36,755 nucleotides of DNA, from NCBI GenBank assembly GCA_034440375.1, contig JAWXBZ010000252.1:1-36755 (forward strand), written 5' to 3'. Under the pieces are notes generated by a model. That model worked only from the letters and a program-made list of their open reading frames with translations. It did not search any database and was not told the origin of the DNA. The translations under genes and the position numbers were made by a program. The stretch comes from Candidatus Eiseniibacteriota bacterium (GTDB taxonomy: Bacteria > Eisenbacteria > RBG-16-71-46 > JABDJR01 > JAWXBZ01). This document shows, piece by piece, positions 1 through 36,755 of this stretch. Each line of letters opens with the position of its first letter. The stretch's first letter is position 1.

Positions 1-9
1 CGTAAGTAG
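1..9 (+). CDS. Probable 3' end of an upstream gene (…Arg-Lys-stop)
   Basis: CGT AAG TAG directly before a strong terminator; the next gene also ends VVRK*. Only 3 codons are visible. Confidence 0.35.
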   Translation, partial: RK

Positions 10-26
10 CAACAGTTCAATCAGTT

Positions 27-62
27 AAAGTGGGGTGGCCTTCGGGCCACCCCACTTTTTTT
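27..62 (+). terminator. Intrinsic terminator
   Basis: Perfect inverted repeat AAAGTGGGGTGGCC / GGCCACCCCACTTT around a C(TTCG)G tetraloop, ending in a 7-T run. Confidence 0.95.
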
Positions 63-107
63 CGTGAACTCACATGAACTCAAGAACAGGTTGGCACTTC
101 TTTAGTA

Positions 108-135
108 TTGACATAAATTCAGATCCCTTTACGAT
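108..135 (+). promoter_or_regulatory. sigma70-type promoter for the gene at 254
   Basis: TTGACA (108-113), 16-bp spacer, TACGAT (130-135), in an AT-rich gap. Confidence 0.6.
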
Positions 136-253
136 AACCGTCTTGTCCCGTCCGCCAATCACATCGTCAGCTTCAATGTCCGTCATCCTCGCCTACCCGA
201 TAGATACTCGGGACGGCCCGGGCTACTCGGAGCTGACAAAGGGGGGTAATCTC

Positions 254-2518
254 ATGTTCACTTCGTCAAAACGATGTACCGCTCGCCGCCTATCTGCACT
301 CTTAGTCACTCTCATCGCCATACTGCTCCCGACCGCGGCCCGTGCCTCCCACGAGGCCATCATGGTCGACGGCAACCTGACCGATCTGATCCTGGCGGTC
401 AATAACAACCTGGGCCCGGACCAGGGCGGCTTCTCCATCCCCGATCCACTGGGCGAGATCTACCCTCAGGGTGGCTGTTTCTATGTGAACGGCTACGATC
501 TACGCCACTCCTACGTCTTCATCGACTTCAAGGACGAGATGGGTGAGGTGACGCCGAATGATGTCACCCTGTACGTCGGCTGGGACATGGAAGGAAATGT
601 GGGTGATGTCGACGGCGACGGCGACCCTTCCACTTTCAATCCGGTCGGCCCGGGAGCCGCCTGCGGCGCTTTCAGCGATGGCGCCGGCATCTCGGATGCC
701 GAGTCCTACAACGTGCTGCTCAATCTCGACTGCACGGGCGCCATTGACGATATCCGCATCCAGATCAAGAACAACCTGGTCCGGAAGGTTGTCGGCGGTG
801 TCGCCACGTTGATTCCCGGGGCCACGTTCGCCTTCGTTGGCGACAAACTCGAGCTGTGCGTTCCGAACTACCAGGACCTGATTTCGGGGCTGGCCATCAC
901 GACAGACCTCTGCAATGCCCGCATCATCCTGCTGGCCAATGCCGAGTTCGACTTCCTCGCCGAGGATCTGTCGGATGCGGTCCAGCTCCAAGTGGCACCG
1001 TCCATCCTGGTCGAGAAGAACCCGCCGGTCCAGGACATCTGCGCCGGCGAGCCGGTCACCTGGACGATCACGGTCACGAACGACGGGCTTTGCCGCCTGG
1101 ATGACATAACCGTCGAGGACATCCTCGGCGCCGGCATGACCTATGAGAGTTCGAACACGCTGCCGACGTCGGTCGTCGGCCAGACCATTCGTTGGGTCTA
1201 CACCAACATCGACCTTCTGCCAGGGCAGACCATCAATCTGACGTTGACCGCCGACACCGCGTCGCCCTGTGCCACCCCGATATTGACCAACGGCGTGTCA
1301 GTGGAAGGTGCGCACTTCGACCCCTGCCTCGGGCCGGGGGCGCCACCGGCGACGACCAACTCCAACGACTCGGCCACCATCAATTGCCGGGACCTGCCGC
1401 TTTGCGACATTGACGGACCGTCCACAGTTGCCGTTGGGGGCACGGTAGCGGTCATGACCGCATTGAATCCGGCCGATTATGGCCTCTCCTGGTCGGCCAT
1501 CTCCGATCCGGCTGGCATTTGCCAGATCGTCGGGATGACAACGGGCGTTGCTACGATTAACGTCATGTTCACCGGAGCCGGGGCCTGCACCGTCACGCTT
1601 ACGGTCACGGATCCGGTAAACCCGGAAATCTGCGTGAGTAGCTGTACCCACATCATCACGGCTACCGACCGTGGCGGCTTTGCCTGTCCACACACGATTG
1701 GTTTCTGGCGCCAGCAGTGCGCGCAGCGCGGCAATGGATCGACCAAGGTTTGCCGTGACGGCATGGACAACCTGTGGCGCTGCGTCATCACGCAAACCGG
1801 TGTGATCCGGTGGCTGAAGAACGACGGCGGCTACGAAACCACGGCATCGCTGGCGGCCCTTTCGGACGCCACCCGCTTTGATCGTCTCTGCAGCCAGCTC
1901 CAGGGTCCGCGGCCGATGACCCTCTCGAACATGATCGAAGTTCAGTACCTGGGGCTCATGCTCAACGTCTGCTCGGGTGCCTTGCCACTCGATATCGAAA
2001 TCTCGAACATCTTCACTGGCACGGTGGCCGAGGCGATCGAGGCGATCGAAAACGCCATCAATACCGGCGTGGATATCGGCTACTGGAAGGATGTCGCGGA
2101 CAACATCAACAACCGGATCGGTGTTCTGGCGGCGGATTGCCCGGAAGGGGACGATCTGTTCCGGAATCTCCCCGGCTGCGAGGTCGATATTCCGAGTAGC
2201 CTCGGGTTGCCGGGCTTCGGCGACCTGGAGACGGTGGCCACCCGGCCCTTCCCGAACCCGGTCACCTCGAACGCCACATCGATCGAGTATGTCATCCCGT
2301 CCCGCCTCGGCTCGGCCGCGGTCAGGATCACGATCTTTGACGTATCCGGTCGCGCCGTGCGCACGATCGCCCCGGCTTCGCAGTCGGCCGGTCAGCATTC
2401 GGTTGACTGGGACCTCCGTGACGACGATGGCACCTCCGTGACGTCTGGTATCTACTTCTACCGGCTCACCGTTGGTGACGAATCGATCACCGAGAAGCTG
2501 ATGGTGGTCAGGAAGTAA
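254..2518 (+). CDS. Secreted Cys-rich multidomain protein: N-terminal beta domain with DVDGDG Ca-loop, DUF11-like domain, Ig-like repeat, HTIGFW domain, FlgD-Ig/T9SS-like CTD
   Basis: Start moved from 74 to ATG 254 (G-rich RBS AAAGGGGGG, followed by a signal peptide ending ARA). WTITVTNDG…VEDILGAGMTY is DUF11-like. PFPNP…IFDVSGRAVRT…WDLRDDDG…SGIYFYRL is the CTD. Confidence 0.85.
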   Translation: MFTSSKRCTARRLSALLVTLIAILLPTAARASHEAIMVDGNLTDLILAVNNNLGPDQGGFSIPDPLGEIYPQGGCFYVNGYDLRHSYVFIDFKDEMGEVTPNDVTLYVGWDMEGNVGDVDGDGDPSTFNPVGPGAACGAFSDGAGISDAESYNVLLNLDCTGAIDDIRIQIKNNLVRKVVGGVATLIPGATFAFVGDKLELCVPNYQDLISGLAITTDLCNARIILLANAEFDFLAEDLSDAVQLQVAPSILVEKNPPVQDICAGEPVTWTITVTNDGLCRLDDITVEDILGAGMTYESSNTLPTSVVGQTIRWVYTNIDLLPGQTINLTLTADTASPCATPILTNGVSVEGAHFDPCLGPGAPPATTNSNDSATINCRDLPLCDIDGPSTVAVGGTVAVMTALNPADYGLSWSAISDPAGICQIVGMTTGVATINVMFTGAGACTVTLTVTDPVNPEICVSSCTHIITATDRGGFACPHTIGFWRQQCAQRGNGSTKVCRDGMDNLWRCVITQTGVIRWLKNDGGYETTASLAALSDATRFDRLCSQLQGPRPMTLSNMIEVQYLGLMLNVCSGALPLDIEISNIFTGTVAEAIEAIENAINTGVDIGYWKDVADNINNRIGVLAADCPEGDDLFRNLPGCEVDIPSSLGLPGFGDLETVATRPFPNPVTSNATSIEYVIPSRLGSAAVRITIFDVSGRAVRTIAPASQSAGQHSVDWDLRDDDGTSVTSGIYFYRLTVGDESITEKLMVVRK

Positions 2519-2544
2519 CTCCACACCACATCGTTAAATCATTC

Positions 2545-2579
2545 AGGGGGGCGACTTTACAGTCGCCCCCCTTTCTCTT
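2545..2579 (+). terminator. Intrinsic terminator
   Basis: AGGGGGGCGACT-ttac-AGTCGCCCCCCT followed by TTCTCTT. Confidence 0.9.
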
Positions 2580-2616
2580 GTCCCCTGCCATCCTTCACGC
2601 ACAGGTGACGGATCTC

Positions 2617-2645
2617 TTGACACCGGCCGGGATCAGTTCGAGAAT
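2617..2645 (+). promoter_or_regulatory. sigma70-type promoter for the gene at 2798
   Basis: TTGACA, 17-bp spacer, GAGAAT, just downstream of the terminator. Confidence 0.5.
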
Positions 2646-2797
2646 GCCCCCCGTGGTCGCGCCCACCTCTCTGACTGGTGGAGTCGTCGGACACCTTGGT
2701 GTCACATGCGTCTCAATGATCCGTGAAAGCCTGTTGGCCCGGCCGTGTCCGGGAGAACAAGCCTCATTCGGTGTCTGGCAGCAGAGGGGGTAGTTTC

Positions 2798-5287
2798 GTG
2801 TCCATTGAAACAAGAACAAGACGAAATCCCGCACATCGGATCCTTGCTCCACTCCTTCTCCTCCTGTTGCTGACAGCGGCTGCCGGGGCAGCCCGGGCCG
2901 AGCACGAGAGCATCGTGATCGACGGCAACCTGACTGACCTGATCAATGCGGTGAATGACAACCTGGGCCCGGACAAAGGAGGCTTCACGGCCACCGATCC
3001 GGTCGGCGACACGTACACGGGAGACTGCAGCTACATCAACGGTTACGACCTTACCCAGACGTATTTCTTCCTCGATTTCAAGAATGAGAACGAGGAAGCA
3101 ACTCCGAACAACCTCACCCTCTACGTCGGATGGGAAGCGACCGGTTTCATCGGCGATGTGGATGGCGACGGAAACCCCAGCACCTTCGATCCGATCGGGC
3201 CAGGTGGCATCAGCGGTTGCGCGGTGGCCGAGGAGGTGGGGATCGGTGTGAACGAGTCATACAATTTGCTGCTGGACCTCGACTGCACAGGCGGCGTTGA
3301 CGACGTCCGCATTCAGGTAAAGAACAATGCGGTTCTGCGCCTGGTCAACAATGTGTCCACCATGATTCCGGGCGCGGTTTACGCCGTGTCAGGCAACCGG
3401 CTCGAGCTGAAGATTCCGAACTATCAGAACGTGCTGGCCGGCCTGAACATCCTGTCCGACCCGTGCGACGCCCGGTTTCGCTTTTCGGCCAATGCCGGGT
3501 TCGACGGGGCGGCCGAGGACATTACGTCATCCTTTCTGTTGACGCTTCCGCCGTCCGTCATCGTTGATTTGAACCCGCCGACTCAGGTCATCTGCGCCGG
3601 TGCAACGGCCAGCTGGACCATTACGGTTACCAACGACGGGCTATGTCGACTGAACGACGTCACGGTCGAGGATGTTCTTGGCGCCGGCATGAGCTTTCTC
3701 AGTTCCAACACCACCCCCACCTCGGTCGTTGGCCAGACGGTCTCGTGGGTGTTTTCCGGGATCAACCTGGCCCCCGGGCAGACGATCAACCTGACATTGA
3801 ATGCGACGACCCAGACACCCTGCGCCAGTCCAACGTTGGAGAACAGCGTATCCGTCGAGGGTGTCCACGTGTCGCCCTGCCTTCCCAACGGCACGCCGTC
3901 ACCGACCACCAATGACACGGACCAGGCCACCGTGTCGTGTCGCGACTTGCCGGCCTGCGCTATCGCCGGCGATGATCACACCAGCTTCCCCTCCACCGAG
4001 AACTACACCACGACGGTCACGACACCCTTTACACGCCTCTGGTCGCTCAGCTCGACCCCTGCGGGGATCTGCAATACCGATGACCCGCTGACCGGCAGCT
4101 CGATCGATGTCAATTTCACGGGCGCGGGGGTCTGCACGGTCAGTCTGACCGTCCGGGATCCGCTGAATCCACAGGTTTGCACCACGACTTGCAACTACCT
4201 GGTCACGATCATTGCCATGGATCCCTGCATCATCACTGGAGAGGATCAGACCTGTTCGGGTTCCAGCCAGACCTTTTCCACTGCCGCCGGAACCCGCTTT
4301 TCAAAGAAATGGACTGCCACCTCGACGCCGGCTGGAATTTGCAATGTCAGCGGGTCCAACACCGGCAATCAGCTCCTGGTCAACTTTACCGGCGTCGGGC
4401 AGTGCACCCTGTCGCTCGTCCTGTTTGACAACGAAGACCCCTCCGACTGCGTAACAACCTGCACGCAGGTGATCACCATTGAGGACTGCCTCGACGCCGC
4501 CGATCTCTACTCGGTCATGGGCAACGCGTGCCTTGTCGAGACGTCCAGCAGTGGTCGCAAGGATCACACTTTCAACGGCAATGTTGGTCCAGCCTCACCC
4601 GGTTCGTGGCAGCACACGGTCCGCGAGAGAGGCAGGACAAACTTCACCTTCATCACTTCCGACGCCCGTGTTGATTCCTGCTTCAATGACGGCTTCACCG
4701 GAACATGCCCACCGCACGGCGATTTCAACAGCATCGCATGGTCGGGCACCGGCCGGTACAGCATTCGGAACGGCAGAAGCAACGTCCAATGCAGATTCAC
4801 TGCCCGCGTGCGGGAGTGCGGCATCCGGGACTACTACCAGATAACCGTCGTTGACCTGAACCGGACGGTTGTCTTCCGCGCGGCCGACTACATTACATGT
4901 GGCGACCTGCAGATGCCCGAGTTCCACGGAATGCAGGGCATCAAGCCGATCAGTGACCCGGGCGGTCCGACAGCGGATCCTATGCTCGGTGGCCAGAACC
5001 TGCTGACCACCCGCCCGTTTCCGAATCCGGTCACTTCCAATGCGGCCTCGATCGACTACAGCATCCCGACTCGCCTGGCGTCGGCGGAGGTTCGAATCAC
5101 GATATTTGACGTGACCGGCCGCGTGATCCGTACCATAGCACCGGGCACGCAGCCAGCCGGCAACCACACGGCCGATTGGGATCTTCGTGACGAGGAAGGC
5201 ACCCCGGTGATTTCGGGCAGCTATTTCTACCGCCTGACGGTCGGGGCGGAGTCGATTACCGAAAAGCTCATGGTGGTTCGCCGGTAA
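2798..5287 (+). CDS. Paralog of 254..2518: secreted Cys-rich DUF11 protein with two Ig-like repeats, a different penultimate domain and a FlgD-Ig/T9SS-like CTD
   Basis: GTG 2798 follows GAGGGGG. Signal peptide ends ARA. Colinear with gene 1 (DGNLTDLI, DVDGDG, WTITVTNDGLCRL, TRPFPNPVTSNA, ESITEKLMVVR). Confidence 0.85.
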   Translation: MSIETRTRRNPAHRILAPLLLLLLLTAAAGAARAEHESIVIDGNLTDLINAVNDNLGPDKGGFTATDPVGDTYTGDCSYINGYDLTQTYFFLDFKNENEEATPNNLTLYVGWEATGFIGDVDGDGNPSTFDPIGPGGISGCAVAEEVGIGVNESYNLLLDLDCTGGVDDVRIQVKNNAVLRLVNNVSTMIPGAVYAVSGNRLELKIPNYQNVLAGLNILSDPCDARFRFSANAGFDGAAEDITSSFLLTLPPSVIVDLNPPTQVICAGATASWTITVTNDGLCRLNDVTVEDVLGAGMSFLSSNTTPTSVVGQTVSWVFSGINLAPGQTINLTLNATTQTPCASPTLENSVSVEGVHVSPCLPNGTPSPTTNDTDQATVSCRDLPACAIAGDDHTSFPSTENYTTTVTTPFTRLWSLSSTPAGICNTDDPLTGSSIDVNFTGAGVCTVSLTVRDPLNPQVCTTTCNYLVTIIAMDPCIITGEDQTCSGSSQTFSTAAGTRFSKKWTATSTPAGICNVSGSNTGNQLLVNFTGVGQCTLSLVLFDNEDPSDCVTTCTQVITIEDCLDAADLYSVMGNACLVETSSSGRKDHTFNGNVGPASPGSWQHTVRERGRTNFTFITSDARVDSCFNDGFTGTCPPHGDFNSIAWSGTGRYSIRNGRSNVQCRFTARVRECGIRDYYQITVVDLNRTVVFRAADYITCGDLQMPEFHGMQGIKPISDPGGPTADPMLGGQNLLTTRPFPNPVTSNAASIDYSIPTRLASAEVRITIFDVTGRVIRTIAPGTQPAGNHTADWDLRDEEGTPVISGSYFYRLTVGAESITEKLMVVRR

Positions 5288-5355
5288 TCTCCAATCGCCG
5301 GGTCGATTCGAATCAACCGGCACCGGCGGCGACGCTGTTCATGAGTTACAATCAG

Positions 5356-5395
5356 GAGTGGGCCGGTCGACCAACCGGCCCACTCTCTTTTCTTT
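5356..5395 (+). terminator. Intrinsic terminator
   Basis: GAGTGGGCCGGT / ACCGGCCCACTC 12-bp stem followed by TCTTTTCTTT. Confidence 0.9.
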
Positions 5396-5451
5396 CCATC
5401 GCCCGCACCCGCATTTCCGACGCGCAACCAGGTGGAAGTGAGCACGATCTG

Positions 5452-6915
5452 ATGGGCATCCTGACAATCCGGTCCTCGATTGGTTCGTGCCTCTCCCCCG
5501 GCCGGCGGCTCCCCGCTGGTTTCGCGGCAGTCCTGACAATGCTGCTTCTACTCGGCGCCTCCTCCCCCGTGTTTGCCTGGAGATTCAGCCATACCGGCGT
5601 CGATTCATCCGGTGGACAGCCCGGACAGTTTAGCTCGATGGTCAAGGCCAGGAATGGTCGGCTCCATGCCAGCTACTACCGGTCCAACAGCGATGACGGC
5701 GGCAAGAACCTGGCCTATGCCACCAGGCCATCTTCAACGACTGGCAGTTGGACCTATGTGACCGTCGACGGCGGTTCCCAGGTCGGCAGCTATTCCTCCA
5801 TTTCTCTCGAGCGAAACGGGAATCCACACATCGCGTATTACGAATCAGAGTTCGCGAACCTGAAGCACGCCTGGTACGACTCCACGCTGGCATCCTGGCA
5901 GACGGAGGTGGTGGATAACATCGGCACCGTGGGGCTCTACACATCCGTCGCCATGGACACGGCCACCGGTGCGGTGAACATCCTGTATCACGATGCCACC
6001 AAACCGGGTCTTAAGTGGGCACACAAGCCGGTGGGCGGACTCTGGAGCTTCAGCTACGTCGACACCAACGGAACCAGCGGCCTGTATGCCTCGGCCATCT
6101 TCAGCGGCGTTCTCGAAGTGGCGTACTACGATCTTCTGTTCGGCAGCCTCCGTTACGCTCGGCAAAGCGGAACCAGTTGGACAATTGAAAATGTGGATAC
6201 ACCCGGCGATGTCGGCCGTTTCGCGGCCATGTCGCGGATCGGCAGCCGGCGCATCATCGCCTACTATGACGTCACCAATCAGCAGTTGAAGGTGGCCGAG
6301 TCGACTGGCCCGAACGCGTGGACGAAAACGGTGATAGATAATGTCGGTAACCCCGGTGAGGGATTGTCGATTGCCGTAGGTTCCGCCCGGCGCCCGGCAA
6401 TCACCTATTATGTTGAGGCGACGCAGGATCTGAAATATGCGGAGCGCTATAGTGGCACCTGGCTTTACGACACCGTCGCCACCGGTGGGGATGTCGGCCG
6501 GTACAGCGCTCTGACACTGGACGACAGCAACCTCCCGGCTCTTCTTTACTACGACGGAACGCAGGGAAAACTGCGGGCCGCCAACGGTCGGGGAGATATC
6601 ACCGGTGTGCCTGAGAGGCCGGCCCCGGGATCGCCGGGATTGGCACCGGCCATCGAGGCGAGGGTCAATCCATTTCGGGACATATGTCCGCTGACATTGA
6701 CCCTGCCGGCTCCCGCCGTTCTTGGCATGGAGATCTTCGACGTCAGGGGTCGAAAGCTCCGCCGGATTGAGGACACCTACTACTCCAGGGGCAGCACCAA
6801 CCTGTCCTGGGATGGCCGGGACGACGCCGGACGTGCGGTAGCCAACGGCCTCTATTTTCTCCGAGTCCTGACACTGGGTGGTACGGCCACCGCGCGGGTC
6901 ACCCGAATTCGATGA
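5452..6915 (+). CDS. Secreted 7-bladed beta-propeller protein with FlgD-Ig/T9SS-like CTD
   Basis: Seven ~47-aa repeats (W..VD..G.VG.Y.S…IAYYD….LKYA); signal peptide ending VFA; CTD IFDVRGRKLR…WDGRDDAG…GLYFLR. Start uncertain, but ATG 5341 lies upstream of the terminator, so 5452 or later is preferred. Confidence 0.85.
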   Translation: MGILTIRSSIGSCLSPGRRLPAGFAAVLTMLLLLGASSPVFAWRFSHTGVDSSGGQPGQFSSMVKARNGRLHASYYRSNSDDGGKNLAYATRPSSTTGSWTYVTVDGGSQVGSYSSISLERNGNPHIAYYESEFANLKHAWYDSTLASWQTEVVDNIGTVGLYTSVAMDTATGAVNILYHDATKPGLKWAHKPVGGLWSFSYVDTNGTSGLYASAIFSGVLEVAYYDLLFGSLRYARQSGTSWTIENVDTPGDVGRFAAMSRIGSRRIIAYYDVTNQQLKVAESTGPNAWTKTVIDNVGNPGEGLSIAVGSARRPAITYYVEATQDLKYAERYSGTWLYDTVATGGDVGRYSALTLDDSNLPALLYYDGTQGKLRAANGRGDITGVPERPAPGSPGLAPAIEARVNPFRDICPLTLTLPAPAVLGMEIFDVRGRKLRRIEDTYYSRGSTNLSWDGRDDAGRAVANGLYFLRVLTLGGTATARVTRIR

Positions 6916-7619
6916 CCGCTCCGCGGCGCGGCCTTGGGATTTTCTACAAGGAGCCGACGCCGGGCCGGGTGAAGACACGCCTGACCCCACCCCTCCGTGC
7001 GGCGGAAGCCTCCGAGCTCTACGCGGCCCTTCTGTCCGACACGATCCAGATGGTGAATCGGGAGTCCCTTCTCGACCTTGTCATCCTGTTTGACGCCGAT
7101 GAACCACCCGGCTGGCGTCCGGCAGCGCCGGCTGACTGGCTCCACCTGCCACAGGCTGGCGTCGATTTGGGCGAACGGATGGAAGCCGGACTCGGAGAGT
7201 TGCTGAATCGCCTTCCCGGGGGGAGGGCCTGCCTGATCGGTTCTGACGCCCCTCTGCTGGACGACCAGGTGCTCGAAAGCGCCTTTCACGCGTTGGCGGA
7301 GGGAGCCGACCTGGTAACAAGTCCCACGCCGGACGGTGGCTACGGCCTGATCGGCGTCTCGCGAAAACCGCCAGACGGCCTGTTGTCCGGGATTGCCTGG
7401 AGTACACGCACGGTCCTCCATGAAACAGAGGCTGCGGCGCACCGGTCTGGCTGGTCTACCGCCCGCGCACTTCCGTGTCAGGACATCGATACTGAGGCTG
7501 ATCTGTCGGTTTTCTTGACTAAATTGAATGCGGAAAACTCTGAACAGCAGGCCAACTCGGCCCCGGCGACGCGTCGCTGTCTCGCTCGCCTCCTGGCCGC
7601 CGGCCGCCTCAGGGGCTAG
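6912..7619 (+). CDS. DUF2064 / TIGR04282-family nucleotide-diphospho-sugar transferase-like protein (CofC-like fold)
   Basis: Motifs KEPTPGRVKTRL, Q.G.DLGERM, LIGSDAP, P.PDGGYGLIG, IAWST, DIDTEADL. ATGA overlap with the previous gene. Confidence 0.9.
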   Translation: MTAPRRGLGIFYKEPTPGRVKTRLTPPLRAAEASELYAALLSDTIQMVNRESLLDLVILFDADEPPGWRPAAPADWLHLPQAGVDLGERMEAGLGELLNRLPGGRACLIGSDAPLLDDQVLESAFHALAEGADLVTSPTPDGGYGLIGVSRKPPDGLLSGIAWSTRTVLHETEAAAHRSGWSTARALPCQDIDTEADLSVFLTKLNAENSEQQANSAPATRRCLARLLAAGRLRG

Positions 7620-7649
7620 TCACAATATTTCAGACTGTTGAGTCTGGCG

Positions 7650-7678
7650 TTGAAGCTCCCAAGCGCTTTGGGTATCAT
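7650..7678 (+). promoter_or_regulatory. sigma70-type promoter for pcnB
   Basis: TTGAAG, 17-bp spacer, TATCAT. Confidence 0.55.
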
Positions 7679-7741
7679 TGGTTAGTAAGATCCCGCCGCC
7701 GGGGCCGTCCCACGGTCGAGAGTACCGTGGTCGAATAGCCC

Positions 7742-10033
7742 GTGACGACAACTGCGCTGAACGCGCCATCTCCGTATTCGGACCATCGGACCCTGATGGA
7801 ACCAGTCATCATTCCGCGATCGGAGCATCCGATCTCGCGGAAGAGCATCGATCCCGATGCCGTCAAAGTCCTTTATCGACTTCACCGCGCCGGTTTCCAG
7901 GCCTACCTGGTCGGCGGCGGCGTCCGGGATTTACTTCTCGGTCGGAATCCAAAGGACTTTGACATCTCGACCGACGCCCACCCCCATCAGGTAAAGCGGC
8001 TGTTCCGCAATTGCCGCCTGATTGGTCGGCGCTTCCGGCTGGCTCATGTCCACTTCGGCGCCAAGATTGTCGAGGTCTCCACGTTTCGCAAGCGAACCGA
8101 GCCGGTCCCCGACGAGATTGTCGGCCTGGGCGAGGAGGAAGATATCCTGATCCGGAGCGACAATACCTTCGGCAACGCCGAGGAAGACGCCCTCCGCCGG
8201 GACTTCACGATCAACGGGCTCTTCTATGACATCGGCTCCTTCGCGGTCATTGACTACGTGACCGGCCTCGATGACCTCAACGCCCAAACCATCCGGACAA
8301 TTGGAGCGCCTGGCATCCGCTTCCGGGAGGATCCGATCCGGATGATTCGGGCCATCAAGTTTGCGGCGCGCCTGGACTTCCAGATCGAGCCGGCGACCTG
8401 GCAGGCCATCCTCGAAAACCATGACGAAATCTTGAAGAGCGCACCACCACGGATTCTTGAGGAGATCTATCGCCTTCTGGGTGGGGGCGCTGCCGAGCGG
8501 TCATTCCATCTTCTCGAGCAAAGTGGGATGCTGGACATCCTCGTCCCCCAATTGACCGAGTATCTTGAATCCCGGAGTGCCGAGAACGGCCATGGCGCCG
8601 AACAAAGTGTGTCCGGGATCCCGTCGCCAATGTCTCGCTGGCTCGCGGCCCTCGACCGCCTCCGCGCCGAGGATGCCCCGCTGACCAACGCGATCCTCAT
8701 CGGCGCCCTCGTCGGACCGATGGCTTTTGACCAGATCGGCGCGGGCGGCAACGGTCAACCCGCGGCTGGTTCGAGCGAGGCGGAAACCCGGGGAAGCGAC
8801 GATGCCGGTGAATTCGGCCAGGACGGTACCGACTTCGAACTCAGAGAGGAAACAGAGGATCGAATTTACGACGTACTGGCCACGCTCGGCGTGCCCCGCC
8901 GCGACACGGAGCGCCTTTTTCAGACGTTTCGAGCGATGCGGCGCTTCACCGGGCAGCGCAATCGGAAATTTTCTCCGCGATCGTTCGTCAGCAAGAATTA
9001 TTTCCCCGAGACGTTTCTCTTTCTCCACCTGGCCACCGAGGCCACGGGCCGATCAGAGGAGGTCTTGACGCGCTGGCGCAAGCTGGCCGAGGAGGCGGGA
9101 TTGGACGGATCTATTCCGACCGGAACGCGGCGACGGCGTCGCCGACGTCGGCGCAGCGACGACGACACGAGTCCGGGCTTTGAAAATAACCCGGTCAACG
9201 AGGACGGCATGGAACTGGAATTTGAACCGGGCGATGCACTCGAAACGGGTGCCGCCGAAGTCCTGGGCGTCGGGGCGGAACCGCCTCCCGCGCCGGCAGC
9301 GGAACCCGATCGACCTCGCGGACGAATCCGGCGCGACGCGGAGATACCGTCGGCCCCCGTGGAGGTGGCACCACCTCAACCAGTCACCCCGCATGTCGAC
9401 GAGGAGGATGAAGAGGACAGCCAGATACGATTCCTCGGGTGGTCCGACCAGCCGGAGATTCTTCGAGATCGCCCGGAGCCACCCCCGCTGATCAATCCGT
9501 ATACCCGTCAAGCTTCCGGGACCGGCCGCCGAAGCGGCGGTTTCCGACGGCCGGAAGGCGGCGGGCCTCGACAGGCTGGTGGAGGCTACTCCGGTCCCTC
9601 CCGGCATGGCGGTAGTGGACCCCGGCATTCGGACGGCGGGCCGCGTTATGGCAGTGGGCCACGTCCACCTGCCAGCGGCCCACGCTCACAAGGTGGCGGT
9701 CCGCGTCCCCATGAGGGCGGGCCCCGGCCGCCGGATGGCAATCCCAGGCAACAAGGCGGCTCTCGCCACTCTGGAGGCGGGTCAGGCGGACCGGGTGGGG
9801 GGCGCGGTGGTTACGCTGGTGGTCGTGACGGATTCGGTGGCCAGGGGCGCGGCAACCCAACCGGGGGAGCCCCCGACTCAGGTTTCGTTCCGCCGGATCG
9901 CGGCGGCCAGGGACGCGGTGGCCAGGGTGGCTTGGGTGGTCGTCAGCAGGGGGGCGGCACCGGGCCGACCGGCCCCCCGGGCGGACAGTCAGGCCGACGA
10001 CCGCGGCGGCGCCAGCGACGCCGAGAGGACTGA
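7742..10033 (+). CDS. pcnB: Poly(A) polymerase I with long low-complexity C-terminal extension
   Basis: LVGGGVRDLLLG..PKDFDI catalytic motif; PAP-specific LIGRRFRLAHV signature; RRDFTIN; EDPIRMIRA. Start is GTG 7742 or ATG 7796. Confidence 0.93.
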   Translation: MTTTALNAPSPYSDHRTLMEPVIIPRSEHPISRKSIDPDAVKVLYRLHRAGFQAYLVGGGVRDLLLGRNPKDFDISTDAHPHQVKRLFRNCRLIGRRFRLAHVHFGAKIVEVSTFRKRTEPVPDEIVGLGEEEDILIRSDNTFGNAEEDALRRDFTINGLFYDIGSFAVIDYVTGLDDLNAQTIRTIGAPGIRFREDPIRMIRAIKFAARLDFQIEPATWQAILENHDEILKSAPPRILEEIYRLLGGGAAERSFHLLEQSGMLDILVPQLTEYLESRSAENGHGAEQSVSGIPSPMSRWLAALDRLRAEDAPLTNAILIGALVGPMAFDQIGAGGNGQPAAGSSEAETRGSDDAGEFGQDGTDFELREETEDRIYDVLATLGVPRRDTERLFQTFRAMRRFTGQRNRKFSPRSFVSKNYFPETFLFLHLATEATGRSEEVLTRWRKLAEEAGLDGSIPTGTRRRRRRRRRSDDDTSPGFENNPVNEDGMELEFEPGDALETGAAEVLGVGAEPPPAPAAEPDRPRGRIRRDAEIPSAPVEVAPPQPVTPHVDEEDEEDSQIRFLGWSDQPEILRDRPEPPPLINPYTRQASGTGRRSGGFRRPEGGGPRQAGGGYSGPSRHGGSGPRHSDGGPRYGSGPRPPASGPRSQGGGPRPHEGGPRPPDGNPRQQGGSRHSGGGSGGPGGGRGGYAGGRDGFGGQGRGNPTGGAPDSGFVPPDRGGQGRGGQGGLGGRQQGGGTGPTGPPGGQSGRRPRRRQRRRED

Positions 10034-10067
10034 TCTCCCAGCCGCAATCGCTCACCAAATGTCAGGA

Positions 10068-10094
10068 GTGCTGGTTGGCTCCGCCGACCAGCAC
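10068..10094 (+). other. Stem-loop downstream of pcnB (possible terminator or 3' stabiliser)
   Basis: GTGCTGGTTGGC-tcc-GCCGACCAGCAC, 12 bp with one G-U; no U tract. Confidence 0.45.
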
Positions 10095-10208
10095 ACTCAG
10101 GCGCCGGCACGGCAGTCTGGTAGCCTGATCCGGCTCCGATCTCCAGAAAATGCTCATCCCCCCCGGGCCAAGGGTTTCGTGCGCCAAACGGGAGAGTGGG
10201 AAGCGATT

Positions 10209-10236
10209 GAACTGTTGGGTATCCGCTGGCGTCTAA
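10209..10236 (+). promoter_or_regulatory. ECF (sigmaE-like) promoter
   Basis: GAACTG-N16-GTCTAA, close to the RpoE-type GAACTT-N16-GTCnAA consensus, upstream of an exported PDZ protein. Confidence 0.55.
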
Positions 10237-10302
10237 TCATCCTGCGACGCCTCGGCATCAGGCGCGCATGAGTTCCATCGACCCCTCGAAAGGAGTAATC
10301 GC

Positions 10303-11412
10303 ATGTCAAGATTCACCTCGCGTCGCTGGTTGATCGCCGGCTGTCTGACGGCAACCATCGGGACCGTCACGGCGGTCGTGACGTCCGCCGGGGACCATGG
10401 CAAGAAATCAGGGTATGTTGTCATCTCGGATGGCGACGAAGTCTCAGCGAGCCAGGCCTACCTTGGCGTTTCAGTGCAGCGCCTCCGAAGCCGGCTCCGC
10501 GAGGCGCTGGATATCCCCTCCGACGTGTCCGGGTTGATGATCACCAATGTTCACGACGACACCCCCGCCGAAGAGGCCGGTCTTCAAAACCAGGATGTCA
10601 TCCTTCGGGTGAACAGCCAGCCGGTGAACGACGAGGACGACTTCACCGACCTGATTCGCTCCTTCAAGCCGGAAACCCACGTGTCCATCTCGATCTGGCG
10701 CAATGGCCATTCGAAGGACATCCCGGTGACGCTGGGCAGGCGCCCGCGGATGCGGTTGGAAACATGGGGCAAGGGCGATGTGCCAAGGGCGTTCTCGTGG
10801 AGCAGCGACGAGAACGACGAAGGCGCGTTCCATGCGCGCGGAATTCCGACCCCGCCTCAGGCACCGGCGGCCCCGGCCGTACCCCGGGTGCCCGGCATGA
10901 ATCGCCTCGATCATCCGGGAAATTGGAATCTCCATACCCTGGGCCAGCTGGGGGGCCGCGGCCGCCTCGGGATCGAAATTCAGGACTTGAACGAGGACAT
11001 CGCCCCGTACTTCGGAGTCGAGAAAGCCCAGGGGGTCCTCGTCTGGCGCGTCCGGGACGGCAGCCCTGCCGACCTGGCCGGGATGAAGGCGGGTGACGTG
11101 ATCGTGGAAATTGAGGGGAAAGCGATCGACTCCACGGCCGAACTCCGCGAGGAGATGGCCGATCATGACGAAGGAGAATCGATGGCCATCACCTGGCTTC
11201 GCCGCGGCCAGAGCCTGTCTGCCGGCGTCGAGCTCGAAGAGCGTGACGGGTCGGACACCTACATGTTTTCCGAGCGGCCCAGGCGGCGGGCGGCACAATC
11301 AGCCCCGGCCCCGGACGCGAGCCGCTCCATGGATCGAAGCGAACGGGAGATGGAAGCCCTGCAGCGCCGGATGGAAGCGCTTCAACGCGACATGGAACGA
11401 CTGAAAGACTGA
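10303..11412 (+). CDS. Exported protein with two HtrA-type PDZ domains, no protease domain, C-terminal coiled coil
   Basis: RBS AAGGAG; N-terminal hydrophobic segment; YLGVSVQ…TPAEEAGLQNQDVI and RLGIEIQ…SPADLAGMKAGDVI; no His-Asp-Ser/GNSGG protease motif. Confidence 0.88.
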   Translation: MSRFTSRRWLIAGCLTATIGTVTAVVTSAGDHGKKSGYVVISDGDEVSASQAYLGVSVQRLRSRLREALDIPSDVSGLMITNVHDDTPAEEAGLQNQDVILRVNSQPVNDEDDFTDLIRSFKPETHVSISIWRNGHSKDIPVTLGRRPRMRLETWGKGDVPRAFSWSSDENDEGAFHARGIPTPPQAPAAPAVPRVPGMNRLDHPGNWNLHTLGQLGGRGRLGIEIQDLNEDIAPYFGVEKAQGVLVWRVRDGSPADLAGMKAGDVIVEIEGKAIDSTAELREEMADHDEGESMAITWLRRGQSLSAGVELEERDGSDTYMFSERPRRRAAQSAPAPDASRSMDRSEREMEALQRRMEALQRDMERLKD

Positions 11413-11435
11413 AATTCGGAGGAGCCAGAATGAAC

Positions 11436-11471
11436 GAAGGCCCCGGCGGATCGGTTCCCGTCGGGGCCTTC
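11436..11471. terminator. Hairpin between convergent genes (probable bidirectional terminator)
   Basis: GAAGGCCCCGGCGG / CCGTCGGGGCCTTC 14-bp stem. Confidence 0.75.
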
Positions 11472-11494
11472 CTGTTGTCATCAGGGACCGGCTG

Positions 11495-12958
11495 TTACGG
11501 CATTACCACCTGAAAAGTGACCCGCCCAACTTCATCGCCGTTCAGATAGTGGCGGGCCATTCCCTTCGACCACCAGATCCATGTTGTCAGGATCCGATTG
11601 CCATTGTCTTTGTCCGTAAAGGTTCGAACCTCTTCCGGATTGCCCAGTTCGACCAGCGCCTTGGCTGCAACCGAGCCACTGTGCATGTTCTTGATTGTGC
11701 CGACGGACTCCTCGACCGGAGTGACCACCGCCTCGTCGCTCAGGGAGCTGCCCATGGAAAGGTAGCTGACGGCTTCCGGGCGCTTTCCCTGCTCCAGGTG
11801 ACAGATGCCGGCAAGCCGCCAGGCGGGCACCTCGCGTGGCGCCAGATCGATGTAGCGGAGAAATCGTGGTCCGGCATTCACGAAATCCTCGGCGCTGTAG
11901 AGTGCCGAAGCCCCGTTGTAGAGGGAGAGTGACTTCGTTTCCGCGTCGACCGAATCCGCGTCCGCCAGGACCCCGAAGATCTCGGCGGCCTTGAGAAAGC
12001 TCGCCTTCGCCGCGACCTTGTCGCCCCCGGCCTCAAAGCTTTCGGCTGTGATGAAATGCGTGTTAGCCAGATCGAACCGGACACCCTCCAGTGAGGGGTC
12101 CTGCTCGAGGGCATCTTCAAAGTAGCCGATCGCCTCGGCGTAGACGGCCCGGGTGGTGGCCGGATCTGTCGCGCTCTTGCTCCTGGCCAAAGCATCCTCG
12201 GCCAGCTTCACATTATTGCTCCGCGTGAAGCTATCGACGTTTTTGATGATCTTGTTCATGTTGTCGATCCGGGTCCCGCACGTTTTTTTCCGGTCGTGGC
12301 TCTTGAACTGGCTGCAATCTCCCAGCTCCGCGATTCGAACCTGGGCCATTTCCTTTGCCCTCTTCGCCTCCGCCACGGCCTCGAGGGTCTTCCCCATCTG
12401 CCGGTTGGTGTAGGCCACCTGGAAGACGCCCGAGGGATCTTTCGGGTCGATGACGTTGGTAAGCTTGAAAACTTCGTGCGCATCCTCGTACTGCTTCAAC
12501 TCCGCCAGGGCCAGCCCCTGCTTGTAGATGTCAACCCAGTAGTGTTGCCGGTTGTCGTCGGCGGCGCCGCCCTGTTTCTTGGGATCCATCATGGCTGCCA
12601 GGTCGAACTGGTGGGAGGCCTCGGCCAGCATGGGGGCGATGGCCCGGATGGCAGCCCGCCGAGCCTCCGGATCGGAAATGGCGGCTGTCGCGTCAAGCTG
12701 GATCGTGGCCACCTGACTGAGCGAGGTCGCCCAGAAGGTTCGATACTCGGCATTGGTTGAGTCACCCAGGACAGCCGCGGCAAATTCGCGCTCAGCTTTT
12801 TCGAATACCTTATGACTCAGGTAAAGCTTGCCACTCATGAAGTGGGCGTTTGGTGTCAGGGCCGGATCAACGTCGGCACCTAGGGCGGATCCCGCGATCA
12901 GGAGTCCAAGGCAGAGAACCGCAAATCGTGGTCCGGCAGCCATTTTAAGAATGCTCAT
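11495..12958 (-). CDS. Exported TPR-repeat protein
   Basis: Start moved to ATG 12958 (RBS GGAAAGGA; signal peptide ending ALG). Multiple TPR units, e.g. YAEAIGYFEDALEQDP and RYIDLAPREVPAWRLAG. Small beta-rich C-terminal domain. Confidence 0.85.
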   Translation of the reverse strand: MSILKMAAGPRFAVLCLGLLIAGSALGADVDPALTPNAHFMSGKLYLSHKVFEKAEREFAAAVLGDSTNAEYRTFWATSLSQVATIQLDATAAISDPEARRAAIRAIAPMLAEASHQFDLAAMMDPKKQGGAADDNRQHYWVDIYKQGLALAELKQYEDAHEVFKLTNVIDPKDPSGVFQVAYTNRQMGKTLEAVAEAKRAKEMAQVRIAELGDCSQFKSHDRKKTCGTRIDNMNKIIKNVDSFTRSNNVKLAEDALARSKSATDPATTRAVYAEAIGYFEDALEQDPSLEGVRFDLANTHFITAESFEAGGDKVAAKASFLKAAEIFGVLADADSVDAETKSLSLYNGASALYSAEDFVNAGPRFLRYIDLAPREVPAWRLAGICHLEQGKRPEAVSYLSMGSSLSDEAVVTPVEESVGTIKNMHSGSVAAKALVELGNPEEVRTFTDKDNGNRILTTWIWWSKGMARHYLNGDEVGRVTFQVVMP

Positions 12959-12965
12959 GTAATTT

Positions 12966-13025
12966 CCTTTCCAGTGCCGGCAGGTCCCTTCCGGTGCCGG
13001 CAGGTCCCTTCCAGTGACGACAGGT
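12966..13025. repeat. Three tandem 20-bp repeats overlapping the TPR-gene RBS
   Basis: CCTTTCCAGTGCCGGCAGGT / CCCTTCCGGTGCCGGCAGGT / CCCTTCCAGTGACGACAGGT. Confidence 0.95.
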
Positions 13026-13122
13026 CTACTCGCGTGGTGTTGTTTCACTTCAACTGACTGTTGATCCACTCGATTGGTGAATCTTGCGCCAGTTGGGTAA
13101 CCTGACCCTGAGGGGTGACAAA

Positions 13123-13151
13123 ATGATAGCGAAGCCCCCCGAAACCGACAA
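13123..13151 (-). promoter_or_regulatory. sigma70-type promoter for the TPR gene
   Basis: Minus strand reads TTGTCG, 17-bp spacer, TATCAT. Confidence 0.45.
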
Positions 13152-13307
13152 CCCAATCGTAGGGGTACTACACTCGCCAAGGACCGTGGTGCCCCTTCTT
13201 TCGGAATCTTGGATGCCTGCCGGTGTATCATTAGGAGTGAGCGCATCTTGATTCTGAACATCTTGGCCGGTTTGGGGTTCTGACCGGTCAGTCTATATAA
13301 TTCAATC

Positions 13308-13393
13308 AGGTTTTTTGCCGTCGCGATCCGGGCAGGTCCCTGCCTTTATCCTCTCCTAGCGGCCGGGAGGACGGACGCGGCGGCTCTTTTTTT
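13308..13393 (+). ncRNA. Candidate small structured RNA or orphan terminator
   Basis: TATAAT at 13296-13301; three-way junction closed by GCCGTCGCG/CGCGGCGGC and followed by TCTTTTTTT; no plus-strand CDS upstream to terminate. Confidence 0.4.
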
Positions 13394-13421
13394 GACCGCT
13401 CCGATTAAAATCAAGACACCA

Positions 13422-14237
13422 CTAGCCTGCTCCGGTTAACAATCCCTTCATCAATCTTGCGCTTGTCACCGCGCGCCCCATGTAGCAATTGTTGAAGAAT
13501 ACATACGTTTTCCTGGCCCGTGCGGCCATCTCCCTGATCCGATCGACCCAGCTTGAGAGCTCCTCACGGCTGTAGTCCCAATCGTAGCGATCATGTCCGT
13601 CCTTCTTCCACCAGCTGGCCGAATTTCGGCCGTGGAACCGGACGTAGGCCACATCGCTGGTAACCTTGGCCACCGGCGGAAATAGCCCGGGTAACGGGGG
13701 CTCGTCCACGGCGATGAATCCGAGGTTCAGATCGTGGAGAAATTGATAGACCTCTGGGCGATCCCAGCTGACATGCCGAAACTCCGCCCAGAGCGGCATG
13801 TCCGCGAGCGTCCCGCGAAGCCAGGCCAGGTGGGCGCGTCCGGCCTCATCGTTGCGATAGGCCCATGGAAACTGAAGCAGGACGCCTTGGAACTTTCCGG
13901 CTCGTTGAAAGGGCTCGAGGCAGGAAAGAAATGATCGGTAGATGTCCGGGTCCCTGCTCCGTCGATGCGTCATCGCCTCGTTGGCCTTCACGGTGAACTG
14001 GAATCCTGGAGGCGTCTTTTCCTCCAGACGGGCCATGACTGCCGGGTGCGGAATGCGATAGTAGGTTGAATTGAGTTCGACGCAGGGGAAGTGGTGGATA
14101 TAATGATCGAGGCGCTTCCCCTTTGGAGTGCCGGGCGGGTAGAAGGGACCCTCCCAATCGTCAAACGAATATCCGGAAGTCCCAATCAGAATCGGGCCGG
14201 GCACCCCCCCCTGGTTTAGCTGGGTCATCAAAGGCAT
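13422..14237 (-). CDS. DUF72 (YecE-like) family protein
   Basis: IGTSGYS..DW.GPFYP, VELNSTYY, LLQFP, EFRH.SW, YVRFHGRN, YVFFNN. TGATG overlap with the dinB stop. Confidence 0.93.
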   Translation of the reverse strand: MPLMTQLNQGGVPGPILIGTSGYSFDDWEGPFYPPGTPKGKRLDHYIHHFPCVELNSTYYRIPHPAVMARLEEKTPPGFQFTVKANEAMTHRRSRDPDIYRSFLSCLEPFQRAGKFQGVLLQFPWAYRNDEAGRAHLAWLRGTLADMPLWAEFRHVSWDRPEVYQFLHDLNLGFIAVDEPPLPGLFPPVAKVTSDVAYVRFHGRNSASWWKKDGHDRYDWDYSREELSSWVDRIREMAARARKTYVFFNNCYMGRAVTSARLMKGLLTGAG

Positions 14238-15424
14238 CAGCCCTCCTCCCCGTCCGAGTGCTTGAGCAGGGCGATGACTCCAGCTGGCATGATCGCGGAC
14301 TCCCCGAAGCGATCGCGCAGCCGGTCGCTCACTTCATCAAGCCGTCGCGCGCGCCGATCCTCCCCGAAAAGCGCAAAGCTTGCTCCGGACCGAACAAGGT
14401 GCCCCACGCTGACACCCAACCGGCGAATGGCTCGCCCATTCCGGTTGGCGGCCAGTAGCCGGCAGGATACCCGGTAGATGATCCGCCCATCGTCGGTCGG
14501 ACAAGCCAGCGCCTTCTGGCGGCTGATGGTGGCGTCGTCGCTGTGCCGAATCCGAATCGTCACCACAAAACCTGCCCATCCATCGCGCCGCAGGCGCCGG
14601 GAAATCTTGTCTGTCAGGAGGAGCAGGTGACGCTGGAGCCGGGTGTTGTCCGACAGATTCCGGGGAAATGTCATTTCGTGCCCCATCGAGCGGACAGCAC
14701 CCCCGCTGTCATCTGGAACCACCGGGCCGCCCCCTTCGCCGTTGGCCATTCGAACCAGCACACGACCCGTCACGCCAAAAACAGACGCGAGGGACTCACC
14801 GTCGGCGACGGCCAGTTGTCCGATCGTGGTGATGCCGATCTGCCCGAGGGCCGCCGAGGACTCGGTTCCAACGCCCCAGAGATCGGAGGTGGGACGCGAC
14901 CAGAATATCCGTTCGAAGTCGCCTGGTTGCAGGAGCGTCAACCCGTCCGGTTTGTTGAGCCCGGTGGCCATCTTGGCAGCCAGTTTGGATGGACCAATGC
15001 CGATCGAACAGGTCAGCCTCTCCTCGAGCCGGACAGTTTCCTGAATCTTTCGGGCGGTTCCGATCCCGCCATCGATCATCCCGGGGAGACCGGACAAATC
15101 AAGAAATGCCTCGTCGATCGAAGCCGGCTCCACGACCGGTGTGAACCGTTTGAAAATTCGTATCAGTGATTCAGCAGCCGACAGGTACCGGGGCGGGTCA
15201 ACCGGAAGGAAGATGGCGTCCGGGCAGCGCGATTGAGCCTCGCGGAGGGACATACCCGAGCGAATGCCACAGGCGCGGGCAGGATACGAGGCGGTCGTGA
15301 CGACCTGTCGACCGGGGGGGCCACCCCCAACGAGGAGAGGTTTGCCGGCCAATCGAGGGTTTGCCCGAACCTCAACCGCGGCAAAAAAAGCATCCATGTC
15401 GACGTGGGCAATCGATCCGACCAT
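14237..15424 (-). CDS. dinB: DNA polymerase IV (Y family)
   Basis: HVDMDAFFAAVE, TASYPAR..GIRSGM, SIDEAFLD, SIGIGPSKLAAKMA, LWGVG. Confidence 0.95.
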   Translation of the reverse strand: MVGSIAHVDMDAFFAAVEVRANPRLAGKPLLVGGGPPGRQVVTTASYPARACGIRSGMSLREAQSRCPDAIFLPVDPPRYLSAAESLIRIFKRFTPVVEPASIDEAFLDLSGLPGMIDGGIGTARKIQETVRLEERLTCSIGIGPSKLAAKMATGLNKPDGLTLLQPGDFERIFWSRPTSDLWGVGTESSAALGQIGITTIGQLAVADGESLASVFGVTGRVLVRMANGEGGGPVVPDDSGGAVRSMGHEMTFPRNLSDNTRLQRHLLLLTDKISRRLRRDGWAGFVVTIRIRHSDDATISRQKALACPTDDGRIIYRVSCRLLAANRNGRAIRRLGVSVGHLVRSGASFALFGEDRRARRLDEVSDRLRDRFGESAIMPAGVIALLKHSDGEEG

Positions 15425-15430
15425 GAAGCC

Positions 15431-15459
15431 ATTATACTAATCATAAGATTAGTTTTCAA
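15431..15459 (-). promoter_or_regulatory. dinB promoter (probably leaderless) with a palindromic operator filling the spacer
   Basis: Minus strand: TTGAAA-17-TATAAT, then 6 nt to the ATG with no SD. Perfect palindrome ACTAATC-N4-GATTAGT at 15436-15453. Confidence 0.85.
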
Positions 15460-15467
15460 ATAGTGCT

Positions 15468-15496
15468 TTCAAGAGGGTTGCCCGGGCGTGTATCCT
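15468..15496 (+). promoter_or_regulatory. sigma70-type promoter for pabB, back-to-back with the dinB promoter
   Basis: TTCAAG, 17-bp spacer, TATCCT. Confidence 0.4.
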
Positions 15497-15592
15497 GCGA
15501 CCAGTCTTGAGGTTCCATGAGTTGCTCATGAGGATCGCCGGCCCTGGGGCACCGTCCCGGGGCGCGGCGATTTTCCACTGTAGGGAGGTTCC

Positions 15593-17104
15593 GTGGCCAC
15601 GACGACGCCCCAGCCGACCGTTCTGACACGGAGCATCAGCCTGAAAAAGGAGCCGGCGGAGGTGTTCGCCCGGTTCGCCAAGTTGCCGGGTTGTTTCTTC
15701 CTCGACTCCGCCCTGGGCGATCACGAACTTTCCCGATTCTCCTACATCGGCGCCGAACCATTCTTCACCTTGAAATCCCGCGGGTCGGTCATGGACATCG
15801 TCGAGGGAAAGAAAGTCCGGCACCAGAAAGGCAACCCCCTCGACGTGCTGGCCGCCATGCTGCAGCGGCACCAGGTGTCGAGCGGAACGACGTTTGTTCC
15901 TTTCATCGGTGGTGCGGTCGGTTATATCGGCTATGAGTTCGGCCGGCACACGACGGGCATCCCGCTTCAAGCCCCGGACGACCTGGGACTGCCGGAGTTG
16001 GCTTTCAATTTTTATCGCAAGCTGCTGGCATTCGACCACCACGAGCGACGATGGTACGTGGCCGCCGCTGATTTCTCGACATCGCACGGACCGTCAGTGC
16101 GCAAGCGCCTGACCGCCGACATCGAGAAAATGGCCGCACTCGCCGAGGGGACGGAACCCGCCACGCCAGCTTCCACGAACACGCGTGCCGCCGGTGACGC
16201 CGTCGTCAACGACCCGCTGGACGACGACCTGGCTCATCTCCCTGAATCGCCGATGGTGACCGACGGTCCCTATCCCTGGCGGTCCAGCCTGACGCGCGAT
16301 CAGTACCTCGATGCGGTGCGCGCCATCAAGGAACGGATTTCCCGGGGCGATATCTACCAGGCAAATCTGACCCAGCGATTCCACGCCACGGCACCGTCCG
16401 GCCCGGTGGCACTGTATCAGGCGCTTCGCGAGGTCAACCCGGCCCCCTATGGTTGCTATCTCGATCTGGGCGAGTGCGTCATCGCCGGACAGTCGCCCGA
16501 GCTGTTCCTTTCCATTCGGGGCCGTTCGGTCGAAACCCGCCCGATCAAGGGCACGCGCCCGCGCGGAGCCGCAAAGGAAGAAGACGAGCAGCTGAAGAGC
16601 GACCTCCTCGCCAGTGCCAAGGACCGCGCGGAACTCGTGATGATTACCGACCTCCTGCGAAACGATCTCGGCCGGGTTTGTCGGCCAGGCAGCATCGAGG
16701 CCGGCGAGACGATCCGGCTTGAAAGCTTTCCCAAGGTGCACCACCTCGTATCGGTAATCCGCGGTGAACTGGCACACGGCCGCACCCTGGCCGACGTACT
16801 TCGTGCCACGTTTCCGGGCGGATCGATCACCGGAGCCCCCAAGCTCAAGGCGATCGAGATTCTCGACGGCCTCGAGCCTGTGGCGCGCGGGCCATACAGT
16901 GGCGCAATGGGCCTCATCGGTTTCGACGGCTCGGTCGATCTGAACGTGGCGATCCGGACGTTTGTTGTCCGGGGTCAGGATGTCTTTTTCGGGGCGGGTG
17001 GCGGCATCGTGGCCGACTCCGATCCGGAAGACGAATATGCGGAGTCGCTGGCCAAGGCGCGGGGCATGCTGGAGGCCCTCGCCCGCGCCGCCGCCCCGCG
17101 CTGA
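15593..17104 (+). CDS. pabB: Aminodeoxychorismate synthase component I
   Basis: LDSA…SRFSY, GGAVGYIGYE, GDIYQANL, NPAPY, SPELFL, PabB-type PIKGT (not TrpE PIAGT), FPGGSITGAPK. RBS GGGAGG. Confidence 0.9.
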   Translation: MATTTPQPTVLTRSISLKKEPAEVFARFAKLPGCFFLDSALGDHELSRFSYIGAEPFFTLKSRGSVMDIVEGKKVRHQKGNPLDVLAAMLQRHQVSSGTTFVPFIGGAVGYIGYEFGRHTTGIPLQAPDDLGLPELAFNFYRKLLAFDHHERRWYVAAADFSTSHGPSVRKRLTADIEKMAALAEGTEPATPASTNTRAAGDAVVNDPLDDDLAHLPESPMVTDGPYPWRSSLTRDQYLDAVRAIKERISRGDIYQANLTQRFHATAPSGPVALYQALREVNPAPYGCYLDLGECVIAGQSPELFLSIRGRSVETRPIKGTRPRGAAKEEDEQLKSDLLASAKDRAELVMITDLLRNDLGRVCRPGSIEAGETIRLESFPKVHHLVSVIRGELAHGRTLADVLRATFPGGSITGAPKLKAIEILDGLEPVARGPYSGAMGLIGFDGSVDLNVAIRTFVVRGQDVFFGAGGGIVADSDPEDEYAESLAKARGMLEALARAAAPR

Positions 17105-18022
17105 GCGGAAACGACCACGACTCACCTTCATATCAACGGCCGGCTGATTGCCGAGGCCGACGCGGTGGTGCCGGCCCTCGACCGCGGCCTCCTCTACGGT
17201 GACGGTGTCTTCGAGACGATCCGTGCCTACCGGGGCGTCATCTTTCGCCTCGAACGCCACCTTGACCGGTTGCGCCGTTCCATGGACGGCCTTGAACTCG
17301 ATTGGCCGTTTGCTCCGTCCGGAGTTCTTGACGTGTTGACGGAGCTCCTGGAAATAAACGGGCTCGGCGCCACCCCCGACGGTACGGATCCGATCGACGC
17401 GCGAATTCGCATCACCGTCACCGGTGGTCTCTCGGACGGTCAAATTCGCCTGGCCCGTACTGGCCATCCCACGGTCATCATGAGTGCGGGTCGTCTGACG
17501 CCCCCCTCGCCAGAAGAATACGAACGCGGAATAACCCTGGCCACGACCAGCTTCCGCCAACCGTGGAACTCGCCGCTGGCACGGATCAAGACTATTCACC
17601 GACTCGAATACCTCATGGCCAGGGAGGAAGCGCGACGGCGGGGCGCCGACGACGGCCTGATCCTCGACGACCGGGGGCAGGTGGCCGAGGGGACGGCAAG
17701 CAACATCGCGCTGATTCGGGGATCCACCCTCGTGACCCCGACTCTCGAAGGACCGATTCTGCCGGGGGTGACCCGGGAAGCCGTGCTTGAGGCGGCGGCG
17801 ACGGCCGGTTTCACCGTCGATGAGCGGATTGTCCGACCGGAGGAGCTCCAGGCCGCCGATGAGATTTTCGCCACGTCTACGTCCTGGGAGATCCTCGCCG
17901 TCCGCGCCATCGACGGCCGGCCGGTTGGGGGCGGAGGGCGCGGCCCGGCCACCCTGGCGATTCATGATGCTTTCCGGCGACTGGTGACCTTTGCGATCCG
18001 GCCCTCCCCCCCCGTTGGTTGA
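17105..18022 (+). CDS. PLP aminotransferase class IV, probably aminodeoxychorismate lyase (PabC-like); start unresolved
   Basis: HINGRLI…DRGLLYGDGVFET, RHLDRL, IKT, EGTASN, ILPGVTR. The frame is open from the pabB stop; first canonical start is GTG 17165. Confidence 0.85.
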   Translation, partial: AETTTTHLHINGRLIAEADAVVPALDRGLLYGDGVFETIRAYRGVIFRLERHLDRLRRSMDGLELDWPFAPSGVLDVLTELLEINGLGATPDGTDPIDARIRITVTGGLSDGQIRLARTGHPTVIMSAGRLTPPSPEEYERGITLATTSFRQPWNSPLARIKTIHRLEYLMAREEARRRGADDGLILDDRGQVAEGTASNIALIRGSTLVTPTLEGPILPGVTREAVLEAAATAGFTVDERIVRPEELQAADEIFATSTSWEILAVRAIDGRPVGGGGRGPATLAIHDAFRRLVTFAIRPSPPVG

Positions 18023-18074
18023 CGAGGGCAATGAACGGGGTCTACCTTGTTCGTAGCGTTTCCAGGGAATCGTC

Positions 18075-18974
18075 ATGAACGAGATCTTTTCGACACGTGA
18101 AATGGCCCGACTCTGTGGCGTCAATGAATCCACGATCAAGAGGTGGGCGGATTCCGGACGCCTGCATTGCCTGAAGACACCGGGCGGCCACCGCAAATTC
18201 CGAATTCGGGATGCGCTCTCCTTCCTCAATGAGTACGGCTTCGAAGGGCTCGGCATCGGGAGCCTCGCAACGCTTCCCGGCGAAGAAAACTCCCTCTCTG
18301 CATTGATCCTCCGCCGCGACTGGGACGAACTCACCGTCCGTTATCTTGATCTTGGCCTCGCGGGATCCTCGCCGGGCGTGGTCCAGTTTCTCTTCCAGAT
18401 GGTGACGGCCGGCTGCACACTGGTGGAGATTTGTGACCGGGTCATCGCACCGGCCCTGGTCATGCTTGGCGATCGCTGGCAGGACGGAAGCGTCTCGATA
18501 CTGGAGGAACACCTGATGTCAGCCGCAACCATTCACGGCCTCGAGCGCCTTCGGGACACCCTGCCGCAACAGGAAGCCAACGGCCTCGTGGCTCTCTGTT
18601 CCCCGGTGGAAAGCGAACAGCATGAAATCGGCGTCCGCATGTCGGCGCTCCTGCTTGACCGGCTCGGCTGGGATGTCCGCATGGCGGTGGATGGAACACC
18701 GACTCAGGAGCTTGTCCATTTTGTCAAACAGGAGCGGCCCCGCCTGGTGTGCCTGTCAGTCTGTTCCCGGCCGATCGATGTCGAGTATCTGGAAAAGACG
18801 AGGCTTGTCTGGCAGGTCACGCGGGAAACGGGCACGCGACTGGCCGTCGGCGGCCGCGGGGCGCAGGGCCAGGTCCAGGTTCCCTGCGATCTGAACGGCG
18901 GGTGCCTTGCCATGCTTGAATCGTTCGCCGGCGAGATGGTCGGCCACCGGGGCGCGCGCCGCGTGAACGCATGA
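18075..18974 (+). CDS. Cobalamin-binding transcriptional regulator (MerR/excisionase-type HTH plus B12-binding domains, CarH/LitR-like)
   Basis: STREMARLCGVNESTIKRWADSG..KTPGGHRKF HTH; W-x9-EH (WQDGSVSILEEH); ExHxxG (EQHEIG); later CLS and VGG. Confidence 0.88.
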   Translation: MNEIFSTREMARLCGVNESTIKRWADSGRLHCLKTPGGHRKFRIRDALSFLNEYGFEGLGIGSLATLPGEENSLSALILRRDWDELTVRYLDLGLAGSSPGVVQFLFQMVTAGCTLVEICDRVIAPALVMLGDRWQDGSVSILEEHLMSAATIHGLERLRDTLPQQEANGLVALCSPVESEQHEIGVRMSALLLDRLGWDVRMAVDGTPTQELVHFVKQERPRLVCLSVCSRPIDVEYLEKTRLVWQVTRETGTRLAVGGRGAQGQVQVPCDLNGGCLAMLESFAGEMVGHRGARRVNA

Positions 18975-19017
18975 GCGGACCCCGGTTAGGCGGCCTGGCG
19001 TTGATTCACACCACCCC

Positions 19018-19524
19018 GTGAGCCCTCGCCCCAGCGACACACTTCAGCCCGGTGATGCCGCCCCGGATTTCACGCTGCCCGACCTCAACGACACGTTGGT
19101 CACCCGCTCGGTGTGGCAGGCGGGCCAGCCACTTCTGCTCCTTTTTTTCCGCGGCACCTGGTGCGCCCAGTGTCGCGCACACATCGGGCGCCTGCGCGAC
19201 GATGCGGACACCTTTCGGGCCAGGGAGGTCCGCATCCTCGGCGTGGCGGCACAGAAGCGTTCCCGCCTTTCGGCTTACCTGGCCCGGAATCCTGTCCCGT
19301 TTCCAATCCTGGCCGACGAGGATCGCGCGGTGAGCCGGGCGTACGGCGTGTACGTGCCGATCAATTTCGAGAGCCTCCGGATCGCCCGGCCCTCGAGTTT
19401 TCTCGTGGACAAGGGCGGGATCGTGCGTTGGTTGCACGTCGGTTCTCACCAATTTGACCGACCCCGGCCGGACGAGGTGCGCTCGCAGATCGAGGCTCTC
19501 CGGCCGCCACCGGGCACAGACTAG
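19018..19524 (+). CDS. Peroxiredoxin-like AhpC/TSA-family redoxin (CxxC)
   Basis: GDAAPDFTLPD, FFRGTWCAQC, FPILADED..VSRAYGV, PSSFLVDKGG.VR. Confidence 0.88.
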   Translation: MSPRPSDTLQPGDAAPDFTLPDLNDTLVTRSVWQAGQPLLLLFFRGTWCAQCRAHIGRLRDDADTFRAREVRILGVAAQKRSRLSAYLARNPVPFPILADEDRAVSRAYGVYVPINFESLRIARPSSFLVDKGGIVRWLHVGSHQFDRPRPDEVRSQIEALRPPPGTD

Positions 19525-21521
19525 CGTCGGGAGGGCAGCACGGGCCGAAAGCTGAGGGCCACCAGCCGCGAATCGCCGGCCAGCGCCACATCAAGCAGCT
19601 CACGCAGCGCACGGGACTGACCTGGATCGAGTCGGGCAGCCGACAGCGTAAACGAGCGCTGATAGATCAGGTTGATACCGTCAAAAAGCCAGAGCGCCTC
19701 GTACGAACCAAACTCATTGGTGAAATGCACGGCCGGAGGGAGTGTCTCGACAGCCCAGTCCCGCGGCGGTGTCAGCGTCAGGAAGTCCTCGCTGACCTCG
19801 GGCCAGCGGACCAGTACCGGCTGGCGCCGTGGCGCGTCATCGGGGCCGAGCGGATTGCGGTCGAGGCGGGCGATGAGGGCGGTGTTGACGAGTAATTCGG
19901 CATCAACCCGGCGGCCAATGCTGGTGGCGCGCAGAGCCAGATCCAGGGACAGATCACGCGACGGGTCGGTGTCGTTTCGCGTTACAAGCGAGTCGAGGCG
20001 AACCGAAGGAAGTGTCGGCCGCCACTGGGTCGCCAGATGATCGAGCAATCCCTTGCGGCCCGCGAGGGCCAGCGCCTGACGCAGCTCCAACTCCAGCTGC
20101 CCGCTCGTGTCGACACGCACGCGCCCGCGCAGGCGCCCCTCGCCGTCGAGCGTCAGCTGTGCGGTGCGTCGAACCCGGTTCACTTCGGCCGGATCGATCG
20201 GTGTTGGTACGAACATCGCCCCGGAGTCGCTGGCCGCCACCGCGGTGACACCCTGTGCATACCATGGCAGGATTCCGGGGGGGGCGAACGGAACCCCGGG
20301 CGCGAAGAAGTAGACCCGTTCGGGTGACGAACTAACCGCGACGAGGCTTCGGTGAAACTGTGCCGGCGACAGGATATCCGGATGAAAAAAAGCGCGGTCG
20401 CGGTCGACCGTGAACGCTCGCGTGGCCGTGATGTGCCTCGACTCAAGCGCCGCGATGAACAGAAGATTCACCGCGTCCGGCCCCCCGGTGCCGAGCGCCA
20501 GAAGCGAATCGACCGTGTCGGGGACGGGGGGGGTCGGCCCCCCGCCGGCAGCGCTGTTGACCAGGCGTGCCTGGGTAAATTCATAAAGGCGCCTGATGGT
20601 CACGGCCGGCTCGTCCGCCGGAAGATCGAGCACCGCGAGTTCCGCCTCCAGGCGGCTTCGGCCGGCCGCGAATTCCAGCTCGCGGGCACGGACGATGGCG
20701 GCAAAGGTGCGCCAGTACCCCTTGGCGATCAGATTGGCCGGGTCATAAAGCGTGACGACGCGGGCCCGCGTTTCCAGGGGTGGGGGTCCCCATGGCTCGT
20801 CACGGACGGCCGGCAGGTCGCGGATTTCAAAGCGGGCCGCTTCCAGGCTGTCGGAGGCGTTTGCGCGGAAGATCGGCTCGACCAACGGTTCGAAGCCGTC
20901 GGTGTTCAAGAGCACCCAACGCGAGGTCCTGGAGAATGCCGGATGCCAGAGGTAAGTGGACCGTTGACAGGGAATCTCGTGCTGGAATATCCAGCCGTCA
21001 ACCGGCGGAGCCTCACCTCCCAGAACGGCATAGCGATATTCAACCACGCACCCGACCGCGGCACCGGGCAACCGGAAGGTCAACTCGGTGCGGCCGCCCG
21101 GCGTTGTGCTTCGAGTGACGTCGCTTCGGTTGAGCGGCAACTCCTTGCCGTCGGGCGTGATCGTGCGGCCGTCTATGTCGACCAATTCTTCGGCGGGTTC
21201 GTTGAGACTGACCACGAAGGTGGCCCAGGATTCACCAGAAGGCAGGAGAATCTTGAAGCGGCGATAGAGGCTCTGCAGCCGACCCTCGATGCGCCGGTCA
21301 TCGACCTCGGCCTCCTCGAAAAGGAGGATGGCACCGGGGCCGTCCGGATCGACGGATTTGAGAGCACGATCGGTTTCGCTGAGGGGAGGCCAGTCGGAGG
21401 CGACGGCGGGCAGCGACAAAAGGTGGCAGGCGGCCAGCACAAGAAACGTCGCGAGGCCGATTGGCCCGGGTTCACGATGCTGTCGGTTACAAGACGTTGA
21501 TGCTGGCGCCGTGCCGGACAT
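19521..21521 (-). CDS. Exported DUF3857 / transglutaminase-like protein
   Basis: Start moved to ATG 21521 (RBS AAGGGGAG). Hydrophobic signal; AILLFEE, RRFKIL, GRTITPDG, F.LP…GCVVEYRY, W.FQ.EIP; C-terminal LP……NEFGSY. Confidence 0.8.
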   Translation of the reverse strand: MSGTAPASTSCNRQHREPGPIGLATFLVLAACHLLSLPAVASDWPPLSETDRALKSVDPDGPGAILLFEEAEVDDRRIEGRLQSLYRRFKILLPSGESWATFVVSLNEPAEELVDIDGRTITPDGKELPLNRSDVTRSTTPGGRTELTFRLPGAAVGCVVEYRYAVLGGEAPPVDGWIFQHEIPCQRSTYLWHPAFSRTSRWVLLNTDGFEPLVEPIFRANASDSLEAARFEIRDLPAVRDEPWGPPPLETRARVVTLYDPANLIAKGYWRTFAAIVRARELEFAAGRSRLEAELAVLDLPADEPAVTIRRLYEFTQARLVNSAAGGGPTPPVPDTVDSLLALGTGGPDAVNLLFIAALESRHITATRAFTVDRDRAFFHPDILSPAQFHRSLVAVSSSPERVYFFAPGVPFAPPGILPWYAQGVTAVAASDSGAMFVPTPIDPAEVNRVRRTAQLTLDGEGRLRGRVRVDTSGQLELELRQALALAGRKGLLDHLATQWRPTLPSVRLDSLVTRNDTDPSRDLSLDLALRATSIGRRVDAELLVNTALIARLDRNPLGPDDAPRRQPVLVRWPEVSEDFLTLTPPRDWAVETLPPAVHFTNEFGSYEALWLFDGINLIYQRSFTLSAARLDPGQSRALRELLDVALAGDSRLVALSFRPVLPSRR

Positions 21522-22173
21522 CGCTCCCCTTGACCATGAAAATGACCTGCTCGGCGATGTTCGTGGCGTGATCGCTGATCCGTTCCAGATACTTGGCGAT
21601 GAAAATGAGCCGCATGGCCCGGGTAATCGTGCGGGGGTCCTCAATCATGAACGAGACGAGCTCGCGGAAAATCTGGACGTTCAGGTCGTCAATGGCCTGC
21701 TCACTGGCCAGGACATCCTTCGCCTTCTCGACATCACCGGAAACGTAGGCATCTAGGCTCGTCCGCACGATGGCACTGACGCGTGCTGCCATCCGCGGCA
21801 GATCGATGTAGGGCTTCAACTGCGGCTCGGTGTTGAGTTCGAGGACACGCTCGCAGATGTTGACCGTGAGATCGCCCACCCGTTCCAGGTCGGTTACGAT
21901 CTTGAGTGCGGTGGCCAGAAAGCGAAGGTCTGATCCGACCGGCTGGCGGAGCGCCAGTATCTTGAGCGTCAGCTCGTCGATCTCCATCTCACTCTTGTCG
22001 GTGCCCTTGTCGGCGGCGATGGTCCGCTCCGCCAGATCGCTGTCCCGGTTGACCAGGGCATTGATGGAGTCGCCCAGCAAGTGCTCGGCCCGGCCGCCCA
22101 TGGCTAGAAGGGCGTTCTTGACGCTCTGAAGCTCGGCTTCGAATTCGCGGCTGCTGTGCTGGCGTGTGTTCAC
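21487..22173 (-). CDS. phoU: Phosphate signalling protein PhoU
   Basis: LALRQPVGSDLR, KIVTDLERVGD, LERISDHATNIAE. Confidence 0.96.
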   Translation of the reverse strand: MNTRQHSSREFEAELQSVKNALLAMGGRAEHLLGDSINALVNRDSDLAERTIAADKGTDKSEMEIDELTLKILALRQPVGSDLRFLATALKIVTDLERVGDLTVNICERVLELNTEPQLKPYIDLPRMAARVSAIVRTSLDAYVSGDVEKAKDVLASEQAIDDLNVQIFRELVSFMIEDPRTITRAMRLIFIAKYLERISDHATNIAEQVIFMVKGSDVRHGASINVL

Positions 22174-22200
22174 CCGGTGACTCTCCCCTTTCCTGGCATC

Positions 22201-23076
22201 TTATCCGAACCGGCCGGTGATGTAATCCTCGGTGCTCGTCTTGTCCGGATTGGTGAAAATTTTCTCCGTCGGCCCCACTTCGATCAATTCGCCCAGATAG
22301 AAGAAGCCGGTGAAGTCGGACACCCGTGCAGCCTGCTGCATGTTGTGGGTGACGATGACAATCGTGTAACTCGCTTTCAGACTGTCGATCAGGTCTTCGA
22401 TCTTCTGGGTTGCGATCGGGTCCAGGGCGGAGGCCGGCTCGTCCATCAGCAGGACTTCCGGCTCGACCGCCAGAGCCCTTGCGATGCAAAGCCGCTGCTG
22501 TTGTCCACCCGACAGCCCGAAGGCCGAGGTCTTCAATCGATCTTTCACTTCATCCCATAACGCGGCAGCCTTGAGGCTGGATTCGACCCGCTCGGCGATG
22601 AACTTGCGGTCGGAAACGCCGTTGACGACAAGCCCATAAGCCACGTTATCCCAAATTGACTTCGGGAAGGGATTCGACTTCTGGAAAACCATTCCGACCC
22701 GCCGGCGCAGTTCCACCACGTCAACCTGGCGGGCGAAGATGTCCTCACCGTCGAGGAGAACGATGCCATCCGCCCGCGCCCCGGGGATGATGTCATTCAT
22801 GCGATTCAGCGTTCTGAGAAAAGTCGACTTCCCGCAGCCCGACGGTCCGATCAGGGCCGTGACCCGATGCTCGGGGATCTCCATGCTGACCTTGTGCAGG
22901 ACATGGGCCGGCCCATAGTAGAAATCAAGATCCGTCACGGCAATCTTGACAGGAAGCTTTGCATCCACGACAGGGCCTCCTGAATGGGTCGCGGCAGGCG
23001 CCGGGGTGAACTTTGAGGATACCAGAGGCGGCGCCAGGATCGAGGCGGAACGCGCCCCCGGCTCATCAATTATCAT
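22201..23076 (-). CDS. pstB: Phosphate ABC transporter ATPase
   Basis: [55 protein letters not shown]. Confidence 0.97.
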
Positions 23077-23091
23077 CTCATGTCCTTTCGC

Positions 23092-24045
23092 CTATCCGCT
23101 TTTCTGACGGGAGCGAGTGCGCGCCCGAATCACGGTGGCTGTCATGTTCAGAAGAAGGGTCAGGACCAGCAGAACCAGCACCGTGCCGAACATCACCGGG
23201 CGCGTGGCATCCACGTCCGGCGACTGGGTGGCCAGAACGAAGGTGTGATAACCGAGGTGCATGAACTGGTCGGTAAGCTGTCCCGGCAGATACGGCAGGA
23301 AATAGGCCGCTCCCGTAAACAGGATCGGGGCCACCTCTCCGGCGCCGCGCCCCACGGCCAGGATGCCGCCGGTCAGGATTCCCGGGAGCGCCTGGGGCAG
23401 GACGACCCGCCAGATGGTTTGCCAGCGGGTGGCGCCCAGCGCCAGGCTGGCTTCGCGAAAGTGCGGCGGCACGGACGCGAGCGCCTCCTCGGTCGTGACG
23501 ATCACGACCGGCAGATTGAGAATGGCCAGGGTCATGGCCGCCCAGAGGATGCATGGCTGCCCCCACGTGACGTCCAGTCCCATCGCCCGATCGATGCCGA
23601 CCCCGAGCGTCTGGATGAAAAAACCGAGGCCGAACAGGCCGAACACGATCGAGGGGACGCCGGCCAGATTGTTGACGGCAAAGCGCACTGCTTTCGTCCA
23701 CCTGGCGTTCGGGCGGGCGTACTCGTGCAGATAGATGGCGGCCATGGCCCCGAATGGAATGACCGCGATGACCATGAGGAGGACCAGGGCCACCGTTCCG
23801 AAGATGGCTGGACCAATCCCACCCGAACGAAGGCCGTCGGTTGGCGGCTTCGTCAGAAATTCCCAGGAGATGACCTGGTAGCCGCCGGCCACGATATTGA
23901 TCACGATGACCGCCACCGTGAGGACAATCAGCAGCGTGGCGAAGCCGGAAAGTCCCGTCAGCAGAACCTCCGCCCACGCCGTCTTGCGGCCACCAATCAG
24001 CGGCAACAGGGCCGGCCTGGCAGCGGGCGATCCGACGAAAGCCAT
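23092..24045 (-). CDS. pstA: Phosphate ABC transporter permease
   Basis: GGIGPAIFGT, AIYLHEY, NLAGVPSIVFGLFG, EASLALGATRWQT, GEVAPI. Confidence 0.96.
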   Translation of the reverse strand: MAFVGSPAARPALLPLIGGRKTAWAEVLLTGLSGFATLLIVLTVAVIVINIVAGGYQVISWEFLTKPPTDGLRSGGIGPAIFGTVALVLLMVIAVIPFGAMAAIYLHEYARPNARWTKAVRFAVNNLAGVPSIVFGLFGLGFFIQTLGVGIDRAMGLDVTWGQPCILWAAMTLAILNLPVVIVTTEEALASVPPHFREASLALGATRWQTIWRVVLPQALPGILTGGILAVGRGAGEVAPILFTGAAYFLPYLPGQLTDQFMHLGYHTFVLATQSPDVDATRPVMFGTVLVLLVLTLLLNMTATVIRARTRSRQKSG

Positions 24046-24995
24046 CAGACCTCTCCGCTCAAGCGCCGTTTCATGGTGCTGAGATACCAGCCGGCAAGGA
24101 TGTTCAGGATCATGGTGAATCCGAAGAGGATGACGCCGATCAGGAAGAGAATGCGGTAGTGATCTCCGCCGACGACCACTTCACCCATTTCGGCGGCGAT
24201 GGTGGCCGACATGGTGCGGGTTGTGTCAAGCGGATTCCACGACACCAGCGCGGCGTTTCCCGAGGCCATGAGGACGACCATCGTCTCGCCGACCGCACGC
24301 CCCAAGCCCAGTACGATCGAGGCGAAAATGCCCGATGAGGCGGCCGGAAGGACGGCGTGTACGGCTGTTTTCCAGTTATTGCAGCCGAGAGCGAGCGATG
24401 CCTCACGAAGATTGTTCGGCACGGCGCGAAGTGCGTCCTCGCTCACCGAGTAAATGACGGGAATGATGGCGAGGCCAAGCGCGAGGCCCGCGTTCAGTGC
24501 GTTCAGTCGGGCCACGGCGCCGGTCAGCGTTTGCACGATGGAGGCCAGAATGATCAGGGCGAAGAATCCCATCACCACCGACGGGATGCCGGCCAGCAGT
24601 TCCACGAATGGCTTTACGATCTCGCCGACCCAGCGCGGCGCGAACTCGGCACTGAAGAGGGCAGCCAGGACGCCGATCGGAACGGCCACCGACATCGCAA
24701 TGACCGTGATCTTGGCCGTGCCAAGGATCAGCGGCAGCAGGGAATAACGAGGGTTGTCCGATACCGGCTGCCAGACGATCTGGCCGAAGAATCCGCCGAA
24801 ATTGGCGCTGGCAGGATCTTCCGCCGTGAAAAAGATCGGAATGGCTTCCCTGACGATCGACAAGAGGATGAGGAAAACGCTCAGAATGGTCATGGCAGAG
24901 CAGACCGCGATGGTGGTCTCGATCAGTCGTTCCCGCCAGAGAAACCAGCGGCTCCGGGAGGCCCCGTAACGGCGTTCCCCGCTCTGTATCGACAT
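24045..24995 (-). CDS. pstC: Phosphate ABC transporter permease
   Basis: WQP, ELLAGIPSVVMG, EASLALG, RAVGETM.V.MASGN, TIAAEMGE. Confidence 0.96.
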   Translation of the reverse strand: MSIQSGERRYGASRSRWFLWRERLIETTIAVCSAMTILSVFLILLSIVREAIPIFFTAEDPASANFGGFFGQIVWQPVSDNPRYSLLPLILGTAKITVIAMSVAVPIGVLAALFSAEFAPRWVGEIVKPFVELLAGIPSVVMGFFALIILASIVQTLTGAVARLNALNAGLALGLAIIPVIYSVSEDALRAVPNNLREASLALGCNNWKTAVHAVLPAASSGIFASIVLGLGRAVGETMVVLMASGNAALVSWNPLDTTRTMSATIAAEMGEVVVGGDHYRILFLIGVILFGFTMILNILAGWYLSTMKRRLSGEV

Positions 24996-25058
24996 CAGTC
25001 CAGGTACCTCTTTATGCCAAGCCTCTTCATGGCGCCCAAGTCAGTTAATCATGAGAGG

Positions 25059-26525
25059 CTACGGACGCCCCGTGGCGAATCGGTCAACACTGCGTGACAA
25101 TTGGATGGCACTTGCCACGGAAGTGTCCGATCCGCCCGCAATCCGCAGCGTGAACCAGAATGTTGAGCCCCGACCTGGCTCACTTTCGACGCCCAGCTCC
25201 CCCCCCTGCAAGTGGACCAGATGCTTGACGATAGCCAGTCCGAGACCGGTCCCTCCCTGTTCGCGGCTGCGACCGCGATCCACCCGAAAGAATCGTTCGA
25301 ACAGCCGCGGCAGATCCCCCGCCGGGATCCCGATGCCCGTGTCGACAACGGTGACACGGATCCGCCCGTCCTTCCGAACGGCCGACAGGGTGACCTGTCC
25401 CCCCGGGGGGGTGTACTTGATTGCGTTATCGAGAAGGTTGACCAGGATCTGTTCCAGGCTCCCGGCGTCTGCGATCACGAGCGGCAGACCATTCGGGACG
25501 TTGTTTTGCAAGGTCACGTTCTGATTGTCTGCGGCCCCCTCGAGGAGATCGAGCGCCCTCTGGGCCGCCGTTTCCATGGCGACGGGCTGCACCTGCAGCC
25601 TTGTCTCCGGCGATTCGAGACGCGAGAGCTCGAGGAGATCCTCGATGAGTGTGCTGAGTCGATCGGTATGCCGCGACACGGTATCGAGAAATCGGATCCG
25701 ATCCGCGGGTAGCACATCTCCCTCCCGAAGCGTTTCAACGTAGCCCTTGATGGCCGTCAGGGGCGTCCGGAGTTCGTGGGAGACGTTGGCTACAAAGTCC
25801 CGTCGCAAATTCTCAAGTTCGCGGAGGCGCGACACATCGTGGAAAACGGCGATGACGGATCGCCCCTCGTCGACGGACAAGGGGGCCATGGAGACACGAA
25901 AGGTCCGCCGGGGCGCGGGAGCCCCCCCGACGGATGCGTTCGCGTCAGGCTCGGCGCCGGCCGCACCGACCGACAGGTCGAGGACAGGGGCCGGTCCGCC
26001 GGCCAGGACACTCCGCACGGCCGCATCGAATTCGGTGCTGCGCAGGGCCTCGATGGCCGTACGGCCCGTAAGCTTGCCAATCGTCGGGAGGAGCCGGCGC
26101 ATCGTGGCATTGTCGAGCGACACGCGCCCGTCGGGGCCGATCACCAACACCCCCTCGATCATGGTCTCGAGGATCTGTCGGAGTTTCTGGGCCTCCCGTT
26201 CACGGGCGTCGTCGCGGGTTCGAAGCGACCCACCCATGTTTTCGAGCACGGCCGTGATCGAATCCACCTCGTCGCCGCCGCCATGCCGCGGCGGCAACCG
26301 ATCGACCCCTCCTTCGGCCCAGGGTCGAACTTGACCGGCCAGCTCGCGCAGGGACCTTGTCAGGCGGTCGGCCAGCCACCAGGTTCCGGCCAGGCCAAGC
26401 AGCAAGGCAAGGCCCAGGGCGATCGGCAACGGCAACACGAGCGTACCGAGTCCGGCCAGCCCGACGACAGCCATGAAAAGAACCAGAAATTGAGCCGTGA
26501 TGGCGTCGCGCAGCGATCCGCTCAC
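25059..26525 (-). CDS. phoR: Phosphate regulon sensor histidine kinase (HAMP, PAS, HisKA, HATPase)
   Basis: RRDFVANVSHELRTPLTAIKGYVETL, NLLDNAIKY, DTGIGI, FERFFRVD..RSR..GGTGLGLAIVKH; lies between phoB and pst. Confidence 0.92.
   Translation of the reverse strand: MSGSLRDAITAQFLVLFMAVVGLAGLGTLVLPLPIALGLALLLGLAGTWWLADRLTRSLRELAGQVRPWAEGGVDRLPPRHGGGDEVDSITAVLENMGGSLRTRDDAREREAQKLRQILETMIEGVLVIGPDGRVSLDNATMRRLLPTIGKLTGRTAIEALRSTEFDAAVRSVLAGGPAPVLDLSVGAAGAEPDANASVGGAPAPRRTFRVSMAPLSVDEGRSVIAVFHDVSRLRELENLRRDFVANVSHELRTPLTAIKGYVETLREGDVLPADRIRFLDTVSRHTDRLSTLIEDLLELSRLESPETRLQVQPVAMETAAQRALDLLEGAADNQNVTLQNNVPNGLPLVIADAGSLEQILVNLLDNAIKYTPPGGQVTLSAVRKDGRIRVTVVDTGIGIPAGDLPRLFERFFRVDRGRSREQGGTGLGLAIVKHLVHLQGGELGVESEPGRGSTFWFTLRIAGGSDTSVASAIQLSRSVDRFATGRP
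25072..25100 (-). promoter_or_regulatory. Candidate Pho-box array upstream of pstC, inside the phoR 3' end
   Basis: Minus strand TTGTCAC-gcag-TGTTGAC-cgat-TCGCCAC at 11-bp periodicity; only the first unit matches CTGTCAY well. Confidence 0.35.
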
Positions 26526-26567
26526 AGGCTCCTCGATGTCGAAGCCCTATCCGGGCGCCGGCCCGGG

Positions 26568-27248
26568 TCAGCCGCGAAAGCGATAACCCACGCCCCGAAC
26601 CGTTTCGACCTTGTCGCCGGTTTTTCCCAGCTTGGCCCGAAGGCGCTTGACGTGTGTGTCGATCGTGCGGTCGGTGACGAAGGCATCCGTCCCCCAAACG
26701 GAATCGAGCAGGGCATCGCGGCTCAGGGCACGCCCGGAATTCTCCATCAAATGGGCCAGCAGGCGAAACTCCGTGGCCGTCAGATCGACCGGTTTCTTGC
26801 CGATGGTCACCTCATGCCGATCGCGATCGAGGCGCAGATCGCCCGCGGCCAGCGGGGGGCGTATATCGTCGTCGCCACGACGACGCTTGAGCAGAGCGCG
26901 TACCCGCAGGACCAGCTCCCGCGGGCTGAACGGCTTGGCCACATAGTCGTCGGCGCCGAGTTCGAATCCGACGACTCGATCGATCTCTTCTCCCTTGGCC
27001 GTGAGAAAGATGACCGGCACGTTTTTCGTCCTCTCCTCGCCCTTCAGTATCCGGCAGACCTCCAATCCCCCGATGTCGGGGAGGAGGATGTCCAGGATAA
27101 TGAGATCGGGCGCGCGCTCACGCGCCCGCTCCAGGGCCTGCTCCCCGTTTCCGGCCGTTGTCACTTTGTAGCCGACATGGGTCAGGTGATAGGCGACCAG
27201 ATCAAGCAGATCCCTCTCGTCGTCCACGACCAGTATTCGTTCTGACAT
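26568..27248 (-). CDS. phoB: OmpR/PhoB-family response regulator of the phosphate regulon
   Basis: ILVVDDE, LDILLP, GADDYVAKPFSPREL, RTIDTHVKRLRAKL, TVRGVGY; operon context. Confidence 0.9.
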   Translation of the reverse strand: MSERILVVDDERDLLDLVAYHLTHVGYKVTTAGNGEQALERARERAPDLIILDILLPDIGGLEVCRILKGEERTKNVPVIFLTAKGEEIDRVVGFELGADDYVAKPFSPRELVLRVRALLKRRRGDDDIRPPLAAGDLRLDRDRHEVTIGKKPVDLTATEFRLLAHLMENSGRALSRDALLDSVWGTDAFVTDRTIDTHVKRLRAKLGKTGDKVETVRGVGYRFRG

Positions 27249-27313
27249 CGTTTTGCCCTCCCGTTCGTTGACGGGCGAAGCCTAAAGGGGGGATGTGGCA
27301 ATTCCTTGTCGGA

Positions 27314-27342
27314 AGAATGACGGAGACGGCTATTTTTGACAA
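27314..27342 (-). promoter_or_regulatory. Candidate phoB promoter
   Basis: Minus strand TTGTCA-17-CATTCT; the -35 hexamer also resembles a Pho-box half site. Confidence 0.4.
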
Positions 27343-27420
27343 TCGCCACAATTCTGTAAGACATGATGAATTGGCATCCTGGATGACGCTGAAATGGCTG
27401 GACTTCCCGCTTCAAATAAT

Positions 27421-27436
27421 CTAAACATATGATGAG
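27421..27436 (+). promoter_or_regulatory. Second copy of the dinB operator, directly before the helicase start
   Basis: CTAAACATATGATGAG matches CTAATCATAAGATTAG at 13/16 positions and contains a -10-like TATGAT 5 nt before ATG 27439. Confidence 0.7.
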
Positions 27437-27438
27437 CA

Positions 27439-29814
27439 ATGACGACCGAGCCGACTCTCCCCCTGCCCCTCAAGGGCCATGATTTCGACGCCTTCCTCGG
27501 CCGCATCGAGGCCGAACGTCACTATGCCGGTCAGATCGTGAACGTAACCCGGCTACCGGAGCGTCCAGCCCGCCATGCCGATCCCCGTGAACCGCTTTCG
27601 GTACCTCTCCGGAGCGCCCTGTCGGCCCGGGGAATCGATCGCCTCTATGCCCACCAGGCGGAAGCCATCAACCTGGCCCGGGAGGGAGAGCATGTGGTGG
27701 TGGTCACCGGAACCGCCAGCGGAAAGACACTGGCCTACAACCTCCCGGTCGTCGAGAGGTTGATGGCGGAGCCCGATTCCACCGCTCTCTATCTCTTCCC
27801 GACCAAGGCGCTGGCCCAGGACCAGCTCAAGGGCCTGACCCGCTTTCTGGAGACGGCTTCTGCCGCGCTGCCACCGGAGGACGATCTGATCACGTCGATC
27901 CGGCCGGGCGTTTACGACGGCGACACCTCCCAGTCGGCGCGTCGAAAGATTCGTGATACGAGCCGCCTTGTTCTCTCGAACCCGGACATGCTCCACCGGG
28001 CGCTGCTCCCCTATCACGGTCGCTGGGCTCGCTTTCTCTCGCAGCTCCGTTACGTCATCATCGATGAGATCCATTCCTACCGCGGCATCTTCGGTTCCAA
28101 CGTGGCCAATGTCATCCGTCGGCTGCGCCGGGTGGCCGCGCACCACGGTGCGGATCCGCAGTTTCTCTCCTCGTCGGCCACGATCAGAAACCCGGTCGAG
28201 CTGGCGGAGGCCCTGACTGGTGTCGGCACGCGTGCGGTCACCGACGACGGCTCTCCCCGCGGCCCGCGCTGGTTTGTCACCTGGAATCCGCCGCACCTCG
28301 ATGCGGCGCGCGTGGAGCGACGGAGCGGCAACGTCGAGGCGATGGAAATTCTCCTGCGACTGGTCCGCGAGGGGGTGGCGACCATCGTCTTCTGCAAGGC
28401 CCGCGTTGTAGCCGAACTCATATACAAATACGCCCACGACGAGTTGCGCCGAAAGGATGGTGCGCTGGCCGGTCGCCTGACTCCATATCGCAGCGGTTAC
28501 CTGCCAGGTGAGCGGCGAGCCATCGAGAAGCGCCTTTTCGATGGTGAGTTGCTCGGCGTGGTGTCGACCAACGCCCTCGAACTCGGGATCGACATCGGCA
28601 GTCTCGACGCCTCCATCGTGGTCGGCTTCCCGGGCACCTTTGCTTCGGTCTGGCAGCAGTCGGGACGGGCCGGGCGGGGCCACGACGGCAGCCTGACAAT
28701 CTTTGTGGCCTACGACGACCCCATCGACCAGTACCTGGCCCGGCATCCGGACTACTTTCTAGGGCAGGCACCGGAAGCCGCGGCCATCGATCCGGGCAAT
28801 CCGTACATCCTGGCCGGACATCTCGCCTGCGCCGCATTTGAACTGCCGCTCGGACCGGAAGACGAAGAAATCTTCGGCTGCATGATGGGCGGCGTGCGCG
28901 AGGCGCTGACCGCCGAAGACCGGCTGACCCACCTTGGCGGCCTTCACTACTGGGGTTCCACCGACTTTCCGGCCCAGCGAGTCAACCTCAGAACCATCTC
29001 GGACGACACGTACTCGATCGTCGATGCGACCAACGGGGACAAAGTGATCGGCATGGTGGACGCCATCAGCGCACCGGAACTGGTCTACCCGGAAGCCATC
29101 TACCTGCACGAGGGTGAAACCTGGTTCGTCAAGAAATTGGATATGGACCAAAAAGTGGCCTACGTCGAACCCGTCAGCGTCGACTACTACACGCAGCCGG
29201 TTCTCGATACCTCGCTGCGCGTCACCGAGCGCCGGATCGAACGCTGGAGCGGAGCGGAGCGCCTCACGCTGAACCGGGCCACCGTCACCTGGGCCACCAC
29301 CATGTTCAAGAAGATCCAGTTCGGGTCTACCGATTCGATCGGGTACAAGAACCTGGCCCTGCCGCCACAGCATCTCGACACAGTGGCCCTTGGCTGGAGT
29401 CCCTCCGAGGAAGTGCGGAATGCCGTGCGCGCGGACGGCAGAAAGCCGGCCGAGGGACTCTCCGGCATCCGTAATCTCATGATCACCGTGCTGCCGCTCT
29501 ACAGCATGTGCGATCGATCCGACATCGGCGGCGTGATCGACTCGTCCAACTTCGGGCACCCGACCCTCTTTCTGTACGACCGCTTCGCGGGGGGGGTTGG
29601 TTTTACGGAACGGGGTTACACCATCTGGGAAGAGATGGTGCTCGAAGCGCTTCGGCTCCTCGAAGATTGTCCCTGTCAGGACGGATGCCCCTCCTGCGTC
29701 GGCCTGCCGATCCTCCGTCCGGCGCAGCACCAGGATCCGGACGTGATGAACGGCTTTCCGATACCGGACAAGGGAGCTGCCCGGGTCATGCTGCGTGGCC
29801 TTATCACGCCGTGA
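27439..29814 (+). CDS. mrfA: DEAD/DEAH-box helicase with DUF1998 (MrfA/YprA/SftH, Hrq1-like)
   Basis: LYAHQAEA, TGTASGKT, FPTKALAQDQ, NPDMLH, DEIH, SSATI.NP, TNALELGIDIG, Q.SGRAGR, and C…CPCQDGCPSC metal site. Confidence 0.93.
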   Translation: MTTEPTLPLPLKGHDFDAFLGRIEAERHYAGQIVNVTRLPERPARHADPREPLSVPLRSALSARGIDRLYAHQAEAINLAREGEHVVVVTGTASGKTLAYNLPVVERLMAEPDSTALYLFPTKALAQDQLKGLTRFLETASAALPPEDDLITSIRPGVYDGDTSQSARRKIRDTSRLVLSNPDMLHRALLPYHGRWARFLSQLRYVIIDEIHSYRGIFGSNVANVIRRLRRVAAHHGADPQFLSSSATIRNPVELAEALTGVGTRAVTDDGSPRGPRWFVTWNPPHLDAARVERRSGNVEAMEILLRLVREGVATIVFCKARVVAELIYKYAHDELRRKDGALAGRLTPYRSGYLPGERRAIEKRLFDGELLGVVSTNALELGIDIGSLDASIVVGFPGTFASVWQQSGRAGRGHDGSLTIFVAYDDPIDQYLARHPDYFLGQAPEAAAIDPGNPYILAGHLACAAFELPLGPEDEEIFGCMMGGVREALTAEDRLTHLGGLHYWGSTDFPAQRVNLRTISDDTYSIVDATNGDKVIGMVDAISAPELVYPEAIYLHEGETWFVKKLDMDQKVAYVEPVSVDYYTQPVLDTSLRVTERRIERWSGAERLTLNRATVTWATTMFKKIQFGSTDSIGYKNLALPPQHLDTVALGWSPSEEVRNAVRADGRKPAEGLSGIRNLMITVLPLYSMCDRSDIGGVIDSSNFGHPTLFLYDRFAGGVGFTERGYTIWEEMVLEALRLLEDCPCQDGCPSCVGLPILRPAQHQDPDVMNGFPIPDKGAARVMLRGLITP

Positions 29815-30680
29815 GCACCAATCTCAATGAGCGGCTCGGCCGCCTGGCGAGGGGTCCAAGAACCCCCGCGCCGCCCCCCGAAGTGGGAACGATCCGAAAC
29901 TCCCGGCGACGAAAGGCGCCGCCGGGCCTGGAAACGGTGCTTCCCGGTGAGGAAATTCGAACCGCTCGCGGAGTCTGCTGGCTTCATGAGCGCCCACTCG
30001 AGCGGTGGCCCGGCATCGAGGATGGGTTGGCCGGCAGGCTGGCCCAGGTGTTGGCGTCGCCGGCACCGGACGATCTCGAGCGGGACTGCGGTTGGGCCGG
30101 TTGGAGAAGCCGGGGGGTCGATTCAGGGCTGTTCCTGGATCTGGAAACAACCGGGTTGGCCGCCACACCGGTCTTCCTGTGCGGCCTCCTGTCCTGCTCC
30201 GGGGGGGAAATGACCTTTCGGCTCCTCCTGGCGCGGGACTATTCGGAGGAGGCCGCCCTGCTCGAAGCCATTTCAGGCGAAATCACCCGACGGCCAGTCG
30301 TGGTCAGTTTCAACGGCAAATCGTATGACATCCCCTTCCTGAAGGAGCGCACGGGGCGCCTGCGAACCGCATCATGCCGTCCCGACGCCCATTTCGACCT
30401 GCTCCACCCCGCCCGCCGACGCTGGTCGGACCGGCTCCCGGATTGCCGCTTGAAGACCCTCGAATGGGCCATTCTGGGGCGCCGGCGAGGTGGTGACATC
30501 GATGGTGCCGAGATTCCAGCCATCTACCATCGGTTCGTCCGGGACCGGGACCCCCGCCCCCTGTTAAGAGTGATGGCGCACAATCTCCACGATCTGTACA
30601 CTCTGGCTGAGTTGACCGTGCGGACTGCCCAGACCCGGGTGGCCCCGTTGGGTACCCCCGGAGAAAAGCCAAACATTTGA
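29811..30680 (+). CDS. mrfB: RNase H-like (RNase_H_2, YprB/MrfB-type) exonuclease
   Basis: Start moved to GTG 29811 (GTGA overlap with the helicase stop). FLDLETTG, SFNGKSYDIPFL, HFDLLH, RLKTLE..ILG, HNLHDL. No C-terminal TPR region. Confidence 0.88.
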   Translation: MSTNLNERLGRLARGPRTPAPPPEVGTIRNSRRRKAPPGLETVLPGEEIRTARGVCWLHERPLERWPGIEDGLAGRLAQVLASPAPDDLERDCGWAGWRSRGVDSGLFLDLETTGLAATPVFLCGLLSCSGGEMTFRLLLARDYSEEAALLEAISGEITRRPVVVSFNGKSYDIPFLKERTGRLRTASCRPDAHFDLLHPARRRWSDRLPDCRLKTLEWAILGRRRGGDIDGAEIPAIYHRFVRDRDPRPLLRVMAHNLHDLYTLAELTVRTAQTRVAPLGTPGEKPNI

Positions 30681-30805
30681 CTGGCTTGGACTGGCGGAGT
30701 GACGATATCGGTCTTATCCTGATAAAGGGTTCGTTCCCAGCACGGGCCTGAGTGTGCCTACCCTGTTTTTCGTTTCAGTACTGGCAGACCGCGAAGGAGG
30801 AATTC

Positions 30806-31501
30806 ATGAAGCTTGCGCACATCACCGCTGGTTTGCTCGCCCTCGGGGCGATCGGGTTCGTGGCCGGACCAACCTCGGCCGCCGTCAACCCAAACAAGCC
30901 AAAGATCCTGTTGCACGTCAAGATGGTCACCACGAAGGCTCCATGTAGCCTCCCCATTACACTCGGCGACAATTGTGCCAACACAGTCCCAAAAGGGGAT
31001 CTCTATCCTCTCATGTCCTACCACATGCAACTGATCGTCGACCGTGGGGACAGTATTTCAATGGATGACGGCTTCGCCGGCGTTCAGTTCGGCATTCAGT
31101 ATCCGGAGGGCGCCGGGGGGATCGGTGTCTTCGGCTGGACGCTCTGCGCGACACTGGAGTTCGTCTCGCCCACTCCTGTCTGGCCGGCGTCGGGAGGCGG
31201 TAACCTGATTACCTGGAATGCCGTAACGTCGTGCCAGCGCACCCGCCTCGGATGTGCGGGCTTTTTTTACATGGGTGCCTATGGCCCCTCGACGTTTCGC
31301 GTGACCAACCGCCCTGTGGACAACATCGCAAAGGTAGCTGACTGCGGTTCCGTTGAAACCATCGTCCCGGAGGGTGCGCTGGGTTTCGCCGCCTTCTCCT
31401 CCGGCGCCGTCACCGAGGGGTGCAACCCCTGCCTGGTCGATTGCGCCCCGGTGGCCGTAGCGCCGACAACATGGTCGAAGGTGAAGAACCTCCTGAATTG
31501 A
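30806..31501 (+). CDS. Secreted Cys-rich hypothetical protein, paralog 1 (ends CNPCLVDC…PTTWSKVKNLLN)
   Basis: RBS AAGGAGG before ATG 30806; signal peptide; aligns by eye with the next two genes. Confidence 0.88.
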   Translation: MKLAHITAGLLALGAIGFVAGPTSAAVNPNKPKILLHVKMVTTKAPCSLPITLGDNCANTVPKGDLYPLMSYHMQLIVDRGDSISMDDGFAGVQFGIQYPEGAGGIGVFGWTLCATLEFVSPTPVWPASGGGNLITWNAVTSCQRTRLGCAGFFYMGAYGPSTFRVTNRPVDNIAKVADCGSVETIVPEGALGFAAFSSGAVTEGCNPCLVDCAPVAVAPTTWSKVKNLLN

Positions 31502-31772
31502 GGAATTCAACCACCTTCTTCACTGGCAGGGACGTTTGTGTCGGAATGAGTGAGTTTTGGCCGCACCAGGCATGGTCAGTCAGGGTTGCCGCGGAGTAAT
31601 TGTCACCGGTGGAGTGGATCCAGACGAACGCTAAACATTCGCATCGAAAAGATGCTTACCGGATATGACATTCTTCGGTCTGACCTAGCCGAAAAACCCC
31701 CGATGGTGTATTTATATATCGGGACGATGACAATCGAAATCCTGCCAACAGCGTACGAGTGAAGGAGGAGTG

Positions 31773-32507
31773 ATGAAATTAGTTAAGATCGCCGTGGGAG
31801 TTCTGGCGCTGGGCGCGCTGGTTCTGACCCCGGTTAATTCCGAAGCCCAGATCAGCATGAAGCCAAAGATCCTGCTTCACATCAAGGCCATCACAACTAA
31901 GCTCCCGTGCGCGGTCCCTGCCACGTTGGGTGGCCTTTGCGCAAACGCGGACAACACGGGCGACTTGGGCCAAGGCTATCACATGCAGGTCATCGTCGAC
32001 CTGGGCGACAGCGTCGCAGGGGAGATTGCGATCGACCCGCTGAACGGACTGGCCGGTGTCCAGTTCGGCGTCACCTATCCCGGACAGTACAATGAGACGG
32101 GTACCGGTTCCATGATCAACGTCTTCGCCTGGACCCTGTGCGCCACTCTGGAATTCAAATCACCACCCCCGACCGAATGGCCCGGCCCCGGAAGCGGCAA
32201 CCTGATCACCTGGGACGCCGTCAACCTGTGTCAGAGGGGCCGCCTCTCGACCGCCGGCTTCTTCTACTTGACCGCCTACTCGGCAGGCACGTTTCAACTC
32301 ATCCCCCGCCCGGTCGACGGGATCGCCAAATTTGCGGATTGTGGCTCCTTCGAAACGAACCTGACCCCGGGGGAACTCGGTTCAGCCCAATTCTCCGCGG
32401 GTGGCGGGGGCATGGCGTTTGCCTGCAATCCCTGTATGGTGAACTGCAGTGGAGTCCCCGTCCGTCCTACTACCTGGAGCGCGATAAAGGCTCTGACCGG
32501 TCACTAG
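31773..32507 (+). CDS. Secreted Cys-rich hypothetical protein, paralog 2 (ends CNPCMVNC…PTTWSAIKALTGH)
   Basis: RBS AAGGAGG; signal peptide; shares KPKILLH, AGVQFG, WTLCATLEF, GNLITW, AGFFY, RPVD.IAK.ADCGS with paralog 1. Confidence 0.9.
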   Translation: MKLVKIAVGVLALGALVLTPVNSEAQISMKPKILLHIKAITTKLPCAVPATLGGLCANADNTGDLGQGYHMQVIVDLGDSVAGEIAIDPLNGLAGVQFGVTYPGQYNETGTGSMINVFAWTLCATLEFKSPPPTEWPGPGSGNLITWDAVNLCQRGRLSTAGFFYLTAYSAGTFQLIPRPVDGIAKFADCGSFETNLTPGELGSAQFSAGGGGMAFACNPCMVNCSGVPVRPTTWSAIKALTGH

Positions 32508-32559
32508 GAGCCGACCTTCGTCGACTATTGGTCACCAGATCCGATTCGTCTTCGACAGC

Positions 32560-32615
32560 AACCCCGAGGTCCGGCCCGCGAGAATTCGGCGGCTCAGACC
32601 TCGGGGTTTCGCTTT
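32560..32615 (+). terminator. Probable terminator hairpin
   Basis: AACCCCGAGGTC / GACCTCGGGGTT 12-bp stem followed by TCGCTTT. Confidence 0.7.
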
Positions 32616-32623
32616 GTCATGGG

Positions 32624-32652
32624 TTGACGTGACGTCTGCTGGACAGTAGCGT
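32624..32652 (+). promoter_or_regulatory. sigma70-type promoter for paralog 3 and the PLP enzyme
   Basis: TTGACG, 17-bp spacer, TAGCGT. Confidence 0.5.
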
Positions 32653-32704
32653 TTTCGAGTCACGCCGCTCATGTTGTCCATATTGCCGCGGGGGTCTTCA
32701 TTTC

Positions 32705-33430
32705 ATGCCGAAACGAGTCCACGCAGGCGGCGGCTGCCCCCGGCGCATGAATCAACATCAAAAGCACTTGCCCAATTGGAACAGCTTTCTGCTTGCCGTT
32801 TTGACTCTGACCAGTCTGGCGGGGGGTGCCTTTGCCGCAGAACCGAAGTTGGTTCTCCATGCCAGTCGGGCGAGCCTGTCGGAGCCTTGCCAGTCGGGAA
32901 TTGCCCGATGTCAGGAAGCCCTTGTGAGCGGAAGCCTCTATTCACCGAGCGGTGCCGGCACCTATTTCGTTTACCTGATGGCCAGCCAGTTCGATCCGGC
33001 TGAAGGCATTCGTTCGATTCAGGCCGGAATCGACTATGACGCCGTCACGCTGTCCGGTGTTGATATCTTCTCCTGGAACCTTTGCGCCGATTCCCAGGAG
33101 CCAGGGCCCGGCTGGTATCAGGTACCGAAGTCTGTCAATCGCCTCATCTGGAATGTCGAACAGTGCCCATCCGACACGTTGGTGGTCGGGGGCTATTTTT
33201 ACATGACCTGCTACACCCCCTCCTTCCTGACCATCAGTCCGTTCGGGAGTGATTCGGCTGCCATACAGACCTGTATCGGCAACACGGTGACGCTGCCGCC
33301 GACGGCTCTCGGGTACGTGGCATTCGGATCCATACCGGGCTGCAACCCTTGCCTCGCACCCTGTAATACGGTTTCCATACGGCCGACCAGCTGGAGCGCC
33401 CTCAAGAGCCTGGTCGGACAAGGACCATGA
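32705..33430 (+). CDS. Secreted Cys-rich hypothetical protein, divergent paralog 3 (ends CNPCLAPC…PTSWSALKSLVGQGP)
   Basis: Signal peptide ending AFA; EPKLVLH, IQAGIDY, WNLCAD, GGYFY. Start is 32705 or 32747. Confidence 0.85.
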   Translation: MPKRVHAGGGCPRRMNQHQKHLPNWNSFLLAVLTLTSLAGGAFAAEPKLVLHASRASLSEPCQSGIARCQEALVSGSLYSPSGAGTYFVYLMASQFDPAEGIRSIQAGIDYDAVTLSGVDIFSWNLCADSQEPGPGWYQVPKSVNRLIWNVEQCPSDTLVVGGYFYMTCYTPSFLTISPFGSDSAAIQTCIGNTVTLPPTALGYVAFGSIPGCNPCLAPCNTVSIRPTSWSALKSLVGQGP

Positions 33431-34653
33431 CGGGTCTGGATGGAGTCGATCCGGCGCGACCTGGTGAATCCGGCCCTGCTGACATCCGGCCTGATACGCT
33501 GGCCGTTCACGGCGCCGACTTTCACGATACGCACGATCGGGCCCACGTGCCCCCCATCCACCTGACGACGGTCTTTCAATTCGAGTCGGTGGAAGACATG
33601 GCAGCGACCTTCCGGGGCGAGCGCCCCGGCTGGATCTACACACGTTACGGAAACCCGACGCTTGCTCTCGTGGAACGCCACCTGGCCGCACTTGAAGGGG
33701 CGGAGGCCGCGCTGGCCGTTTCGTCGGGCATGGCGGCCATCAGTACGCTTATCCTTTCCGAGTTATCGGCAGGTGATCACCTGGTCGCGGCAGCGGACCT
33801 GTACGGAGGCACGCGAAACCTGCTCGACGGTATCGTGCGACGGATGGGAATAACGACAAGCTGGGCCGCCGCCGATGACCCTGCCGCCTTTCGGAATGCC
33901 ATTCGCCCAGGGACGAAGGCCATTTTCGTGGAGACCCCAACCAATCCGACGCTCCGAATTGCCGACCTGACCGCCATCGTTGCGGCGGGGCGGGAAACCT
34001 CAGTGCCGGTCTTCGTCGACAACACCTTCGCCACACCCATCCTGCAAAGGCCGCTCGACTTCGGCGCCACGGCAGTGATCCACTCGGCCACCAAGGCGCT
34101 GGCCGGCCACGATGATGTCACGGCCGGCGTCATCGTCGGCACCCGGGCGCTGGTGGATCGCTGCCGCGAAACGATGAAATGGTTGGGTGGCTGCCTCGAT
34201 CCACACGCCGCCTGGTTGCTCGAGCGCGGCATCAAGACCCTGGGACTCCGCATTGCGCGTCAGAGCCAGAATGCGCTGGTGCTGGCCCGCTGGCTCGAAC
34301 AGCACCCCGCCGTTCGATCCGTCAACTACCCGGGACTGGCCACCCACTCGGCCCACGATCTGGCCGCGCGCCAGATGCGTGGCTTTGGAGGGATCCTGGC
34401 GTTCGATCTTGCCGGCGGTGAACCGGCGGTGCGGCACTGGGCGGAAGGCCTGTCGTTGATTCGGCTGGCGCCGACACTGGGGGGCGTCGAGACGATTGCC
34501 CTGATTCCAGCTGTCTCTTCGCACATCCGCCTGTCTTCGGACGAACGGCTGGCGGCCGGCATATCCGACGGTACCATCCGCATCTCCTGCGGCATCGAGG
34601 ACCCGGCCGATTTGATCAAGGATCTCGATCGGGCTCTCGGTCGTCACGACTGA
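33427..34653 (+). CDS. Cys/Met metabolism PLP-dependent enzyme (cystathionine gamma-lyase/synthase or methionine gamma-lyase family)
   Basis: YTRYGNPT, SSGMAAI, LYGGT, ETPTNP, VDNTFATP, HSATK..AGH (PLP lysine), LGGVET, IRISCGIED. Confidence 0.93.
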   Translation: MTGLDGVDPARPGESGPADIRPDTLAVHGADFHDTHDRAHVPPIHLTTVFQFESVEDMAATFRGERPGWIYTRYGNPTLALVERHLAALEGAEAALAVSSGMAAISTLILSELSAGDHLVAAADLYGGTRNLLDGIVRRMGITTSWAAADDPAAFRNAIRPGTKAIFVETPTNPTLRIADLTAIVAAGRETSVPVFVDNTFATPILQRPLDFGATAVIHSATKALAGHDDVTAGVIVGTRALVDRCRETMKWLGGCLDPHAAWLLERGIKTLGLRIARQSQNALVLARWLEQHPAVRSVNYPGLATHSAHDLAARQMRGFGGILAFDLAGGEPAVRHWAEGLSLIRLAPTLGGVETIALIPAVSSHIRLSSDERLAAGISDGTIRISCGIEDPADLIKDLDRALGRHD

Positions 34654-34771
34654 CGAGTTCTCGTCAAATTTTGTCGGGTTGTCATTGGGCCAGTGGATAC
34701 CGGCGAATCATAACCTCGAAATTCATTTGAGTTAGAGCGACACTTTCTTGACCCCGGCTGCTTTCCAGAGA

Positions 34772-34787
34772 TGGCATGACCATTGCA
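34772..34787 (+). promoter_or_regulatory. sigma54 (-24/-12) promoter
   Basis: TGGCATGACCATTGCA matches TGGCACG-N4-TTGCW with one mismatch and exact GG/GC spacing; predicted +1 near G34798. Confidence 0.75.
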
Positions 34788-34797
34788 ATTCATCATT

Positions 34798-35152
34798 GTC
34801 GAAGGTGGGAATGGGGGCTCACCTGGAGGCGGGCACGCGACCGCTTCCAATCCGGCTCGGCCCGGGCGCGATCCCGGGCCGAGCCGAGGTTTTGATGGCC
34901 GGACGACAACGCGCGCGTTTCACCGTGGCGCCCCGCGCACGACAACAAGACGGCAATCTCGGCAAGACCATGAATTTCCGATTGGTCGGGGTGGTCGAAG
35001 AGCACCTAGGGGACGGGGGGTGCTCTTCGCGTGGGCGGATGACAGCCGATGGGAACCACGCCCGGCCAATCGGAACCTGTTCTGGCGAACCGGCCTGCCG
35101 CGGCTCCCCTTCGAGGAGCCCCGCGCTCCCCGGCCGGTTCGCCTCTTCTATT
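34798..35152 (+). ncRNA. Candidate ~355-nt highly structured non-coding RNA of unrecognised family
   Basis: Six consecutive helical domains, several with plus-strand G-U pairs, running from the predicted +1 to a terminal 12-bp stem followed by TCTTCTATT. No credible ORF with an RBS. Confidence 0.65.
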
Positions 35153-35196
35153 GAATCAGGTGACGAGCCCACCCGCCGCGACGGGCGTAAGTCCCT

Positions 35197-36755
35197 TCAT
35201 CGCTCCTCGCCCGGCGCGTAGAGCGCGTCTATCAACGCGCGATATCGGGCTTCCAACTCGCGCCGCTTCACCTTGAGCGTCGGCGTCAAGTCGCCATCGG
35301 CCACGGTCAGTTCGCGGTCGATCAGACCGATTCGCTTGATCGTCTCGAACGGCGCCAGATCCTTGTTGACCTGCTCGACACGCGTCATCAGAAAGGCCCT
35401 GACGCGGGGATCGCGACTCAGGGCAATCGGATCGACGGCTCCGCCCGCGGACGATCCAGTCACGCCGTTCTCCCGCGCCCATCTTGCCACCTGGGTGAAG
35501 TCCGGCGCCAAGAGGGCCACGCAGTAAGGGCGCCGATCACCGAACACCACCACCTCCGAAATGTAGGGATCCTGCTTGAGTCGTCCCTCGATCGGTTGTG
35601 GCGCCACGTTCTTGCCACCGGCGGTAACAATCAGGTCTTTTTTTCGATCGGTGATGGTGAGAAAACCGTCCGGATCAAGCCGGCCGATGTCGCCGGTGTG
35701 GAACCACCCGCCGCCCATGACGGCCGCCGTCCCCTCCGGGTCGTTGGCATAGCCGGCCATGACGCCGGCGCCCCGAACCAGGATCTCGCCGTCCGGAGCA
35801 GTTGTGACCTCGACTCCCGGGATCGGCTGGCCTACGGTACCGATGCGAATGTTGTCGAGTCGGTTGACACTGATGACAGGCGACGTCTCCGTCAGCCCGT
35901 ACCCCTCCAGGATCAAGACTCCGGCCGCATGGAAGAAGATGGCGATTTCGGCGGACAATGGCGCTCCTCCCGACACCATGAAGCGGATACGGCCGCCAAG
36001 TCGCGCCTTGATTTTGGAGAACACCAGCATCGACGCGACGCGGGCCTGCCACGCCAGCATCAACGGCACGGGACGATGCGCCAGGAGTCGTTCACTTCGA
36101 CGGCGCCCGACCCCCACGGCCCAATGGAAAAGTGCCCGACGCAGCGGCGGCGCCTCGCGCACTGTTTCGTGCACGCGGGCGTGCATCTTTTCGTAAAGAC
36201 GCGGAACGCTGAATAATACCGTCGGCCGGACCTCGACAAGATTGTCGGAAACCGTCTCCATTGACCCGGCATACGCGATCGTGACGCCGGCATCCATCAT
36301 CGTGTAGTGCCCCGCCATCCGCTCGAAAATGTGACAAAGGGGCAGAAACGACAGGCAGCGGTCGGTCGGCCCAACCGACAAGACTGCCCGTACGGCATGG
36401 ACGTTTGACACGATGTTCCCGTGTGTCAACATGACGCCCTTGGGCCGCCCGGTGGTGCCGGAGGTGTAGATGATGCTGGCCAGGTTCGTCGCGGCCACGG
36501 CGTCGCGGCGGCGTTCGGCGGCGTTCGGTTCACGGAGGCGTCGCGCGCGTCCCAATTCCCGGATCCCGTCGAAGGTGTGAACCGGCTTCGGGTCACGGTT
36601 TCCTTCCTCGGTTCCGGCATCGAACTGGACGACTTGGAGGTCTGCCCGCAGACGAGGGCGAATGTCGGCGACGACGGCCATCTGATGGGCATCGGAAACG
36701 AAAACAACGCGCGCCCCGGAATCGGTCAAGATGAATTCGATCTGCGGCGGCGTCA
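35197..36755 (-). CDS. Long-chain fatty-acid--CoA ligase (AMP-binding, FadD/ACSL type), 5' end outside the window
   Basis: IIYTSGTTGRPKGVMLTHGN, LSFLPLCHIFER, EGYGLTET, FHTGDIG, ITDRKKDLI.TAGGKNVAP, LTPTLKVKR. The frame stays open to the window edge. Confidence 0.95.
   Translation of the reverse strand, partial: TPPQIEFILTDSGARVVFVSDAHQMAVVADIRPRLRADLQVVQFDAGTEEGNRDPKPVHTFDGIRELGRARRLREPNAAERRRDAVAATNLASIIYTSGTTGRPKGVMLTHGNIVSNVHAVRAVLSVGPTDRCLSFLPLCHIFERMAGHYTMMDAGVTIAYAGSMETVSDNLVEVRPTVLFSVPRLYEKMHARVHETVREAPPLRRALFHWAVGVGRRRSERLLAHRPVPLMLAWQARVASMLVFSKIKARLGGRIRFMVSGGAPLSAEIAIFFHAAGVLILEGYGLTETSPVISVNRLDNIRIGTVGQPIPGVEVTTAPDGEILVRGAGVMAGYANDPEGTAAVMGGGWFHTGDIGRLDPDGFLTITDRKKDLIVTAGGKNVAPQPIEGRLKQDPYISEVVVFGDRRPYCVALLAPDFTQVARWARENGVTGSSAGGAVDPIALSRDPRVRAFLMTRVEQVNKDLAPFETIKRIGLIDRELTVADGDLTPTLKVKRRELEARYRALIDALYAPGEER

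Follow-up and report, generated by a model that had tools for sequence, protein, structure and literature searches.

Most of the characterised small RNAs that depend on sigma-54 act by base pairing, and the Qrr RNAs, which fold into four stem-loops, likewise pair with their targets and depend on Hfq. In Vibrio, transcription of the Qrr RNAs needs both sigma-54 and an enhancer-binding protein, as stated in the passages cited (PMC10162802). The relevant parts of two papers present Pxr from the Myxococcales as an intergenic small RNA with an apparent sigma-54 promoter of its own, which is built from several stem-loops and is restricted to its order; some of its stems are conserved and others variable, and its neighbouring genes are partly conserved (PMC5568312, PMC5684412). 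As described in the excerpt that deals with its structure, Pxr comprises three consecutive stem-loops in about 108 nt and adjoins the response-regulator gene nla19 (PMC5568312). GlmY and GlmZ of the Enterobacteriaceae are introduced in the cited portions of the literature as sigma-54-dependent small RNAs of about 150-200 nt, and GlmY binds and titrates the protein RapZ and does so without base pairing (PMC3045617, PMC4152352, PMC7073468).

For the Eisenbacteria, no work on regulatory RNAs was found in the literature searched (supplements aside); the terms 'Eisenbacteria' and 'noncoding RNA' met in a single incidental co-mention, and no text was found that combined the name of the phylum with an sRNA or sigma54 term. 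The locus described here stems from a Candidatus Eiseniibacteriota assembly (GCA_034440375.1; 3.96 Mb, 264 contigs, 64% G+C). The window, by which we mean the whole stretch of 36,755 nucleotides that was analysed, corresponds to positions 1-36,755 of the forward strand of contig JAWXBZ010000252.1. Within it, the RNA gene occupies a 543-nt intergenic gap (34654-35196) between two convergent genes. The upstream neighbour, encoded on the plus strand at 33427-34653, is a PLP enzyme of Cys/Met metabolism (PF01053, E 1.4e-128) that lies outside the RNA and serves as a synteny anchor; the downstream neighbour, likewise outside the RNA, is an AMP-binding acyl-CoA ligase (PF00501/PF23562) encoded on the minus strand at 35197-36729. 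A first-pass annotation had proposed that this gap harbours a new class of regulatory or scaffold RNA. The reading as a new RNA family holds up, as the sequence finds no match in Rfam, is present as a single copy, contains no conserved open reading frame, shows covariation in its three-way-junction core (H5), and is preceded by a conserved promoter. Hence, the assignment to a previously undescribed small-RNA family with a conserved core structure and promoter is, at the level of sequence analysis, well supported.

Promoter, fold and strand of the RNA gene

The RNA had been thought to be transcribed with the aid of sigma-54, and a perfect -24/-12 element is indeed present: a sigma-54-type promoter (-24 GG / -12 GC; TGGCATGACCATTGCA) that matches the strict consensus is located at 34772-34787 on the plus strand. 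It is the sole TGGCAY-N5-TTGCW match in the window, where 0.04 would be expected, and it is among the 10 such strict matches in the 3.96-Mb genome. Judging from the usual spacing of sigma-54 promoters, transcription is predicted to start on the plus strand at 34798, about 11 nt past the -12 GC. The promoter is conserved upstream of the RNA in all 13 loci for which upstream sequence is available; in each of them, a GGCAY-N5-xTGC element on the strand of the RNA precedes the junction by 24-309 nt, and the consensus across loci reads yGGCACg-N4-yTGCA. Relative G001, whose locus is cut by a contig end, was left out of this count. The search expression for the promoter was widened after the sites had been viewed, and its background amounts to 286 matches per 7.93 Mb, or 0.0125 per 350-nt interval. 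The leaders between promoter and junction cannot be aligned across genera and contain no 5-7-mer above a shuffled null, so that the promoter stands out as conserved against a diverged background. All 10 genomes of the order encode sigma-54 itself (rpoN; PF04552 over cut-off). An upstream activator site common to the order was not found, and pairwise footprints are conserved only within genera; a candidate for such a site that is present in the window and in locus L054 (TTGAGTTAG) was rejected, as its six occurrences in the genome are about what base composition predicts. A combined scan for sigma-70 promoters and terminators found no sigma-70-like promoter at the RNA locus.

The plus strand of the RNA region folds with a minimum free energy (MFE) of -193.9 kcal/mol, compared with -165.1 +/- 7.1 kcal/mol for 100 dinucleotide shuffles (RNAfold; z -4.07), and none of these shuffles folds as well. 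The minus strand is energetically favoured over its shuffles to a similar degree (z -4.94), and thermodynamics alone therefore leaves the strand undecided. Helices H1, H2, H3, H5 and H6, all of which the first-pass annotation had drawn on the plus strand, are present in the MFE structure. Hairpins H1 (34803-34809/34818-34824) and H2 (34825-34832/34841-34848) are followed by H3, a perfect, GC-rich stem of 14 bp (34853-34866/34873-34886) that forms part of an element (34853-34893) including GGUUUU. Beyond it lies a variable linker (34894-34975) with the proposed hairpin H4 (34911-34938), which does appear as a weak hairpin in the MFE fold, but whose sequence is not conserved among relatives; the linker is unalignable among the window, L054 and G001, and H4 receives no support from conservation.

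The core of the RNA, H5, is a three-way junction at 34976-35075, for which the MFE fold, the covariance models and covariation all speak. Its closing stem (P1a/P1b; 34976-34990/35061-35075, then 34991-34995/35055-35059) measures 18-20 bp across the family; it carries an arm of 11-12 bp (P2, 34996-35007/35018-35029), topped by the invariant loop YUA-NN-GGACGGGG, and a weak arm (P3, near 35030-35051) that is short and invariant. Only 0-1 and 3 nucleotides remain unpaired at the junction, whose purine-rich consensus reads MGUGGGC...GCCGRUGGGAR. The invariant loop stretch GGACGGGG, 8 nt in length, is open in every fold, and the apical loop of P2 contains two freely variable positions in the MAFFT alignment. 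Hairpin H6 (35084-35095/35132-35143), with an inner helix and followed by TCTTCTATT, completes the fold.

Several lines of evidence bear on the strand. The G-U pairs of H1, H2 and the H5 closing stem lie on the plus strand, as had been claimed, and thus on the strand of the promoter; in an alignment of 13 sequences, G-U or U-G accounts for 61 of the 468 pair cells. On the window, the covariance model scores 118.6 bits in the forward and 24.7 bits in the reverse direction, and overall the forward scores are 118-120 against 24-26 bits in reverse, a gap of about 95 bits. Taken together, the G-U pairs and the difference in score identify the plus strand as the folded one.

Covariation lends further weight to H5. 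Of its 36 pairs, 24 display two-sided compensatory changes; these comprise 15 of 18 closing-stem pairs and nine of 12 pairs in arm P2. In the 13-sequence pairing alignment (A5), which was fitted to the covariance model, standard pairs fill 96.6% of the 468 cells, as opposed to 40-57% when the partners are slid by 1-3 columns. None of 500 shuffles reached the observed pairing values, a statistic that overstates the significance because the 13 sequences are mutually related. P1a and P2 vary freely, whereas P3 (GGC/GCC plus wobble pairs) and part of P1b are invariant in the 13 sequences; P3 is without covariation for this very reason. The best-conserved bases cluster in and around the H5 junction. 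A model-free MAFFT alignment analysed with RNAalifold recovered the inner closing stem and both arms, and the outer closing stem only as a few end pairs.

The sequence past the junction resembles a transcript end. Its first 16 nt are pyrimidine-rich and contain on average about 32% T, compared with 18% genome-wide, and clear U-runs (UUUUUU/UUUU) are present in G005, G007 and G001, in which the 18-20-bp closing stem of H5 probably doubles as an intrinsic terminator. The window and L054 have a weaker tail with no good U-run directly past the junction; they possess H6 and a U-rich tail instead (UCUUCUAUU; together 35084-35152), a probable 3' terminator in the window's family, f1, that is U-rich on the plus strand only. 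H3 with its adjoining GGTTTT also scores as an intrinsic terminator in the scan, so that a short isoform of about 95 nt, or a point of attenuation at H3, is possible.

Conserved core, distribution and genomic setting

BLAST searches against 60 relatives revealed real similarity only in G001, the nearest relative (same family, different genus), where it is limited to H2-H3 (85%) and H5 (87%). Between the window and G001, four pairs of H5 already display two-sided compensatory changes. An H5 covariance model derived from these two sequences (R1) has exactly one match in each of 8 out of 151 genomes of the class, all of them members of the window's order (2/2 genomes of family f1, the window included, and 6/8 of family f2). 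A second model built from 13 sequences (R2) matched 8/151 genomes of a phylum sample and 0/142 outside the order; run with laxer filters at E<=1 on 40 genomes, it matched nine, with 0/30 among genomes from 13 other families, and with the filters off it found noise only (17 bits or less) in 7 syntenic regions of other families. The H5 models hence find no match in the 141-142 genomes of the class and phylum samples that lie outside the order, and one copy of the RNA each is present in 9 of the 10 species genomes within it. The sole genome of the order without a match is G004 (440 contigs), probably owing to an assembly gap, as only 1,255 nt separate its anchor gene from the end of the contig in the direction in which the RNA would be expected; G054 is counted among the genomes that lack the RNA.

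A search of 185,579 species genomes with a degenerate pattern of the invariant core gave 17 stretches. Nine of these come from Eisenbacteria or untitled MAGs, and eight of the nine match the covariance models; the other eight stem from other phyla, and all of them fail both models. Among the same genomes, no record from the Gemmatimonadota was matched by the pattern. When applied to metagenome contigs, the scan gave 33 stretches, of which 28 do not match the models and five do; one of these five homologues is near-identical to the window, one is of the f1 type, and three are of the f2 type. In the genomes and contigs surveyed, the H5 RNA is confined to a single order of the Candidatus Eisenbacteria. 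It does not behave like a dispersed REP/MITE-type repeat: the 401-nt region is single-copy, with no second copy in its own genome, and the model has one match per genome at E<=1.

The RNA had been portrayed as a multi-domain molecule of about 355 nt. The domains exist, but the conserved unit is H5 alone, about 100 nt in length, and since only this unit is conserved order-wide, the 355-nt form represents a lineage-specific elaboration. H1 and H2, which are specific to family f1, are kept in L054 (H2 also in G001) with one-sided changes (G-U/A-U/G-C and C-G/U-G); the H3 stem is invariant in the window, L054 and G001, with the U-run absent in G001, and H6 is kept in the latter two, where some C-G pairs have become U-G. 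Throughout H1-H3 and H6, the three f1-type sequences (window, L054 and G001) thus contain one-sided changes only, all compatible with G-U pairing on the plus strand. Their conservation among f1-type sequences indicates that these helices are probably real, but lineage-specific, additions. In a related contig (run X8), 19 of the 20 listed substitutions fall within 34907-34968 and none in 34806-34906; in run X16, C35090T converts a C-G pair of H6 to U-G. The sequencing runs that contain the stretch are recorded as microbial-mat and sediment metagenomes. G001 carries an insertion of more than 100 nt between H5 and H6. At the other extreme, the leaders of two metagenome relatives comprise only about 15 and about 33 nt before the junction, from which a minimal RNA of roughly 125-150 nt, consisting of the junction plus its tail, is predicted.

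No conserved open reading frame overlaps the RNA. In G001, the two frames present in the window (34748-35221 and 34783-35154) are disrupted by the insertion mentioned above and by four indels (1, 1, 50 and 3 nt), and the substitutions are pairing-compensatory. The sequence had been called unrecognised, and a scan of the whole window against Rfam 15 at gathering thresholds returned no match; at E<=10, only noise was found, the best single hairpins reaching 11-20 bits with thresholds of 35-80 bits. The hallmarks of tmRNA, tRNA, SRP RNA and RNase P RNA had likewise been reported as absent. ARAGORN finds nothing at the RNA locus, a partial tmRNA is located at a contig end of the genome, and the SRP RNA sits elsewhere in it (58.9 bits, contig C235), as does the 6S RNA (53 bits, contig C180), the identity of which had also been considered for the H5 RNA and was rejected. 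RNase P RNA was not found in the window's own, incomplete assembly; it is present elsewhere in 5/5 relatives that also carry the H5 RNA, which sets the two apart. Such housekeeping RNAs are likewise single-copy, structured and conserved, and the window's form of the H5 RNA is close to RNase P RNA in size.

Three further identities were considered and rejected. A CsrA sponge of the CsrB/RsmZ type was suggested by an AUGGA in a loop, but CsrA is found in only 1 of the 10 genomes of the order, and the RNA has only two conserved GGA sites. For a Y RNA of the YrlA type, no Ro/TROVE match is present in the genome, and neither ARAGORN nor Rfam reports anything. Membership among riboswitches or cis-acting leaders is at odds with downstream genes that differ between loci and are convergent in 4/4 f1-type loci, and with the length of the closing stem.

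The RNA is located downstream of a conserved block of genes on the same strand. This block contains a gene for a MrfA-like DEAD helicase and an RNase_H_2 exonuclease-like gene, along with open reading frames of about 225-273 aa that match no Pfam family; some genomes also have the PLP enzyme in it, whose family is likewise found upstream of the RNA in L053, L079 and G002. In six genomes, the RNase_H_2 gene and the RNA are 2.9-5.7 kb apart, and in a further one 28 kb. At the f1-type loci, the gene downstream is convergent, and among the f2 loci it varies; in G008, a histidine-kinase gene on the same strand begins about 180 nt past the RNA. No gene for an enhancer-binding protein is present within about 6 kb of the RNA at any locus examined.

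Three genomes from two further Eisenbacteria families also have strict-consensus sigma-54 promoters downstream of this RNase_H_2 anchor gene; there, the promoters precede structured sequences that have no Rfam match and are unrelated to the H5 RNA. This arrangement hints that the locus may be older than the recognisable RNA. For another sigma-54 RNA candidate, in G014, a BLAST search of 201 genomes of the class gave short GC-rich matches but no homologue.

Proposed mode of action and alternative explanations

The presence of a single copy throughout the order, the strand-specific structure, the independence from the neighbouring genes, and the conserved promoter and terminator-like end lead us to infer an independently transcribed, activator-dependent regulatory RNA that would act in trans; transcription, the 5' and 3' ends, the action in trans and the protein partner are all deduced from sequence. 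In the course of events that we envision, RNA polymerase-sigma54 would initiate about 11 nt past the -12 GC, near 34798, with transcription depending on sigma-54 plus an enhancer-binding protein. The transcript would then pass through the lineage-specific H1-H3 and the variable linker into the three-way junction of about 100 nt. There, the transcript would end in most relatives, by virtue of the long closing stem and the U/C-rich tail; in the window's family, H6 and its U-rich tail would take over this task. The junction would constitute the functional module, presenting the loop UA-NN-GGACGGGG, the short arm GGC/GCC and the purine junction GUGGGC...GCCGRUGGGA in a fixed geometry, and a protein would bind this surface in trans, resulting in sequestration or scaffolding (compare GlmY, CrcZ and 6S RNA).

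The reading that we favour, tentatively and with a confidence that stays somewhat below even, is a gene for a regulatory RNA whose transcription requires sigma-54 together with an enhancer-binding protein, and whose junction is recognised in trans by a protein. We consider it more likely that a protein recognises this folded surface than that a simple antisense seed is at work. The invariance inside P3 and P1b, its clustering at the junction and the two free positions in the loop fit recognition of a folded surface better, and relatives with a leader of 15-33 nt, which keep the junction alone, favour it as well. So does the result for Hfq (PF17209), which was detected in control genomes and in 0/10 genomes of the order. 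Given this apparent lack of Hfq, and that of CsrA in nine of the 10 genomes, the RNA may have a novel type of RNA-binding factor as its partner.

The strongest alternative retains the same gene and promoter and makes the product a base-pairing small RNA, in which the G-rich loop GGACGGGG or the A/C-rich linker would pair with C-rich mRNA sites. The junction would then mainly be a stable scaffold and terminator, like the stem-loops of Qrr and Pxr, and in the long forms the linker could provide the seed. We consider this possible, yet doubtful. It is attractive because the invariant 8-nt loop stretch, which might serve just as well as a base-pairing seed, stays open in every fold and because promoter, hairpins and a terminator-like 3' structure make up the typical layout of a trans-acting small RNA; moreover, Pxr, in the cited part of its description, offers a precedent for an order-restricted, sigma-54-promoted small RNA of several stem-loops (PMC5568312). 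Searches for targets, however, were unrewarding. Complements of the 14-nt loop with up to two mismatches are as frequent in the 10 genomes as those of a reversed-pattern control, and with no mismatch allowed, only the RNA gene itself is found; 11-mer complements of the loop occur at 12 places outside the RNA gene in its own genome. RNAduplex predictions against the start regions of six neighbouring genes were no better than those for 3000 random windows; whatever part of this GC-rich genome the G-rich probe is paired with, it reaches about -17 kcal/mol on average. In a genome with 64% GC, these target searches are weak and uninformative. A seed on a scaffold would also not need the invariance within P3 and P1b, and Hfq was not found in any of the 10 genomes. 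None of the points that speak against base pairing amounts to a strong test.

An invariant purine-rich junction and a fixed helix geometry form a pattern typical of ligand-binding or catalytic RNAs. The three-way junction might accordingly be viewed as a sensor or catalyst, either an aptamer that forms part of a small RNA and binds a small molecule or an ion, or a small ribozyme, and its invariant purine-rich centre with 0-1 and 3 unpaired nucleotides, its fixed three-helix geometry and its conserved loop nucleotides are in keeping with such a role. It is nevertheless improbable, since no riboswitch or ribozyme in Rfam is matched even at E<=10, a closing stem of 18-20 bp is far too stable to switch, a consistent same-strand downstream gene is missing, and no hammerhead-like core motifs were seen by eye.

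Still less credit is given to an action in cis, in which the RNA would serve the upstream operon as an elaborate terminator or as part of its 3'-UTR, or would regulate a downstream gene as its 5' leader. The RNA always lies downstream of the helicase/RNase_H_2 block on the same strand (at the distances given above), and the histidine-kinase gene of G008, about 180 nt further downstream, is on the same strand as well. Against this, the RNA has its own sigma-54 promoter directly upstream in 13/13 loci, the upstream gene in the window possesses a terminator-like hairpin of its own (34651-34666; terminator scan of the window), and the immediate flanking genes vary among loci, with a convergent downstream gene in 4/4 f1-type loci.

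The notion that no RNA is made, and that the locus represents a DNA-level element (protein-binding palindromes, a recombination site or a repeat) or chance folding of GC-rich sequence, can draw on the near-palindromic nature of H3 and of parts of H5 and on a minus strand that folds equally by energy (z -4.94), but it is scarcely credible in view of compensatory changes that keep pairing and not sequence, G-U pairs on one strand, scores about 95 bits apart for the two strands, one copy per genome, and a promoter and U-rich tail conserved on the same strand.

Significance and relation to known sigma-54-dependent RNAs

With the H5 RNA, a well-supported RNA gene is at hand whose promoter type and structural core are defined; a covariance model is available for it, and it can be sought directly in metatranscriptomes. 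It adds to the known small RNAs an example in which a conserved three-way-junction effector module is predicted to double as the 3' end of the transcript, and its expansion within one family, from about 125 nt to about 355 nt, illustrates domain accretion in such RNAs. Because its reach is limited to one uncultured order (10 species genomes and five metagenome contigs), the immediate impact is moderate. Extending the protein-recognition reading that we prefer, one might speculate, as a rather unlikely but broader prospect, that the RNA belongs to a wider class of riboregulators in Hfq- and CsrA-poor phyla of the FCB group, the junction of which would dock a dedicated RNA-binding protein or a component of the sigma-54 and enhancer-binding pathway itself, affording feedback on sigma-54 regulons at the RNA level.

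By the measure of covariance models, sequence similarity and fold, the H5 RNA is not a member of the Pxr, GlmY/GlmZ or Qrr families; neither model nor sequence similarity links it to any of them, and its fold is different. It differs from the Qrr RNAs in that Hfq was not found in 10/10 genomes of its order, and it has no similarity to them. In contrast to GlmY and GlmZ, it occurs in another taxon, has an unrelated fold and no Rfam match, and its protein partner is a predicted one. Pxr differs from it as well: the H5 RNA possesses a three-way-junction core, has no adjacent gene for an enhancer-binding protein, finds no match in Rfam, and belongs to another phylum. It nonetheless resembles Pxr, as far as the cited parts of the Pxr literature describe it, in being intergenic, in having a sigma-54-type promoter, in its restriction to one order, in neighbouring genes that are conserved in part, and in its combination of conserved and variable stems.

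Internal terminator-like site and variant copies of the RNA

Within the predicted sigma-54-promoted RNA (34798..35152, plus strand), the perfect 14-bp hairpin H3 together with the GGUUUU that follows it (34853-34893) was scored as an intrinsic terminator in a terminator scan. The U-run behind H3 is present in the f1-type relative L054 and is missing from G001, a genome of the same order. A short isoform of about 95 nt, or an attenuation point, is therefore possible at this terminator-like site. The copy found in G006, another member of the order (L041:6893-6974), retains the promoter, the leader and the core of the three-way junction; the 3' strand of its closing stem is mostly unpaired, and it scores 23.5 bits with R1 and 56.7 bits with R2, the covariance models of the junction core built from two and 13 sequences, respectively. 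We regard it as either a decaying copy or the result of an assembly error.

Assembly breaks and a possible artefact

The tmRNA gene of the window's own genome (G000) is truncated by the end of contig C35, a whole-genome search of this assembly found no RNase P RNA, and the G001 copy of the RNA is likewise cut off by a contig end. It seems that structured RNA genes lie where the assembly breaks. On contig C177 of G000, a near-identical sigma-54-like site with its flank (CTCTGGCACAGAGCCTGCAATAGTCTG) occurs at position 8315 on both strands; since both copies share one coordinate, the contig appears to be duplicated in inverted orientation, which may be an artefact of assembly.

Genomic neighbourhood

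At 27439-30677, upstream of the RNA, a gene for an MrfA-like DEAD helicase (domains DEAD, MZB and WHD_HRQ1) precedes one of the RNase_H_2 superfamily. This second gene is present in one copy in each of the 31 Eisenbacteria genomes searched and is the synteny anchor of the RNA. Next come three tandem ORFs (30752-33430; 249, 245 and 241 amino acids) without a Pfam match. Two of these, whose sequences were read (31770-32507 and 32705-33430), have signal-peptide-like N-termini and a common Cys-rich C-terminal tail, CNPC..C..V..RPT(T/S)WSA(I/L)K(A/S)L. In G002, G006, G007 and G008 the syntenic position is occupied by ORFs of comparable length, also lacking Pfam matches; the tandem ORFs and these counterparts may represent an unnamed secreted-protein family or a sorting signal. 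Of the order's 10 genomes, G001 alone encodes CsrA (G001:C18:29408-29566).

Sigma-54 promoters in other Eisenbacteria families

In three genomes from two other families, a strict-consensus sigma-54 promoter follows the RNase_H_2 gene, on that gene's strand, at a distance of 0.6-3 kb: at L128:3652 in G014, at reverse-complement position 1193 on the minus strand of L130 in G013, and at L138:1328 in G020. The sequences that follow are strongly structured and have no Rfam match, and R2 detected in none of them homology to the window's RNA. In G014, about 130 nt of hairpins end in a terminator-like stem and UUUCC, while in G013 and G020 a leader of about 320 nt separates the promoter from an ORF beginning MPANLTP.
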